Source: an uncultured Gammaproteobacteria bacterium
GTDB taxonomy: Bacteria; Patescibacteriota; Microgenomatia; UBA8517; JACQJR01
DNA: 64,000 nucleotides
Direction: 5' to 3'
Assembly: GCA_964442455.1 (NCBI GenBank)
Contig: CAYTZB010000002.1
Span: 11,159-75,158 of the forward strand
Under the pieces are notes generated by a model. That model worked only from the letters and a program-made list of their open reading frames with translations, was not told the origin of the DNA and did not search any database. The position numbers and the translations under genes were made by a program. This document shows, piece by piece, positions 1-64,000 of this stretch (its first letter is position 1; each line of letters begins with the position of its first letter).

Positions 1-376
1 AAGAGAAATTTTCTATGCCTACAATGACGAGGAAAAGGAACAAGTTCTCAAAACCTTGCGGACAAAGGGTGTAGGGAAAAAGACAAAGGATGGGGAAGTA
101 ACTCAGGAAGTACAAGAAGAAGGTGACGGAGAAGCTCCTACTACTACCCGTGGTACTCGTACCATCGTCATCCAAAGATACAAAGGGTTAGGCGAGATGA
201 ACCCAAGCCAACTTTGGGAAACAACAATGAATCCCGAGAAACGGACTTTAAAACAAGTTAACGTCGAGGACGCCGCCGAAGCCGACCGCGTGTTTACGAT
301 GTTAATGGGCGAAGAAGTCCCACCCCGCAAAAGGTTCATCCAAACCCATGCCAAGCTGGCAAATCTGGATATTTAG
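1..376 (+). CDS. gyrB: DNA gyrase subunit B, C-terminal fragment (5' end lies outside the window)
   Basis: Open frame from base 2; the translation ends ...[26 protein letters not shown]...[16 protein letters not shown], which matches the conserved GyrB C-terminus. TAG stop at 374-376. Confidence 0.9.
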
Positions 377-403
377 CTTAATTTTTGATAAAATAACCTC
401 GTT

Positions 404-1240
404 ATGAAGCAAGAAGCAGGAAAAGAACAACCAAAGCCAGAAGTAGTTCATATAGGCGAAAAGTTTTACCTTTTTGATCCAATCAGAACCGAGAGCGGAT
501 GGAATCCCCACTTTAACATAGTAAGATATGAATCGCGAATACTGCTAGAGACTAGGCTTAGGCTACCAATAGCAGCATATACTAGACCTACGTTTGATAT
601 TTTAAGATTGGAAGGTATAACACCGTATAACCCTGAGGCGGGTTACTCTATTTCTCAAACGGATTTTAATTGGGAAACTAGGATACGAAAACTAAAGCAA
701 CTTAGAGGTGAACTGGGAGATTTGAAGGTAGATTCTTCAAAAGCACCGTTAGCCATAATAATAGCGCACAACCCGCTAGAGGAACAAAGCATAGAATTAT
801 ACGATATTTCAAAGGGAGAAGAGATTCCTGATTTCACCGATATCGAACCATCAGATTTAATATCCAGAGTATTGGAGTATTCAACCTTACCCGAAGAAGA
901 ACGTAGGAGAGTTTTTAAGCATACATGGCACTATCCATTTAAAGCTGATGTAATAGAAGTATTAAAAAGATTGCATGTAGAGTTAATTTCTCCAGTTGGT
1001 CGTTTTGAGAGCAAACCATCTTTACGATCGCAAAAATCGGCAACTTTAGCATTTAACTGCTTTTATCCCTTTGGTAATCCACTTCCAGTAGAGGGCCACG
1101 ATTTAAAAGAGATGGGTCTAACTATGGAAGAGGGTTTCTATCTATGTGTGCCTTCCAATTTGGATCAGTTAAGCCAAATCCAAGCTCGATTTATCCTCGC
1201 TCCAGAAGAAGGCCAAGAAGCAAGACCTCCAGAACAGTAA
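404..1240 (+). CDS. hypothetical protein (278 aa)
   Basis: Long ATG-initiated ORF directly after gyrB. No recognisable motif. Confidence 0.5.
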   Translation: MKQEAGKEQPKPEVVHIGEKFYLFDPIRTESGWNPHFNIVRYESRILLETRLRLPIAAYTRPTFDILRLEGITPYNPEAGYSISQTDFNWETRIRKLKQLRGELGDLKVDSSKAPLAIIIAHNPLEEQSIELYDISKGEEIPDFTDIEPSDLISRVLEYSTLPEEERRRVFKHTWHYPFKADVIEVLKRLHVELISPVGRFESKPSLRSQKSATLAFNCFYPFGNPLPVEGHDLKEMGLTMEEGFYLCVPSNLDQLSQIQARFILAPEEGQEARPPEQ

Positions 1241-1291
1241 ACCTAATCCACCACCCATTTTAGTACTTGACACGGGGAACAAGAAACCACA

Positions 1292-1555
1292 ATGATAAAA
1301 ATAAGTATGGTTGAACGACTGGCAGAAGAATTAGCACAAGGGGTTATGGCCGAAGATAGGGTCCTAGGCGCAGCAGCATTTCCAAGAACTCTCGACGAAC
1401 TCTACACCATTCTAGAAGAAGAGGGGGTAGCTCCAGCAAAAACTCTTGAAGTTGTATGGAGATTATCCGAAAATGAAGTATTAGCATTAAGACCTAACGG
1501 TAAATTCCAAGCAATAGGAAACTATCCACACCAACTTTGGTTGATGAACGAGTGA
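1292..1555 (+). CDS. hypothetical protein (87 aa)
   Basis: Small ORF co-oriented with and 50 nt after the preceding ORF. TGA stop. Confidence 0.4.
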   Translation: MIKISMVERLAEELAQGVMAEDRVLGAAAFPRTLDELYTILEEEGVAPAKTLEVVWRLSENEVLALRPNGKFQAIGNYPHQLWLMNE

Positions 1556-1605
1556 AGTATGCTGCTTTACTTTGTGAAAAGCAGATGATATAGTTTTTTC
1601 TACTC

Positions 1606-3609
1606 ATGGTACAGTTTCTTTCGCAGTACACATTCCACATTGTTATCGCTGCCTCAGGAGCAGCGATTCTTTATGCAATTTATCTTATTACCCAAATTTT
1701 AAAACAACCTCGCGGAACTCCTGAAATGATTAACATTGCTGATGCAATAAACGTCGGAGCAGTCGCTTATCTGCGGCGTCAGTACAGTGTTGTTGCAGGC
1801 ATTGCACTTCTTCTGGCAGTACTCATTGCCTGGTTTCTTGGAATGCATGTCGCCGCAGGATTTCTTGTTGGCGCGCTGGCTTCAGCCGTCGCCGGAATTG
1901 TGGGAATGTACATTTCGGTGCGAGCAAACGTTCGCGTCGCAGAAACAGCCAAACAGGGACTCGCTCAAGCGCTTGACCTCTCATTTAAAGGCGGAGCGGT
2001 AACCGGACTTCTGGTTGCCGGACTAGCACTCTTGTCAGTCACCGGCACGTTCCTAGTAGCCCAGCAAAACCTTCCTTTATCGCAAACCTTAACAACCCTT
2101 ATTGGGCTTGGATTTGGTGGCTCGCTCATTTCGGTCTTCGCTCGACTGGGTGGAGGGATCTATACAAAAGCAGCTGACGTCGGAACGGATATGGTCGGGA
2201 AAATTGAACAGGGGATTCCCGAAGATGATCCTCGAAACCCAGGAGTTATCGCCGATCTAGTAGGCGATAATGTTGGAGATTGCGCAGGAATGGCAGCGGA
2301 TTTGTTTGAAACGTATGTTGTCACCGCAGTTGCGACAATGCTTCTTGGGTTTTTAAGCGGAAGAGGGGACGTCGCAATTATTTTCCCGCTCATTCTTGGT
2401 GCAGTAACACTTACTGCAACTATCATTGGTACCTTTTTTGTTAAACTACCACGCGGTGAGAGCATCATGGGAGCACTATACCAGGGGCTGGCTGCAACTG
2501 TTGTTATCAGCGCAATCCTCCTATACCCCATAACCCAGTTTTATCTTGGTACGAACTTATTCTTTGCTGTTCTTGTCGGATTTGGAGTAGCGCTTGCCAT
2601 GGTAGGAATCACCGAATTCTTTACTTCAAAGAAATTTGCAAGCATTAGGAATCTCGCGCAGGCGTCTGAAACCGGACACGCAACCAACATCATTGCAGGA
2701 CTCGCTCTATCGCTTCGGTCAACCTTTCCAGCAATTCTTGTTATTGGATTAGGAATTCTGCTTGCTTACCAGGTTGGAGGACTCTACGCTATAGCAATTG
2801 CGGCAGCAAGCATGCTATCGCTCACTGGTATCGTTGTTGCTATTGACGCATTCGGTCCCATTACCGACAACGCAGGTGGTATTGCTGAGATGGCAAATTT
2901 GCCCGAGAAAGCTAGAAAAGTAACTGATGCACTCGATGCTGTAGGAAACACTACAAAAGCAGTTACTAAAGCGTATGCAATCGCCTCAGCAGGCCTTGCA
3001 GCACTCGTACTTTTTGCGTCCTACATCCAAGAATTAGGGGAGAATAGCCCGATAATCTTTTCTCTCTCTTCACCGTCGGTTCTGGTCGGGCTCTTTCTTG
3101 GGGGAGCACTCCCGTACCTTTTTGCAAGTTTTGCTCTGGAGGCAGTAGGGAAAACAGCAGGAAGTTTAGTTGAGGAAATTCGGCGGCAATTTAAGACCAT
3201 CAAAGGGATAATGGAAGGCAAAACTCGTCCCCAATATGACCGATGTGTTGATGTGGTTACCAAGGGAGCTTTGAAAGAGATGGTTATCCCAGCCCTATTA
3301 CCTGTACTTGTGCCAATTATCGTTGCATTCACTCTTGGAGCTCAAGCACTCGGTGGACTTCTCATAGGGACAATTATTACCGGACTCTTTGTTGCTCTTT
3401 CGATGACGACCGGTGGAGCAGCCTGGGATAACGCAAAAAAATATATTGAAGAGGGACACTTTGGTGGAAAAGGAAGCTTTGCTCATCAAGCAGCAGTAAC
3501 GGGCGATACCGTCGGCGACCCCTATAAAGACACCGCCGGGCCTGCCATAAACCCCATGATTAAGGTTGTAAACATTGTCGCTTTGCTTATTGCCCCGTTA
3601 TTGGCATAA
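1606..3609 (+). CDS. hppA: membrane-bound H+/Na+-translocating pyrophosphatase
   Basis: 667-aa polytopic membrane protein carrying the H+-PPase signature motifs [17 protein letters not shown] and [17 protein letters not shown]. Confidence 0.93.
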
Positions 3610-3631
3610 GTTTCCCAGGGCCACAAGAGCG

Positions 3632-3660
3632 TTGTATTTTGCTTCAAAATCTCGTATAAT
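3632..3660 (+). promoter_or_regulatory. sigma-70-like promoter (TTGTAT, 17-nt spacer, TATAAT) upstream of the gyrA leader
   Basis: ttgtat at 3632-3637, a 17-nt spacer, tataat at 3655-3660. Confidence 0.4.
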
Positions 3661-3677
3661 TATACAGTTTCAGCCTC

Positions 3678-3779
3678 ATGGATATAGGTAAAATTCAACC
3701 AGTTGAGATAAAACACAGTATAAGAAATAATCCAGGATTTAGCGCGCGAGGCGAACTTTGTAAGAAGCGAAGGTAACCC
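3678..3779 (+). CDS. 33-aa leader ORF whose first 11 codons duplicate the gyrA N-terminus ([11 protein letters not shown])
   Basis: atggatataggtaaaattcaaccagttgagataa at 3678-3711 matches the gyrA start at 3947-3980 in 33 of 34 nt. The ORF then diverges and stops at taa 3777-3779. Confidence 0.4.
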
Positions 3780-3885
3780 TTTCGAAAAATGTGTCGAGTC
3801 GTACGAAGAATGAGGTAGGAAGTTCTAATAAGGGATTCCGTATGATGAGACGCAAGCGAGGAGTGGATTATTACACTCGAACTAC

Positions 3886-3908
3886 CGCTCTATACGACGA
3901 GCGTTTTT
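3886..3908 (+). terminator. intrinsic-terminator-like hairpin (CGCTC-tatacga-GAGCG followed by TTTTT) inside the gyrA leader
   Basis: A perfect 5-bp stem with a 7-nt loop, followed by ttttt, located 40 nt upstream of the gyrA ATG. Confidence 0.45.
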
Positions 3909-3946
3909 GAGAAAGGTGTTTCCGAAGCTTAACATAAATAACAAAG

Positions 3947-6535
3947 ATGGACATAGGTAAAATTCAACCAGTTGAGATAACAGAAGAACTTCAAAAGTCG
4001 TACCTCGACTACGCAATGTCGGTCATTGTTGCGCGCGCGTTGCCTGATGTGCGCGATGGACTAAAACCCGTACACCGTCGAATCTTGTACGCAATGCACC
4101 GTCTGGGACTGCGGCCGGGCGGGGGATTCACAAAATCAGCAAAAGTAGTAGGAGAGGTATTAGGAAAGTATCATCCTCATGGTGACATGCCGGTATACGA
4201 CGCTCTCGTCAGGCTTGCTCAAGACTTCTCCATGCGCTATCCGCTGGTTTCGGGACAAGGAAACTTTGGTTCAGTTGATGGGGACCCTCCTGCTGCCATG
4301 CGTTATACCGAAGTGCGTCTCGCATCAGCGGCAAATGCGATGCTAGCGGACTTGGACAGCGACACGGTCGACTGGCTTGATAACTTCGATACGACGCTTA
4401 AAGAGCCCGTTTATTTGCCTGCAAAACTACCAAACCTTCTGCTCGCGGGTGCGGACGGCATTGCGGTCGGAATGGCAACCAAAATTCCGCCTCATAATCT
4501 TCGAGAGGTCGTAAAAGCCGCTCTTGCCACGATTGCACGAGGAACACTAACTCCGGTAGAGAACGGCGAAGAACCACTCGCAACCTTCACCCTAAAAAGA
4601 ATTGAACTCGCGGTAAAAGAAAACCAAGAAAGCGATGATATTCCTATTCCAAAGCTCCAGTTTGCCTCCGAGATTACCACAGAAGAGCTTATTACCCACA
4701 TTCCTGGTCCTGATTTCCCCACGGGAGGCGCAATCTACGACGCGCACTCCCTTATCGAAATGTACGGGAGCGGCCGAGGCAAGATTACCGTTCGTGGAAT
4801 AGCAAAAATTGAGGAAGGAAAGGGAGGAAAACAGCGAATTGTCGTGACAGAGATCCCTTATCAAGTGAATAAAGCACAGCTGGTCGCTCGTATTGCACAA
4901 CTAGCACGCGATAAGAAAATTCAGGGAATCTCGGACATTAGGGATGAGTCTGACAGGGCAGGGATGTCAATTGTTATAGAACTTCGACGTGACGCAAAAC
5001 CCAAGGCAGTGCTCAATAATCTCTATAAACATACCACACTTCAAACAAGCTTTCCTGCAAATTTTGTCGCGTTGGTAGACGGAGTGCCTCATACCTTGGG
5101 TCTTAAACGTATTCTTACTGAATACATTGACCACAGACAGAGAATTATTGTACGACGTACGGTATTTGAACTGCGAGAAGCACGGCGTCGAGCACATATT
5201 TTGGAAGGCTTAAAAATCGCGCTTGATAACTTGGATGCAGTTATTGACACGATAAAGAAAGCGGCGGATGCAGATGAAGCAAAACAGAAATTAATGAGCC
5301 GCTTTGGGTTAACAGAAGTTCAAGCAACGGCAATTTTGGATATGCAACTGCGGCGCTTGGCTCGTCTTGAACGAGAAAAAATTGAGCAGGAATGGAAAGA
5401 ACTGCAGGAACTTATTAAAAAGCTAGAAGGAATTTTAACGACCCCCCAAAAAACACTCGACGTCCTGACTGACGAGCTAGAAGAGCTTGCAAAAGTATAC
5501 GGTGATATTCGGCGCACGAAAATCTATCAAACGAAACTGGGAGAATTCTCGCAAGAAGATTTGGTGGCAAAAGAGGAAACGCTCATCACATTGACTGCTG
5601 GCGGGTATATAAAGCGAGTTCCATTTTCTACCTATCGTCAACAAGCACGAGGCGGAAAGGGAGTAATGGGAACCGCAGTAAAACGTGAGGATGAAATCGT
5701 GCATCTCACCTCTGCCTCAACGCATGACCTCCTTCTCGTATTTACCGATAAGGGGCGAGTGTACGCAACTCCCGTGTGGGAAATTCCCGAAGGAAGCCGA
5801 CTCTCCCGAGGCCAAGCAATTATTAATTTAGTGAATCTTGAAGCTGAAGAAGCAATTCAAACAATCCTTCCTTTAACCAAAAATGGAGACACTAAGTTCC
5901 TCTTTATGGCAACCAAAGGGGGCGAGGTAAAAAAGACTGGAATTCTTAAGTTCGCAAACATTCGGGGACGAGGAATCGTAGCAATTAAACTAGACAAAAA
6001 TGACCGATTAGCATGGGTCAAGCCAACAACAGGGGAAGATGAAATTTTATTGGTTACACAAAAAGGGAAGGCAATCCGCTTTAAGGAGGCACAAATCAGA
6101 CCAACAGGACGTGCCACAATGGGAGTACGGGGGGTTAGGCTTGGAAAAGATGATTCTGTTATCGGAATGGAGGTAATTTACAAAAGAAAAGATGTTGATG
6201 GTCGGAAAAAACCATTCACTGACATTCTCGTGGTCACCGAACGGGGATTAGGGAAACGAACTCCTGTCAAGCTATTTCCGCTTCAAGGAAGGGGAGGAGT
6301 GGGAGTAAAAATTGCAAACATTAATAACAAAACTGGTAATATAATAGTGGCGCTCTTTGCGGTTGAAGATATAAAGCAAATCATTATTACCTCAAAAACA
6401 GGTCAAGTCATTAAATTGCCCATCAGAAATGTCCCTCAATTAGGACGGGCAACCCAGGGGGTAATCCTTATGCGGTTTACAAAAGAAGAAGATGGAGTTG
6501 CCGCAGTTGCAACAGTTGATGAGGGTGAAGAATAA
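3947..6535 (+). CDS. gyrA: DNA gyrase subunit A
   Basis: 862 aa. Contains [24 protein letters not shown], the active-site region and C-terminal beta-pinwheel repeats. Confidence 0.95.
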
Positions 6536-6566
6536 GGCTATACTGAAATTAAAACAAACTTAAAAT

Positions 6567-7301
6567 ATGCTTGGTTATGTCAAACCATTGTTGACCGCAA
6601 TAATCGTCTTTATTCTTGTGGTGCTTTACAGTCGCTTCGGCCCCGGTCTTCCCGTTAATGTAATCTCCACGCAAAAAACAGACCTTTTCACAGTGAATGG
6701 GGAAGGGAAGGTAACTGCAATCCCTGATACTGCAAGAGTTATGATTGGAATCTCTATAGATCGGCCCAACCTTAAAACAGCACAAGAAGAAGCAAATAGA
6801 ATAACCAATACTATTACTGATCAATTGATTAAACTCGGCATCGACAAAAAAGACATTAAAACCACTAACTATAGTATTAATCCATCATATGATTACACAA
6901 GTAGCCCACCTCGCTCGAGCGGTTTTACCATCAACATTACGCAAGAAATTACTGTTAAAAACCTCGACCTTGTAAACCAAGCAATTGACATCACAACAGC
7001 AAATGGAGCAAATATCGTCGGAGGGTTGTACTTTACAGTTAACGATGAAAAACAAAAAGAGTTAGAAGGCGAAGCACGAACGCTCGCAATTAAAGACGCA
7101 AAAGAGAAAGCAGTTCAGATGGCAGATGCCGCTGGAATTACCTTAGGACGAGTTATTAATATTCAAGAAGTTCCTTCTGATTTCCCACGACCAGTTCCAC
7201 TTCGAGCAGTTCCTGAAGGTGGTGCTGGAGGAGAAACTCAAGTTCAACCAGGAACATCCGAGATTACCTCTCAAATTATCCTTACCTTCGAAACCAGATA
7301 G
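6567..7301 (+). CDS. SIMPL/DUF541-domain periplasmic protein (BP26/OMP28-like)
   Basis: N-terminal TM/signal segment followed by a TVNGEGKVTAIPDTARVMIGIS...QEITV pattern typical of SIMPL-domain proteins. Confidence 0.55.
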   Translation: MLGYVKPLLTAIIVFILVVLYSRFGPGLPVNVISTQKTDLFTVNGEGKVTAIPDTARVMIGISIDRPNLKTAQEEANRITNTITDQLIKLGIDKKDIKTTNYSINPSYDYTSSPPRSSGFTINITQEITVKNLDLVNQAIDITTANGANIVGGLYFTVNDEKQKELEGEARTLAIKDAKEKAVQMADAAGITLGRVINIQEVPSDFPRPVPLRAVPEGGAGGETQVQPGTSEITSQIILTFETR

Positions 7302-8240
7302 TCATTTATTCCCTCTATGAAACGCTTCGTGAACATCTCGTAACTGCTTATTAGTTACGTGGGTGTAGATTTGGGTTGTTGAGATGTTTTTGTGGCCGAG
7401 CATTTCTTGGACTGAGCGTAAATCTGCTCCTGCCATCAACAAATCGGTGGCAAACGAGTGTCGCAAGACGTGTGGCGTAGCCTCAACGGGCAATTTTATC
7501 TTACGAACATATTTCTTAATCATGCGTTGAATTGAACGGGGAGTCAGACGCATTGACTCGTCACTTCCTGTTACTTCCTTTTTGCCAGCATAGCGAATGA
7601 ATAATGGCTTATACGGATCATCGCGTGTGGCAAGATAATCGGCAATGTATTGTGCAGCACGCCTTGAAAGAAATACCACGCGGGGGCGCCTTCCTTTCCC
7701 AATAATCCCAAACTCTCGGGAATCAAGATCAAGTTTATCACGGTCAAGAGAGACAAGCTCAGACACACGAAGCCCAGTCGAGAATAAAAGTTCAAGGATT
7801 GCCTTGTCGCGTTTACCTTGTGGAGTCGACAAAGAAGGTGCAGAAAGTAGCCGCTCAACCTGTTCACCGTTCAAAAAATTCGGTGTATGCGCATCTGCCT
7901 TTGGCAAATCAAGCTTTTCAGGAGCAAGTGCTTCATGGTCATTTTTTCGAAGCCATTTTAAAAAAGCACGAAGTGCAATAATATGGTAACTTTGGGTTTT
8001 GCGAGAAAGGGGAGTGTTATGTGAGGTAAGACGAGAGAGGTAAACTCTGTATTGTCGCACACTTTCATTGTTGATATCACGCACGTTGGGCGCCGATTTC
8101 TGTTTCTCTAGCCACTCATAAAACCGCCGCAAATAATGGTTATAGTTACGGATGGTCAATGGCGAAACATTCCGCTCGATCTCTAAATACTCAAAGAACT
8201 GGTTAATGAGATTTTTGAGTTCCATCAGGCAGTTATACAT
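7302..8240 (-). CDS. tyrosine site-specific recombinase, XerC/XerD family
   Basis: C-terminal catalytic motifs HVLRHSFATDLLMAGADLRSVQEMLGHKNISTTQIYTHV, plus an N-terminal SAM-like domain. Confidence 0.85.
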   Translation of the reverse strand: MYNCLMELKNLINQFFEYLEIERNVSPLTIRNYNHYLRRFYEWLEKQKSAPNVRDINNESVRQYRVYLSRLTSHNTPLSRKTQSYHIIALRAFLKWLRKNDHEALAPEKLDLPKADAHTPNFLNGEQVERLLSAPSLSTPQGKRDKAILELLFSTGLRVSELVSLDRDKLDLDSREFGIIGKGRRPRVVFLSRRAAQYIADYLATRDDPYKPLFIRYAGKKEVTGSDESMRLTPRSIQRMIKKYVRKIKLPVEATPHVLRHSFATDLLMAGADLRSVQEMLGHKNISTTQIYTHVTNKQLRDVHEAFHRGNK

Positions 8241-8272
8241 CTAGTTTACACTTCGACAAGCTCAGTGTCAAC

Positions 8273-8286
8273 ATTGTGCGACACAA
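8273..8286. repeat. 14-nt palindromic motif ATTGTGCGACACAA, copy 1 of a direct repeat pair
   Basis: Identical 14-mer recurs at 9115-9128. The internal inverted arms are TTGTG/CACAA. Confidence 0.7.
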
Positions 8287-8349
8287 GCTATTTTTAATCA
8301 TTTTTCTTCTTCTATTATTTGCTTCTAAAGATAAAAATTTTGTATAATC

Positions 8350-8913
8350 TTGTTTATGGAAAGCCTTTTCGGAAGACATACAGTATTTAATGAGGACTTA
8401 AAATCGCTCATTATCAATTATTACACGGGCGTGGACCAAGTCATTTCTGCGTGGTCTTATGAACTTGCTTCTCTAACTGATTTTGAGAGCTCTTACATAA
8501 AGAGCATTATAGACACAGTTTTAGAAGGTGGAGGAGGCGTTGGAATAGTTGAATGGCCTGTGGGCAACCAACCAATGCAAGCGACACTAATAACCAAAAA
8601 TTCCATGCAAAGAGCAATAAACTACAATAATAGATTTCTCCCTTCAGAAGCCTCTTCTCTCCCTGAGGAAGAAACATACGACATACACATTGGAATATCA
8701 CCAAAAGATTTTATAGTGGTATTCAAATCTGCAAGTTTTCAACTACCTTTTGTATTTGATAATGAACCAAAAGGCAGACAAAGAAGAGGTGCTATTCTTT
8801 ATAAAGAGCCGGACGGCAAGTGGAAACCCTTGCTCGGAGTTAACTCTGTAAGGAATCAAATGAATTGGGTTTTATTTGATGAAGCCTACCAACTTTCATT
8901 CACTCAATCTTAA
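8350..8913 (+). CDS. hypothetical protein (187 aa)
   Basis: ORF bracketed by the two ATTGTGCGACACAA copies. No known motif. Confidence 0.4.
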   Translation: MFMESLFGRHTVFNEDLKSLIINYYTGVDQVISAWSYELASLTDFESSYIKSIIDTVLEGGGGVGIVEWPVGNQPMQATLITKNSMQRAINYNNRFLPSEASSLPEEETYDIHIGISPKDFIVVFKSASFQLPFVFDNEPKGRQRRGAILYKEPDGKWKPLLGVNSVRNQMNWVLFDEAYQLSFTQS

Positions 8914-9114
8914 ACGAAAAACAGGACACGTGTGGCCTATAGTAGGGGAGTGGGATTCGGTTAATCTTCGGAAGAGATAAAATACATAGGCGGCTCCAAA
9001 CGGGAGAAACATAAGAAAAATAAGCTTAATTTAACAAAAAAAATTTCAAAACTTGGGTGAAACATAAAGCAATACCATCCCTCCTCCACACACTCATTCT
9101 ACGTCGTAAAAGTA

Positions 9115-9128
9115 TTATTGTGCGACAC
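9115..9128. repeat. 14-nt palindromic motif ATTGTGCGACACAA, copy 2
   Basis: Exact match to 8273-8286. Confidence 0.7.
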
Positions 9129-9610
9129 AATACCACCTTTATTCCCTAGTCAAACAACTCTAGCTTTTTCTTCTTAAAGAGAGTAGGGTCGAAAATAAAC
9201 ATTAGAGCCCCCGAGCCAACTATACTTTTCTTCCCGCATTTCTTCTCGTATTTGTTTGTACTTCTATGACTCTTCCCCAACACTCTCTCCTCAGTTATCC
9301 ACATCCACTTTTCTCCGAACTAAAAACATATATCAAACTATATCATTTAAAGCTAAATAGGTATATTAGAGGGAAAGGAGCGGGAGTAAATGCAGCGCAG
9401 AATTGCTCTTGGAAGGAAAAGAGCTTCGGGTTTTCTTCCCGCAAGCTAATTAGCAGTTTCTTTGTTAATCTGCGTGAAAAGTTATCCTATAATGTGTGAA
9501 AACCCTATAGTAAACTATAGGGTAAATAGTGAGCTTGCCGAACTACTCCCCTTCCCCTGCTCCTGTCAACTAAAAAATTTAGATATTAGACATTAGAAGA
9601 AATTTTAAAG

Positions 9611-10381
9611 CTACCCTCCCCATTTTGAGCTCAAATACACGGCAAGAAGTACGACTAGCCCTACCAAAAGATACTCCTTCACTGTTCGCGCAAATAATCG
9701 GCCAACAAGTTCAGCTTGGAGAAACCCAAGGAGCACATACAGCACTGTCGTCAGAAAGAGTGATGCAACAACCACCGTCACCGGCCAGAGCGATATCATA
9801 AACCCAATCTCCCCCAAAACGGCGCTCACTACCGCAGACCACAGTATCAAGCGAGGGTTCACTCGCTCATCAAGCTCGATACTCCATACGCTCTGTAAAA
9901 CGAGTGGGAAGGAGAGAAGTAATGCACCTCCCCCATTAACCCAAGGAGCAAGCCGAAATGACCACACGGTATCAAACAAAAAGAAAGAAGTCGCGAGAGT
10001 CAATAAAAATCCAACTGCGTGAGCTGCTCGAAGAAGAGCAATCGTACGAATTGCGGCAACATTATAAATATTTGCAGTTAAAAGCAGCGCATACATCCCC
10101 AATCCATACAAGAATACAACAGGAAGCCGCGCCAGTAGTGCGCTCGGGAGCAAAAAGTAGAAAAACCCTACCCCCGCAGTAAATGCAACCGGCAAAACGA
10201 GCGTGAGGAGGGTGGCATTGCGACCGACTGTCTCTCGAAGTGACCAAAGTGAAAGAATGCCCGAGCCCACAACAACCGCCACAATCGCCTCATAGCGAAA
10301 CAGTACATCTGTTAATTGAATAATCAAGAAAGCTCCAGCTAAAATTATTGAAGTGAAAATAAATTTTCTTCTTTTAGACAT
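9611..10381 (-). CDS. hypothetical polytopic membrane protein
   Basis: 256 aa, six or more hydrophobic helices. No catalytic motif recognised. Confidence 0.5.
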   Translation of the reverse strand: MSKRRKFIFTSIILAGAFLIIQLTDVLFRYEAIVAVVVGSGILSLWSLRETVGRNATLLTLVLPVAFTAGVGFFYFLLPSALLARLPVVFLYGLGMYALLLTANIYNVAAIRTIALLRAAHAVGFLLTLATSFFLFDTVWSFRLAPWVNGGGALLLSFPLVLQSVWSIELDERVNPRLILWSAVVSAVLGEIGFMISLWPVTVVVASLFLTTVLYVLLGFLQAELVGRLFARTVKEYLLVGLVVLLAVYLSSKWGG

Positions 10382-10389
10382 GGCTCTTT

Positions 10390-11127
10390 CTATTTACCTA
10401 TTTGTCCAAGAATTTCTTGTGGAATATCAATATTCGCCCAAACATTCTGTACATCATCATGCGCCTGAATATTCTCAAGAAATGAGACTACTTTTTGAGC
10501 CTCACTCGGATTATTAATTGTAACAAGATTTTTGGGCCGCAAAACGAGCTCTAAACTTGCCACATCAAACCCCAGTTCATTTATCTTCTCTCGCAGTGAA
10601 GAAAGCTCGCGAGTGTTAACAAAGATTTCAATTCCATCCGGTGTCTCTTCTAAATCCTCCACTCCTGCATCAATAAGCGCTAACATCTGCTCTTGCGGAG
10701 AGTTAGTTTTTTGTACCACGAGCTGTCCAAGCTCCTCAAATTGATACGAGACACTGCCGGGATTCCCTAGTCTCCCCCCTCCCCGCTCAAACAAGTTTTT
10801 AACTTCCTGTGCAGTTCTGTTCTTATTATCTGTTACTGCTTGAACTACTACCGCAACCCCCGAAGGACCATAGCCTTCATAGGTTGCCTCTTCAACCCCT
10901 GCTCCCCCAACAGCCCTGGTTATAGCTCGCTCAATATTGTCCTTAGGCATGTTAGCAGCTCGCGCTCTATCAATGGCAAGCCGAAGCTTGAAATTGGCAT
11001 CTGGGTTTACCCCCACTTTTCCTGCAATTGTTATTGCACGGGCAAGCTTCGAGAACAACAAACCCCGCTTAATATCCGTTGATTCTTTCTGCCGCTTAAT
11101 TGTTGACCATTTACTGTGTCCAGACAT
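10390..11127 (-). CDS. yebC: YebC/PmpR-family transcriptional regulator
   Basis: MSGHSKWSTIKRQK...GYGPSGVAVVV pattern. Start trimmed to the conserved MSGHSKW. Confidence 0.9.
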   Translation of the reverse strand: MSGHSKWSTIKRQKESTDIKRGLLFSKLARAITIAGKVGVNPDANFKLRLAIDRARAANMPKDNIERAITRAVGGAGVEEATYEGYGPSGVAVVVQAVTDNKNRTAQEVKNLFERGGGRLGNPGSVSYQFEELGQLVVQKTNSPQEQMLALIDAGVEDLEETPDGIEIFVNTRELSSLREKINELGFDVASLELVLRPKNLVTINNPSEAQKVVSFLENIQAHDDVQNVWANIDIPQEILGQIGK

Positions 11128-11248
11128 AACTCTTGTATAGTATAGCAAACACCTTTTAAAAATATTAATAAACCACGAATATACAACCGATAACTGTCCA
11201 TCTACTGCTTGACTTACCTCTTTACCCCGTGTTAAAAATCATCAAAAC

Positions 11249-11614
11249 ATGAGTGCACGACAACCTGAAAGCTTACCACATACTGATACGGCAAATAAAC
11301 TTAGAGAGCTCTCACAATTAAGTGAGGAATTACGTCAATTTGAGAAAGATCTTGGGATCACATGGATGCCAAAAGATACGCCTTCGATGAGTACAAGGCT
11401 TAAACAAATTATCGATAAAGTAGAAGAGAAAGCCCTAGAACAAGGGATGTTAGAAATAGAACCAGGATTTGCTTCAATGTTTTTAGATGCAGTAGTCCAG
11501 GGACTCACAGGAATTCCGTTTAATCAACTCGCTCGAGAAGAACAGCGAAGAGTAATACAAGAGCTTCTCCGCTATGATATTGATCCACGGCAAGATCCCA
11601 GAGAACCTCTTTGA
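11249..11614 (+). CDS. hypothetical protein (121 aa)
   Basis: ORF only. Confidence 0.4.
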   Translation: MSARQPESLPHTDTANKLRELSQLSEELRQFEKDLGITWMPKDTPSMSTRLKQIIDKVEEKALEQGMLEIEPGFASMFLDAVVQGLTGIPFNQLAREEQRRVIQELLRYDIDPRQDPREPL

Positions 11615-11661
11615 GCAATTTTACGGGGTCTGCACCCTAAATTATCGAGATTCGAGGTGGT

Positions 11662-12354
11662 TTGGGGCTTGACAAACTTCTAAAACTTTTTATGATTGTT
11701 CAAGAGTTCCATTACATGAATCCTAATCTTGCTCAACAAGCGATACGGGCAGCGGTTGAAGGCAATTGGCAACACGCCGCTCAACTGAACCGTACCATTC
11801 TTCAAGAAAATCCTGCCGATATTGAGGCAATGCTAAGGCTTGCCCATTCCCTCACCCAACTAGGAAAAACAAAAGAAGCTGCGAGCCTCTACGAAAAAGT
11901 GTTAAAACTTGACCGCTACAATACGTTTGCTCAGCGGGCGCTTCTCAAATTAAAGAAAATGAAAAGAGGGAAAAAGCGGGTAACTCCTGAACTCCATGGT
12001 CTTGAAACTATGTTCCTCGAAGAACCGGGTAAAACCAAAACTGTGGGATTGGTTCATACTGCACCTCCAGCAGTGCTCGCACACCTTGATACAGGACAGC
12101 GGGTACTTCTTGTTCCTCGACGACACCGTATTTCAGTCACTACCGAAGAAGGGGTATATGTAGGCCGGCTTCCTGACGACTTATCGGTGCGACTCCTTGG
12201 GTTTATTTCAGGAGGTAATAAATATGAGGCGGTGGCAAAGGGGGTCAATACCACCGAAGTCAAGGTTTTCATCCAGGAAACCTATCGATGCCCTAAATTT
12301 GAAAAAACTCCTTCTTTTTTCCATGAAGCAAATACCGCAGGGGAGCAGTTGTAA
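11662..12354 (+). CDS. TPR-repeat protein
   Basis: N-terminal TPR-like helical repeats (AIRAAVEGNWQHAAQLNRTILQENPADIEA...ASLYEKVLKLD). The true start is possibly MNPNLAQQ. Confidence 0.5.
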   Translation: MGLDKLLKLFMIVQEFHYMNPNLAQQAIRAAVEGNWQHAAQLNRTILQENPADIEAMLRLAHSLTQLGKTKEAASLYEKVLKLDRYNTFAQRALLKLKKMKRGKKRVTPELHGLETMFLEEPGKTKTVGLVHTAPPAVLAHLDTGQRVLLVPRRHRISVTTEEGVYVGRLPDDLSVRLLGFISGGNKYEAVAKGVNTTEVKVFIQETYRCPKFEKTPSFFHEANTAGEQL

Positions 12355-12367
12355 AGCAGAGAAGTCT

Positions 12368-13369
12368 TTACGGAGCGGGCAGGGAACGAGCAAGCCCCTC
12401 ATTGACAACCAGCTCGACCGGTGCAGATGAGGCACCCTCCGTAATAATGCACCCAAGAAGTTCCTTGAGCCGCTTTACTGTCAAGGTTCCTTCTGTCTCT
12501 TGCCGCGTCCGAAGTGTACAGTGTTCCCCACCCCCGCTTCCCGCTCGCACCCATACGACACGCGCGCCCATCCCCTCCAAAACTCCAGCAATTTGCCCCC
12601 CTGCACCTGCTTTATCGGTTGCATTAACTACTCCTACCCCAATCCGCTCTTGTGCAACCAGCGCATCCTGAAATTCACGAAGCATCACTTCTCGTACTCT
12701 CTCCTTGTCGAGGATAAACCCCATGCTTCCATCGGCACGTCGAACACTCTGCACGATGCGCCGCTCCTGTGTGTTTATCACCCGACGATGCGATGTATCC
12801 ATACCCCCAAGCACTCTAGCAATCCTTACTTTGTCGAAGAATGTAAAGTTGGTGGGAAGACCAATAGAAGAAACTGCGGCAAAAAGCGCCCTCACGCCCG
12901 ATAAGGGATGCGCACCACCCGTAATTTCCTCCTCCTCTCCATAACCAAGAAGCGTTATCCCTTTTCCCTCAATCCATCCATCCACAGGAACCTGAAGCTG
13001 ATATTGTAAACTCTTTGCAAGAAGCGTTCCTCCCACTTTGCGCTGTTTCCCCAACTCGAAAAGTGAGGCAATCTGCCATTCCCCTGCCCCCGAGCTTGCT
13101 TCAATTTCTAACGTTCCAGGAAATGAAATAAGAACCAACTCTCCCGCTTGTGCTTGATAGGAAGCCAGCACTGGAGGGTCAGTGGCAACGACAAAAGTGA
13201 GCCGCTCTTCTCCTTTCCATAATCGGGTATTCCATAACGAAGTGGCCTTCACCATACTCCCCGTAACCAAAATCACAAAAGCAGCGACAAGAAATAGGGT
13301 GAGTAGTTTTGAGGACGAAAACTTCTGTACTTTTCTTCGACTGTTGGGACGACCGCTTCGGGCAGGCAT
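12368..13369 (-). CDS. LytR_C / LCP-family cell-envelope protein
   Basis: N-terminal TM anchor and a C-terminal IGVGVVNATDKAGAGGQIAGVLEGMGARV LytR_C-like motif. Confidence 0.55.
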   Translation of the reverse strand: MPARSGRPNSRRKVQKFSSSKLLTLFLVAAFVILVTGSMVKATSLWNTRLWKGEERLTFVVATDPPVLASYQAQAGELVLISFPGTLEIEASSGAGEWQIASLFELGKQRKVGGTLLAKSLQYQLQVPVDGWIEGKGITLLGYGEEEEITGGAHPLSGVRALFAAVSSIGLPTNFTFFDKVRIARVLGGMDTSHRRVINTQERRIVQSVRRADGSMGFILDKERVREVMLREFQDALVAQERIGVGVVNATDKAGAGGQIAGVLEGMGARVVWVRAGSGGGEHCTLRTRQETEGTLTVKRLKELLGCIITEGASSAPVELVVNEGLARSLPAP

Positions 13370-13400
13370 AGATTAGGAAATTTCTAATTTTTAAATTTTA
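13370..13400 (-). repeat. AT-rich AATTAGAAATTT motif copy abutting the LCP start codon
   Basis: The minus strand reads ...aattagaaatttcctaatcATG. Confidence 0.5.
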
Positions 13401-15116
13401 GGTTAATTTGGATATTTTTGTGTGTTCTGCTTTGATTGTTTTGAGTTTTGCTGCGACCTCTTCCCTATTTAATCCAAATGCTTGGAAAATACGATGCGCA
13501 ACAGAAAGCGCTGCTTCAAATTCCGGCTGAATAACCTCGCTAATACCCAAATTCATAAGTCGAGTTCTATCTTCATCCCGCTGCACACGCGAGATAATCT
13601 GTACTTTACTGCTCAGCTGTTTTGCATGCCCAATCACCAACTCTTGCGTATGTCGGTCGGGTATCGCGATAACCAAAAGACGTGCTTTATCAACTTCTGC
13701 AGCGGCGAGCACTTCCTTATCTCCCGGGTCACCATACACAAACGGAATGCCACGCTCGCTCAATTCTTTTAAAATTTCGTGATTATATTCAACAACTACA
13801 AACGGAATCTGTGCAAGTTGGCACGCTCTCCCAAGCCATGAGCCAAGACGGCCAAACCCGCACAGTACCACATGGTCCGAAATCTCTTCCTGTGCTCCGC
13901 CGGCTGGCTGATGTGCGCGACGGTCCATTCCAACAACACTAGAGAGTACTGGTAGCCGCAAGATAGGTCGGGTTCGCTCCCAAAACACGTGACGAGCAGC
14001 AAATAACAGCGGCGTGGCAAGAAGCGTAACCAGTGCTACTGAGACCGCAATTCCAATCTCCCTCTCGCTCAAAAGCCCTAACTCACCACCGAGGGCCGCA
14101 AGTAAGAATGAAAACTCTCCAATGTTTGCCAGTCCCAGGGCCGTCCAAAATGCCGTTTTCGCGTGATACCCAAACAAAAGAGTCACCAAAAGTGATATAA
14201 GGAACTTAAGTCCCAAGAAAAGGAACGCAAGGGTTAAAATCAGTTGCCAAGAATTAAGAAGAAATGAAGGGGAAAGGAGTGCCCCAAGTGACACAAAGAA
14301 CAAAATCATAAAAATCTCGCGCAAGGGTCGGACTTCCGCAAATACTGCGTGATTCTGTGATGTCTCGGACACAATAAGTCCTGCAAGAAATGCACCTAGA
14401 GCCGGCGAAATGCCCAAAATTTGTGAAAGAAAGGCAACGCCAAAAATAAATGTTACTACTGCCAAAAGGAAGAACTCCCGCGAGTTAGCCCTGACGACCA
14501 AGTTCATAAATTGAGGAACTGCAAATCGACCCGCAACGACCGCTCCCACCACAAGAAGTACAGCCCGGGAAGCTGCTTCTCCCATATCCAGCAGCCCTCC
14601 ATCCTTCCCCACGAGCGTTGGTAAAAGCACCACCATCGGAACAACCGCCAAGTCCTGCACCAACAACCACCCGGTTAAGATTTCGCCATGCAGCGTATCG
14701 AGTTCCGCCCGCTCTTGGAGAAGTTTAACAACCACTGCGGTTGAGGAAAGAGAAAAGCCGAACGCAAGGATAAGCGACGCGGCATGGCTTAAGCCGAATG
14801 AAGGTAAAATGACCAAACCCGCCACGACAGTCGTCAAGATTTGGATTATTCCCCCAGCGACCGCCACTCGAAATACACGAGTAAGCTGGGTAAAGGAAAG
14901 TTCAATGCCGACTGTAAATAACAGGAAAATGATACCGAGTTGTGCTAACGCGAATACACTTCCTCCCGCATGCAACACTCCCGAAAGAGCGGCAAATATG
15001 ACTCCAGAGATAATATATCCGGTCAAAAGTGGAAGGCGAAAAAGAATAGACGTCGCGCCGCCAAGGAGGGCTGCGGCGAGCACGAATCCTAAATCACGGA
15101 AAAGGGCAGATTCCAT
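13398..15116 (-). CDS. CPA2-family K+/H+ antiporter with C-terminal TrkA-N (RCK) domain (Kef-type)
   Basis: Twelve hydrophobic helices followed by a Rossmann motif, VVLCGFGRLGSWLGRA. Confidence 0.85.
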   Translation of the reverse strand: MESALFRDLGFVLAAALLGGATSILFRLPLLTGYIISGVIFAALSGVLHAGGSVFALAQLGIIFLLFTVGIELSFTQLTRVFRVAVAGGIIQILTTVVAGLVILPSFGLSHAASLILAFGFSLSSTAVVVKLLQERAELDTLHGEILTGWLLVQDLAVVPMVVLLPTLVGKDGGLLDMGEAASRAVLLVVGAVVAGRFAVPQFMNLVVRANSREFFLLAVVTFIFGVAFLSQILGISPALGAFLAGLIVSETSQNHAVFAEVRPLREIFMILFFVSLGALLSPSFLLNSWQLILTLAFLFLGLKFLISLLVTLLFGYHAKTAFWTALGLANIGEFSFLLAALGGELGLLSEREIGIAVSVALVTLLATPLLFAARHVFWERTRPILRLPVLSSVVGMDRRAHQPAGGAQEEISDHVVLCGFGRLGSWLGRACQLAQIPFVVVEYNHEILKELSERGIPFVYGDPGDKEVLAAAEVDKARLLVIAIPDRHTQELVIGHAKQLSSKVQIISRVQRDEDRTRLMNLGISEVIQPEFEAALSVAHRIFQAFGLNREEVAAKLKTIKAEHTKISKLT

Positions 15117-15124
15117 CTCCCTTA

Positions 15125-15937
15125 TTATGAAGTACGTGTACGAAGATATGCAAGCACATCCCGAAGCTCTTCTGGAGACTCGCTGGTGATAGTTACTCTC
15201 TTACCACTTATTGGGTGTGCGAACGTAATGCTTTGCGCATGCAAGAAAAGTCGAGGGCACCACTTTCTATCCTCCCTTGAGGTTTTGCGTCCCGCGTAAA
15301 ACTGATCTCCCACAATTGGATGACCAATTGATTTTAGGTGCACCCTCAGTTGGTGTGTTCTCCCTGTCTTTGGGTAAAGCTCCAAAAGAGAAAATTCTTC
15401 ACTTGAAATTGGAAACTGCTCGCCTCGCTGCGAAGCGGGGAAATTGGAAATTGTTTTATACTTCGTTTCCGCTTCCCTCCCGCCCGGCAATACTCCAAAC
15501 CTCTCTCTGTTCCATGGAAGCCTCCCAATAGGAACATTTATTACACCTTCCTCGGGCATTACTTTTCCATGAACTAAAGCGACATAGCTCTTTTGCACTC
15601 CCCGCTCTTTAAACTGCGCTTGTAAGTTCTCAAACGCTTCCGGCGTTTTTGCAACAAGAAGCACCCCACTCGTCTCTTTGTCTATTCGATGAACAATTCC
15701 GCTCCTTTTCACAAAGTCCGAAGGGGGTGACACGGGTGGAAGGGATCCCGACACGCGCGCAGGCGAACGCCGAGCACTGGCGGGAGGGATAACCCGGGGC
15801 AGGACCCCCGAGGACTCAACCCAATCCTGAAGCGTCTCCCCCTTTACCGACTCCGCCCTATTCACCACCATCCCAGCCGGTTTATCAACAACCAGAAGAT
15901 ATTTGTCTTCGTAGAGAATTCGCGGTTCCACGGACAC
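15125..15937 (-). CDS. RluA-family 23S rRNA pseudouridine synthase
   Basis: Catalytic HRIDKETSGVLLVAKT motif. Confidence 0.9.
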   Translation of the reverse strand: MSVEPRILYEDKYLLVVDKPAGMVVNRAESVKGETLQDWVESSGVLPRVIPPASARRSPARVSGSLPPVSPPSDFVKRSGIVHRIDKETSGVLLVAKTPEAFENLQAQFKERGVQKSYVALVHGKVMPEEGVINVPIGRLPWNRERFGVLPGGREAETKYKTISNFPASQRGEQFPISSEEFSLLELYPKTGRTHQLRVHLKSIGHPIVGDQFYAGRKTSREDRKWCPRLFLHAQSITFAHPISGKRVTITSESPEELRDVLAYLRTRTS

Positions 15938-16336
15938 TTACTTTTCTCTCTTCTTTTCGCAGGAGATACAAAGAGTCGCTTCGGGGTAAATCATAAGGCG
16001 ATCGGTATCAATCATTTGGCCACAATTTTCGCAAATTCCATATTTCCCAATCTTAATGCGTGCGAGAGCTTTCTTTGTTTGGACAATTTTCCTGTCAAGT
16101 TCCTGCTTCACAGCAGAAACACGCGCATGGCCAAATTGTACGGCCGCATCTGAATCAGGAGATGCGTTCTCTAGAAGTCGCTTTGTATCCTTAAATGGAT
16201 CTTGGGTTGACACTTCGTGCGCCCGCCGCTCCAAACGCGATAATTGCTGGGTTAAGAAGCTCCCTATGGGATGAAGCAGTTTTTGGGGAATCTGAATGAT
16301 GTTCTCTGTAGTTGTTCGAACAGCGCTTTTTTTCAT
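15938..16336 (-). CDS. DksA/TraR-family C4 zinc-finger protein
   Basis: C-terminal CENCGQMIDTDRLMIYPEATLCISC four-cysteine finger with an upstream coiled coil. Confidence 0.8.
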   Translation of the reverse strand: MKKSAVRTTTENIIQIPQKLLHPIGSFLTQQLSRLERRAHEVSTQDPFKDTKRLLENASPDSDAAVQFGHARVSAVKQELDRKIVQTKKALARIKIGKYGICENCGQMIDTDRLMIYPEATLCISCEKKREK

Positions 16337-16995
16337 CGTGCAAATACCCTCCTTATTCTTGACGTATCCCCCTCTATTCTTCCGGACTGAAAATATACCA
16401 CAATACTACAGACGAGCGCAAGAGACACGCCTGTTGCGATAGTCACCCCTCTCGACATCAAGAATAGCATATGTGGGAAAAGCAGCGCAATAGCTGCCCG
16501 TATTGCAAGATAAAGAATAACGGCGACCAGTGACGCAAATCCCACTTTCCCAGAAGGGTACCACAAAAAACTGCGATAGTATTTCCGCAGCATCCAAAAA
16601 AAGCACAACGCCCCAACGAGCAGTAGCGGTTCGGTAAAAGAATACCAGTAGAACTTCCCCGCACTGCGAAGTATGTTCAGTGAAAAAAAGAAAAGAAAGA
16701 CAAAAAGAGAAGGGACAACTGCCTCGAATACCTCAACAGGGCGCATCGCTAGTCTCTTGCTTCGGAAAAGCGCGAAAAGAAACACAAGAAAGAGTGCACC
16801 CAAAAGATGGTCGCGTCCAAAAATCCATCCCATGAGAGAGAAACCTAGTATTCCCCCAAGCGCAATAAGGAGTCCGAGAGGAAAAATGCGGGCATCCTCA
16901 TAATCATCCTTCAATAGCTCCCAAAAGATGAAGAAGGAGAACAATGCACCAACCGTAAGAATGAGGAATGTCGCAAAATTTGATAAATTTGACAT
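16333..16995 (-). CDS. hypothetical membrane protein
   Basis: Start trimmed to MSNLSNF, which is preceded on the minus strand by tggtataat and a taggag SD. This removes the apparent overlap with the ORF at 17048. Confidence 0.5.
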   Translation of the reverse strand: MSNLSNFATFLILTVGALFSFFIFWELLKDDYEDARIFPLGLLIALGGILGFSLMGWIFGRDHLLGALFLVFLFALFRSKRLAMRPVEVFEAVVPSLFVFLFFFSLNILRSAGKFYWYSFTEPLLLVGALCFFWMLRKYYRSFLWYPSGKVGFASLVAVILYLAIRAAIALLFPHMLFLMSRGVTIATGVSLALVCSIVVYFQSGRIEGDTSRIRRVFAR

Positions 16996-17047
16996 TATGC
17001 TCCTACCCATTATACCATTGAAATAACTCACACGAGTCCTTTTTTGT

Positions 17048-17509
17048 ATGGTTGAATTGCCACACGTATTGGTAGGAGTTGCAATTGCCTCAAAAGTCGG
17101 AAATCCGGCTCTTTCTCTACCTCTCGCACTCGCCAGCCATTTCGTGATGGACCTCATCCCCCATTGGAATCCTCCTATTTACCGGGAAATTAAAAAACTC
17201 GGACGGCTAAAACCAAATACCACTACGTTTATTTTCTTGGACAGTTTCGCGGCGCTTCTTATTGGATCGTTTATTGCGCTTCAAAGTTTGCCTGACCTAT
17301 CTCGTGCAATGATTATTTTACTTGGAGGATTCTTTGCAGTGTTACCTGACTTGTTGGAAGCACCGTATTATCTTATGAACGTCACCCACCCGCTTATCAC
17401 TCGTCTTGTTGAATTTGAACACGCACTGCAAGCGCGCGCACCGCTCATTCCTGGAATACTCACCCAGGTAGCCGTCTGCGCCGCAGCCGTGTGGTGGATC
17501 TTCACTTAG
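17048..17509 (+). CDS. putative membrane-bound metal-dependent hydrolase (YdjM/DUF457-like)
   Basis: 153-aa membrane protein beginning MVELPHVLVG with a conserved His. Weak family call. Confidence 0.4.
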   Translation: MVELPHVLVGVAIASKVGNPALSLPLALASHFVMDLIPHWNPPIYREIKKLGRLKPNTTTFIFLDSFAALLIGSFIALQSLPDLSRAMIILLGGFFAVLPDLLEAPYYLMNVTHPLITRLVEFEHALQARAPLIPGILTQVAVCAAAVWWIFT

Positions 17510-18077
17510 CTCGTTCGATGTACTCGCCTGTTCGTGTGTCGACACGTACGGCGTCTCCAACATTTATAAAAAGCGGTACTTTTATTTGAAGTCCACTCTC
17601 AAGTACAGCCGGTTTCCAGATATTTGTTGCGCTATTTCCCTTGACTCCGGGGCTGGTGTCGGTTACTTTAAGCGTTACTTTTGGAGGCAACTCTATAGTA
17701 AGGGGTACATCCACAGCATCGCCCGAGGACCAAAACAGTACATCCGCTTCTTGACCATCTTTTACGAAACGGATCTCACCTCCTGCAATTCTGCGCGGAA
17801 TTTCTACTTGCTCGAAACTTTGGGGATCCATAAATACGGCATTTTCCTCATCCTTATATAAATACTGAAGGCGTCGTTTAGTGGTTGGTGCTTCCTCTAC
17901 TCTTGTCCCTGAGTTAAATGTTTTTTCTTCAACTCTACCTGTTTTAAGATTGCGCACTTCCACCCTCACCGTTGCCCCACCCCGCCCAAGCTTGGTGTGG
18001 GTATATTTGACCACCACATAAGGAGTTCCTTCTATTTGAAAAGTAGTTCCTGCTCGTAAATCGGTAACGTCAATCAT
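17502..18077 (-). CDS. efp: elongation factor P
   Basis: MIDVTDLRAGTTFQIEGTPYVVVKYTHTKLGRGGATVRVEVRNLKTG. Start trimmed to the conserved methionine. Confidence 0.93.
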   Translation of the reverse strand: MIDVTDLRAGTTFQIEGTPYVVVKYTHTKLGRGGATVRVEVRNLKTGRVEEKTFNSGTRVEEAPTTKRRLQYLYKDEENAVFMDPQSFEQVEIPRRIAGGEIRFVKDGQEADVLFWSSGDAVDVPLTIELPPKVTLKVTDTSPGVKGNSATNIWKPAVLESGLQIKVPLFINVGDAVRVDTRTGEYIERAK

Positions 18078-18223
18078 ATTTAAAATTCGAAATTCGAATA
18101 TCGAAATTCGAAACAATATTCAAAAACAAAAATTTCCAAAATTCAAAACTTTTATTATTTATTTTTTATAATTTTTAATTTGTTTCGTGCTTCGTGCTTA
18201 GAATTTCGTGCTTCCGAGTTTTT

Positions 18224-19612
18224 TCAAAACTCGGTGCCGCTTGTAAAATTCCACCTTTTAATATGCAAAGCCGGCATGCGATTACTTCCGATTTCAAGTT
18301 CAAAACTAGAAAGCGGCACAGCAGTATTGGAAATTGCAGCAACACTGGACAACGCCTCCGGAATACTCTGATTAAAACGAAGATTTTTGACTCCACCAAC
18401 AATCTCTCCGTCCTTAATCAAAAACGTTCCATCTCGCGTCATACCGGTAATTGATAAATGCCTCGGATTCAAAACCCGCACATACCAAAACCGAGTTACA
18501 AGCAGTCCTTTTTTGACTCCCTTTATCATCTCTTCCATCCCCTTTTTACCCGGTTCTATTACTAAATGTAATGGCATCGGCCCACCTGTATTAGGTGCGG
18601 GCAACGCATGACCGGTATTAGGAGCGTCATGCTTCCCAGCATGGTAGGAGTCGTATACCAAATTTTTCAGCACTCCCTCTTTAATTATTTCGACTTTCCG
18701 CTTCGGAACTCCTTCAAAATCAAAAGGCATGGGAAATCCTTCCTCTGATATGGGATCGTCGTATATAGAAATGTTCTTACCTACCACCTTTTCGCCAAGA
18801 CGACCTGAAAAATAGCTTGCCTGCTCGTGATAAATTCGCGCATTTGGCCCAAGCCAAGCAAGAAATGCCATCATTTCATTCACTGCTTGAGGCTCAAGTA
18901 TGACATCCCACTCCCCGGGCTTAACTTCTAGCGGTTTCGTACCACGTTCAACTTTTTCTATTGCTTGTTGTGCAACATCCTCAGCGTTGATATCGGCAAC
19001 TTTTCTTCCTAATTGTGCACCAAATCCCGTTGAGTCTTTCCCAAGTAAAATTGTCGAAAGATCAGACGCAGAGCTCACATGATACGCCCATACACCATGA
19101 GAATTCGCCACTACTATCTCAGTTATCACGCTATCAAACGCGCCCGAAGCCGTAATCTTCTTTTCTCGTGCTTTTGTAATAATTGTTGACACCGCCGCTG
19201 CGCGCTCCTCTGGTGTTGCTTGGTGAACCCATTGTGCAACTTTTGGCAACTTTTGCGGCTTGGGTAAACTCTTAAAATGTGGATCTTCTCTTTGTAATTT
19301 TGCTAAACTTTCTGCTCGTCGCACAACATCACGAAGCGCAGAGGGCGCAAAACTATTTGTGGAGGCAACACCTATTCGTTTCCCAATCACCACACGCACA
19401 GAAATCCCTACATCTTCCCATGCAACATTTTGATGAATCTGAGAGTTCGCAAATCGGGTCAACCCATGATCCGTCACAAATAGCAAAACTTCTGTCTCAA
19501 GTTTACCTCTTCGAGCCTGAGCCTCAGAGCCGAAGGCCTGAGCTGGCCGAAGGGCACGCGATAAGCTCAAAACTTTCTTTGCAATTTCGTGTAATTTCTT
19601 TTCTCCAACCAT
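18224..19612 (-). CDS. pmbA: TldE/PmbA-family metalloprotease partner subunit
   Basis: 462 aa, TldD/PmbA fold, lacks the HExxxH motif. Pairs with the TldD gene at 20778-22325. Confidence 0.8.
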   Translation of the reverse strand: MVGEKKLHEIAKKVLSLSRALRPAQAFGSEAQARRGKLETEVLLFVTDHGLTRFANSQIHQNVAWEDVGISVRVVIGKRIGVASTNSFAPSALRDVVRRAESLAKLQREDPHFKSLPKPQKLPKVAQWVHQATPEERAAAVSTIITKAREKKITASGAFDSVITEIVVANSHGVWAYHVSSASDLSTILLGKDSTGFGAQLGRKVADINAEDVAQQAIEKVERGTKPLEVKPGEWDVILEPQAVNEMMAFLAWLGPNARIYHEQASYFSGRLGEKVVGKNISIYDDPISEEGFPMPFDFEGVPKRKVEIIKEGVLKNLVYDSYHAGKHDAPNTGHALPAPNTGGPMPLHLVIEPGKKGMEEMIKGVKKGLLVTRFWYVRVLNPRHLSITGMTRDGTFLIKDGEIVGGVKNLRFNQSIPEALSSVAAISNTAVPLSSFELEIGSNRMPALHIKRWNFTSGTEF

Positions 19613-19635
19613 ATTCTCACAATTATATCAAATTC

Positions 19636-19664
19636 TGGCAAAATTAAGCTTATTATGGTATAAT
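19636..19664 (+). promoter_or_regulatory. extended -10 promoter (TGGTATAAT) about 12 nt upstream of the ATG, implying a near-leaderless mRNA
   Basis: tggtataat at 19656-19664, ATG at 19676. Confidence 0.4.
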
Positions 19665-19675
19665 CGGGCCATAAA

Positions 19676-20812
19676 ATGAGTACTGAAGCTTTAGGACCAT
19701 CAAAGCCCGAACAAGTCGGTAGGGAACAGCGCGCGTTACTCCCCCAGCAAAGACTACTGGAGGCAGTATTTAGTGAGCCACAACGACCAATTTCCCCTGA
19801 AAAGGGAGAAGAGCTGGCCGAGACTGTTTCTGAAGTTTTAACAAGTACACTCAGGCCACGAGAAGCTGAAGTAATTATCCGTAGATTTGGACTTGCAAGT
19901 GGCACACCAGAAACAATAGCTCAAATAGCTAATGACTTTCAAAGAACAAAAGGGCGCATACGACAAATAGAAGAACGCGCACTTCGTAGGCTACGTTCGC
20001 CAAACAATAGAGACAAATTAAAAGAATATGTTGTTTTGTCTGAAGGCCCTGTTGCCTTCTCAATTGCCGGGCTACAACTTACTTACAGTGATTTAAAAGC
20101 AGTTACCAATGCTCGTCTGGAGGAACTAGGACCAGCAATTCATCTTGCTCGGTATGTTGCCTCGAGGATGGATAGAGAATGGAAAGATGTCGGAGAGCTT
20201 TTGACAGAGAATAGAGAACCCTTTTTAAGGCATCTCTCTGCTGAACAATTAAAACATCTTGGAGATGAACTTCGAAAAGTTTATGAAAGAGCCCAAGCTG
20301 GTTTTTATAAGGAACAGGAAGTCGTCAATCGCTTTCTCCCTTATTTAGAAATAAAACCCGATGTACTTGCTTTAATAGCATCACGCCCCATTGAATCCCT
20401 TGATCTCCCGACAGACATAGGGGGTGATCTCAAGAGACATGGCATTAATACTATTGGTGAAGTTCTTAATAGACCTAAACTCGATTTCCTACGTAATAGC
20501 TGGATAGTGGAGGGGATGGAATGGAGGCTTAAAGCATACATCGAAGCAGTTGAATTCGAAATAAATCCTCCTCCAGAATCGGAGGCGTTTAAAACACTTG
20601 CTGGTATTTCTACGGTTTGGATTAATAAGATAGTGGGAACTCGAGTGAGTTATGCATTAGCTCGTGGAAATATCTATACAGTGGCGCAGGTGCTTAACAT
20701 GACTGAGAAAGAATTATTAAGGGTAAAAGGATTTGGCCAGAAATCTCTTAATGAACTGAAGGCTGCAATAATAAGACTTACCACTTCACAACCCCCACTT
20801 TCACCTTCCTAA
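19676..20812 (+). CDS. novel DNA-binding protein: sigma-70 region-4 domain fused to two RNA polymerase alpha-CTD-like helix-hairpin-helix domains
   Basis: TLRPREAEVIIRRFGL...TIAQIANDFQRTKGRIRQIEERALRRLRSP resembles sigma-70 region 4.2. DLKRHGINTIGEVL and RVSYALARGNIYTVAQVLNMTEKELLRVKGFGQKSLNELKAAI resemble the RpoA alpha-CTD. Confidence 0.6.
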   Translation: MSTEALGPSKPEQVGREQRALLPQQRLLEAVFSEPQRPISPEKGEELAETVSEVLTSTLRPREAEVIIRRFGLASGTPETIAQIANDFQRTKGRIRQIEERALRRLRSPNNRDKLKEYVVLSEGPVAFSIAGLQLTYSDLKAVTNARLEELGPAIHLARYVASRMDREWKDVGELLTENREPFLRHLSAEQLKHLGDELRKVYERAQAGFYKEQEVVNRFLPYLEIKPDVLALIASRPIESLDLPTDIGGDLKRHGINTIGEVLNRPKLDFLRNSWIVEGMEWRLKAYIEAVEFEINPPPESEAFKTLAGISTVWINKIVGTRVSYALARGNIYTVAQVLNMTEKELLRVKGFGQKSLNELKAAIIRLTTSQPPLSPS

Positions 20813-22325
20813 ATCTCGCGGGGCTGGCACCGTGGCCGGTATACATAACCTGTGAAGGTTGGCCTTTGCCACAGTTTGGAGTACCCCAGACAATCCATTC
20901 ATCTTTACCACAAATCGCATCGCACGAGCGCCAAAACTTTGGCGTCATTCCTTGATAGGTTGGATTCTTGAGAATCTTCCCTAACTTTCCATTCTTAATC
21001 TCCCACCCAATTTCTGTCCCAAACTGGAAATTAAGCCGCCTATCATCAATACTCCAGCTTTTGTTTGTTGACATAAAAACTCCCCGTTTGGTGTCGGCTA
21101 TCAAATCTTCCAACTTCCAGGCCGAAGGTCCTGAGCTTGCCGAAGGAGGCTCCAAATTTACATTTGTCATTCGAATTAAAGGAATATACTCCCACCCTGT
21201 TGCCCTCATTGTCCCGTTGCTTCTCCGCCTCGGCTCGCCGACGCGAGACGGGCCCTTTCTTGACTTTCTTAAAATCTTATCTAAATACACTGCTGTCTCA
21301 CGTGACGTCAGATAATCCATAAAGATTCCATTTTTTACTAAAAAGGTTCTTTGGGCAGGAACTCCTTCATCATCGTAACCAAACGTCCCAAGTCCTCCCG
21401 GGATCGTTGCGTCAGCCGTTAAATTGACAATACGCGAGCCATAGCGGAATTTTCCCAATTTCTCAGGAGTCAAGAAACTGGTTCCCGCATAGGATGCCTC
21501 GTAACCCAACACCCTATCAAGTTCTGCTGCATGCCCACAGCTCTCGTGAATTTGAAGAGCAAGTTGATTGCTATCCAAGATAATGTCGTATTCGCCGGTA
21601 GGACATAAGGGGGCGTCAAGAAGCTTTACCGCCTCCTCTCCTACTCGTGGTGCATTTCCCACCAAATCCAACTCCCACACGAGCTCATATCCACGCGTTG
21701 CAAATTGCCCTCCATGCGAATTTGGATAACTTCGGTTTTGAAAATCCCCTTCTCCTGTTGCTGAGGCCTCAAGCCCTGCGCCAGTCCAAACAATTTCCTG
21801 TTCAATAAGAGACCCGTTTGTTGACGCAAAGGTCTTGTGTTCACGATGGGCAGAAAATGAGGTTTGGGAAATTACAATTCTCGGGTCAACCCGCTGCGCG
21901 TTATCAGCTGCCAAAAGTAGTTCAAGTTTTTCCTCAAGAGGAACTTTAAAGGGGTCTTCTTTTATCGGAGTCCTGTAGGTCGCTTTAATGGGAGTCTGTC
22001 GTGCCAACTCAACATCCTCAAGCTTATGTCGGGCAGAACTTTCTGCAATCTCAACTGCTCGCTTGATCGTCCTTTCAATTCCTCGCTTTGTAAAGTCATT
22101 TGATCCAGCAAATCCCCATGCCCCATCTTTTAGAACTCTTATTCCATACCCAAGTGATGTAGAAGACTCAAGTGCTTCAACTACTCCATCTTTTGTAGCA
22201 ATATTTTGCGACTCTTTCTCAATAATCCGCACATCAGCGTAATCTACTTTAGGTATAAGTGAGACGATATTCTTCGCTTCTCGCTTCATGTGCTCAATTG
22301 TACCTAATTTATATTTGGAAAACAA
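20778..22325 (-). CDS. tldD: TldD-family zinc metalloprotease
   Basis: 515 aa with the HESCGHAAE (HExxxH) metal-binding motif. Its 3' end overlaps the preceding gene by 35 nt, convergently. Confidence 0.88.
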   Translation of the reverse strand: MFSKYKLGTIEHMKREAKNIVSLIPKVDYADVRIIEKESQNIATKDGVVEALESSTSLGYGIRVLKDGAWGFAGSNDFTKRGIERTIKRAVEIAESSARHKLEDVELARQTPIKATYRTPIKEDPFKVPLEEKLELLLAADNAQRVDPRIVISQTSFSAHREHKTFASTNGSLIEQEIVWTGAGLEASATGEGDFQNRSYPNSHGGQFATRGYELVWELDLVGNAPRVGEEAVKLLDAPLCPTGEYDIILDSNQLALQIHESCGHAAELDRVLGYEASYAGTSFLTPEKLGKFRYGSRIVNLTADATIPGGLGTFGYDDEGVPAQRTFLVKNGIFMDYLTSRETAVYLDKILRKSRKGPSRVGEPRRRSNGTMRATGWEYIPLIRMTNVNLEPPSASSGPSAWKLEDLIADTKRGVFMSTNKSWSIDDRRLNFQFGTEIGWEIKNGKLGKILKNPTYQGMTPKFWRSCDAICGKDEWIVWGTPNCGKGQPSQVMYTGHGASPARFRKVKVGVVKW

Positions 22326-22401
22326 ATTTAAAATGAGGTATAATTACATTGAGCCGAGGTGGCCAGTCTCGACTAGGCATCGAGCCTAGGAGGGGTATAA
22401 T
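22315..22401 (+). promoter_or_regulatory. candidate tRNA promoter region: TTGGAA, 18-nt spacer, TATAAT, plus a second GGTATAAT 10 nt upstream of the tRNA
   Basis: ttggaa at 22315-22320, tataat at 22339-22344, and tataat at 22396-22401. Confidence 0.35.
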
Positions 22402-22410
22402 TAGTCAGTT

Positions 22411-22496
22411 GCCCGGGTGGCGGAATGGTTTACGCGCACGACTCAAAATCGTGTGGTCTTACGACCATGTGGGTTCGACTCCCGCTCCGGGCACCA
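22411..22496 (+). tRNA. tRNA-Leu (anticodon CAA), long variable arm, encoded CCA
   Basis: 7-bp acceptor stem GCCCGGG/UCCGGGC, anticodon stem CACGA/TCGTG with loop CTCAAAA, variable arm TGGTCTTACGACCA, T-arm GGGTTCGACTCCC, discriminator A followed by CCA. Confidence 0.85.
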
Positions 22497-22502
22497 GGAG
22501 AA

Positions 22503-23222
22503 ATGCCCAAACCCAAACTGCCGCTCAAAACCTTTTCATGGTCTCCTAACTTAGCTTATATTATTGGTCTCTTAGTTACAGATGGAAATCTCTCAAACGA
22601 TGGCAGACATATAATTATGCGATCTTCAGACAGAGACCTTCTTGAAACTTTCAATTCTTGTCTCGATTTAAAGAATAAAATTTCGGAAACAAAAAATAAT
22701 GGTTTCGCAAAACGACCAAGTTACAGAGTTCAATTTGGTAATATCCAATTCTATAAATGGCTAGTTAAAATAGGACTGGCACATAAGAAAACATATAATG
22801 TTGGGGAAATAAAAATTCCCGATAAATACTTTAGAGACTTTTTGAGAGGGCATCTAGATGGAGATGGTACAATTCTAACCTATGATGATAGGTATAATAA
22901 ATACCGAGGGAGAACATATGTAAATCTTAGGGTTTTCCTTTATTTTATTTCTGCAAGCCGTACTCACATTGACTGGCTTATAAGGAAAATCCGAGATCTT
23001 ACTAAAGTAAAAGGATCACTCACATGTAGTAAACCTGTAAAATCTAACCGAGTGCCTATGTGGAGGATAAAATTTTCAAAAAAAGAGGCTGTAAAAATAT
23101 TGCGATGGATGTATTATCAAGAAAATCTTCCTTGCTTGGAAAGAAAAAGAGAGCTCGTGAGGAAGATTTTTAACCTTGTAGTAAATGAAAAGAGGAGAAA
23201 GTATTCCAGAATTACAAGTTAA
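22503..23222 (+). CDS. LAGLIDADG-family homing endonuclease (two motifs)
   Basis: LAYIIGLLVTDGNL and FLRGHLDGDGTI motifs. The ATG at 22503 follows an AGGAG site, 7 nt after the tRNA 3' end. Confidence 0.8.
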   Translation: MPKPKLPLKTFSWSPNLAYIIGLLVTDGNLSNDGRHIIMRSSDRDLLETFNSCLDLKNKISETKNNGFAKRPSYRVQFGNIQFYKWLVKIGLAHKKTYNVGEIKIPDKYFRDFLRGHLDGDGTILTYDDRYNKYRGRTYVNLRVFLYFISASRTHIDWLIRKIRDLTKVKGSLTCSKPVKSNRVPMWRIKFSKKEAVKILRWMYYQENLPCLERKRELVRKIFNLVVNEKRRKYSRITS

Positions 23223-23251
23223 ACGAATTGGCCTCCCTCCCTCGGCACAAA

Positions 23252-23512
23252 TTATTCAATTCCGATAATTTGAAATCCGTATCTTTCTATATTTTTCCTG
23301 GGCCAGAATTTTAAATCATTAGTGCGAAGAACAACTGTGACTTTCTTCTTTAACTTTCTTCCCGTATATTTATTTGTTTTCGGATTCCACTCTTCTAAAA
23401 TCAAAATATCTCCTGTTTTACATTTAAAATCAGCAAGCCGCACATCGAATTTTTTCCTCCCTCTCACTACTTCTTTAAAGAACTCTGGCCAAATTTTCTT
23501 CTTAATAATCAT
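23252..23512 (-). CDS. DUF3850/ASCH-like small protein
   Basis: 86 aa. IWPEFFKEVVRGRKKFDVR...GDILILEEWNP...YTGRKL fits the DUF3850 (PUA/ASCH-fold) pattern. Confidence 0.5.
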   Translation of the reverse strand: MIIKKKIWPEFFKEVVRGRKKFDVRLADFKCKTGDILILEEWNPKTNKYTGRKLKKKVTVVLRTNDLKFWPRKNIERYGFQIIGIE

Positions 23513-24012
23513 GCCTTCTTTACATACTCCCTAATCGCCTCTTTCAAACAATTGAAAGCGATTTTCTCAAATGGAATTTTATTGGGCGGGAAAAAAGCAA
23601 TTTGAGAAAACTCTTCATGAGAAGACGCTATTTGAACATTTCTAAGCTTCCCATAGAAAACAAAACACAAACTAGGAAAATTCATTCCTTGGTAAAAATA
23701 TTTATCCGGATAAGAACCGAGATATTTAAATTCGGCAATATTTATTCCTAGCTCTTCTTTTATTTCCCTCTCAACCGACTCTTCAATATTCTCACCCACG
23801 TCTACAAATCCACCGGGTAAATCCCAATAACCTTTCTTTGGTTGTTTTTTTCTTTTCAAAAATAATATCTCCCCTTTTTCGTTCTCCAGAATCAGTGCAT
23901 TAGCCGGCTTGGGATTGATATAAAAATGGAAATCGCATCTTTTACAAATAAGAAGATTGGGGCCAGAACGCTCCAACTTTCCCCCACAGTTATAACAATA
24001 TCTATATGCCAT
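23509..24012 (-). CDS. NUDIX hydrolase with N-terminal zinc ribbon (NudC-like)
   Basis: CYNCGG...CKRCDF zinc ribbon followed by the Nudix box GGFVDVGENIEESVEREIKEELG. Confidence 0.8.
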   Translation of the reverse strand: MAYRYCYNCGGKLERSGPNLLICKRCDFHFYINPKPANALILENEKGEILFLKRKKQPKKGYWDLPGGFVDVGENIEESVEREIKEELGINIAEFKYLGSYPDKYFYQGMNFPSLCFVFYGKLRNVQIASSHEEFSQIAFFPPNKIPFEKIAFNCLKEAIREYVKKA

Positions 24013-24021
24013 ACTCGAATT

Positions 24022-25353
24022 TTACTCCTTTGCCCTTTTTGTTTCTCGTGGGTAAAAACGAATACGGTCGCCGCGGAAGAAGAGTTTCACTTGTCCCAAG
24101 GGACCGTTTCTGTGCTTGGCAATATCAAGATTAATATTTTCTACATCATCCTCGTCTTCACGCCAGATAAACATCACCACGTCAGCATCCTGCTCAATCG
24201 CTCCTGACTCCCGAAGATCAGCAAGTTGCGGCCGTCGCGTTCCCCGCTGTTCAACTGCCCGAGAAAGTTGAGAAATGGCAAGGATTGGAATTTTGAGCTC
24301 CCGTGCTAAATTCTTCAAGCCTTGCGAAATCTCCGACACCTCTTGCACCCTGTTCTCAAGTTTTCTACCTGCAACTAACTGTAAATAATCAACAATTAAA
24401 AGTTCTATTCCCTGTTCAACCTGCAGCCGCCGCCCCTTCGTTCTCATCTCAAGCACCGTGAGTGCGGGCGTGTCGTCAATAAAGAGCGGCGCCTCAGCAA
24501 GCATTCCCATCGCATCGGAGAGTCGCGTAAAATCCTCATCGGTGAGCCGTCCGGTCTTCAGTCGCCATGCATCAATATCCGCTTGCGAGACAAGGAGGCG
24601 GTCTACTAATTCCTCTTTGCTCATCTCAAGCGAGAAAATTCCCACCGATTTTTTTTCATTCACTGCAACATGCTGGGCAATATTGAGGGCGAGTGCGGTT
24701 TTCCCAATACCAGGACGTGCCGCGAGGATAACTAAGTTGCTGCGTTGAAATCCTGCCAAGGTATTGTCAAGGTCGGAAAAACCCGATGGTACTCCGCGAA
24801 GTCCCCCGGGCGACTTGTGTAGCTCATCCAGCCGATCGAAACTCTCGGCAAGTGCCTCACGAACGGGCATGAAACTTCGTGCTAAATGACGCTGGGTTAG
24901 CGAGAAAACCTCTTGCTCTGCGCGGTCTAAGAGTTCCTCAGCCGAGGTTCCCTCGTCAAATGCAAGCTCAACCAACTTTGTTGCCGCACTCATTAATGTC
25001 CGTTTTGTTGCCACATCTTTGACAATTTTCCCATAATGTTCAACATGCGCAGCAGTTGGCACTTGATTTACCAACTCACCCAAGTAACCCACTCCCCCAA
25101 CTTGGCGCAATGCCCGATTTTTCTTGAGTTTTTCAGCAACTGTTAAAACGTCAATAGGAACTCGTTCTTCATAGAGGTCAAGGATTGCGGTAAAAATCTT
25201 TGCATGGCGCTCATCGTAGAAGTGATGAGGTGCAAGAAATTCAGCAACCGAGATGACCGCATCTTTATCAAGAAGCAACGCCCCCAGCACCGAGATTTCC
25301 GCTTCTCGGGAGTGAGGTGGGATTTTAACTGTTTGGGAACCTCCGTTGGCCAT
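24022..25353 (-). CDS. dnaB: replicative DNA helicase DnaB
   Basis: 443 aa with Walker A (ARPGIGKT), DnaB N-domain and RecA-like core. No intein. Confidence 0.93.
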   Translation of the reverse strand: MANGGSQTVKIPPHSREAEISVLGALLLDKDAVISVAEFLAPHHFYDERHAKIFTAILDLYEERVPIDVLTVAEKLKKNRALRQVGGVGYLGELVNQVPTAAHVEHYGKIVKDVATKRTLMSAATKLVELAFDEGTSAEELLDRAEQEVFSLTQRHLARSFMPVREALAESFDRLDELHKSPGGLRGVPSGFSDLDNTLAGFQRSNLVILAARPGIGKTALALNIAQHVAVNEKKSVGIFSLEMSKEELVDRLLVSQADIDAWRLKTGRLTDEDFTRLSDAMGMLAEAPLFIDDTPALTVLEMRTKGRRLQVEQGIELLIVDYLQLVAGRKLENRVQEVSEISQGLKNLARELKIPILAISQLSRAVEQRGTRRPQLADLRESGAIEQDADVVMFIWREDEDDVENINLDIAKHRNGPLGQVKLFFRGDRIRFYPRETKRAKE

Positions 25354-25359
25354 ATACTA

Positions 25360-25392
25360 AAATTGACCTAATTAACCTAATTTCTAATTTTG
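25360..25392. repeat. AT-rich intergenic motif (TTGACCTAATTAACCTAATTTCTAATTTT) upstream of the dnaB start
   Basis: Shares CTAATTAACCTAA with the 29824 and 32645 copies, and the AATTAGAAATT core in reverse complement. Confidence 0.5.
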
Positions 25393-25455
25393 AGCAAAAG
25401 CGAAAAACAAGCTCTGCTTATTGACCTAAATTGGGGTATTTGGAAATTGGGATTT

Positions 25456-25482
25456 GATTAGAAATTAGTAATTAGAAATTTT
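25456..25482. repeat. AT-rich motif GATTAGAAATTAGTAATTAGAAATTTT
   Basis: Same family as 29866-29898 and the reverse complement of 32619-32647. Confidence 0.5.
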
Positions 25483-26158
25483 AAGATTTTCTCTCCAAAA
25501 TCACAAGTTCCATCTCCTCGGGAATAGTATCTGGTTTTGCTTGATAGGAGGGCATGTGTTTTGGTGTTATTCCCAGCACTTTTACAAACTCCTCAACATT
25601 TTGCAATTTCTCAAATACTTCGGGTAGCAATCCCGGTATTTGATAATGCATAGGAATTACTACTTTTGGTTCAATTTGGGCTACCACTTGCGCGGCTGTT
25701 TCCGGCCCTATCGTATAAAACCCCCCTACCGGCACTAAGAGTATATGCACGTCTCCAATCTCAGATACTTGCTCTTCAGACAGTTTATGACCTAAATCCC
25801 CCAGGTGCGCCAGACGAATGTTGTCAAGTTCTATGACAAATATAATGTTATTCCCCCGCTCCCGACCATCAGACACGTCATGCCACGTCTTTACCCCCCG
25901 TATATTTACACCTCGCACTTCATATTCTCCGGGAGCTCGGATGACTTTGGGAGGAGCAGCTATTCCCGCTACCCCCTCGACATTGTTATGATCCTTATGT
26001 TCATGCGATACCGTCGCTATATCAGCAGTTACCCGGGGCATCGACAATCCTACCATCTCTTTTGCAAATGGGTCCGTTACCACAGTCACACTCTTCCCTC
26101 TTATCCGAAATGATGCATGACCCAGCCAAGTAATATCCATATATAAAGTATCTACCAA
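25481..26158 (-). CDS. MBL-fold metal-dependent hydrolase
   Basis: HEHKDHNN motif and a beta-lactamase-like fold. Confidence 0.8.
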   Translation of the reverse strand: MVDTLYMDITWLGHASFRIRGKSVTVVTDPFAKEMVGLSMPRVTADIATVSHEHKDHNNVEGVAGIAAPPKVIRAPGEYEVRGVNIRGVKTWHDVSDGRERGNNIIFVIELDNIRLAHLGDLGHKLSEEQVSEIGDVHILLVPVGGFYTIGPETAAQVVAQIEPKVVIPMHYQIPGLLPEVFEKLQNVEEFVKVLGITPKHMPSYQAKPDTIPEEMELVILERKS

Positions 26159-26238
26159 CTACAGCAAAAGTAGACTACCACAAGAGGTGTTTGCTTGACA
26201 AGGGGGGGAAGTAACAGCTATCATCCTAACTAGCCCTA

Positions 26239-26679
26239 TTGGTATGTAGGGCCTTTACCATGCGTAAAGAGGTACTTATTGCGATACTACTGGGAGCTAC
26301 ATTGGGACTTGCAATCGCATTCGGGGTATATAGAGCAAACCTCGCACTCCGATCTACCCCCACTACTACTCAAGCAACACCTGCACCAACATCCGCTCCT
26401 TCTTCTAGTACACTTACTATCACTCAGCCAGAGGACGAGGCGCTCGTTGATACCGACAGCATCACTGTTGAAGGTAAAACAGCACCTAACGCAACAGTGG
26501 TAATTACTAGTCCCGTTGACGAGGTCACTGCGCTCGCCGATAACAGCGGCACATTTCGTGCAGAGGTAAAATTGGAACCAGGGGCAAATGCACTTTTGGT
26601 AACTTCATTTGGGGAAGACAATAACTCTGTTGAAAAAGAGCTCACCATAACGTATTCAACGGAGTTTAAGAAAGAATAA
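26239..26679 (+). CDS. hypothetical secreted protein (Ig-like/β-rich?)
   Basis: N-terminal TM/signal segment followed by a Thr/Pro-rich linker. Confidence 0.45.
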   Translation: MVCRAFTMRKEVLIAILLGATLGLAIAFGVYRANLALRSTPTTTQATPAPTSAPSSSTLTITQPEDEALVDTDSITVEGKTAPNATVVITSPVDEVTALADNSGTFRAEVKLEPGANALLVTSFGEDNNSVEKELTITYSTEFKKE

Positions 26680-26681
26680 TT

Positions 26682-27416
26682 ATGAAAGTATCAAGCCTAA
26701 TAATTGGATTATTGGTTTATTGGATTATTGGTTTATTCTCCTTGGCCCACGGCCAAGAACAGGATGCAACCCAACCCGGCAAAAGCATCCGGGATAATTT
26801 GCGAGAGCGGGTAGAGGAACGGCTCGCGCAGCTTTCCCAAAAACCTCGCGCATTTGTGGGTAAAATTACCCAAATCACAGACGGCTCTTTAATGCTTACG
26901 ACAAGAACGGGAACGAAACAAGTAAAAGTTAAAGAAGATGCAATAATACTCCAAGTAGGAAACAGGGGACAGAAAACCGTTAAACCGAGTGATTTAGCAC
27001 TCGAAAATTTTGTGATTGCGATGGGAATACTTGAGGATAAAGATACCTTGAACGCCAGTCGGATTTTGATGAGCACCGAGAATCCTCTTCTCCCCCGTCG
27101 TCCTGTTTATGGGGTGGTCCAGGAAACAGGAAGCGGAACGCTGGTGGTAAAGCACCCAAAAAAGGAGGATGAAGCGTGGACAATAAAGTTCTCTTCCTCA
27201 ACGCGTGTGAGCGCAAAAGTTGATACTAAGATAGAGAAAGTAAATGCGAACACAATTGAAGTTGGTGACCGAATTATTGCGGTCGGAAGCCTGGTAAGCG
27301 GGTCTGTCAATACTATTACCGCCAAGCTCATTCATGTTATTCCCGGTAAGGCAACAGGACTTCTTTCACCTGAACCATCGCCATCACCTACCCAAAAACC
27401 AAGCCCAACACCATAA
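26682..27416 (+). CDS. hypothetical secreted protein
   Basis: Signal peptide, co-oriented with the preceding ORF, Pro/Ser-rich C-terminus. Confidence 0.45.
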   Translation: MKVSSLIIGLLVYWIIGLFSLAHGQEQDATQPGKSIRDNLRERVEERLAQLSQKPRAFVGKITQITDGSLMLTTRTGTKQVKVKEDAIILQVGNRGQKTVKPSDLALENFVIAMGILEDKDTLNASRILMSTENPLLPRRPVYGVVQETGSGTLVVKHPKKEDEAWTIKFSSSTRVSAKVDTKIEKVNANTIEVGDRIIAVGSLVSGSVNTITAKLIHVIPGKATGLLSPEPSPSPTQKPSPTP

Positions 27417-27427
27417 AATCGAAAAAA

Positions 27428-27904
27428 ATGGCTAATGTACCCCCAAAAGCTACTACCAGGGTAGCACTGAACAATAGTCTAATCGCTATTACCATCGGCG
27501 TATTTTTTCTAACAATCAATTTAAAACAAGAACTTCTACTACCAAGAGTTTTGATTTTGCAGTTTATTTTGGCAATACCACTGCTTTTTACTTCATCGCT
27601 AGCATACTCAAAGGTTGGTTATAGGGACAAAATAGAAAGGTGGAATAAACTGGCATGGATAACATTTATACTAGGCTATGCGTTTATACTGAATGTGATA
27701 GGTATTTTCGTGGGGAATATTATCGGTACCTTAGAGTCTATTGTATTTTTTATAATTACCTGGGTTCTGGTAATAATATACTCTTTAGTTGATCTAAGCT
27801 ACAAACAAACTGTATTACGAGAAAGATTGGCTAAGGACAGTATTTTTATTCTAATACAACTTATTCTGGGAATGCTTCCGACTTTAGGAGTAATCTCTTT
27901 CTAA
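27428..27904 (+). CDS. hypothetical membrane protein
   Basis: Four hydrophobic helices. Confidence 0.45.
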   Translation: MANVPPKATTRVALNNSLIAITIGVFFLTINLKQELLLPRVLILQFILAIPLLFTSSLAYSKVGYRDKIERWNKLAWITFILGYAFILNVIGIFVGNIIGTLESIVFFIITWVLVIIYSLVDLSYKQTVLRERLAKDSIFILIQLILGMLPTLGVISF

Positions 27905-27936
27905 ATCCTTAAAAACAAGCTATCATAAAGTTAACT

Positions 27937-28857
27937 ATGCAAAAAGCACCGCCGACACCGAAGGGATTTCGCGATATTCAACCAGAACTTGCGAAAAAAC
28001 GTCGAGGCGTCATTGGAAAAATTGTTGAAGTTTTAGAGGAGTTTGAATTCGTCCCCATAGAAACACCAACTATTGAATTTGCAGAGACCTTAAAGGGAAA
28101 GTATGGTGAGGAAGAGCGGCTTATCTATCAATTCAAAGACCGTGGTGGAAGAGAGTTGGCCTTGCGGTATGACCTGACTGTCCCACTTGCTCGTTATGTA
28201 GCAACGTATCATCCTCCACTTCCATTTCGCCGATACCAAATAGGGCAAGTATTCCGAGGAGAAAATCCTCAAAAAGGCAGATTTAGAGAATTTACTCAGC
28301 TTGACTTTGATACTGTGGGATCGGAAAGAATGGTAGAGGATACAAAGATTATCGCAGCAGCCCTGAAAATTGCCCGACATCTTGGTCTTAAAAATGCCAA
28401 GATGTTCATCAATCACAGAGTTAATTTCGAAGGTATACCAATAGATTTTGTAAGAGCAATTGACAAGATTTACAAGATAGGAATGGATGGAGTCAAAAAA
28501 GAACTCTTAGCTAAAAAATACGAAGAAAAAGACATTAATAACTATATTGAAAAGGTTACAGAGAAGCTAAGAGAAAATATCAACACTCCCAGCTTTGATC
28601 TTTTCAAGATTAATACCCAGCTACAAGATGAATATAAACTTACACTTGGACAAGATTATGACTTTGATGCAAATTTGGCGAGAGGTTTAGATTATTACAC
28701 GGGAACAATCTTTGAATTAAAACCAAACAGCAACCCTGAAAGTCTCACTATCGGCGCGGGTGGCAGATATGATAATTTAATCGGAATGTTTTCTAAAAAA
28801 CAGGTTCCCGCTGTTGGATTTTCATTCGGAGTTGACCGCCTCATCGAAGTGATATAG
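27937..28857 (+). CDS. histidyl-tRNA synthetase-like catalytic core without anticodon-binding domain (HisZ/HisRS paralog)
   Basis: Class II motifs: ...LALRYDLTVPLARY, RRYQIGQVFRGENPQKGRFREFTQLDFDTVG, GAGGRYDNL. Only 306 aa, against about 420 aa for HisRS. Confidence 0.75.
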   Translation: MQKAPPTPKGFRDIQPELAKKRRGVIGKIVEVLEEFEFVPIETPTIEFAETLKGKYGEEERLIYQFKDRGGRELALRYDLTVPLARYVATYHPPLPFRRYQIGQVFRGENPQKGRFREFTQLDFDTVGSERMVEDTKIIAAALKIARHLGLKNAKMFINHRVNFEGIPIDFVRAIDKIYKIGMDGVKKELLAKKYEEKDINNYIEKVTEKLRENINTPSFDLFKINTQLQDEYKLTLGQDYDFDANLARGLDYYTGTIFELKPNSNPESLTIGAGGRYDNLIGMFSKKQVPAVGFSFGVDRLIEVI

Positions 28858-28898
28858 TTATTACTCATATATTCATATATGAATAGAAACATGCCCTC

Positions 28899-29822
28899 AT
28901 GACCAACTCACGACTTACTGCCTACGTAATGCTCTTTTTTACAGCCGCAATTTGGGGTATTGCAACACCAGTTATTAAATTTACTCTTCATGATTTTTCA
29001 CCTGTTTTATTCTTAACCTACCGCTTTTTTCTTACCTCTCTTGTTCTTTTACCAATTCTGGGATTCACCCATCATGATTTCAATATTAAAAATCATCTTA
29101 ACAAACGGGAGTTGTTCGCTTTTGTACTCGTTGCCCTTTTGGGGAGCACCATTAATTTAGGTCTCCTCTTTTGGGGACTTGAGCACACTACCGCAATTTT
29201 TGCTTCACTCCTTAGCGACATCAGTCCTATTTTCGTTGTTGTTGCAGGCGTAATTTTTCTGAAAGAACGAATTAGCAGCTTAGAAAAAATCGGTCTTGGT
29301 ATTGCGTTCACCGGAGCAAGCGTACTTACATTCTCGCCTTCTATTGCCGACGGAAATTCAACTGTGTTTGGTAACCTTTTAATTCTACTTGCTAACTTTG
29401 CCTGGGTAGCCTATGTCATCCTCGCAAAAATAGAGCTCAAGCAACGTGTTTCTCCACTTTTGCTCGTAACGAGTTCTTTTCTTTTAGGGTTTATCACTAT
29501 GTTGCCGCTTGCTATTTGGCAAACAGGATCACTTGCTGCTCTTATTTCATTTATTGCACAACAACCACTCGCTTCTCATGCGGGCGTATGGTATATGGCC
29601 ATCATCTCAGGTGCTCTTGCATACTGGCTTTTCCAGGAAGGGCAACGAAGAGTTGAGGCAGGCGAAGCAACAATTTTTATGTATCTTTCGCCTCTTTTTG
29701 CAATTCCACTTTCAGTCATCTGGCTCCATGAAACAATTACACTCCCGATTATTATTGGCGCAACAATTACAGTGATAGGAGTGGTAATTGCTGAATACAA
29801 GAGAAGAAGGAAATCAAATTAA
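28899..29822 (+). CDS. EamA/DMT-family transporter
   Basis: Ten TM helices arranged as two EamA repeats. Confidence 0.8.
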   Translation: MTNSRLTAYVMLFFTAAIWGIATPVIKFTLHDFSPVLFLTYRFFLTSLVLLPILGFTHHDFNIKNHLNKRELFAFVLVALLGSTINLGLLFWGLEHTTAIFASLLSDISPIFVVVAGVIFLKERISSLEKIGLGIAFTGASVLTFSPSIADGNSTVFGNLLILLANFAWVAYVILAKIELKQRVSPLLLVTSSFLLGFITMLPLAIWQTGSLAALISFIAQQPLASHAGVWYMAIISGALAYWLFQEGQRRVEAGEATIFMYLSPLFAIPLSVIWLHETITLPIIIGATITVIGVVIAEYKRRRKSN

Positions 29823-29865
29823 CCTAATTAACCTAAATTTAGACATTAGGTCATTGAGATTTATT

Positions 29866-29898
29866 TAGAAATTAGGAATTAGAATAATTAGAAATTGA
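29866..29898 (+). repeat. AT-rich motif TTAGAAATTAGGAATTAGAATAATTAGAAATTG upstream of rpmE
   Basis: Near-identical to the reverse complement of the 29-mer at 32619-32647 and 58687-58715. Confidence 0.55.
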
Positions 29899-29932
29899 AT
29901 TTAGCCTTAGTTTCTGGTAATATATACTTACT

Positions 29933-30256
29933 ATGAAAGCAGCAATTCATCCCCAATGGTATTCGGAGGCGCGAGTTACGTGTGGTAGCTGCGGAACAAC
30001 GTTTACCGTGGGATCAACGGTTCCAGAAATCCACGTTGAAGTATGTTCCAATTGCCATCCATTCTTTACTGGCGAGGCAAAGTTTATTGACACAAAGGGG
30101 CGCGTTGACCGATTCCGAGAACTGCAAGAAAAGAAAGTTTCGCAAATCTTGTCAAAGAAAGAAAAAAGAAAACTAAAAAGGGAAAAGAGAATTAAAGAAG
30201 AGCTTGAACGACCGGAAAGCTTGAAAGAACTACGAAAAGTGGCAAATAAAAAGTAA
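29933..30256 (+). CDS. rpmE: 50S ribosomal protein L31 with Lys-rich C-terminal extension
   Basis: [10 protein letters not shown]...CGSCG...[10 protein letters not shown] zinc-ribbon L31, plus a [12 protein letters not shown] tail. Confidence 0.9.
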
Positions 30257-30309
30257 CATGTAACACGTTTTCATCCTTCCTGTTACTTGCCAACCATTAC
30301 CTACTAACC

Positions 30310-31017
30310 ATGAATGATAATCAAGTCCAAACCATATATCTTGAAACTCGCCCAGCTGCAGGGGGTGATGAAGCCTCAATATGGGCTTCTGATTTACTCC
30401 GTATGTACACGCGATTTGCAGGCAGATGTGGATGGAAGGCAACCCAAGTGGACGACAATGTAATTAAAATCTCTGGCACAAATGTTTTTGGGGAGTTAAA
30501 ACACGAGTCAGGGGTTCATAGAGTCCAAAGAATTCCGGAAACAGAACGCAGAGGAAGAATTCATACCTCCACTGCAACAGTCGCTGTCCTCCCAGAGATT
30601 GCTGAAAAGGATATTTCAATTAATCAAAATGACCTGGATTGGCAATTTTACAGAGCATCGGGACACGGTGGTCAAAATGTTCAAAAAGTTTCAACAGCGG
30701 TCCGTTTGCGACATATTCCTACCGGCATCGTTGTCACTGCTCAACAAGAACGCTTCCAAGAACAAAATAGAAAAATCGCTCTAAGCTTGCTTCGAGCGAA
30801 GTTATACGAGCGAGAAGAAGAGGAAAAAATGCGTACCATTGCAGGATACCGATCAGTTATTGGTCGTGGCATGCGTGCAGAAAAAATTAGAACGTATAAT
30901 TTCCCCCAAAGCAGAATAACAGATCACCGAATCGGCAAATCCTGGGGAAATTTAGAAGATGTTATGGAAGGAAATTTAGATAAGATTACAACTGCACTTT
31001 CTACTTACACTGGTTGA
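30310..31017 (+). CDS. class I peptide chain release factor lacking N-terminal domain 1 (RF1-like PxT and GGQ present)
   Basis: RVQRIPETERRGRIHTST (PxT-type tripeptide) and SGHGGQNVQKV. Only 235 aa. No upstream frame for a frameshifted N-terminal domain. Confidence 0.85.
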   Translation: MNDNQVQTIYLETRPAAGGDEASIWASDLLRMYTRFAGRCGWKATQVDDNVIKISGTNVFGELKHESGVHRVQRIPETERRGRIHTSTATVAVLPEIAEKDISINQNDLDWQFYRASGHGGQNVQKVSTAVRLRHIPTGIVVTAQQERFQEQNRKIALSLLRAKLYEREEEEKMRTIAGYRSVIGRGMRAEKIRTYNFPQSRITDHRIGKSWGNLEDVMEGNLDKITTALSTYTG

Positions 31018-31445
31018 GTTTGGTTAACAAGAGGTAGGGATATTCTCCGGGTCATCTTGATCTCATCAAGGTTCAGATTATATTCTTCGTATAAACTATC
31101 GATATAAAAACCAATAAGCATTCTACGGATAGAGTGACCCCTGCCTTTCGAGGCACGCAATACCAGAACTTTTGGTACAATCCTACCCTCTTCATCTTTT
31201 TTTAGACCATTTCTGAAAACTACCCTTTGGAGTAAAAGAATCCCACCGGCTCCTTCAATTAATTCACAACTTACTCCTATATCAGTCTCTCCCAGTTGAA
31301 TTCCTTGGCCCTCCCTTAATCTAATAGCACGAATCCCATCGGAAATTACTGGACTTACTATACCAATTCGTTGCAATAATGCTACTGTATCGTCTCTATT
31401 TAGATATTCTATATTCCGTTGAATTAATCCTTCTTTCAAACTCAT
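31005..31445 (-). CDS. hypothetical protein (146 aa)
   Basis: ORF only. Its 3' end overlaps the RF gene by 13 nt, convergently. Confidence 0.4.
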   Translation of the reverse strand: MSLKEGLIQRNIEYLNRDDTVALLQRIGIVSPVISDGIRAIRLREGQGIQLGETDIGVSCELIEGAGGILLLQRVVFRNGLKKDEEGRIVPKVLVLRASKGRGHSIRRMLIGFYIDSLYEEYNLNLDEIKMTRRISLPLVNQTQPV

Positions 31446-31451
31446 TTTTGA

Positions 31452-32618
31452 TTATTCCCCTGACTCAACAAGGGTTGTAGAAACTGTGAGGGCTTGACCA
31501 CCTGTCTGCGCAGGCAGGTCGCGCCACAATTCAATGCTCACTCTATCCCCAACTTTTCTCTTATTAATCAAGGAGGCCAAACCACCAGTCTCTTCTTTTA
31601 TCGCTTCTCCATCAAGTTTTGTCAAGATATCATTTTCCTCTATTCCCGCTGTCTTGGCAGGACTTCCTTCAACTACCTCAACGACATAAGCACCTTGAGG
31701 GACTTCATTCAAAATTGCTGCTTCACCACTTATCATCTGATAACGAACGCCTAAAAATGGACGTGAGAAACGACCGGTTTGCTCAAAGTTTTGGATTGAG
31801 TCCTTGACAATGTTTATTGGAATAGCAAATCCCACATTTTCCGCCCCAGCAGCCACCGCCACATTAACACCTATAACTTGTCCGGCTGAATTAAGAAGTG
31901 GCCCTCCCGAATTTCCCGGATTGATTGCCGCGTCTGTTTGAATAACATTATCCAAACGCTCAACGAACCCTTCAAAAGGCGTCCCCGCAGTAATTCCCCG
32001 TCCCAGCCCAGATATAACACCGGTTGTAACGGTGTGGCGGAATTCACCAAGTGCGGTACCGATTGCAATCACGAACTGTCCGACTTTAAGGTTACTTGAG
32101 TCGCCTAAATCAACAGGTTTTAGTCCTGAGGTGGCCGTTGGACTTACTTTAAGGATTGACAAGTCATTGGCCGGGTCCCGATAAATTTTTTCAACAACAA
32201 ATTCCTTATCATCTTTTGTAATCACCTTATATTGCACGCCTGATTCGGAAACCACATGTTTATTAGTAACAATAAGGCCGTCAACGGAAATAATAAACCC
32301 TGTCGCAATATCCTGTTTGCCTCCTTCCTCTCTTACTCCGAGTCCCCCAAAAGGAGAAAACTGAAGAACCTTTCTGCGGGGCGACTCCCGGGAAATGGTA
32401 ACAACCGACGGAGATACTCTTTCTGCAACATCAATCACTACCGATTCCTCGGTCAATATTTTTTGCTCTACCTCCCCGGTACGAAGACCCCCACTGCGAG
32501 GAAACAGTTTATCAAGGGGTTTAATACCAAATAAACGATCGGCAATCGCTCCTCCGAAAATGGAAGCAAGAACTACCACACCAACTGCAATACCTATTAG
32601 GAAACGACGGACTCTCAT
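31452..32618 (-). CDS. HtrA/DegP-family serine protease (trypsin domain + PDZ)
   Basis: GNSGGPLLNSAGQVIGVN active-site region, C-terminal PDZ domain, N-terminal TM segment. Confidence 0.9.
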   Translation of the reverse strand: MRVRRFLIGIAVGVVVLASIFGGAIADRLFGIKPLDKLFPRSGGLRTGEVEQKILTEESVVIDVAERVSPSVVTISRESPRRKVLQFSPFGGLGVREEGGKQDIATGFIISVDGLIVTNKHVVSESGVQYKVITKDDKEFVVEKIYRDPANDLSILKVSPTATSGLKPVDLGDSSNLKVGQFVIAIGTALGEFRHTVTTGVISGLGRGITAGTPFEGFVERLDNVIQTDAAINPGNSGGPLLNSAGQVIGVNVAVAAGAENVGFAIPINIVKDSIQNFEQTGRFSRPFLGVRYQMISGEAAILNEVPQGAYVVEVVEGSPAKTAGIEENDILTKLDGEAIKEETGGLASLINKRKVGDRVSIELWRDLPAQTGGQALTVSTTLVESGE

Positions 32619-32647
32619 AAAAATTTCTAATTATTCTAATTTCTAAT
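32619..32647. repeat. 29-nt AT-rich motif AAAATTTCTAATTATTCTAATTTCTAATT abutting the htrA start codon
   Basis: Identical 29-mer at 58687-58715. A reverse-complement variant lies at 29866-29898. Confidence 0.65.
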
Positions 32648-32737
32648 TAACCTAATCAAATCCCAATTTCTCAAATTTCTAAAATTAGTCATTGGTCATT
32701 ATTTAGAAATTAGGTCAATTAGAGCAATTAGGTTAAT

Positions 32738-33973
32738 TTATTTTACTAGCTCCTCAACCGCTCTTTGTAATTGTTCGTCTTCTTCAGTATCCGCTTTGTC
32801 TTCCACTTTTATATCCGGTTCAAGACCTTTCTCGTTTACCCAGGTTCCATTAGGGGTTAACCACCGAGCTGTTGTAATATGAAGTCCTGCTCCTCCCAGC
32901 AACTCCTGTGCCTCCTGGATTGTCCCTTTTCCAAACGTTGCCTCGCCTATCAGCTTTGCCCCTCTCAAATCGCGCAACGCTCCCGCGACAATTTCACTCG
33001 CCGAAGCCGACCCTTTGTTCATCAACACAACTGTAGGAAAGTTACTTAAGCGGCCTTTACCAGTTGCCGTAAAGTTTTGTCTATTCCCTTCTGCATTTTC
33101 TTGCATAACAATCGTTCCGCTCCTTACAAACTCCGACGCAAAGTATACTGCGCCATTTAAGAAACCCCCAGGGTTATTTCTAACATCAAGAATCACGCCT
33201 TTTATTCCTGGTTTTTTAAGAATCTCAGATACCTTCGTATCCCATTCCTTATTTGTACTTTCCCCAAAGCGCAGGAGCTTAAGATGAGCAAGAGACTCTC
33301 CTTCTCCTACAAATGAAAGCTCGACAGAGGGAACATCAATCTTTGCACGCATGACGTTAACTTCAAAAGGTTCGAGGACTCCTTCACGGCTTACCGTCAA
33401 TTTTACTTCCGTCCCCGCGGGACCACGTATAGCTTCAACAGCCGTCGGCAAATCAATTCCCACTGTCCCTTTCTCTATTCCTCTCTTTTCATCTTTTATA
33501 AACAAGATAAAATCGCCAGCTTTGAGACCTGCTTTTTGGGCCGGAGTCCCCTCAAGCGGCGCAATTACTGCAAGTTGTGTTCCACGAAATCCAATCTGAA
33601 TACCCACTCCTTCAAATGAGCCGGATAAATCTTCTACCGTCCTTTTTTGCTCACTTGGCGGCAAAAAGGTAGTGTAGGGATCGCCAGCTCCAGCAACCAT
33701 CCCTTTAATAGCCCCATAAATCAATGCGCGGTTGTCGAGTTTTTCTTTTTCTAGGTAGTCACGATGGAGTCTATCCCACACATCCCAAAAGAGGGAAAAT
33801 TGGAGCTCCTGTTTGCCGGGAGGCAGTTCTCTTGAAATGATTACTCTTGGTTTTGAGTCCTGGAAATTGATAGTCAATCCTGCCTGCCCGAGCCAATATC
33901 CGGCACCAAAGAACGCCACCGCACCAACCACAAAAAACAGAACTCGGCGAGCAATTGAGCGGCTAATCTTCAT
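32738..33973 (-). CDS. carboxyl-terminal processing peptidase (S41, CtpA-like)
   Basis: PDZ domain plus S41 catalytic region, GSASASEIVAGALRDLRGAKLIGEATFGKGTIQ. Confidence 0.88.
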   Translation of the reverse strand: MKISRSIARRVLFFVVGAVAFFGAGYWLGQAGLTINFQDSKPRVIISRELPPGKQELQFSLFWDVWDRLHRDYLEKEKLDNRALIYGAIKGMVAGAGDPYTTFLPPSEQKRTVEDLSGSFEGVGIQIGFRGTQLAVIAPLEGTPAQKAGLKAGDFILFIKDEKRGIEKGTVGIDLPTAVEAIRGPAGTEVKLTVSREGVLEPFEVNVMRAKIDVPSVELSFVGEGESLAHLKLLRFGESTNKEWDTKVSEILKKPGIKGVILDVRNNPGGFLNGAVYFASEFVRSGTIVMQENAEGNRQNFTATGKGRLSNFPTVVLMNKGSASASEIVAGALRDLRGAKLIGEATFGKGTIQEAQELLGGAGLHITTARWLTPNGTWVNEKGLEPDIKVEDKADTEEDEQLQRAVEELVK

Positions 33974-34191
33974 AGATGGACTCTTTGTGCAAAGGGAAGA
34001 AGCGCTAAAAAGCGAGCTCGTTTAATTTCTTTCGTCAGCTGGCGTTGATGCTTTGCACACACCCCTGTTCGTTTCCTCCCAACAATTTTACCCCTATCAG
34101 TTAGGAATTTGCCCAATGCGACAGTATCCCCCAAATAGGGGGCTTTGTCGCTATGACAAAATGGACATGGACGTTTCCTTGTTTGAACCAT
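33970..34191 (-). CDS. rpsR: 30S ribosomal protein S18
   Basis: CPFC...YLGDTVALGKFLTDRGKIVGRKRTGVCAKHQRQLTKEIKRARFLALLP. Confidence 0.9.
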   Translation of the reverse strand: MVQTRKRPCPFCHSDKAPYLGDTVALGKFLTDRGKIVGRKRTGVCAKHQRQLTKEIKRARFLALLPFAQRVHL

Positions 34192-34727
34192 TAGAACGGC
34201 ATCTCCTCATTTTCGGGTACTTCTTTTTCTTCTGAGGCAGATGTGCCCTCGGTCTGCTTTTTACCCTTACTCTTCTTGGGTTGTGACTGTTGGTCGGGAG
34301 GAGCGGCTTCTGTCACCTCTCCTTCTGACACGCCCTCTAAAGGCAGCTCTCCACCAACTTCAGCCGGCACCTCAATTTCTGCTGCAACTCCCCTGCTGTC
34401 AAGAATAATCATATCGTGTGCAACGATTTCAGTTATCTGTCGCTGTGCACCATCCTGACCAGTAAAGGAACGGTTTGAGAGCCGCCCCTCAATATACACT
34501 CTTCTCCCTTTAGAGAGCAACTGACTGCAGATTTCCGCCAACTTGTTCCACGCTACAATTCGATGAAAATCCGCCTCTTCTCTCTTTTCGCCGCTATCGG
34601 TTGTCCACTGCCTATTGGTCGCTATGGAAAAGGTGCATACCGCACTCCCTTGAGGGGTATAGCGCAGTTCCGGATCTCTAGTCAAGTTGCCAATTAACTG
34701 TACCTTATTCAGTGACCGTGTTGCCAT
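34191..34727 (-). CDS. ssb: single-stranded DNA-binding protein
   Basis: LNKVQLIGNLTRDPELRYTPQGSAVCTFSIATNRQW OB-fold with an acidic C-terminal tail ending in PF. Confidence 0.9.
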   Translation of the reverse strand: MATRSLNKVQLIGNLTRDPELRYTPQGSAVCTFSIATNRQWTTDSGEKREEADFHRIVAWNKLAEICSQLLSKGRRVYIEGRLSNRSFTGQDGAQRQITEIVAHDMIILDSRGVAAEIEVPAEVGGELPLEGVSEGEVTEAAPPDQQSQPKKSKGKKQTEGTSASEEKEVPENEEMPF

Positions 34728-34746
34728 ACTCTATATATTCCCCTAC

Positions 34747-35157
34747 TCACCCCCTCTTTTTCTTCACTGGCGTTTTTGCTTTCTTTGTCTCCCGTTTTGG
34801 TTTTGCCTCGGCAGTGGAGGCTTTTTTCTCCTCATCCTTGTCGCTTTTTTGTTTACTTTCTTGCACTGTTTCGGGCGTCTTTTGCGCAATTCTTTTTACC
34901 AGTAAATGACGCAACACATGCTCCTCTAGGCGAAGCTCGTGAGAAAGCTGGGAAGAGTGTGTAGGGGAAAGTGTGAGTTTTACCACAAAAAAAGAAGCGG
35001 CACTCTGCTTTTTAATCGGATACGTAAGGTCCTTTGTGCCCCATTCCACCACCTCATCGACTGTACCCTGAAAACCACCGATAAGTTTTTTTACGTGCTC
35101 AAGAATGCTGTCACCCTGGCTATCTTGCGTCAAAATAACCAACTCGTACTGTTGCAT
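34747..35157 (-). CDS. rpsF: 30S ribosomal protein S6 with Lys-rich C-terminal extension
   Basis: MQQYELVILTQ... S6 fold. Forms an rpsF-ssb-rpsR operon. Confidence 0.88.
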   Translation of the reverse strand: MQQYELVILTQDSQGDSILEHVKKLIGGFQGTVDEVVEWGTKDLTYPIKKQSAASFFVVKLTLSPTHSSQLSHELRLEEHVLRHLLVKRIAQKTPETVQESKQKSDKDEEKKASTAEAKPKRETKKAKTPVKKKRG

Positions 35158-35235
35158 ACTTCTGTGAGTATACCAAATTCAATTTTCAATTATCAATTGC
35201 CAATTTTAAACTCTATAACGTCCCATTCTTAAATA

Positions 35236-36351
35236 TTACTTAAGACGAGTAATGAAATCATCAAAGTTTGGTGCATTATCATCCGACATACTCAAAATTA
35301 TGCCTAAGCCGTATGCATCCCGCTTAAAATTGGTATCAAAGGAAAGCCCACTTTGGGAAGCCAAAAATCTTGCCAATCCGAAAAAGTCACTTTCCATATG
35401 GAACTTTTGAAAAACCTTCTCCCAAGAACGACGCTTTTTAAAAAGAGCTTCCAAACGGTTCACCACGCGATCAATCTTTATTCCGGGAGTACCTGTCTCT
35501 CCTTCTGGACTAGACTCATACACAACAAACCCGCTCATTTGTCTTTCAACTGTAGAAACCAGGTAAGTAACAAAACCTTCATCAAAAGATCCACTAAATT
35601 TTGATTGACCTGACTCTTTATTCACATATTCGAGAGTAAACCCATGAATGGCTTCTAAATGGTAATCTTTATTGTCAGCCTTCACGATCATTTCAAGCCC
35701 TTGCTCTGGCTTCCTATTACTCCCAAATGCCGCTTTGTGGAAGAATTCATGCCAATATACTGTCCTTGCACGAGACAATGTACTCCAGTATGGCAAAACA
35801 TCCTTGGGCTGTGCGTTAAATGTACTACGAAACGAGGGTGATTCTGAACTTATAAAAATATCGCCTGTTGTATGTTCTGCATGTCCAACCACTCCTTCAC
35901 CAAATCGAGCCTCAAACTCTTGAAGAGGGAGCCAATGTACCGATTCAACTAGTTTTTCTTTGGTAAGCGGCGTCCCAGAATAGCGTGCAAAAAATTCTAC
36001 TGCAAGCTCTAAATGGTGTAGGAGAGTAGCGGAATCACCCAATAAATCTTCCCTTGTATAACCAGCCTCAAAATTTACAATTTTCTGCACTAAAGCTCTC
36101 TCAACATGAGGAAGTGGCTTAGCACCCTTCAGATCGGGATGAGAAAGGAACATTTCCTGTGGCCTACTCTCCCAGGGCCGCCAAATACCCAAACCCACTG
36201 CCGCTATCCCTGCCGTGCCCAAACCTAAAAGTTTTAAAAGATGGCGACGTGACTTAGCAAATTCAGAAAGTTTTTCTTGAGTTTCTTTCGTCCTTTTTGG
36301 CCGCCGACGCTGTTCTCTTCGCAGTAAATGCTCATCCTCCATAAAATTCAA
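35236..36351 (-). CDS. hypothetical Tat-signal protein with HExxH motif (putative secreted metallopeptidase)
   Basis: SRRHLLKLLGLGTAGIAAVG twin-arginine-like signal, and WHEFFHKAAFG (HExxH). Confidence 0.5.
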   Translation of the reverse strand: MNFMEDEHLLRREQRRRPKRTKETQEKLSEFAKSRRHLLKLLGLGTAGIAAVGLGIWRPWESRPQEMFLSHPDLKGAKPLPHVERALVQKIVNFEAGYTREDLLGDSATLLHHLELAVEFFARYSGTPLTKEKLVESVHWLPLQEFEARFGEGVVGHAEHTTGDIFISSESPSFRSTFNAQPKDVLPYWSTLSRARTVYWHEFFHKAAFGSNRKPEQGLEMIVKADNKDYHLEAIHGFTLEYVNKESGQSKFSGSFDEGFVTYLVSTVERQMSGFVVYESSPEGETGTPGIKIDRVVNRLEALFKKRRSWEKVFQKFHMESDFFGLARFLASQSGLSFDTNFKRDAYGLGIILSMSDDNAPNFDDFITRLK

Positions 36352-37466
36352 CTCCCAGTCTTGAATTCTATCACATCTCCATCCTGCACGACATACTCTT
36401 TTCCTTCGAACCTAACCTTCCCTTGTTCACGAGCTTTACTCCATCCTCCCACACGAACCAGTTCCTCAAAATGAATCACATCCGCTTTAATGAAATGTTT
36501 CTCAAAGTCAGAATGAATAACTCCTGCAGCTTGGGGAGATTTTGTGCCTTTCTTAATCGTCCATGCACGAACTTCCTTGGGGCCTGCCGTTAGAAAAGAA
36601 ATAAGCCCCAAAAGTTGATACGCCTTCTTAATTAGTCGCTCAAGACCGGTTTGTTCAAGTCCGACTGACGCAAGATACTCTCTCCTTTCATCCTCTGATA
36701 AATCCGCTAAATCTTCCTCCAGCTTTGCACAGATTACCAATTCATCTTCGCCCTGGACATTTTCTTCACGATCGTGAACTTTTTGTCCATACTCTTCTTC
36801 ACTCACATTGTATACAAATAAAACTGGCTTAATTGATAAAAGAGGCAATTTTTCAAACCAAATTTTCAATCGTTCATCTCGCAGACCCTGAGCGAAGTCG
36901 AAGGACTTCACTCTCTTTCCCTGTTCAAAACTTGCTTTTAAATTATTCAAAATCTCTAGCTTTTCAGCTTCTAATTTATCCTGAGCTTGCCGAATGGATT
37001 TTTCTTGCGCATCTATTAACTTCTCAATCGTTTGCAGATCAGCGAGCGCAAGTTCTGTCTCAACCGTTTCGCGATCAGACACGGGATCTGTACTCCCCGC
37101 TCGTACGACATTCTCATCATTAAAATCCCGAAGAACATGAACAATTGCGTCTACTTCCCGAATATGCGAAAGAAACTGGTTACCCAACCCTTCCCCTTTG
37201 TGGGCACCTTTTACCAAACCTGCAATATCAACAAATTGAACAACCGGTGGTACTATCGGTGGCAATTCCTCCATCTTTTCCTCATTCTTCACAAGCTCTG
37301 CTAAATTTTCTAATCTTTCATCAGGGACCGCAACGACCCCTACGTTTGGTTCAACCGTTGCAAATGGATAATTCGCCGATAACGCAACACGCTTCTTAAG
37401 AAGCGCATTAAACAGCGTCGACTTCCCCACATTCGGAAGTCCTATAATGCCAACCGATAGGTTCAT
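36348..37466 (-). CDS. ychF: ribosome-binding ATPase YchF/Ola1
   Basis: [17 protein letters not shown] Walker A, TGS-like C-terminus. Confidence 0.93.
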
Positions 37467-38830
37467 ATCCCACCTTTCCTTTCTCGCAACCTTTGTACAT
37501 CACGCCAACCAATATCGGTCCTAAAATGAAGATTATTGCCATCGATACTTACAACTGACATAGCCTCGTATGCTTTTCTTCTTGCATCGATAACTGTTTC
37601 ACCTTCACCTACTATATAAAACACCCTACCTCCATTGGCATAGTATCTTCCCTCTTCTTCTTCAATCCCTGCTCCATAAAGTCTTACTCCATCAATTTTT
37701 CTTGCTTCATCCAGTCCGTAAATCTGTCTACCTCGTACTTCTTTATAATCACCTGGATAGCCTTTTGAAGCCCCTGTTACAACAACCCTTGCTTTATTAT
37801 CTGTTTGTAGCTGAATACCACTTATATCTCCCCGAGCAATTGCCATACTTACCTCAAATAAATCATTAATAAGTCCTGGTAACACTACTTGAACTTCGGG
37901 ATCGCCCCATCTAGCATTAAATTCAATCACATAAGGACTCAAAGGTCCCCCTTCTCTTATTGCCATTCCGCCTAAATACAAAACACCTCTATAAGGACGA
38001 CCTTCTGAGTGTAATCCAGCAATGACTCTATCAAGAACTCCTATTTCTACATTTTTCATTAGTTCTGGAGTTAAAACTAATGGTGGAGTACTACAACCCA
38101 TCCCTCCTGTATTCTCGCCTTCATCAAAGTTGTTCACTCTTTTATGATCTTGAGCATTCCCTATAACTTTATATCGTTCACCATCACTAAAAATAAAGGT
38201 TGAAAATTCTTCTCCTGCGGAACCATCATCACTTTTTAGCCATTTCTCTATAAGAAACACCTTGCCTGCATCTCTGAAACGCTCCATTTCTTTTACTCGC
38301 TCTAAAGCTTCTCGGTTATTTCTTGCTGGTAAAGCACCCTTACCTTCTGCAAGCCCTGAGGCTTTTATAAACCAAGGTTGATCTGGTTGTGATTGGATAT
38401 AATTAAAACCTTCCTGTTGACTAAGACAAATTCTAAAAGAAGGTTGTGGAATCCCATGTCTCTCCCCAAATTCTCTTGCCCATGCTTTGTCCCATTCAAT
38501 TTGGCCTGCATTTCTTGTAGGCCCCACAGTAGGAACGCCTCTTTCTATAAGTGTATCAACAAGTCCAGCTTCAACTGCATTATCTTGTGCTATATCTACT
38601 AAATTAACACTTTCTCTTTCACAAATTTCTAGAATTTCTGGAACACTAGTAGTCTTTAATTGAGGATAGATTTGGACAGGTTTATCGGTGTTAATTCTCA
38701 TTAAATCATTGCCAGGCACGGCTAAAATTTTCTCAATATGTTCACTTTGAGCATATTTATCTACTAATGTAGCTCCACGCCCACCCCCATCCACTACCAA
38801 TACAGTATTACCTACACTTCGTTCTTTCAT
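37463..38830 (-). CDS. purD: phosphoribosylamine--glycine ligase (PurD)
   Basis: VLVVDGGGRGATL, AQDHKRV...ENTGGMG, IEFNARWGDPE, GYPGDY, NGGRVF and DIGWR motifs align to PurD. Confidence 0.85.
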   Translation of the reverse strand: MKERSVGNTVLVVDGGGRGATLVDKYAQSEHIEKILAVPGNDLMRINTDKPVQIYPQLKTTSVPEILEICERESVNLVDIAQDNAVEAGLVDTLIERGVPTVGPTRNAGQIEWDKAWAREFGERHGIPQPSFRICLSQQEGFNYIQSQPDQPWFIKASGLAEGKGALPARNNREALERVKEMERFRDAGKVFLIEKWLKSDDGSAGEEFSTFIFSDGERYKVIGNAQDHKRVNNFDEGENTGGMGCSTPPLVLTPELMKNVEIGVLDRVIAGLHSEGRPYRGVLYLGGMAIREGGPLSPYVIEFNARWGDPEVQVVLPGLINDLFEVSMAIARGDISGIQLQTDNKARVVVTGASKGYPGDYKEVRGRQIYGLDEARKIDGVRLYGAGIEEEEGRYYANGGRVFYIVGEGETVIDARRKAYEAMSVVSIDGNNLHFRTDIGWRDVQRLRERKGGI

Positions 38831-38957
38831 AAATTATTTAATACTAAATCCTTCCTACTTTTTAAATTCGGCAAACCGAAACTAAACTTGAATTCAAATT
38901 GTGGAATAGTGTAATTACTATCCCGACTTTCAAAGACATATTTGGATTATAACAGGA

Positions 38958-38988
38958 TTCAAGAAAACCGCGACCCGTAAGGTCGCGG
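38958..38988 (-). terminator. rho-independent terminator for the Cys-rich protein gene (stem CCGCGACC/GGTCGCGG, loop CGTAA, T-run on the minus strand)
   Basis: Perfect 8-bp stem at 38968-38988. The minus strand continues with TTTTCTT. Confidence 0.5.
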
Positions 38989-39002
38989 ATGAATTGAACG
39001 CT

Positions 39003-39064
39003 GATATGTCATCCTCCTTTAGAGGTGTAAACCCCGTTCGTAAGAACGGGGAGGATGTCATATC
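39003..39064. other. long imperfect inverted repeat (GATATGTCATCCTCC ... GGAGGATGTCATATC) enclosing an inner hairpin CCCCGTTC-gtaa-GAACGGGG
   Basis: 15-nt outer arms with one central mismatch, plus a perfect 8-bp inner stem. Lies between the Cys-rich gene stop and the first terminator. Confidence 0.5.
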
Positions 39065-39098
39065 AAGAATGCGAAAGGAAATTATTCAGAAGTTTAAA

Positions 39099-40730
39099 TT
39101 AAAATTCCAGCCAATCTAAAATAATCTGGAGTAAACCCCGAGCAGTGCTTACCCCTTGCACTCCTGATGGAGGAGCTTGTGGTTGAGATTGCTGTTGCTG
39201 GGGCTGTTGATTTTGTTGATATTGCTGCTGTCCTTGCTCTCCAGAAGATCCACCTCCGCCATATTGTCCAACGTATGGAGCGCAGGCTGAATCTTTAGGG
39301 TTTGACTTACAATAAGATGTACAGGAAGCCTCATCCGTACATCCTCCGGGACCAGAAAATCCTCCTCCATATTGTCCAGCGTATTTAGCACATTCACTAT
39401 CCTTCGGATTACTTTTACAATACGATGTACATGAAGCTTCATCGCTACAACCACCGGGCCCGGAAATTCCTCCACCATATTGACTTGCCATCTGTTTACA
39501 AGCTTCATCTTGGGAATTGGCTGTGCAGTAGGCTTTACATGAGCTTTCCGAATTACAACCACCGGGCCCGGAAACCCCACCACCATACTGGCTTGAGTAT
39601 TTTTGACATTCAGAATCTTGAGAGTGTTCTTTACAATAGGCAGTACACGAACCAACGTCACTACACCCGCCCGGCCCGCTGAATCCGCCATATTGACCGC
39701 TATATTGTTTGCATTCTGCATCAGAAGGATTGGCCCGACAATAAGCTTCACAGGAACTTTCATCCTCACACCCCCCAGGCCCTTTAAAGCCTTCGTATTT
39801 ACTACTATACTTTTTACACTCCGGGTCAGAAGAGTTTTGTTTGCAGTAAGCACTACACGAGGCAATATCACTACATCCTCCAGGACCTTGGAAATCTACT
39901 TCTATTTCCTGATCATCTGCATAGTTTAAGCAGACTCTTTGATTATATGGTTGACTGCAGAAAGCTTGGCATTCTTGCTCTGTTTTACATCCTCCAGGAC
40001 CGGTTGAACCATACTGTCTGGCCAGCTCTGCCTCCTCTTCTGTAATAAATCCTAATGCTAAAGCCATATCAAGACACTCCTCCGAGTGTCCGGGGTCAGC
40101 ACAATACGCTTCACATGCTGTCTTCGAATCACACCCGCCAGCACTCTTGCCACTTCTAATAAGATCAACAAATCTTTGAGCTTCAGGTGATAGTTCTAAA
40201 GGTATACCAATTTGTTCTTGCCACGTTAAGCACTCTTGCCAGTTTCCTTCTAAAGAACAATAGATTTCACATTCATTCTCGCCGCGGCAATTCCCAGGGG
40301 GCAGTATGGCATCCTCCCCTTTCATACCGGCTGCTACTTGGCGAGCTTTTTGCAACTCATCAGGTGTTGCAAACCCGTTTTCTTCAGCAAAATCCAAACA
40401 CTGGTCTAGATTGGCATAATCATTACAAAATACCTCTACTGAACAACCCTCATCAGTTCTGCACCATCCAGGTCCTCCGGTTGTAGCCAGCTGGGTAAAT
40501 CTTTCTGCTCTATCAAGCTCTTCTTGAGTTACAAGGTTGTGTTCTTTGGCAAAGGGAAAACAGGGTGACATTTTATTTTCTGGTATATCACAGAAAGCCC
40601 GACACTCTGCTTCATCTTCACATCCTCCAAGCTCTGCCACAGGAAAAGTAATATCATCTCCTGATGAAGCATATACCATTCCGATTGTTAGGAAAAACAT
40701 AATAAAGGGCAGGAAAAGTAATTGTTTCAT
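39099..40730 (-). CDS. secreted cysteine-rich tandem-repeat protein (about 11 four-Cys modules, poly-Q tail)
   Basis: Signal peptide MKQLLFLPFIMFFLTIGMVYA. Six near-identical ~33-aa repeats GPGGC(S/T)DE(A/S)SC(T/E)AYC(K)xNxxDxEC(K)xYxxQYGGGxS, plus five degenerate N-terminal modules. C-terminal QQQYQQNQQPQQQQSQPQ. Confidence 0.7.
   Translation of the reverse strand: MKQLLFLPFIMFFLTIGMVYASSGDDITFPVAELGGCEDEAECRAFCDIPENKMSPCFPFAKEHNLVTQEELDRAERFTQLATTGGPGWCRTDEGCSVEVFCNDYANLDQCLDFAEENGFATPDELQKARQVAAGMKGEDAILPPGNCRGENECEIYCSLEGNWQECLTWQEQIGIPLELSPEAQRFVDLIRSGKSAGGCDSKTACEAYCADPGHSEECLDMALALGFITEEEAELARQYGSTGPGGCKTEQECQAFCSQPYNQRVCLNYADDQEIEVDFQGPGGCSDIASCSAYCKQNSSDPECKKYSSKYEGFKGPGGCEDESSCEAYCRANPSDAECKQYSGQYGGFSGPGGCSDVGSCTAYCKEHSQDSECQKYSSQYGGGVSGPGGCNSESSCKAYCTANSQDEACKQMASQYGGGISGPGGCSDEASCTSYCKSNPKDSECAKYAGQYGGGFSGPGGCTDEASCTSYCKSNPKDSACAPYVGQYGGGGSSGEQGQQQYQQNQQPQQQQSQPQAPPSGVQGVSTARGLLQIILDWLEF
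39290..39925 (-). repeat. ~100-nt coding tandem repeats (six copies) inside the Cys-rich gene
   Basis: The repeats generate several spurious overlapping ORFs in other frames (39149-39871, 39425-39682, 39603-39929). Confidence 0.65.
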
Positions 40731-40975
40731 TTTGTTTCTCGAAATGGATTTGGATAAATATCTTTGAATGGATTAGTCTTTGCCTGAAATACATCAACTT
40801 CAGGTAGCTTATTTTTTATGGGGTTTTGAGCTTCTTTGAATATCTGCTCTCCCAAAGATGGTTGCCTCATTTTTGTATTCCAGTACCAAAAACCAAAAAG
40901 CCCTGCAAGAACAAGAAGTACGAGAAGAATCGGAACAACAGTTCCTCTTTGAGAAGTCAGATTTCTCTGGGGCAT
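40727..40975 (-). CDS. small hypothetical membrane protein (82 aa)
   Basis: Single TM helix. Overlaps the start of the Cys-rich gene by 4 nt, suggesting co-transcription. Confidence 0.4.
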   Translation of the reverse strand: MPQRNLTSQRGTVVPILLVLLVLAGLFGFWYWNTKMRQPSLGEQIFKEAQNPIKNKLPEVDVFQAKTNPFKDIYPNPFRETK

Positions 40976-41110
40976 TAATTAATTATTGCTCTCCAAAATT
41001 AAGGTTGTCAAGTCAAAGTGGTACGGGGCAGGTTCTAAATGTGGGATAGCGTAACTTGAATTCCGCACAGATAACGACATGAAGATATTCTATTAGAGAT
41101 TTTAGAAAAG

Positions 41111-41743
41111 TTAGTAGGAGATTACAACTGTTTTGTCCAACCACTCATTGTTCGTTAATGATTTGAGCATAAAGTCCGCAACATCGGCTCTCGAGATACT
41201 ATCTCCTGGCTTAACATCGAGCTTCTCGCCTACTCGGTACTTACCAGTTTTTTCTCCGTCTGTGAGCGATAAGGGGCGTATAATTAGATAGTCCAACCCA
41301 CTTTCACGCGTCTCACTTTCTTGTTTAATCTTGTCATCTATCATAGGTCGCGCAAGCGTAATTTGTTCTTCGGTCATACCAGAATTTTTTAAAAATTCCA
41401 TTCCCTCTGGTGAGCCGCTCATTGGATACGAACTTTGGACAATTAACCGTTTGGTGTTGTGCTTCTTCATGAATTTTATGATATTGGTTGTCCCTTGAGC
41501 CATCACATTTCCCCCATCAGGTTTTGGGCCAAGTGCGACTACTACAGCATCAACACCGTCTACTCCAGCATCAACCGTTTCAGATTTTACAACATCTCCT
41601 TGGACAAAGGAGAGCTTGTCATTTTTGATCGTCATTTTTTGGGAATCTCTGACAAATGCTTTAACCTCTATACCTTGCTCCAAGGCCTGCTGCACTACCT
41701 GCATACCAGTTTTACCTGTTGCCCCAAACACTGCAATTTTCAT
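41111..41743 (-). CDS. NAD(P)H-binding protein (NmrA/flavin reductase-like SDR)
   Basis: MKIAVFGATGKTGMQVVQQALEQGIEV Rossmann N-terminus. Start trimmed to MKIAVFG, which follows a GGAGG site. Confidence 0.8.
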   Translation of the reverse strand: MKIAVFGATGKTGMQVVQQALEQGIEVKAFVRDSQKMTIKNDKLSFVQGDVVKSETVDAGVDGVDAVVVALGPKPDGGNVMAQGTTNIIKFMKKHNTKRLIVQSSYPMSGSPEGMEFLKNSGMTEEQITLARPMIDDKIKQESETRESGLDYLIIRPLSLTDGEKTGKYRVGEKLDVKPGDSISRADVADFMLKSLTNNEWLDKTVVISY

Positions 41744-42038
41744 TTCTCTCACTTCCCCTCCTCTTTTTGGTGTAATATAAATTTCAACAATTTGCAAGAG
41801 GTTATTACTCAGCATTTACCACCTGAAAGGTGGATTACTTTGACACCTAGGAGAATTTTACTCAGCCTTCGTTAGAATCAAAACAACAAAATTTGTCTTA
41901 TTTGATGCAGTTAACTTTCCCAACAACTCCAGCCAAGAACTCAATCTTTAACCCACCTCCAAAAACTACAAAACTTTCTAGGTGAATAAAATCAAATTAG
42001 ATTATGTTATGTGCGATTCTCCACTTTCCGGGGCATTG

Positions 42039-42545
42039 TTAGAACGATCCTTCCAACACGTGGGCTTCGGGTTTGCCGTCCAAACCTTGGACTTCGGTTT
42101 CCTCGGTAACCACCACATCTTTATAATCGGGGTAATTTTGTGATGCAGTAAAGGTGAGAACGTAATCACTGCCCTGTTTTGTCAACTTTCCCGTTGAGAA
42201 GAAGGTAAGCGAAGGTATCTTCTTAACAAGCCATCCTTCATAGAATTTCCCTTTTTTCAGATCTTCCAGGCTTGCCCGCACTGTATGGGTAAATGTTGTT
42301 CCGTCAAAACTTCTGGTGGCAGTACCTGATCCCTTATACTTGCCAACGGCCGAGAGCGTTGCTGTCTCAACAGTTGCCTCTTTTTCTTCATCCACGGATG
42401 GAAACCCTTGCTCGGTTTGAGGAGAATACGGTAGTTTGTACCCACCCCCTGGACGCAAAAAGAAATAATAAACTCCACCGTAAATAATTACCCCGATCAA
42501 CGCATAAATCAGTACTCGCTGCCAAAAAGGTCTTTTACCGTACAT
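42039..42545 (-). CDS. hypothetical membrane-anchored protein
   Basis: N-terminal TM helix, β-rich remainder. Confidence 0.45.
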   Translation of the reverse strand: MYGKRPFWQRVLIYALIGVIIYGGVYYFFLRPGGGYKLPYSPQTEQGFPSVDEEKEATVETATLSAVGKYKGSGTATRSFDGTTFTHTVRASLEDLKKGKFYEGWLVKKIPSLTFFSTGKLTKQGSDYVLTFTASQNYPDYKDVVVTEETEVQGLDGKPEAHVLEGSF

Positions 42546-42666
42546 ATTTTATGTAGACATATTTTTAGTATCTTGTCAATTTTTACACCTGCATATCTTC
42601 TGGGGAATTCCAAACATCTTGAAGGTCAAGAACAAATTTTAGGACTTTTGGGGAATTTTAGCACTT

Positions 42667-43263
42667 TTATTGATTTAGAACATCTTGTGGGGGTAAAGGA
42701 CGGAGGGTGAACCTAACATCCAAACGAAATTCGTCATAAAAATCTCTAAGTTTTTGAGAATCATCCTTGATTTCTCTAAACTTTTTCTCTACTTCTTCTC
42801 GATCAACTAAAGGAGTAAGCATATCGCGTGTAATTCCTATAGCCATACCAATAGGATGATAAGTCATAGGCAATAAAACAGGGTCAGGTTGTTCATTAGC
42901 AATTTCCCATCCCCACTCCAATAAAACAGTAAGCCTCGTGAGAAATTGACGTTGTTGTTCTGAAAACGTAACTTCTGGAACTTTTACCGCTCCTTCTTTC
43001 AATTTGGTCTGAAATTCTTCCAAGTACTCATAGATACCTTGGTTCCTTTCGTGCTCATACAAAAATGGGTCATCGTTAGTAATTATCCGAAGTGTGTCTA
43101 TGGTAAGTTCATTTAAAATTCCTAACCGAGATCTTCCTAAACTCATCCCAGCAACGGATAAAGCAAACGCTTGATAGCGACATACCGTAAATACTTGACG
43201 TAAATATTCTTTCGTCTCTTGGTTCAAATGTTCAGAATATTGCCCGAATTCTTTAGGTGTCAT
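42667..43263 (-). CDS. hypothetical protein (198 aa)
   Basis: ORF only. Confidence 0.45.
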   Translation of the reverse strand: MTPKEFGQYSEHLNQETKEYLRQVFTVCRYQAFALSVAGMSLGRSRLGILNELTIDTLRIITNDDPFLYEHERNQGIYEYLEEFQTKLKEGAVKVPEVTFSEQQRQFLTRLTVLLEWGWEIANEQPDPVLLPMTYHPIGMAIGITRDMLTPLVDREEVEKKFREIKDDSQKLRDFYDEFRLDVRFTLRPLPPQDVLNQ

Positions 43264-43291
43264 AGCACAACGGATTTTACCATTTTTGAGG

Positions 43292-43945
43292 CTAAGAGGC
43301 TATATAATAATCTGATCCTTCAACAAATACCGCTTGTTCGTTTGTTATTTTAATGAGTTCATATTTATTTCCATACTCCTCAATAATTTTTTGAAATTTA
43401 TCTTCATATTTTTTATCTCCGTAATGTGGTAGTACCACAAAATTAACTAGATTTAATCCCTCAGTTGATTGAAGATCAGGTGCAGCTGATGGATCATCAA
43501 GTAATTCAACTGGTTTGATATCTGGGCCTGCTAAAGTAGCTCCTGCGCTTGAACCGATATACAAAACTCTTTCCCCGAAAACTAATCTTTTTACTACCTT
43601 ATCAAAGCCACTTTTTTGTACCTTATCAAGTAGGTAAAAGGTATTTCCACCCGCAACAAAAATTATATCTATATTTCTTAGCTCTTCCCCTAGTTCTCTT
43701 TTTGTTTTATCTTTTATATCAACATCAAAAACATCAAAGCCTACTTCAACTAATTTATTTCTATCTTCTTTTACAAACCATTTATCTTTATATGGATTAG
43801 CTGCTGTAGGAATAAACGCTACTCGAGTCTGATTTCTAGGTTTATTAGGAAATAAATTAGCAGCTTTGTCTAGTGATTTAGAAGCAACAGATGCAAGAAA
43901 TAATCTCGGAGTAACACTACTAACTTTCACTGTAACCTGAGACAT
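43292..43945 (-). CDS. peptidase S51 family (dipeptidase E-like)
   Basis: VAFIPTA...IIFVAGGNTFYLL...LYIGSSAGATLAGPDI, giving the Ser/His/Glu arrangement of PepE. Confidence 0.7.
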   Translation of the reverse strand: MSQVTVKVSSVTPRLFLASVASKSLDKAANLFPNKPRNQTRVAFIPTAANPYKDKWFVKEDRNKLVEVGFDVFDVDIKDKTKRELGEELRNIDIIFVAGGNTFYLLDKVQKSGFDKVVKRLVFGERVLYIGSSAGATLAGPDIKPVELLDDPSAAPDLQSTEGLNLVNFVVLPHYGDKKYEDKFQKIIEEYGNKYELIKITNEQAVFVEGSDYYIAS

Positions 43946-43983
43946 GAGTAAAATCTATAACCTTTGTGGCATATTATCTAGAT

Positions 43984-44931
43984 TTAACTGACTACATTCT
44001 GAGGTTTTCCTTTGAGAAAACCTTCTATATTACCAATGAAGATTTCTTGCTTAGCTATCCTCGCCTCATCTGAAATATAACCAATAGGCGGATACAATAT
44101 ACAATTTTTATACTTTGATAATTTCTTAGCATCTTTCGGATCTAATTCATCCGAATGATCTGATATAAATGTTATGTCTCCCTTTTTTAATCTTTCTTCT
44201 AACGCATCTAAATCTGTTATCTCGTTCGGAACTGTACTGATAATCAAAGCTCTTGGTTTAATACTATTTATCCTTTTTTTATTTAAGAAATGTTTAGTTT
44301 CCGGAGTTTCAGCCAAGTGAAGAGAAATAATATCTGCCTTTGAAATCAACTCATCTACATTTTGATACTTAATACCAGCTTTTTCTAAATCTTTTTTCCT
44401 ATGCTCTGACCAATATCTCACATCTGCCCCAAAACCTTTCGCAATTTCTGCTACTCTACTCCCAATTCTTCCTAAACCAATTATCCCAAATAATTTATCC
44501 TTTATTTCTGTGGCTTTAAATTCTGCTTCTGAATAATTACCCTTACGTGCTTGTTCCTTTGCTTTTGTTATCTCTCTTATTTTTTCTAAAAGTACCGCAA
44601 AAACAAATTCTGCAACTGATTCTGTAGCATAGCCCGGAACATTTGAGACAATTATTTTTTTCTTTTTTGCATAGCCAACATCAACTTTTCCATACGCCGT
44701 TGCCAAAACACCAACAAATTTTAAATGAGGGGCTCTATCTATTTCTTTTTTACCAACATCAATTTGAAATCCTGTTAATATACAGTCCGTATCAGATAAT
44801 TCTCTTGAGATTTGAAGACTATCTTTTGGCAAAAATACCTTTTTCTCAATTATTGCATCAAGCTTTTGCCAATACTTTTTATCAAGGCTTGGGGTAGTAA
44901 TATTAATAAAGAGTACTTTCTTAAATTTCAT
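43984..44931 (-). CDS. D-isomer-specific 2-hydroxyacid dehydrogenase
   Basis: GIIGLGRIGSRVAEIAKGFGADV NAD-binding motif. Start trimmed to MKFKKVLF. Confidence 0.85.
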   Translation of the reverse strand: MKFKKVLFINITTPSLDKKYWQKLDAIIEKKVFLPKDSLQISRELSDTDCILTGFQIDVGKKEIDRAPHLKFVGVLATAYGKVDVGYAKKKKIIVSNVPGYATESVAEFVFAVLLEKIREITKAKEQARKGNYSEAEFKATEIKDKLFGIIGLGRIGSRVAEIAKGFGADVRYWSEHRKKDLEKAGIKYQNVDELISKADIISLHLAETPETKHFLNKKRINSIKPRALIISTVPNEITDLDALEERLKKGDITFISDHSDELDPKDAKKLSKYKNCILYPPIGYISDEARIAKQEIFIGNIEGFLKGKPQNVVS

Positions 44932-44981
44932 AATCAAGCACATTCTACTCCTTTAAGGAAAGGATTGCCAGAGATATGAGG

Positions 44982-45518
44982 TTAAGTCGTAGTTAGAGTT
45001 GGTTGGAGCTTTCGACTCATAGTCCTTAATCCCTTTTTAATTTCTTGAAACGCACGGAGGTTTGTTCGGTAATACTGATCTCCACCAGTTTCTCTTACTA
45101 GTCTTCTAGTGCGATCAATTTCTATCTGGGTAGCTGTAAGTAACATTGCGTATTTTGCTTCATCACCTGCTAAACCATGAGTGGCAAGGAAATCTGGATA
45201 CCGTGCTATTAAGGCAGCTGTTATCTCTAATGTATTTTCCTCTTCAGGGTCGTAATATGCATCTATTTGTTCAACCAAAGCTTCACCTATTTGTATAGGA
45301 TTTAATCTTCCTTCCCCATAAAAATCGCGGAATTGATAAGCATCCGTAAAAAATTTAAGTCGTAATCTGGCTTGGGAATAATCTGCAGGAAAAGCAAGTT
45401 GTTGGGCAATCGACTCAGGAGTGGGTGAAAAAAGTTCACCTTTATCAAAAGTTCTACCGGCAAAAGTTATCTCTGTTCTCCTGCCTATCGATACTTCACT
45501 CGCGCTTGGCATATACAA
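44982..45518 (-). CDS. hypothetical protein (178 aa)
   Basis: ORF only. Confidence 0.4.
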   Translation of the reverse strand: MYMPSASEVSIGRRTEITFAGRTFDKGELFSPTPESIAQQLAFPADYSQARLRLKFFTDAYQFRDFYGEGRLNPIQIGEALVEQIDAYYDPEEENTLEITAALIARYPDFLATHGLAGDEAKYAMLLTATQIEIDRTRRLVRETGGDQYYRTNLRAFQEIKKGLRTMSRKLQPTLTTT

Positions 45519-45588
45519 GGATTATATCTTTAAAGCTTAATTTGTCAAATCTCTAATTGGGGTTGTGTGCATTTTACCATTTTTGAGG

Positions 45589-45804
45589 CTATTTTAGTTT
45601 AATGAATTCTTTCTCGGTAGATTTAGCTTGTTTAATAATCCCTAGCAGCAATCCCCTTCTAACATCCCTTGAATGCATTGGGACTGAAATAGTGATTTTC
45701 GAAACAGGATGGAAAATAATAACATGACTACCGGATTGTCTTCTTTTTATATAACCCAACTTCTGAAGAATTGAAACAATTTCTTTGGGTCTAAAAGAAG
45801 CCAT
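45589..45804 (-). CDS. hicA: HicA-family mRNA interferase toxin
   Basis: 71 aa. LQKLGYIKRRQSGSHVIIFHP...VPMHSRDVRRGLLLGIIKQA matches the HicA/YcfA pattern. Confidence 0.75.
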   Translation of the reverse strand: MASFRPKEIVSILQKLGYIKRRQSGSHVIIFHPVSKITISVPMHSRDVRRGLLLGIIKQAKSTEKEFIKLK

Positions 45805-46061
45805 TAAAGTGAGGCAATGGGTACACTAACTTTAGTGACGATTACATCCTCATTCTCAGTAGGAACTTTTTGGCCTTCGTCTTTCAACACTGCCAGGTAA
45901 CCCTCGATTGCATCTTTTGCCATTGCCATCGCTTCTTCAAAAGTATCACCTTCTGTAATACAACCAGGTAAAACAGGCACTGTTACCACATACCCACCTT
46001 CTTCAGCTGGTTCAAAAACCGCAGTATATTTTAAAACTTTTGCAACTTTGTTTTTAGCCAT
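45804..46061 (-). CDS. hicB: HicB-family antitoxin (N-terminal domain only)
   Basis: YTAVFEPAEEGGYVVTVPVLPGCITEGDTFEEAMAMAKDAIEGYL. Its stop overlaps the hicA start (ATGA-type coupling). Confidence 0.75.
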   Translation of the reverse strand: MAKNKVAKVLKYTAVFEPAEEGGYVVTVPVLPGCITEGDTFEEAMAMAKDAIEGYLAVLKDEGQKVPTENEDVIVTKVSVPIASL

Positions 46062-46176
46062 AAGCGTAGCTTGTGGCTAAGCTTTGCTTAACCATAGCTC
46101 TGTAATTATAGCACAATTTCTCTTGTTAATAACCTGCTTGATCTTTAATATTTTTAATAAAACTCATTGTAGAATC

Positions 46177-46644
46177 CTAATTTAATAATACTATTGCTAC
46201 GTTTAAAACAGAAGCAAAGCTGACCCACAAGATATACGGAACCAACAAATATGCTGCCAATTTTGAAATTGGATAAAAGTATTTAATTGTCAAAAATATC
46301 GTTATCCATAAAGCTACTATCTCAATAAACGCTAAAGTTGGATTTTTAAGTCCAAAAAATAAAATGGACCATAATGCATTCAGTCCTAATTGGATAAAAA
46401 ATAAAGTAAGTACTTTTTGTTTAATTTTACTTTTGGAAACCCACACAAAGTAAAGCGATATTCCCATTAAAATATAAAGCGTTGTCCATACAGGGGCAAA
46501 AACCCAATTAGGAGGAGAAAAGATGGGTTTATTTAATGTTGCATACCAGGTGGGAATTGCGGAAACTGTAAAAAATGAACCAATGAAACCTGCCCCCAAG
46601 CAAACTCCAATTGACAGAAGCAGTTGTGGAATTTTAACGGACAT
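46177..46644 (-). CDS. tspO: TspO/MBR tryptophan-rich sensory protein
   Basis: Five TM helices, with WYATLNKPIFSPPNWVFAPVWTTLYILMGIS. Confidence 0.85.
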   Translation of the reverse strand: MSVKIPQLLLSIGVCLGAGFIGSFFTVSAIPTWYATLNKPIFSPPNWVFAPVWTTLYILMGISLYFVWVSKSKIKQKVLTLFFIQLGLNALWSILFFGLKNPTLAFIEIVALWITIFLTIKYFYPISKLAAYLLVPYILWVSFASVLNVAIVLLN

Positions 46645-46674
46645 TAATAAGGGAGATTATCCTAGACAATGGTT

Positions 46675-47454
46675 CTACTTCTTTCTTCTATTTCTACCTT
46701 TAAAAACAAGTACAATAATAATTCCTATAATTAGACCAGCAACGAGGCCGGAATTCTTTTGGTGGAAAATGTCTCTTGACTTTTCAGCAAACTGGATCAT
46801 AGTATCACCCAAACTCACTTCTTCCTCTTCCACTATTTCTATGTGTTCTGGAGGAATTTGATAGCGTTTATCTTTATCCGGAGGTTCAGGTACTTTTGGC
46901 TGCTCCTCTTCGCTTATCTCCCCGTCAGCGCAAAGGCGGTTATACTCTGGTCTAGGAACGACCTGAACATCAACTGAGAACCCAAACTCAGAATTTGCTG
47001 CACCAAATTGACCTTGGCCTGCCCCGATTACTAGACCCAAAGTACTTACATCCCACCCAGTTGCATCCGAATCATTTAAGGTCATCATTATAGTAAAAGA
47101 CCTTTCTAGGGGCGTGCAGTTCAAATGGTTATATATAACCATAGGAAAAGTCCCGGGGAAAGTGGTTATTGGGGGTGCACTCACACTCACATACCCAGTG
47201 GTAGGAATACTGCCTGTAACTGGATTATGCTTAGGCTGGGTTACTGTATAATCAAGTGAAAGTTCACCGGAAGCAAAAGTATCCATGTCGTCGGCAACAC
47301 TAACGCTTATGAGCCGAATAACCTCCTGATATGCAGGTGGTCTTGGTGGGTCGAGATGGGCTAGAGCTAATCCTGGAGTAAACAAAGCAACATTAAAAAG
47401 AAGCAAAATTATAAAAAGTTTTGTAGTGAATCTTTTTAAGGCAGAAAATCTCAT
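46675..47454 (-). CDS. hypothetical secreted protein with C-terminal TM anchor
   Basis: Signal peptide. Last gene of the ABC-exporter cluster. Confidence 0.45.
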   Translation of the reverse strand: MRFSALKRFTTKLFIILLLFNVALFTPGLALAHLDPPRPPAYQEVIRLISVSVADDMDTFASGELSLDYTVTQPKHNPVTGSIPTTGYVSVSAPPITTFPGTFPMVIYNHLNCTPLERSFTIMMTLNDSDATGWDVSTLGLVIGAGQGQFGAANSEFGFSVDVQVVPRPEYNRLCADGEISEEEQPKVPEPPDKDKRYQIPPEHIEIVEEEEVSLGDTMIQFAEKSRDIFHQKNSGLVAGLIIGIIIVLVFKGRNRRKK

Positions 47455-47508
47455 CGGAAATTTACCCTATATCTAGTTTTCCCTTTTAAAAATCTTTTGT
47501 CAAGTGCC

Positions 47509-48723
47509 TTATTCATAACGAAGTGCTTCAATCGGGCTCAATTTTGAGGCGCGGCGGGCAGGCATTACGCCGAAAACAATCCCAACAATAACCGAAACTC
47601 CAAATGCAACAAGAATAGCCCACAAGTTAACCGTTGTTGTAATAAAGCGCCCGACAAGTAAACTCCCGGCAACACCTATTAATATCCCCATCATTCCCCC
47701 TCCGACCGAAAGCACAACCGCCTCGGTCAAGAATTGCATCAAAATAATCTTGGGAGTCGCACCAACTGCTTTACGAAGTCCTATCTCTCGTGTCCGCTCT
47801 GTAACAGACACCAACATAATGTTCATAATACCAATTCCTCCCACCAAAAGGGATATTGCCGCTATTCCCCCAAGCGCTAAGGTAAGCGTGTTTAAAATAT
47901 TGGATACTGTTGAAAGAATTTCTTTTTGGTCAATAATAGTGAATTCATCCGGATCCAAATGCTCCTCAAGGACTGTTTGAACATCACGAGCCACAGTAGG
48001 TATATCTTGCGCTTTTTCGACTTGAATATAAATAAAACTTATATTATCTAAATTAAACTGCTGCCGGAGAGTTGTTATTGGTACAATCACTTGATCATCA
48101 ACACTTGTCTGACCAAAGCCGCCTGTTTTTTCCAAAATCCCGATTACCGTATAACGAACGTCTCCCATAACTACCCTACTGCCTACCCCCTCCTCGCTAC
48201 TGCCAAATAAGTTTTCTGCAACGGTTGAGCCAAGCACTACCACACGCGAGGCTCTTGAAACGTCAGCTGTGGTAAAGAAGTCACCCCTACCTACGCTTGT
48301 GTTTCTAACGCTGGGAAACTCTGTTGTTGTCCCAATAATCTGAACGCCTTTTCTCTCATCTGCGTATCGGATTGAGCTTCCAGCATATGCTACTCCGACT
48401 GCCTCAACAATTCCTGAGACGTTCTCTCGAATCCTCTCGACATCCTCTTCTTTAATTTTTGAGGTAGTGAACGAGCCCAGTGCTCCCCCACCCGCCGCCG
48501 GACCACCACGACTTACCTCAAGCTCTCCCGGAACAACCAAAAGAAGATTTGAGCCTAATCCTTGTAACTCTCCGGTTACGAGAGTTCTGAATCCTGACCC
48601 AATAGAAACCAAAAGGATAACTGAGGAAACACCAATAATAACACCCAACATTGTCAGAAATGACCTAAATCTATTTGCAAGAAGTGCTCGTAGCGCGATG
48701 GTTGCAAGTTGCTCAAGTTGCAT
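47509..48723 (-). CDS. ABC transporter permease, MacB/FtsX family
   Basis: N-terminal TM helix, large periplasmic domain, C-terminal FtsX three-helix bundle. Confidence 0.88.
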   Translation of the reverse strand: MQLEQLATIALRALLANRFRSFLTMLGVIIGVSSVILLVSIGSGFRTLVTGELQGLGSNLLLVVPGELEVSRGGPAAGGGALGSFTTSKIKEEDVERIRENVSGIVEAVGVAYAGSSIRYADERKGVQIIGTTTEFPSVRNTSVGRGDFFTTADVSRASRVVVLGSTVAENLFGSSEEGVGSRVVMGDVRYTVIGILEKTGGFGQTSVDDQVIVPITTLRQQFNLDNISFIYIQVEKAQDIPTVARDVQTVLEEHLDPDEFTIIDQKEILSTVSNILNTLTLALGGIAAISLLVGGIGIMNIMLVSVTERTREIGLRKAVGATPKIILMQFLTEAVVLSVGGGMMGILIGVAGSLLVGRFITTTVNLWAILVAFGVSVIVGIVFGVMPARRASKLSPIEALRYE

Positions 48724-49405
48724 GCTTTGTAATTTTGCCGTCTTTTAAATAGATAATCCTTCGGGCTTGTCGGGCAATAGATGCTTCGTGTGTCACAATA
48801 ATCACAGTTTTTCCTTGTCTATTGAGTTGTTTAAAGATACTAACAATTTCCGCCGTTGTTCGCGAATCAAGATTGCCGGTGGGCTCATCGGCCAACAAAA
48901 ATTTGGGATTATTAACAAGCGCCCGTGCAATTGCAACACGCTGTTGCTGGCCTCCAGATAATTGATTCGCATGATGTTGTGCGTGTTCAAGAAGACCAAC
49001 GCTTCGCAGTGCCTCAAGCGCTTGCTCATTCCTTTCTACTTCTAGTGTTTCACTGTAAAGAAGAGGCAAGGCAACGTTTTCCAGTGCAGTCGTTCGTTCA
49101 AGAAGATTAAACTGTTGAAATACAAAACCAAGTTTTTTATTTCGTACTGTAGCAAGTTCACTCTCGGACAGTTGAGAAATGTCCTCTCCTTCAAAAATAA
49201 CACTTCCAACTGTCGGGGTATCAAGAAGTCCAATAATATGCATTAATGTCGATTTACCAGAACCAGACGCGCCCGTGATTGACACAAATTCTCCTTCTTT
49301 AATTGTCAAGGATACATTGTCTAACGCATGAACCGTATGCTCGCCCACCTTATACAGTTTGGATACATTAACAAGTTCGATTAATACCTTATTCACTCCT
49401 CTCAT
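48713..49405 (-). CDS. ABC transporter ATP-binding protein (MacB/LolD-type)
   Basis: [10 protein letters not shown] Walker [16 protein letters not shown] signature, Walker [12 protein letters not shown]. Confidence 0.9.
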
Positions 49406-50456
49406 CGCCTACTCCATCAACTATTACTGTATCACCCGCGTGTAAGCCCTCCGTAACTTCAACTTCTCTATCACTCTCAAGCCCTAATGAAACAGTCTGT
49501 CGTATCCGCTCCTGGCCACGGAGAACATATACAAACACATCGTTATCACTTCTTTTTATCACACGCCGCGGAACAACAAGAGCATCTTTTTTCTCATTAA
49601 TAATAAACTCTGCCTCTCCTGATAATCCTATGATAAATCGCTGATCTTGGGGGAGTGAAATTTTAACAGGAATTGCTGTACCACCGGTTGATGTTTGCTC
49701 TGCTACTTTTTTAATCTGTATAACTTTACCATTAAATTCTTCGTTTGGAAACGCATCAAGCACAACAATCACTTTTTGGTCTGTCTTTACTTTTCCAAAA
49801 TCAGCCTCATCAACAAGTGCGGTAAATACAATCGTCTGTGTACCAACAAGAGTAATAGTGTCTCCCGAAGAAACATTATTGCCCACAACCATTCCTTCTG
49901 TAACAGTAGCAATAATGCCGTCAAACGGCGCGAGGAGCGTTGCATCATTCAAATCTTTCTGTGCTTTTACAACCGCTTCATATGCTTTATCCTTTGCAAC
50001 CTCGGCGAGTGTTCGTTTTTCTTTTTGAGTAAAAGTTTCGTCAGTCTCATGACCTTTTACTTCATCATATACTCGTTCAAGCGTTGCCTCGGCTGCCCGT
50101 AAATCTGATAAAGCTCTCTGATAATCTGCGTTTAATTTTGTCGCATCAAGAGAAGCCAGCGCCTGTCCTCGAGTAACAGCATCTCCCTCGCGAGCATCAA
50201 TCCATGCAAGTTTCCCGGGAGTCTGAAACCGAAGTATTGCGCGGTTCTCTGTTGTAACCGAACCAGACGCAGAAACAGTAACACGTAAGTCCTTCTTAAC
50301 CACTTTTTCTGTCTCGAGGTTTTGCGGAGTTCTTCCTAAGAATCGTGCACCAAGAGGAGTTTGAGTAAATAAAAACAATCCTATAGCCCCAATGACCATC
50401 CCAATAAAAAATCGTCTGATATTTATTTTCGGAAACATCGTCCTATAGTTTAGCAC
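49389..50456 (-). CDS. HlyD/MacA-family periplasmic adaptor
   Basis: N-terminal TM helix, coiled coil, biotinyl-lipoyl-like β-barrel. Confidence 0.8.
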   Translation of the reverse strand: MLNYRTMFPKINIRRFFIGMVIGAIGLFLFTQTPLGARFLGRTPQNLETEKVVKKDLRVTVSASGSVTTENRAILRFQTPGKLAWIDAREGDAVTRGQALASLDATKLNADYQRALSDLRAAEATLERVYDEVKGHETDETFTQKEKRTLAEVAKDKAYEAVVKAQKDLNDATLLAPFDGIIATVTEGMVVGNNVSSGDTITLVGTQTIVFTALVDEADFGKVKTDQKVIVVLDAFPNEEFNGKVIQIKKVAEQTSTGGTAIPVKISLPQDQRFIIGLSGEAEFIINEKKDALVVPRRVIKRSDNDVFVYVLRGQERIRQTVSLGLESDREVEVTEGLHAGDTVIVDGVGDERSE

Positions 50457-50492
50457 ATTCGTTACTGGAGCGCAAAGTGGATCAGGAGCTAT

Positions 50493-51014
50493 TCACTCTT
50501 TCTTTTGTCTCATAAGCAATGGTATTGCAACTAAAAGTAAAATAGAAAAGAGCACAATTGGTACAATAACCGGTCCAACCCACGGGACCGGTACCAAGAA
50601 AAACACATCAATCTCCCAAAGACTTTTTGGCCATCCAAGAGTCCTATTAAGAAAAAGATAATATCCTAAATCCCATATAGAAAATGTAAAAATAAATGCC
50701 CAAAAACGTTCAATCTTGTCTTTCCCCCATATCCACGCAATCGAACCCAGCATAGTCAATGTTGCAAGTTCTCGTACATGTTCTATCCTCAAAAGCCATT
50801 GGTCGGGGAAAAGTGTCCCCGGACTTTTCAAGAATGCAATAAAAGGAAGTGTGAGTATTGTCGGAGGAGGTTCGTAAGAAAGTTTATGGGTTTCTTCAAT
50901 TGGCAAAATCTGATGCAAATATACAACAACGGCTGCCTCAACAAAGGCAAAAGCAAGAGAGAAGATACCCAAAACCAGTAATCTTTTCCTCACTACCCAT
51001 ATTATACCAGTCAC
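50493..51014 (-). CDS. hypothetical membrane protein
   Basis: Four to five TM helices. Confidence 0.4.
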   Translation of the reverse strand: MTGIIWVVRKRLLVLGIFSLAFAFVEAAVVVYLHQILPIEETHKLSYEPPPTILTLPFIAFLKSPGTLFPDQWLLRIEHVRELATLTMLGSIAWIWGKDKIERFWAFIFTFSIWDLGYYLFLNRTLGWPKSLWEIDVFFLVPVPWVGPVIVPIVLFSILLLVAIPLLMRQKKE

Positions 51015-52286
51015 CTACTCATTTATTACTTTGTACACCACCCCTGCCTTGTCGTCTGAGATATATAAGCTTCCTTCTTTGTCAAAAATTAAATCCACTG
51101 GGCGACCTAAAGTCTGTGAACCTTGCAAGAAATCGGTAATAAAATCCTCCTCACCGCGCACCGTATTTCCCTCAACATCAAGTCGCACCACTTTATACCC
51201 AATTGGTGTTGAGCGATTCCAAGAACCATGATACGAAACTAATAAATCTCCCTGCCATTCTTTTGGAAATTGCGATGAGTTAATAAGCGAAGCTTGTTCC
51301 TCTCTGACGCTCGGAATAAACGTTAATCCCAACGGCGCTGAGTGGGCAGGGATTTCATAAACTGGCGGCTCGGTAGTCCCACAAGGCAGCTGAGGAATAA
51401 TTTGGATATAAGCTCTTTTATCAAAATCTGTATCGTGTACCCTGGTGCCGTAACAAACTGGCCAGCCGTAATCTTTTCCATCTTTAATAATATTTACCTC
51501 GTCAGGTGGCAAGTTGTCCCCCAACCAGTCCCGTCCCATTTCTGTTCCCCATAATTCACCGGTCTGGGGGTTGACTGTTATAAACACACTATTGCGTAGC
51601 CCTTTCGCCCACACTCTAGGACTCGTACCATCCTCATCGGAAACAATAACGCCTGCCAACCACTCGTGTTTTTCAAAACAGACGTCACAGGTTGAACCAA
51701 TGGAAACAAACATCTGACCGACTTGCCCTGAGCGCCTGTCCTGAGTTTGACCGAAGGATGCCGAGGGGTTAAATGAAATAGAGCGGGTGAAATGCCTTCC
51801 GCCTTTTGGCAGAGAAAAAAGCACCTTGTCTTTGGTTGCTGTTAAGTTTTCTTCATCCCATTTATATCGCACCACTTGTGTCTCCTCAGCCACGAAAAGC
51901 TTTCCATTGTAAAACGCTAATCCATGAGGTCTCTCCAAATTTGTTAAAACATCAATTACACTATCCGCAACTCCATTCCCATCTCTATCCGGCAATGCAA
52001 CCACTCGACCATCTGCTGGAATAGATAAAAGTAACGTGCCGCGAGATGTAAATTCTAGATCCCTTGCGTTCCCAAGGTTTTTGGCAAAAATTCCAATTTG
52101 AAATCCTTGAGGAAGTTTAAGAGGAAAACTTGGGGTGTCACCAACCGATGGTATATTCGATACACCCGTAATACTCTCGCGCGGAGGCAACAACGCAGGC
52201 CTCACATCCCCCACTCTTTGTCGTACAATCCATATTCCACCCAAAAACAAGCCAATGATTATTGCCGCAATAATAATATTCCTCAT
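51015..52286 (-). CDS. PQQ-dependent soluble sugar/aldose dehydrogenase (YliI/SGL-type β-propeller)
   Basis: Signal/TM segment followed by glucose/sorbosone dehydrogenase propeller motifs (...GRPVDLIFDKEGSLYISDDKAGVVYKV). Confidence 0.8.
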   Translation of the reverse strand: MRNIIIAAIIIGLFLGGIWIVRQRVGDVRPALLPPRESITGVSNIPSVGDTPSFPLKLPQGFQIGIFAKNLGNARDLEFTSRGTLLLSIPADGRVVALPDRDGNGVADSVIDVLTNLERPHGLAFYNGKLFVAEETQVVRYKWDEENLTATKDKVLFSLPKGGRHFTRSISFNPSASFGQTQDRRSGQVGQMFVSIGSTCDVCFEKHEWLAGVIVSDEDGTSPRVWAKGLRNSVFITVNPQTGELWGTEMGRDWLGDNLPPDEVNIIKDGKDYGWPVCYGTRVHDTDFDKRAYIQIIPQLPCGTTEPPVYEIPAHSAPLGLTFIPSVREEQASLINSSQFPKEWQGDLLVSYHGSWNRSTPIGYKVVRLDVEGNTVRGEEDFITDFLQGSQTLGRPVDLIFDKEGSLYISDDKAGVVYKVINE

Positions 52287-52289
52287 ATC

Positions 52290-52940
52290 TCACAAACTCT
52301 GAAGCAATTCGGGTGTAATCTCGCCAAAACTAACAACCGCCGCATCAGCTTTAGGAAAATCCTTTGCACTCGTCCCATTATTGAGAATTGCAATTGCTTT
52401 CATACCAGCTCTTTTGGCTGCAATAATGCCAGATGGCGAATCTTCAATGACCACACAATTTTCTGGCTCGACGTCAAGTTTCTTCGCCGCCTCAAGAAAA
52501 AGGTCAGGAGCTGGTTTTGTTTCATCAACCTCCTCACCAGTTGTCACAACATCAAAGTAATCATGAAGTTTGAACTCATCAAGATCCCGTTCAACCAACC
52601 ACCAAGCATTGGATGTTGCCAGTGCAGTCAGTACACCCGAATCACGTAAATCCTTAATAAAGTTAAAAAAACCTGGTTTTAAATGAACCTTTGACAAATT
52701 ATCAAGATATTCTTTCTGTGTTTGTGCAGTAAGTTCCTCAGCGGTTTTGTCGGTATGGACGTTATAACGACTAATCAACTTTGGCCAATTTTCTTTGACT
52801 CCTATTCCTCCAATATGTGGCCTTTCTGGAATATTCCGCACCCCTAAGGTTTGCAACACTTTCTTAAAAGCCGCACCATACACATCCTCATTTGCTAAGA
52901 TTGTTCCGTCTAAATCAAAAATAACAGCTGAAACTTTCAT
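52290..52940 (-). CDS. HAD-family hydrolase (β-phosphoglucomutase-like)
   Basis: DLDGT motif I, plus motifs II-IV (ALATSN...VIEDSPSG). Confidence 0.85.
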   Translation of the reverse strand: MKVSAVIFDLDGTILANEDVYGAAFKKVLQTLGVRNIPERPHIGGIGVKENWPKLISRYNVHTDKTAEELTAQTQKEYLDNLSKVHLKPGFFNFIKDLRDSGVLTALATSNAWWLVERDLDEFKLHDYFDVVTTGEEVDETKPAPDLFLEAAKKLDVEPENCVVIEDSPSGIIAAKRAGMKAIAILNNGTSAKDFPKADAAVVSFGEITPELLQSL

Positions 52941-52973
52941 AGTTTAAGTGCCAAGTATCAATAATTCAATGAA

Positions 52974-53351
52974 TCAATGATTCTGGAATTTCTTAACTAT
53001 AGTAGAAAAGATTTTTACAAGCTCCATTGAGTCATCAATCAACGGCTTTATTTTTGAAGCAAAACCTGGATTAGCTCTGAAAAGTAACGTAAGCCAGTAA
53101 TGTGATTCTCGCGCTTCTTTCTTAGAAATTCTAATTTTATGGACGAAATCTTTACTAGATTCTGCCTCACATCCTTCTCTATAATTTGCACCCACTGACG
53201 TAACAGCTCTTATAGTTTGCCCAACCAGCACATTGTTAATCGAATTTTTTGGTAACTCAACAGCAACTTCTAGTATTGTCTCAGAAAATCGTTGGGTTCT
53301 CTCTAATAAGTCTCTGTTATCTACTAATCTTCTTGATTTCACGATTCTCAT
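52974..53351 (-). CDS. four-helix-bundle protein (the family often encoded in 23S rRNA intervening sequences)
   Basis: 125 aa, ...HYWLTLLFRANP... pattern characteristic of the TIGR02436-type four-helix-bundle proteins. Confidence 0.65.
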   Translation of the reverse strand: MRIVKSRRLVDNRDLLERTQRFSETILEVAVELPKNSINNVLVGQTIRAVTSVGANYREGCEAESSKDFVHKIRISKKEARESHYWLTLLFRANPGFASKIKPLIDDSMELVKIFSTIVKKFQNH

Positions 53352-53398
53352 CTCGGCAATTTTAGTCTAATTGAATTATTGTTTTATTGAATCTTGAA

Positions 53399-54049
53399 TC
53401 ATTCAGTAACTATCTTTATCCTTCCTGAATCAAACGAGGCTTCGTATCCTGTTAATGATTTCATTTGTACTCTATACACGTTTTTACCACTCAAAAAAGT
53501 AAGAGGAGATGATTCTATTAAAGAATATGAAACGCTTTTGGTTGAAATCTCTGAACCCGGTACTGCAACACCATGTGTGGCATCAAAAAGACGAGCAAAC
53601 ACTTCCCCATTTTGAAAGATTTTGAGATTAACTGACCAACGAATTTCTTTAATCTTACCGTACTCACCCATGTCAAAAAAGAAATCAGTGTTATAAAGAT
53701 TTGCCCAATCAGTATTAGTGGTTGAACCCGCACCGCCAACGGGAATGTACGAAATTTGTTCCTGGGAGGTTGTAGTGGGAGGAGGTGTTGTTTTGAGAAT
53801 TTTTGTCGGTTGTGCAGTTGGTTTGGCTGATAAAGTAGAAATGGCTTGGGCTACTGTCTCGGTAATTTTCTGTTCGCACTCTTGACCACATTTTTCAATT
53901 AATTGAAATCCTTCTTGCTTATCAGGGATGCTGTCTTCCTTTTGTTCTCCTACACGATTGAAAAATAGGAATCCTCCCATAAAGAGTATACTTACAATGA
54001 GCAAGATTTTGATAGGTGCATCAAATCGAATAAAGAACCTGTTAATCAT
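53399..54049 (-). CDS. hypothetical membrane-anchored protein
   Basis: N-terminal TM helix, Thr/Pro-rich linker. Confidence 0.4.
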   Translation of the reverse strand: MINRFFIRFDAPIKILLIVSILFMGGFLFFNRVGEQKEDSIPDKQEGFQLIEKCGQECEQKITETVAQAISTLSAKPTAQPTKILKTTPPPTTTSQEQISYIPVGGAGSTTNTDWANLYNTDFFFDMGEYGKIKEIRWSVNLKIFQNGEVFARLFDATHGVAVPGSEISTKSVSYSLIESSPLTFLSGKNVYRVQMKSLTGYEASFDSGRIKIVTE

Positions 54050-55548
54050 ATAGACAGTGTTTTCTTTGCTTTCACTATCGGTCCTTTCTCTGTATCATCA
54101 ATTACATATCCCATTTCTTCTATCTCTTTCCTTATCTTATCAGCTTCCTTCCACTTTCCTTCTTTCCTCAATTTTTCTCTCTCTTCCACTAATTCTTTAA
54201 TCTCCCGTGGTACTCGTGATACTCGTGGTACACTTACTGCTCTTAAGTTAAGCCCTAACACTTCATCAAATGAAAATAACAACTCTTGTTTATCTTGATT
54301 TGGTATATTACTTTTAAGTATTTTCCATACCACGGAGAGTGCAGCAGGCGTTCCTAAATCATTATTCATTTGGCTAGTAAACTCTTCTCTGTATTTTTCA
54401 ATCGATTGTCCCACAGAGCGGGATCCCGCTTCGCGGGAAAACTTTTCTGCCCTTACAAAATCTACCAGCCTATCATAAGCATTTTGAGCCGCCTTTAAGC
54501 TTTCCCAGGTAAAATTCAATTTATCCCGGTAGTGAGTAGTCAAAAAAAGATAACGAAGCGCAAGAGGGCTAAATCCACGCGCAGTGACATCTTGCAGGGT
54601 ATATACATTTCCTAAACTTTTACTCATCTTTTTCCCATCAACCAAAACAAATTCATTATGGAGCCAATAGCGGACAAACTCTTTTCCGGTTGCTGATTCT
54701 GATTGGGCAATTTCATTGGTATGGTGAACAGGAACATGGTCTATTCCACCAGTATGAATATCGATGGTTCGGCTTCGCTCACCACGAAATGTCCCATCTT
54801 CGAATGCATCTCCCAAGTATTCCAAACTCATCGCGCTACATTCAATATGCCAACCAGGAAAACCAACTCCCCAGGGACTCTCCCATTCCATTTGTCTCTT
54901 GGTTTGGCCCGAGCCATTCGGCACTGAGCTCATGGCCGAAGTGCCCGGCCGAGGGCTAAACTTCCACAAGGCGAAATCTGTAGGATGTCGCTTCCCCACT
55001 ACCACTTCAATCCGTGCGCCAGCTTTTATCCCTTCCTTTCCTCCAGCAAAATCTCCATATTTTGGAAATTTAGAAGTATCAAAATAAATCCCATCTTCTA
55101 TCTTGTAGGTATAACCCTTCTCCTCAAGTGTTTTAATTAATTGAATTTGCTCTTGTATGTGGTCTGTTGCTCGGGGAACTACTGTGGGTCGTCTAATATT
55201 AAGAGCATCAAGATTTTTGAAAAATTCATCTATGTACTTTTTAGCAATATCCCATGCTGAAACTTTTTCTTTTTCTGCCTCATACTCTAATTTATCCTCC
55301 CCAATTCTTGCCTGGTCACCTTCTTCAAATAAATGACCAACGTCGGTAATATTCATTACATGCGTTACCTCATACCCCGCTGTCTCAAGAGTTCGCCGTA
55401 GGATATCGACAAATACATAAGCCCTTAAATTTCCAACATGCGGACTGGAATAAACCGTCGGTCCACACGAATACATCCCCACTTTTTTACCTTCAAGCGG
55501 CACGAATTCCTCAACTTTACGAGTTTTGGTATTAAAAAGTCTAACCAT
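54046..55548 (-). CDS. cysS: cysteine--tRNA ligase
   Basis: HVGNLRAYVFVDILRR (HIGH) and KMSKSLGN motifs. Confidence 0.93.
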   Translation of the reverse strand: MVRLFNTKTRKVEEFVPLEGKKVGMYSCGPTVYSSPHVGNLRAYVFVDILRRTLETAGYEVTHVMNITDVGHLFEEGDQARIGEDKLEYEAEKEKVSAWDIAKKYIDEFFKNLDALNIRRPTVVPRATDHIQEQIQLIKTLEEKGYTYKIEDGIYFDTSKFPKYGDFAGGKEGIKAGARIEVVVGKRHPTDFALWKFSPRPGTSAMSSVPNGSGQTKRQMEWESPWGVGFPGWHIECSAMSLEYLGDAFEDGTFRGERSRTIDIHTGGIDHVPVHHTNEIAQSESATGKEFVRYWLHNEFVLVDGKKMSKSLGNVYTLQDVTARGFSPLALRYLFLTTHYRDKLNFTWESLKAAQNAYDRLVDFVRAEKFSREAGSRSVGQSIEKYREEFTSQMNNDLGTPAALSVVWKILKSNIPNQDKQELLFSFDEVLGLNLRAVSVPRVSRVPREIKELVEEREKLRKEGKWKEADKIRKEIEEMGYVIDDTEKGPIVKAKKTLSI

Positions 55549-55962
55549 CTATGCTGCTTTTGGAAGTCGCGTTTCCACTCGACGTTTTAGTCTTCTGGTA
55601 ACAAGTTTGAGGCCTTTTTGGAAAAACGTTTCACTTTTAGCTTCCTCTACCTGTTTCTTCTCCTCTTCTTTCTTCTCTTCTGCCATATTTTGCGCTTCTG
55701 CCTCCCTTACCCGGTTTTCTCTTTGTCTTGTAACTTCCTCTTCAAGCTCTCTCCGATGCGCAGCGAGAATCCTCTCTTTTTTCTGCTCCTCAAGGGATGG
55801 AGTCACCTGTTTGAGTGGTTGGGTAGTTTGTTGTTGTCCACCAGTTTCAAATGGCGCCACCTGTTCTCCCACATCTTTTAATATCTCAGTGGGCTCCTGT
55901 AAAATTTGTTTTACGGCTCCTTTTGCAACTGCCCCTAGTTGTCCTTTTGCTCCTTGTGCCAT
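55549..55962 (-). CDS. hypothetical Lys/Glu-rich protein
   Basis: ORF directly upstream of cysS. Low complexity. Confidence 0.4.
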   Translation of the reverse strand: MAQGAKGQLGAVAKGAVKQILQEPTEILKDVGEQVAPFETGGQQQTTQPLKQVTPSLEEQKKERILAAHRRELEEEVTRQRENRVREAEAQNMAEEKKEEEKKQVEEAKSETFFQKGLKLVTRRLKRRVETRLPKAA

Positions 55963-55979
55963 AACTTATTAGTTGTTAA

Positions 55980-56597
55980 TTAAAACTCTCGTCGTCCTTC
56001 AATTGCCTGAATAATCGTCGTTTCGTCCGCATATTCAATATCAGCACCCGTTGGAATTCCCACACCAAGTCGAGTTATTTCGATATGATGTTTTCCATTA
56101 CCAAGCTCCTGAATTTGCTTTTTAATATACATCGCCGTTGCTTCTCCCTCCATAGTAGGATTAGTTGCAAGGATAACTTCCACTCTTTTATCCTCCAAGT
56201 CTCCCATCCTCTTAGTGAGCTCTTTAATAAAAATTTCATCAGGTCCAATGTTCTCAAGTGGATTTATTGCTCCATGAAGCACATGATACACACCTTTATA
56301 TTTCCCTGTCCGCTCAATTGCAAGGATGTCAAGTGGTTGCTCAACAACCATCATAATGCTCTGATCACGGGTTGGGTCACTACATATACTGCAAGGATCT
56401 GTCTCTGCTACATTTTTACATACGGAGCACAACACCGTTTCTTTTTTCAACGCAACTAAGTTTTGTGCAAAGTTCTCAAGTTCTATTTGGGGTACATGAA
56501 GAAGATAGAAAGTTAACCTTTGAGCAGTTTTAGGTCCAATTCCCGGCAACCTTTCAAATGATTCAATTAATCGTAAAACAACGCTTGGGATACGCAT
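55980..56597 (-). CDS. recR: recombination protein RecR
   Basis: HhH motif LPGIGPKTAQRL, C4 zinc finger, Toprim domain. Confidence 0.93.
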   Translation of the reverse strand: MRIPSVVLRLIESFERLPGIGPKTAQRLTFYLLHVPQIELENFAQNLVALKKETVLCSVCKNVAETDPCSICSDPTRDQSIMMVVEQPLDILAIERTGKYKGVYHVLHGAINPLENIGPDEIFIKELTKRMGDLEDKRVEVILATNPTMEGEATAMYIKKQIQELGNGKHHIEITRLGVGIPTGADIEYADETTIIQAIEGRREF

Positions 56598-56646
56598 GGC
56601 TTTAGTATAACACGTTGATTATTTCAGGAGTAGCGCATAAAATAAT

Positions 56647-58401
56647 GTGATGGCAGAAGACACCCCAGAACAAGAACAACAACAAGAACCATCTAAATCT
56701 TCTCTAACCACTCAACCAATTTCGCGAAGAACTGCCATTAAAATTGGAGTTGGTGCAATAGCAACGTTGCTTGCGGGTGGAAAAGATACTCCTCGCCAAG
56801 CAAAAGTGGAAACAGCGCTCGAAAAAGGGATAAATGCTCTGGGCGTGCGGATAGAAAACTCTCAACTCTCTGCCTCTGGGGATAAAAATGAATGGACAAA
56901 AGCAACACTACGTGAATTTTTAGAAAGTACAAAAAGAGCAGTAGTAAATTTAGAAGTGTTAGCTACGCAACCAGAAACCGAAAAAATTAGAGAGATTGTA
57001 AGACAAAAATTCTCAAATCCTGATATTGACCCAGATAATCAAGTATTTTTCTTAAGAGACAAAAAAATATTAGAGGCGGCCCTTGGCAAACTTGAACAAC
57101 TTCCGTTTGAGACCGAAGAGCAAGCAATACTCCAAGCAAAACTAAAGAAAATTTTGGATACGTCAACTTATCCTATAACATTTAGAGAACTACGTTCTTC
57201 ATCCAGTGAAAGAAGTCTTACTCCAAGAAATATTGTATCAAATTATGAAAGATTGGGTAGTAAAAAATCAGGGACAATTGAAGTGAGCACGGGTATTGAA
57301 AATGAAAGCGAGACAAGTAAAGAAAGATTAAGACAAGTAAACGAAGAAGTAACAAGAAGACTAGCTGCGCTGCCTTTGACTGATTTAAGTTTATCAATTG
57401 TAATTTGGGATACATGGAAAGATGCAGAACCCCTTAGGGGTAAATTTAATTACGAGCCCTGGTCCGATAAAACACCATCCATTGAATATCATTTCAAGGG
57501 AAAACCCGCAGAGGCACCTTTTGGTCTTGAGCGGGAAACTTTGTTTATTCTGCATGAGGCGGCTCATGCACTAGACATAGAAAGCAATCCCACAATAATG
57601 CAATTTCTTACTCCTCCCCAAATTACTCATTTAGTTTACCTACGGGAACTGGCAACTTTAGAATCTTTCTCTCCTGATATCGAAAGTTTACTCGCGATTA
57701 AACAATTGAGAGGAGAAAAAATTTGGCCTGTTTCAGGTACAATTGGTAAGGACAGAGATAGTCACTTCGACTGGCGAAGTTGGTTTTTATCAAAAAGCAA
57801 GGAGGAGCCTATAAAACCAGAAGAGTTAAATTTACTTGTGAGAGCATATCCTGAATCAGGATGGCTTGGGTTTTATCCCCTTTCGGAGAAATGGTTGGAA
57901 GATTTTCAATTACGACTTAGATTCGGAATATTTGGAGGATACTCAACTGGATTCCTAAATTCCTGGGAAGAGTTTATTAACTCTCAATCAAATATGCTCA
58001 ATAATTTAGCAAGAACCGACCCAATTTTAAGGCATGGATTACAACTTCTAACAACAAGAATAAACTCGTTGGATACAGAAGATTTTAGAGAAAAGTCAGC
58101 TGTAGCATGGCAATCTTCCTTCGCCAAAGCTCTACAAGCGGTTCTGGCTGAAGACTTAATGAAAGCAGGCACAAGTAAAGAGGCCTTCAAACCCGAATTT
58201 TATACTCACCTTTTGAAAGAATTTCAAATTGATTATAGAGGAGCAGAAAGAGAGGGTTTGGCAGACGGCATCGCATTTCTTCTCTTTCTAGAGTCAGAGA
58301 GAGGACAAAATCCTAACGAACTCCGCTCCCCATACTGGAATTACTACCAGGAATTAAGGAAACTGATAAAAGAAAAACCAAGAATAGTAACTGTAGAATG
58401 A
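56647..58401 (+). CDS. hypothetical Tat-signal protein with HExxH motif (584 aa)
   Basis: ISRRTAIKIGVGAIATLLAGG twin-arginine-like signal, and LFILHEAAHALD (HExxH). Confidence 0.5.
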   Translation: MMAEDTPEQEQQQEPSKSSLTTQPISRRTAIKIGVGAIATLLAGGKDTPRQAKVETALEKGINALGVRIENSQLSASGDKNEWTKATLREFLESTKRAVVNLEVLATQPETEKIREIVRQKFSNPDIDPDNQVFFLRDKKILEAALGKLEQLPFETEEQAILQAKLKKILDTSTYPITFRELRSSSSERSLTPRNIVSNYERLGSKKSGTIEVSTGIENESETSKERLRQVNEEVTRRLAALPLTDLSLSIVIWDTWKDAEPLRGKFNYEPWSDKTPSIEYHFKGKPAEAPFGLERETLFILHEAAHALDIESNPTIMQFLTPPQITHLVYLRELATLESFSPDIESLLAIKQLRGEKIWPVSGTIGKDRDSHFDWRSWFLSKSKEEPIKPEELNLLVRAYPESGWLGFYPLSEKWLEDFQLRLRFGIFGGYSTGFLNSWEEFINSQSNMLNNLARTDPILRHGLQLLTTRINSLDTEDFREKSAVAWQSSFAKALQAVLAEDLMKAGTSKEAFKPEFYTHLLKEFQIDYRGAEREGLADGIAFLLFLESERGQNPNELRSPYWNYYQELRKLIKEKPRIVTVE

Positions 58402-58680
58402 CTACCCCCCAAGTAGTCCGGAGAGTCCTCCGCCCATTTGTTGGAGCTTTTTAGCGGCTATTTCTTGGGATTTTTTAAGTGCTTTGTTTAAAACTTCTGC
58501 AACTTTTTTTTGATCTTCACCGCTAATTGTCAATTTCTGAATCTGCTGATCTCCGGTCATAACCACCTGTATTCCATCTTCTTCGACCGTAATCGTTTCA
58601 GCCCGCAGCGCTTTTTGCATTTGCATTGCCTGGTCACGAAGCTGCTTTAGTTTTTTAAGTTGTTGAAGTTTGTCAAACAT
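58402..58680 (-). CDS. ybaB: nucleoid-associated protein YbaB/EbfC
   Basis: 92 aa, ...MQKALRAETITVEEDGIQVVMTGDQQIQKLTI... Confidence 0.88.
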   Translation of the reverse strand: MFDKLQQLKKLKQLRDQAMQMQKALRAETITVEEDGIQVVMTGDQQIQKLTISGEDQKKVAEVLNKALKKSQEIAAKKLQQMGGGLSGLLGG

Positions 58681-58686
58681 AGTTGG

Positions 58687-58715
58687 AAAATTTCTAATTA
58701 TTCTAATTTCTAATT
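58687..58715. repeat. 29-nt AT-rich motif AAAATTTCTAATTATTCTAATTTCTAATT upstream of ybaB
   Basis: Identical to 32619-32647. Confidence 0.65.
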
Positions 58716-58779
58716 CCTAAAATTTAGTTATTTGTTTTCTTTAGGTCAATTTAAATATTACCATGTAATATTTGTCAGG

Positions 58780-60561
58780 TCAATTCTGTAATTTTCCTCC
58801 AAAAATCTCCTCGGCAACCGTAATGATATCCTCATCCTCCTTCGCGCCTACTCCGCCGGAGCTGCTTCGGCTGCGAAGGCCGGGCAAGGCTTCGGAGGAC
58901 GCTTCCTCATCATCTATCTCCTCTTCCTTCTTTTCTGCACTCCCTCTTTCCTCAACTTCTTGCTTTGGCCCCTCCAGGCCAGAGACCCTCTGGGCCGGTG
59001 GCTTCTCTCCTAATTCAAACACCATTCGAAGCGGACTCGTTTCCAACACTTTTTCGGCAACCTCCTCTATAATTCTTCTATTCACTTCCTCTTCTAATTT
59101 TTCTTTATGAAATTGATAAAATACGGAAATTATAAGTGTACCGCCATCAAAGCCAAGTGGCCTACTTGACCTGAGAAGTGCTTCAATTGAATGGTTATGA
59201 GTTTTCACCTCAGCAAGTAGTTTTCTCCAAAGCTCATCTGTTATCTCCTTTTCTTTCTTTACTTTCCCTTCATTAGAAGTCGATACTGTCGCCGAACGCA
59301 CACCTAACTCTCCCTTCTCAGAAGACGAACCAGGCGATGAATGAAGCTCTCGTTTGTCTGAGGTAGTTCCGAGTGACTGAAGTTGACGCGCAGACGTCAC
59401 GGAAGTCCGAGGAACGGTTCCGTCTTTGGCGGGAACCGAGTTACGAGACGAATGAATCGCCTGCGAGTCTTCAATCTTCTCTCCACACCACTCAATAACT
59501 GCCAACTCCAACGGCAATTCGGGAATTGGCGAAGTGCGCATTCCCTCAAGCCCAGTTAGAAGTAGTGTAAGGAGTTGCGTCAAATCTTGCTGAGGCATTT
59601 TAATATCTTCTTCGCTGCCTAGTCCATGTTTCGCCAAAAGTCCACTTCGTAATATTTCAATTAATTGAACGGTAAACTGTCTCATGTTTACGCCGCGATG
59701 TGCCAATTCTTCGATCTGAGAGAGTAACCCTTTCTCATCTCTCTTAATAAGAAATTCAAGAAAGGTGCGTGGATTGCTAAGATTTTGAGAAAAAAATGCT
59801 ATGGCTACTCCCCGCTTCACTTTCCCCTCACCTGCTATTTGTTCCAAAAATTTTATCGCATCCCTGAAACTTCCTTCACAATACTGCGTAATCATTTCAA
59901 GCACCTCATGCTCTACTTCTACTTTCTCGTGTTGTGCCACCCGTGTCAGTGCACGTAAAACTTCCATTTTAGTTGCTTGACCAAAGTGAACTGTTACCGC
60001 CCGAGATTTAATGGTTTCAGGAATTTTGTGTACTTCTGTGGTTGCAAGAATAAATACAACATTAGGTGGTGGCTCTTCCAATGTTTTAAGCAATGCATTA
60101 AACGCTTCAGTCGTTAGCATGTGCGCTTCGTCAATAATGTAAACTTTTGTGCGTCCCCCAGCCGGTGCAAGCTTGACTGCATCCCGTAATGAACGGATAT
60201 CTTCAATCCCCCGATGAGATGCTCCATCCAGTTCAACCACGGCGAGCGATGTCCCATTAGTAATTTCTATGCAACTCGTGCATTGGTTGCATGGTTCAGC
60301 AAGTCCCCCAGCTGGCGTATTCTCGCAATTAAGAATTTTGGCAATAAGGCGAGCGGCTGAAGTTTTACCTGTTCCCTTTGGTCCCGCAAAAAGAAGAGCG
60401 TGAGGAACAGAGCCACGTTTTATAAAAAACAGAAGTGCTTCTCTTACCTGTTCCTGGTCAAGTTCAGAAACTTGTTGGGGACGATGTGCGACATACCAAC
60501 CGCGCCCCACATTGGTTGCTCGCACGTTCTCCGAACTTTGCTTTGGTTCATGCCTCTTCAT
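58780..60561 (-). CDS. dnaX: DNA polymerase III subunit gamma/tau
   Basis: AAA+ clamp-loader motifs (GPKGTGKTSAARL, DEAHML, zinc module CNQCTSC), acidic C-terminus. About 25-aa N-terminal extension. Confidence 0.9.
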   Translation of the reverse strand: MKRHEPKQSSENVRATNVGRGWYVAHRPQQVSELDQEQVREALLFFIKRGSVPHALLFAGPKGTGKTSAARLIAKILNCENTPAGGLAEPCNQCTSCIEITNGTSLAVVELDGASHRGIEDIRSLRDAVKLAPAGGRTKVYIIDEAHMLTTEAFNALLKTLEEPPPNVVFILATTEVHKIPETIKSRAVTVHFGQATKMEVLRALTRVAQHEKVEVEHEVLEMITQYCEGSFRDAIKFLEQIAGEGKVKRGVAIAFFSQNLSNPRTFLEFLIKRDEKGLLSQIEELAHRGVNMRQFTVQLIEILRSGLLAKHGLGSEEDIKMPQQDLTQLLTLLLTGLEGMRTSPIPELPLELAVIEWCGEKIEDSQAIHSSRNSVPAKDGTVPRTSVTSARQLQSLGTTSDKRELHSSPGSSSEKGELGVRSATVSTSNEGKVKKEKEITDELWRKLLAEVKTHNHSIEALLRSSRPLGFDGGTLIISVFYQFHKEKLEEEVNRRIIEEVAEKVLETSPLRMVFELGEKPPAQRVSGLEGPKQEVEERGSAEKKEEEIDDEEASSEALPGLRSRSSSGGVGAKEDEDIITVAEEIFGGKLQN

Positions 60562-60765
60562 ATCCTCCTTCTGGTTTTCCGCAGCATCCTCTCTCGCTCG
60601 TACCGTTCTCGAGATGGCTTAATATACCGTTCTCTCTTTTTCAGTTCGAGCAGTATCCCTGATTCGGCAACCTTTTTTCTAAATTTGGCAATAAGTTTCT
60701 CATCCGATTCTCCCGGCTCTTTTTTGACAATGGTCATTGTCTTTTTACATCTCCACCTCCCTTAT

Positions 60766-61098
60766 TCAGCCAACATCCCTCACCCATTCTCCTCCGAGCA
60801 AGTGCCAATGGAGATGGGGAACATGTTGAAATACTCCTCCATTAAATGTCATTCTGTATTTTTTTTCTACCCCTTTTTCTTTTATAAGTTGTTGCGCAAC
60901 GCTAATCATCTCAGAAATCACTTCTTTGTGGTTATCCTGTATGTCGGTAAAGGTCGGAATGTGCTCTTTTGGGACAATCAGAATATGCACATACGCTGCG
61001 GGTTTAACGTCAGGAAACGCTATAACACGCTCTCCCTCGTACAAAAATTCTGCTGGAATTTCTTTCTTTATAATTTTGCAGAATACACATTCTTCCAT
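60766..61098 (-). CDS. HIT-family (histidine triad) protein
   Basis: C-terminal HVPHLHWHLLGG triad. Confidence 0.85.
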   Translation of the reverse strand: MEECVFCKIIKKEIPAEFLYEGERVIAFPDVKPAAYVHILIVPKEHIPTFTDIQDNHKEVISEMISVAQQLIKEKGVEKKYRMTFNGGVFQHVPHLHWHLLGGEWVRDVG

Positions 61099-61187
61099 CC
61101 AACTATACAGTATATCTCCTTTTTAAAAACCCAACAAGTCGGAAATTTACGCTCGGAAATCAACTCGTTATTCCTCGACAAGCTTAA

Positions 61188-62228
61188 TTAGAGAAGTTTT
61201 ATCAAAGTTTTTGCTAATTTTTGGGGACTATGACGGATAAGGTGGGTCGTGTCAATACCGTTTTCTACAAAATTCCCACGTAGTGTTTGAAACGATAGCG
61301 TCCCATTGAGGTCCGCCGGACCAGAAAGTCCCTCTCCGAACCTTGAGGTTCTCCGAACCGGAGGTCTGGACTGGAGGTCGTCTTTGACTGGTTGGGCTTT
61401 AAATCTTTTATACCAAGAGAGAATTTTCCCTTTAGGTAAACTGTCGTTAACTATGACACAGGAAAGCTTACGAGCCGCTCCATCGAGGTAACACTTTATC
61501 TCCTTTACAAATTCTGATGTAGTAAAGTTGTCAGTCTCTCCATGTTTAGTCATTAAATTAACAACAAATATAATCTTCCCACGAGATTTGGCAATCGCGT
61601 GAGTCACACCCGAAACCAGTAGATTTGGAATAATGCTTGTATAAAGATCGCCTGGACCCAAAACTATGAGGTCTGCTTTTAAAATCGCATCACGCGCTTG
61701 AGAGAACACTCGTGCCTTGGGTCGAAGATATACCTTTTTAATTGGTACTTTCGGCTTTTCTTCTCGAATATCAATACGCCGCTCCCCTACTATTCGTGAA
61801 CCATCCGCAAGCACTGCACATAAATGAGTATTGTCCAACGTCACGGGCAAAACTCGACCGGAAACGGCTAAAATCCGCTCGGCTTCTGCAATTGCTTTTT
61901 CTGGACTACCTGTGATTTGGGTCAATGCTGCCAAAAAGATATTTCCCAACGAGTGGCCTCGCAGCTCCTTCCCGTTTTTAAAACGAAAATCAAATAATCG
62001 TTCGAGTGTTTTCTCGCGGATGGGCAAGGAGGAAAGCGCAAGGAGTGCCCGCCGAATATCTCCCGGTGGGAGCATACCAAACTCCGTTCGGAGCCGCCCC
62101 GATGAGCCGCCGGAATCAGACATTGCGACAACTGCAGAGAGTTCGAGTTGTGGATACTGCTTGAGGCCGACCAATACCTGGTATGTCCCTGTTCCTCCGC
62201 CTATGACAACGACGTGTTTTTTGGTCAT
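61188..62228 (-). CDS. yvcK: YvcK/CofD-family gluconeogenesis factor (UPF0052)
   Basis: MTKKHVVVIGGGTGTYQVLVGLKQY N-terminal motif. Confidence 0.85.
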   Translation of the reverse strand: MTKKHVVVIGGGTGTYQVLVGLKQYPQLELSAVVAMSDSGGSSGRLRTEFGMLPPGDIRRALLALSSLPIREKTLERLFDFRFKNGKELRGHSLGNIFLAALTQITGSPEKAIAEAERILAVSGRVLPVTLDNTHLCAVLADGSRIVGERRIDIREEKPKVPIKKVYLRPKARVFSQARDAILKADLIVLGPGDLYTSIIPNLLVSGVTHAIAKSRGKIIFVVNLMTKHGETDNFTTSEFVKEIKCYLDGAARKLSCVIVNDSLPKGKILSWYKRFKAQPVKDDLQSRPPVRRTSRFGEGLSGPADLNGTLSFQTLRGNFVENGIDTTHLIRHSPQKLAKTLIKLL

Positions 62229-62375
62229 GGCACATCAAAAGTGCCTACCTCGCCATAAGGTGGGTGGGCAGCACTCGCGTTTCGTACCTCTACTGTACTA
62301 CAGGATGTCAAGGTCCGCAATACCCCAAAAGAACTTATTTGATTTTACCCATCTCACTATGATAAAAAGTGGGCA

Positions 62376-62936
62376 ATGAGACCTCCTGAAGTTCCTGGTT
62401 CTTCTCCTGAAGAGATTAATAATCCTTCTCTCTTTCCTATTAGATACGAGTACAGTGGTAATTTTTACTCAGATGTTAATTTCAACCCAGAAATTATCCA
62501 ACGGCTAATTAGAATCATCGGTCGTCCAAAAACACCCCTCATAATTAGGGATGGGAATTTAAGTAGAGAAGATTTTATAAAGATTCCGGTTATGGATTCT
62601 CGTGGCTGGCCAACTATTATTCCATTAGGAGAAAATAAACCTAATGTCTCAATCGATAGAATAAATGATGCGATTATTGCCTCGATAAATTCTGCGGTTA
62701 TTGATGGGAGAATTCAAAAAGAACATCCAAACTTCACTCTACAAATCTACAAAAGCTCATTTATTGAAACGCTCATTAAAACTATTTCTGCAGCCATTTT
62801 TATCTGGTCACTAAATATAATGGTTGAAAATCTTAGGGGAAGACCACGATGGGAATTGGCAACCGTACCAGCTGCTTTCTTGACATTTTGGGTAAGGAAT
62901 AGAAAAGGCATAATTACTCCTTCAACCGCTCAATAG
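62376..62936 (+). CDS. hypothetical protein (186 aa)
   Basis: ORF only, with one C-terminal TM segment. Confidence 0.4.
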   Translation: MRPPEVPGSSPEEINNPSLFPIRYEYSGNFYSDVNFNPEIIQRLIRIIGRPKTPLIIRDGNLSREDFIKIPVMDSRGWPTIIPLGENKPNVSIDRINDAIIASINSAVIDGRIQKEHPNFTLQIYKSSFIETLIKTISAAIFIWSLNIMVENLRGRPRWELATVPAAFLTFWVRNRKGIITPSTAQ

Positions 62937-64000
62937 CCTCCTCAAGAGAAATAAGCTCAGCTTTATCACTATCTCGCTTTTTCCATTCCACCTTATCGCC
63001 GGTCTGCTCGGAAACCACAAGCCGAACAGGGACTCCCACTAAATCTGCATCCGCAAATTTTTCACCAGCAGACACATCCTTTCTATCATCATACAAAACT
63101 TCCACGCCGGCTTTATTCAGCATTTCATACACATCATCTGTTTTATTACTTATTGCGTTTTGCTCATTGCTTACTGCCACCAAGTGGCATTCATAAGGTG
63201 CAACTTCCTTTGGCCAAATAATTCCTCGCTCATCATGGAATAATTCTACCAATGTTCCGATAAGTCGCGTCACTCCTATACCATAACTTGCAAAATACGG
63301 ATAACGCTTTTCTCCTTTCTCACCAGTAAGTGTTACACTCATCTTCTCACTATAGCTTGTCCAAAAGCGGAAAATATTTCCGACTTCTATTGACTTACCC
63401 ATTTGTATCTTTCCTTCCTTGCAGTTTGTACACGCATTACCTTCTCGCACCTCGGCAATTTCCTTGTTCTGGGCAAATTCACAATTGTCGCAATAAAAAA
63501 TTGTATCTTCTCCTCCTTCGTTTAAAACCTGAAACTCATGAGTATTTTCTTCGGTAAAAACTCCCCCTCCAGATTCAGTAACTTTTACCTCAAATCCAAT
63601 TCTCTTAAAAATCTTCTTGTACGCTTCCGCAACTTCCCAGTAGTATTTGTTCATATCTTCCTCTGTTGTATGGGCACTGTAAAGATCCTTCATTAAAAAT
63701 TCTCTGCCTCGCAGAATTCCCGACCTAGCACGCGGTTCGTCTCGGAATTTAGTTGAAAAATGGTATATTTTTATCGGATAATCCTTATAGCTTGATGCGT
63801 GTTTTCGGATAAGGTCCAGTACTATTTCTTCGTGAGTAAATGAGAGGGCGTACTCTTTATTATCTTTTTTGAATTGATACATCACTTCTCGCGCACTATC
63901 CCATCTTCCGGTTTCATTCCAAATTTCTTTAGGGTGCAAAAGCGGCATTAGGATCTCTTGTGCTCCCGTTGCGTTCATTCCCTTACGAACAATTTCTTGG
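62914..64000 (-). CDS. proS: proline--tRNA ligase, C-terminal part (N-terminus beyond window end)
   Basis: RGREFLMKDLYSAH class II motif 2 region, plus a C-terminal zinc-binding CDNCEF...CTNC. The frame stays open up to the window edge. Confidence 0.85.
   Translation of the reverse strand, partial: QEIVRKGMNATGAQEILMPLLHPKEIWNETGRWDSAREVMYQFKKDNKEYALSFTHEEIVLDLIRKHASSYKDYPIKIYHFSTKFRDEPRARSGILRGREFLMKDLYSAHTTEEDMNKYYWEVAEAYKKIFKRIGFEVKVTESGGGVFTEENTHEFQVLNEGGEDTIFYCDNCEFAQNKEIAEVREGNACTNCKEGKIQMGKSIEVGNIFRFWTSYSEKMSVTLTGEKGEKRYPYFASYGIGVTRLIGTLVELFHDERGIIWPKEVAPYECHLVAVSNEQNAISNKTDDVYEMLNKAGVEVLYDDRKDVSAGEKFADADLVGVPVRLVVSEQTGDKVEWKKRDSDKAELISLEEAIERLKE

What the first reader, a model, noticed from the sequence alone, without database searches (positions are those of the whole stretch)
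39099..40730. Secreted protein built from about 11 four-cysteine modules with six near-identical ~33-aa tandem repeats and a poly-Q tail
The 543-aa product has a signal peptide and then repeated modules of the form G-P-G-G-C-x-(D/E)-E-x-x-C-x-A-Y-C-x-x-N-x-x-D-x-E-C-x-x-Y-x-x-Q-Y-G-G-G-x-S. Six copies are nearly identical at protein level, corresponding to DNA tandem repeats of about 100 nt at 39290-39925. Five more divergent copies lie N-terminal (for example GPGWCRTDEGCSVEVFCNDYANLDQCLDFAEENG). The protein ends in a Gln-rich low-complexity tail (QQQYQQNQQPQQQQSQPQ). Each module carries four Cys with conserved spacing (C-x5-C-x3-C-x8-C), suggesting a small disulfide- or metal-stabilised domain that I cannot assign to a known family. 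A 4-nt overlap with an 82-aa membrane protein gene at 40727-40975 suggests co-transcription. It may be a surface adhesin or host-interaction protein; repeat number is likely variable.
Basis: seen in the sequence. Interest (0 to 1): 0.7.

Follow-up and report, generated by a model that had tools for sequence, protein, structure and literature searches.

The report
CPR four-cysteine repeat protein and partner
This is a real secreted protein made of eleven small helical modules, each with four invariant cysteines, always encoded next to a tiny membrane protein; the pair is uncharacterised, belongs to no curated family, and in this search turned up only in the ultra-small "CPR/Patescibacteria" bacteria.

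Summary
The ORF is real: minus strand, 39099-40730, 543 aa. It has 44 Cys arranged as 11 modules with the spacing C-x5-C-x3-C-x8-C. By chance 0.09 such patterns are expected in the whole window. The six C-terminal modules are not near-identical: they are 35-36 aa long, 51-89% identical as protein and 52-74% as DNA.

The family is large: 1,911 clusters at 50% identity, all multi-module. Every hit that carries a credible organism name is CPR, and all are "hypothetical".

The main new result is the partner gene. The 82-aa upstream gene has an N-terminal TM segment and a C-terminal tail ...NPFxxxYxNPF. It sits directly upstream of the four-Cys gene in 37 of 37 loci, including a reciprocal test, while other neighbours change. 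A promoter-like site and a terminator-like hairpin bracket the pair.

Short-module number varies among close relatives (3-6 copies).

Best reading (confidence 0.45): a Cys-stapled, acidic beads-on-a-string surface protein that works with the small membrane partner. Still open are disulfide versus Cys4-metal stabilisation, and scaffold versus adhesin role.

Verdict: a new domain and a new gene pair of a familiar general kind. Interest 0.5.

The parts
40982..41011 (-). Sigma-70-like promoter TTGACA-18-AATAAT (11 of 12 positions). It ends 6 nt before the ATG of the small gene, which suggests a leaderless or near-leaderless transcript.
   Evidence: Consensus scan; sequence. This is a consensus match only and was not tested. 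The region holds 6 such sites against 5.3 expected, though this is the only 11/12 match.
40727..40975 (-). Small partner gene of 82 aa: a short basic N-terminus, one TM segment, a linker, then a conserved C-terminal tail QNPxxxKLPExxxFxxxTNPFKDIYPNPF near the C-terminus.
   Evidence: ORF. A homologous small ORF lies directly upstream of the four-Cys gene in 33/33 loci, and 4/4 in the reciprocal test. Alignment A5 has invariant N51, N68, N76-P77-F78. A profile search found 309 hits, all 72-133 aa. No Pfam, NCBIfam or PHROGs family matched.
40889..40942 (-). Predicted transmembrane segment of the small protein (aa 12-29, TVVPILLVLLVLAGLFGF).
   Evidence: Kyte-Doolittle 18-residue window maximum of 2.69. 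A hydrophobic segment sits at the same place in all 20 aligned homologues. Topology was not determined.
40742..40828 (-). NPx/NPF-repeat tail of the small protein (aa 50-78).
   Evidence: This is the only strongly conserved part of the small protein across Microgenomates and Parcubacteria lineages.
39099..40730 (-). Four-cysteine repeat protein gene: 543 aa plus stop. The mature protein is about 55 kDa with pI 4.2.
   Evidence: More than 1,107 homologues were found by the word-index search and 1,911 clusters at 50% identity by the module profile.
40668..40730 (-). Signal peptide (aa 1-21, likely cleaved after V-Y-A).
   Evidence: Read from the sequence. The region is only 5-36% identical in all but the closest relative, while the following DITFPVAELGGC motif is conserved. 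No predictor was run.
39891..40637 (-). Five long modules (aa 32-84, 85-142, 143-194, 195-242, 243-280). Each has a (G)PGxC turn and C-x5-C-x3-C-x8-C within a helical hairpin. Modules 1-4 add a third helix; module 5 is shorter and has only two.
   Evidence: Module table. AlphaFold2 pLDDT is mostly 80-95 with three helices per module for modules 1-4. The consensus was built from 548 long modules.
39249..39890 (-). Six short modules of 35-36 aa each (aa 281-494). They have the same four-Cys core and two helices, lack the third helix, and are joined by QYGG(F/G)SGPGG linkers.
   Evidence: 51-89% aa and 52-74% nt identity. (two helices each, pLDDT 55-85). Copy number among close relatives is 3-6.
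39177..39248 (-). Q-rich low-complexity linker (aa 495-518), predicted disordered.
   Evidence: Sequence. pLDDT is about 30-39 from residue 490 on. Its length differs even between otherwise identical proteins (P0374 versus the window) and it is absent in P0001.
39102..39137 (-). C-terminal amphipathic helix GLLQIILDWLEF (aa 532-543).
   Evidence: Predicted helix 533-540, low confidence. Similar tails occur in both Microgenomates and Parcubacteria homologues, but only in about 9 of 22 distinct loci. In L012 it is cut off by an in-frame TAA.
38968..38988 (-). Intrinsic-terminator-like hairpin (9-bp stem, 7 G-C pairs, then a T run), 111 nt after the stop codon.
   Evidence: Consensus scan. Not tested.

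Best explanation
The finding is one half of a two-gene cassette that this search found only in CPR/Patescibacteria.

Gene 1 (40727-40975) encodes an 82-aa single-pass membrane protein. Its only conserved part is a C-terminal tail of NPx/NPF repeats that ends ...NPFxxxYxNPF close to the C-terminus.

Gene 2 (39099-40730) encodes a Sec-exported, very acidic protein built as beads on a string. It consists of eleven copies of a small helical module that no curated family describes. Each module has four invariant cysteines: C1 in a GPGG turn, C2 and C3 one helical turn apart in helix 1, and C4 in helix 2.

Most likely (inferred) the four cysteines form two intramodule disulfides. These would staple each mini-domain so that it is stable outside the cell. 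The chain of modules would then form an elongated surface-exposed scaffold or spacer, held at the cell surface through the small membrane partner. The NPF tail may dock onto the conserved N-terminal modules. In some lineages the C-terminal amphipathic helix may add a second attachment.

The array of short modules and the Q-rich linker expand and contract quickly in evolution, which changes the protein's length.

Shown: gene structure, module anatomy, family size, absence from curated families, helical prediction, strict gene pairing, and copy-number variation.
Inferred: export, disulfides, physical interaction of the two proteins, and the scaffold role.
For: - Module regularity: 44 Cys in 11 modules. 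Of 1,011 modules in 121 proteins, 912 have exactly C-x5-C-x3-C-x8-C. Of 2,093 modules in 254 proteins, 2,054 keep all four Cys.
- Selection on the Cys: the other 44 ORFs checked in the window hold only 60 Cys in total, against 44 in this one protein.
- Fold: AlphaFold2 predicts helical modules with pLDDT mostly 80-95 in the long modules. pTM is 0.45, which fits modules that do not pack into one rigid body.
- Export: signal-peptide-like N-terminus. Extracellular-type domains (Laminin_G_3, Kazal) are fused in some members.
- Partner gene: a small TM+NPF gene lies directly upstream on the same strand (gap -20 to +39 nt) in 33/33 loci found through the Cys protein and 4/4 loci found through the small protein, while other neighbours differ. 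Locus tags are adjacent in NCBI records.
- Transcription unit: a promoter-like site before gene 1 and a terminator-like hairpin after gene 2.
- Old duplications under purifying selection: the last two modules are 89% identical as protein but 74% as DNA.
- Copy-number change among close relatives.
- Background: CPR genomes are reported to be enriched in DsbA/MdbA-like oxidoreductases next to VKOR, the machinery for extracytoplasmic disulfides (bioRxiv 10.1101/335083).
Against: - No coordinates of the model were available, so Cys-Cys geometry and disulfide connectivity could not be checked.
- No Dsb or VKOR gene was found in the parts of the window that were scanned.
- Among 2,093 modules there is no case of paired Cys loss, which is the usual signature of disulfide pairs. 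Three single-Cys losses remain after excluding alignment truncations and one register shift: C1 in one lineage of five proteins, C2 in one protein and C3 in one protein. This fits a four-ligand site at least as well as two disulfides.
- The topology of the small protein is ambiguous from flanking charges. If its tail is cytoplasmic it cannot bind the secreted protein.
- The C-terminal helix is missing in more than half of the loci, so it cannot be a general anchor.
- No experiment or complex prediction links the two proteins physically.
Confidence: 0.45

Rival explanations
1. Each module is a Cys4 metal site (Zn, Fe or another thiophilic metal) rather than a disulfide-stapled unit. The protein would then be an extracellular metal-binding, metal-buffering or redox-active array with up to 11 sites per chain.
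For: - Four strictly invariant Cys per module, with no paired losses and only single losses.
- Predicted geometry: C2 and C3 on one face of helix 1 (i, i+4), C4 on the facing helix 2, and C1 in a Gly-rich turn just before helix 1. This could bring four thiolates together (secondary structure; the convergence is inference).
- A conserved H/N lies four residues before C4.
- The MAG names point to groundwater. From general knowledge such habitats are often anoxic, where extracellular disulfides are less favoured.
Against: - There are no CxxC knuckles of the kind typical of Cys4 zinc sites.
- The Cys are flanked by acidic residues (EEC...EEC), which is unfavourable for anionic thiolate-metal centres.
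- The Sec-type signal peptide implies export unfolded, so metal would have to be acquired outside the cell.
- No metal transporter or chaperone is a conserved neighbour.
- The module profile found no sequence relative among solved structures, metal-binding or otherwise.
Confidence: 0.2
2. This is the first reader's reading: a surface adhesin or host-interaction protein of an episymbiotic bacterium. The variable repeat array would contact the host cell, and copy-number change would serve adaptation or antigenic variation.
For: - Copy number of short modules and the length of the Q-rich tract differ among close relatives.
- Some family members carry Laminin_G_3 (lectin-like) or Kazal domains.
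- From general knowledge, CPR bacteria are largely episymbionts.
- In one locus the pair lies next to type IV pilus genes.
Against: - The N-terminal modules and the first motif (DITFPVAELGxC) are conserved from Microgenomates to Parcubacteria. That is unexpected for a ligand-binding surface tracking diverse hosts.
- The repeats are 52-74% identical at DNA level, so they are not a hyper-recombining contingency locus.
- Only one such gene is in the window.
- The strictly conserved small partner suggests a conserved self-interaction.
- The pilus neighbourhood is not conserved.
Confidence: 0.2
3. The small upstream ORF is not a structural partner. It would be a regulatory leader or translation-arrest peptide of the MifM/SecM/ApcA type. 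Its N-terminal TM segment would sense membrane insertion, and its conserved C-terminal sequence would stall the ribosome to control translation of the four-Cys gene.
For: - It has the shared anatomy of known arrest peptides: small, an N-terminal TM, a conserved motif at the extreme C-terminus, and a position immediately upstream of the regulated gene. About 50 residues separate the TM from the C-terminus.
- The conserved tail is about 28 aa long. From general knowledge that is near the length of the ribosomal exit tunnel.
Against: - There is no RAPP/RGPP, SecM-like or MifM-like motif.
- The conserved element is a 3-5-fold NPx repeat, which looks more like a binding motif.
- The junction RNA shows no significant structure that could mask the downstream start (z = -1.25).
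- The start/stop spacing varies from -20 to +39 nt, and with ATGA overlap a stalled ribosome would block rather than expose the downstream start.
Confidence: 0.12
4. The protein is a multi-headed secreted protease inhibitor, with each Cys-rich module acting as one inhibitory head.
For: - Tandem small Cys-rich modules are the usual architecture of multi-headed inhibitors (general knowledge).
- Kazal domains are fused to, or encoded near, some family members.
Against: - The modules are predicted as compact helical units with no exposed canonical binding loop.
- No inhibitor family matches by sequence or fold.
- Kazal fusion is rare in the family.
Confidence: 0.04

Closest known systems
Helicobacter cysteine-rich proteins (HcpB, HcpC; Sel1-like repeat family)
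   Same: Both are secreted bacterial proteins built from tandem short helical repeats. In the Hcp family, conserved cysteines cross-link the repeats by disulfides and stabilise the array (PMC3851747). This is the best functional analogy for 'Cys-stapled helical repeats outside the cell'.
   Different: - No Sel1 Pfam match.
- Two Cys per 36-aa repeat in Hcp, against four per 35-58-aa module here.
Disulfide-stapled helical hairpins (twin CX3C / CX9C CHCH proteins, plant alpha-hairpinins)
   Same: These are small helix-turn-helix units in which Cys on facing helices are expected to form two disulfides. A CX3C pair within one helix is present here too (C2-x3-C3). This comparison rests on my own knowledge of these families.
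   Different: - Those families have two symmetric CX3C or CX9C motifs, one per helix. Here the pattern is the asymmetric C-x5-C-x3-C-x8-C, with C1 outside the helices.
- They are single-domain eukaryotic proteins, not tandem bacterial arrays.
- No sequence or fold match was obtained.
Monitoring or arrest peptides with an N-terminal TM segment (MifM, SecM, ApcA/ApdA; PMC12992588)
   Same: This applies to the 82-aa gene only. It is small, has an N-terminal TM segment and a conserved extreme C-terminal motif, and is encoded immediately upstream of, or overlapping, the next gene.
   Different: There is no RAPP-like or other known arrest motif. The conserved element is a repeated NPF motif. No regulatory RNA structure was found at the junction. 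The downstream gene is not a component of the localisation machinery.
LPXTG sortase substrates
   Same: The small protein contains [LIMVF]-P-[EQD]-[TVLS]-[ND] (for example LPETN, or LPEVD in the window), which resembles LPXTG. From general knowledge, CPR genomes commonly encode sortases; one locus has a sortase fragment nearby.
   Different: The T is not invariant and G is replaced by N or D. The motif is not followed by a hydrophobic segment and a basic tail. The only TM segment is N-terminal. The large protein has no LPXTG at all.

Membership tests
Sel1-like repeat / Hcp family | Match to the Sel1 repeat profile (Pfam PF08238) | tested here: not met
   The Pfam scan of the window protein at E up to 10 returned no family. 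None of the 17 homologues scanned matched Sel1 either.
Sel1-like repeat / Hcp family | Alpha/alpha repeats packed into a continuous superhelix similar to HcpB/HcpC | tested here: not met
Sel1-like repeat / Hcp family | Disulfide bridges linking the repeats | not testable with these tools
   Model coordinates cannot be read, and no biochemistry is available.
Knottin / defensin-like (including Pfam AtDEF-like PF25052) | Profile match and a beta-rich, disulfide-knotted fold with six or more Cys | tested here: not met
   The window protein has no hit. Two of the eight homologues scanned reach AtDEF-like just above its cutoff (29 and 25.5 bits against 25). That match covers the signal peptide plus module 1 only. 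The predicted structure is all-helical.
Kazal-type inhibitor domain | Kazal_1 / Kazal_2 profile match (six-Cys pattern) | tested here: not met
   No hit in the window protein. In P0043 and P0141 the Kazal match lies in a separate extra domain outside the four-Cys modules.
Cys4 zinc-ribbon or zinc-finger type domains | Two CxxC (or CxxH) knuckles, and a profile or structure match | tested here: not met
Twin CX3C / CX9C (CHCH) helical hairpins | Two CX3C or two CX9C motifs, one on each helix of a hairpin | tested here: not met
   There is one CX3C per module, and C1 and C4 are single. No Pfam CHCH hit.
LPXTG sortase-anchored surface proteins | C-terminal LPXTG, then a hydrophobic segment and a positively charged tail | tested here: not met
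   The large protein ends ...GLLQIILDWLEF with no LPXTG. The LPETN-like motif of the small protein lacks the invariant T and G and has no downstream TM segment.
Translation-arrest (monitoring) peptides | Small ORF with an N-terminal localisation signal, encoded directly upstream of the regulated gene | tested here: met
   The ORF is 82 aa, has an N-terminal TM segment, and overlaps the downstream gene by 4 nt.
Translation-arrest (monitoring) peptides | Known arrest motif (RAPP/RGPP, SecM FxxxxWIxxxxGIRAGP, MifM) near the C-terminus | tested here: not met
   None of these motifs is present in alignment A5. The conserved tail is NPF-based. The motifs are as listed in PMC12992588.
Translation-arrest (monitoring) peptides | Ribosome stalling that remodels an mRNA structure masking the downstream start | tested here: inconclusive
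   The junction RNA fold has z = -1.25, which is not significant. Stalling itself cannot be tested in silico.

The most novel reading that the evidence does not exclude
The small NPF-tailed membrane protein and the four-Cys module array form a new, CPR-specific two-component surface system. The helical four-Cys module would be a new peptide-recognition domain that binds the C-terminal NPF tail. The resulting membrane-tethered rod, whose length is set by module number, would be a core part of the unusual CPR cell envelope or of the apparatus that attaches these cells to hosts.
Probability: 0.2. Interest if true: 0.75.

Novelty: new variant of a known kind. Interest (0 to 1): 0.5.

Why it matters
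CPR/Patescibacteria are a very large share of bacterial diversity. They are mostly uncultivated and live attached to other cells, and little is known about their cell surface.

This finding gives a concrete, widespread and easily recognised gene pair: 1,911 clusters at 50% identity for the large protein, strictly linked to a small membrane partner in every locus examined. No curated family or paper found here describes it.

It offers three things. First, a new domain definition (C-x5-C-x3-C-x8-C helical module) and a new small-protein family (TM plus NPF tail), which could be added to family databases. Second, a testable protein-protein pairing. Third, a candidate envelope or attachment component to target in the few cultivable CPR-host systems.

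If it proves to be only a structural filler, the value is mainly better annotation.

Tried and rejected
- Known-family assignment. Pfam, NCBIfam and PHROGs scans of both proteins returned nothing usable. The only line was cytochrome Cgr1 for the small protein at E = 0.094 and 12 bits against a cutoff of 340.
- Pfam hits in homologues. AtDEF-like, AcrIC5, SPP1_GP23-1 and DUF2680 score at or just above their cutoffs. They cover a signal peptide or one helix and were rejected as spurious.
- PDB by sequence (phmmer and module profile): nothing, best E = 0.25.
- afdb50 fold search: the library was not available.
- Scan of genome contigs with the broad alignment A2 failed because it had no conserved stretch. 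It was repeated with the narrower alignment A3.
- Single-sequence search for the small protein found only 7 close relatives because of the word-index limit. A profile search was needed.
- Exact look-up of the window protein's contig: not on record. An identical protein (P0378) nevertheless appeared in a cluster listing.
- Disulfide connectivity from patterns of Cys loss: too few losses, none paired, so inconclusive.
- Dsb/VKOR genes in the window: none among the 22 window proteins scanned against Pfam.
- RNA switch at the gene junction: not significant.
- Assembly artefact: rejected.
- Literature. Six full-text searches found no description of this family. The nearest is an unnamed 'secreted cysteine-rich protein' mentioned next to a CRISPR locus in Roizmanbacteria (PMC6509639).
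Full report
**1. What is in the sequence**

The window holds a 543-aa ATG ORF at 39099-40730, on the minus strand.

Its product has 44 cysteines. They fall into 11 groups of four. Nine groups have exactly the spacing C-x5-C-x3-C-x8-C. Module 1 has nine residues in the last gap, and module 2 is C-x5-C-x5-C-x8-C.

A six-frame scan of all 64 kb finds nine exact matches to this pattern. All nine lie in this ORF, and 0.09 are expected from the cysteine frequency.

The rest of the window is cysteine-poor. The other 44 ORFs checked contain 60 Cys in total, against 44 in this one protein.

The N-terminus (MKQLLFLPFIMFFLTIGMVYA|SS) has the shape of a Sec signal peptide. Among all but the closest relative it is only 5-36% identical, while the sequence just after it (DITFPVAELGGC) is conserved. 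No signal-peptide predictor was available.

**2.

|---|---|---|
| Repeats of about 33 aa | 35-36 aa (105-108 nt) | 25 |
| Located at 39290-39925 | Located at 39249-39890 | 25 |
| Near-identical copies | 51-89% protein identity, 52-74% DNA identity | 25 |
| Protein ends in poly-Q | Q-rich stretch is aa 495-518, followed by APPSGVQGVSTAR and GLLQIILDWLEF | 7, 39 |

- Tandem Repeats Finder reports only 2.1 copies at 77%.
- The closest pair of modules (10 and 11) is 89% identical as protein but only 74% as DNA. This indicates old duplications kept by purifying selection.
- It also rules out assembly collapse or expansion. An identical 543-aa protein (P0378) and a 542-aa protein that differs only in the poly-Q tract (P0374, MBI2405814.1, 'Candidatus Microgenomates bacterium') are recorded on other NCBI contigs.
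- The five N-terminal modules are longer (38-58 aa) and only 11-34% identical to one another.
- The final GLLQIILDWLEF segment is predicted to be a helix at 533-540, with low confidence.

**3. The family**

A search of 5.8 billion proteins returned more than 1,107 hits. Every hit that carries a name is 'hypothetical protein'. The named organisms are Daviesbacteria, Levybacteria, Wildermuthbacteria, Wolfebacteria, Sungbacteria, Yanofskybacteria, Paceibacterales, and Parcubacteria and Patescibacteria group bacteria. Genome-contig titles add Microgenomates, Roizmanbacteria and Harrisonbacteria.

A profile built from 126 single modules hit 1,911 clusters at 50% identity among 1.84 billion representatives. 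Of these, 1,643 have E of 1e-10 or better. The 150 best hits listed each contain 6-13 modules.

The pattern is very regular. Of 1,011 modules in 121 proteins, 912 have the exact spacing. Of 2,093 modules in 254 proteins, 2,054 retain all four Cys.

The canonical module, best seen in Parcubacteria, is about 48-54 aa: xGPGGC-[RK][GS]KEEC-[ED]AYC-xxxx[HN]xxEC-[LI]DFAExxG[LF][MI]xxEEAxxA[RK]K. In the window protein and its relatives, five or six such long modules are followed by three to six short modules. The short modules lack the last helix.

**4. No known family or fold**

- Pfam, NCBIfam and PHROGs give no hit for the window protein.
- PDB sequences give none either, with phmmer or with the module profile.
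- Occasional Pfam hits in homologues (AtDEF-like, AcrIC5, SPP1_GP23-1, DUF2680) score at or just above their cutoffs. They cover a signal peptide or a single helix, and I regard them as spurious.
- Real extra domains occur in some long members: Laminin_G_3 in four and Kazal in two.

AlphaFold2 was run on the whole protein with a 63-sequence alignment. Mean pLDDT is 73 and pTM is 0.45.

- The long modules have pLDDT mostly 80-95. Modules 1-4 have three helices each; module 5 has two.
- The short modules have pLDDT 55-85 and two helices each.
- Residues 489-543 all have pLDDT below 50, although DSSP assigns a short final helix there.

A single module (aa 192-243), modelled with 126 module sequences, gives pLDDT 81.6 and helices at 12-19, 22-35 and 40-49. 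C1 lies in the turn before helix 1, C2 and C3 lie in helix 1, and C4 lies in helix 2.

So the module is a small helical unit, not a knottin.

Fold searches found nothing specific:

| Search | Best result |
|---|---|
| Foldseek vs PDB, full model | E = 0.74 |

The top matches are generic helical or TPR-like fragments. The afdb50 library was unavailable.

**5. The partner gene: the main new result**

The 82-aa ORF at 40727-40975 overlaps the start of the large gene by 4 nt (ATGA).

I first fetched five homologous loci from different CPR lineages. Each had a gene of 80-105 aa directly upstream, while the other neighbours differed.

I then scripted the check over the loci in hand.

- All 33 loci that contain a four-Cys ORF have an upstream small ORF on the same strand. 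It is 74-105 aa, the gap is -20 to +39 nt, and it has an N-terminal hydrophobic segment and C-terminal NPx/NPF repeats. In two loci the ORF starts with a non-ATG codon.
- These 33 loci include several duplicate copies of the same place. About 22 are distinct.

The alignment of 20 small proteins shows almost no conservation except the tail QNPxxxK[LI]PE[TV]NPFxKVNPFKx[VI]YxNPF, which lies 0-4 residues from the C-terminus. N51, N68 and N76-P77-F78 are invariant.

A profile of this alignment finds 309 proteins, all 72-133 aa. All named ones are from CPR, and some have locus tags adjacent to four-Cys proteins: HZB04_01245/01250 and A3D64_02805/02800.

The reciprocal test also holds. Four small-protein hits on long contigs each have a four-Cys protein with 5-7 modules immediately downstream. 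That makes 37 of 37 loci paired.

In the window, a TTGACA-18-AATAAT site (11 of 12 positions) ends 6 nt before the small gene's ATG. A hairpin with a 9-bp stem, 7 G-C pairs and a T run follows the large gene's stop codon. These are consensus matches only, but they fit a two-gene transcript.

The small protein matches no Pfam family above threshold.

**6. Variation**

Relatives share the same five long modules with the same spacing and differ in the number of short modules, from 3 to 6.

- P0001 is 95% identical over the long modules but lacks one short module and the whole Q-rich tract.
- P0379 and P0382 lack two to three short modules.
- P0374 differs from the window protein only by one residue and one substitution within the poly-Q.

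Variation within a population could not be tested.

The C-terminal amphipathic helix occurs in both Microgenomates and Parcubacteria members, but only in about 9 of 22 distinct loci. In L012 an in-frame TAA precedes a decayed remnant of it. It is therefore ancestral but dispensable.

**7. How it most likely works**

*Shown:*
- a two-gene unit;
- an exported-looking, very acidic protein (mature pI 4.2, 79 acidic against 34 basic residues) made of many small helical four-Cys units joined by Gly-rich linkers;
- a small membrane protein whose conserved part is a C-terminal NPF-repeat tail;
- strict linkage of the two genes.

*Inferred:*
- Each module is stabilised by its four Cys.
- The array is an elongated surface protein.
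- It acts together with the small membrane protein. The most economical idea is that the NPF tail docks on the conserved N-terminal modules and so tethers the array to the membrane.

I favour two disulfides per module. The protein is exported, the Cys are flanked by acidic residues, and CPR genomes are reported to be enriched in DsbA/MdbA-like proteins next to VKOR (bioRxiv 10.1101/335083).

The evidence is not decisive, for three reasons. No Dsb or VKOR gene was found in the parts of the window scanned. Model coordinates could not be inspected. The few Cys losses in the family are single, never paired, which suits a four-ligand metal site at least as well.

The topology of the small protein is also unresolved.

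**8. Rivals**

- (a) A Cys4 metal-binding array.
Copy-number variation and the Laminin_G_3 and Kazal fusions favour it. The deep conservation of the N-terminal modules and of the partner gene counts against it.
- (c) The small ORF is a translation-arrest leader like MifM or ApcA (PMC12992588). It shares their anatomy. It has no known arrest motif, and the junction RNA shows no significant structure (z = -1.25).
- (d) A multi-headed protease inhibitor. This is unlikely for compact helical units.

**9. Comparison with known systems**

The best analogy is the Helicobacter cysteine-rich (Hcp) Sel1-like repeat proteins. They are secreted helical repeats cross-linked by disulfides (PMC3851747). Membership fails on both the profile and the fold tests.

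The Cys pattern recalls twin-CX3C and alpha-hairpinin hairpins, but it is asymmetric and no match was obtained.

The LPETN-like motif in the small protein resembles LPXTG but fails the defining features of a sortase signal.

**10. Verdict**

This is a real, well-conserved protein family and gene pair that no curated family or paper found here describes. Six full-text searches turned up only an unnamed 'secreted cysteine-rich protein' in Roizmanbacteria (PMC6509639).

It is a new module and a new pairing within a familiar general kind, namely secreted Cys-stabilised repeat proteins. I rate it as a new variant of a known kind, with interest 0.5.

Its value is as a defined, testable candidate for a CPR-specific surface component.

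Noticed in passing
window, whole (ORFs listed): The encoded proteome is very cysteine-poor. The other 44 ORFs checked hold 60 Cys in total, and 23 of them have none. The four-Cys protein alone has 44.
   Followed up: partly
L012:5450-5520 (just after the stop of the four-Cys gene): In this 82%-identical relative, an in-frame TAA ends the protein inside the Q-rich tract. It is followed in frame by VAPPTVQGVSTARGLVVFNS*, a decayed remnant of the C-terminal helix region. This could be a recent nonsense mutation or a sequencing error. Many other family members also end within the Q-rich tract and have no tail.
   Followed up: partly
L005-L007 7681-10352; L036 5521-6654; L038 5576-7249: In several Parcubacteria loci the pair is followed by a DUF5671 membrane protein and/or a DUF5667 protein (with Kazal domains in L005-L007). 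It is preceded by PGI and a 2-hydroxyacid dehydrogenase. The window also has a 2-hydroxyacid dehydrogenase 3 kb upstream (43984-44943). This may be a remnant of a larger ancestral cluster.
   Followed up: no
window 32738-33973 and 31452-32618; L010 7652-8887: An S41 C-terminal-processing peptidase (PDZ domain) lies directly downstream of the four-Cys gene in L010/L011, and about 5 kb away in the window, next to an HtrA-like trypsin-PDZ protease. Such proteases recognise hydrophobic C-termini like GLLQIILDWLEF. This may be coincidence.
   Followed up: no
window 40975-41011: The -10 element of the best promoter-like site ends 6 nt before the ATG of the small gene, with no room for a Shine-Dalgarno sequence. 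This suggests a leaderless mRNA.
   Followed up: no
L012, L013, L015, L021, L023 (record titles): Several 'binchicken' MAG records are titled 'uncultured Gammaproteobacteria bacterium' (others 'uncultured Candidatus Saccharibacteria bacterium'). They carry genes 44-82% identical to this Microgenomates protein. L013 encodes the same protein as a Daviesbacteria assembly (L003). These taxonomic labels look like placeholders and should not be trusted.
   Followed up: partly
window 39149-39871 (-): A 240-aa GTG ORF lies in another frame of the same strand, inside the repeat region. It is most likely a by-product of the repetitive composition. No evidence was sought that it is a gene.
   Followed up: no
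window 22411-22496 (+): tRNA-Leu(CAA) is the only RNA gene detected in the window. The mechanically listed ORF 22425-23222 starts inside it, so that ORF's true start is probably further downstream.
   Followed up: no
P0025, P0028, P0029, P0035, P0059 (module near aa 185-240): In one lineage of five related proteins, C1 of a single module is replaced by Ala or Leu (PGGA.SK.EC..YC...EC). This leaves an odd number of Cys. It is the only recurrent Cys loss seen in 2,093 modules.
   Followed up: partly
window 46177-46644 (-), 51015-52286 (-), 9611-10381 (-): Other annotated neighbours are a TspO/MBR family membrane protein, a membrane-anchored glucose/sorbosone dehydrogenase-like beta-propeller, and a DUF5656 protein. 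None is linked to the finding.
   Followed up: no
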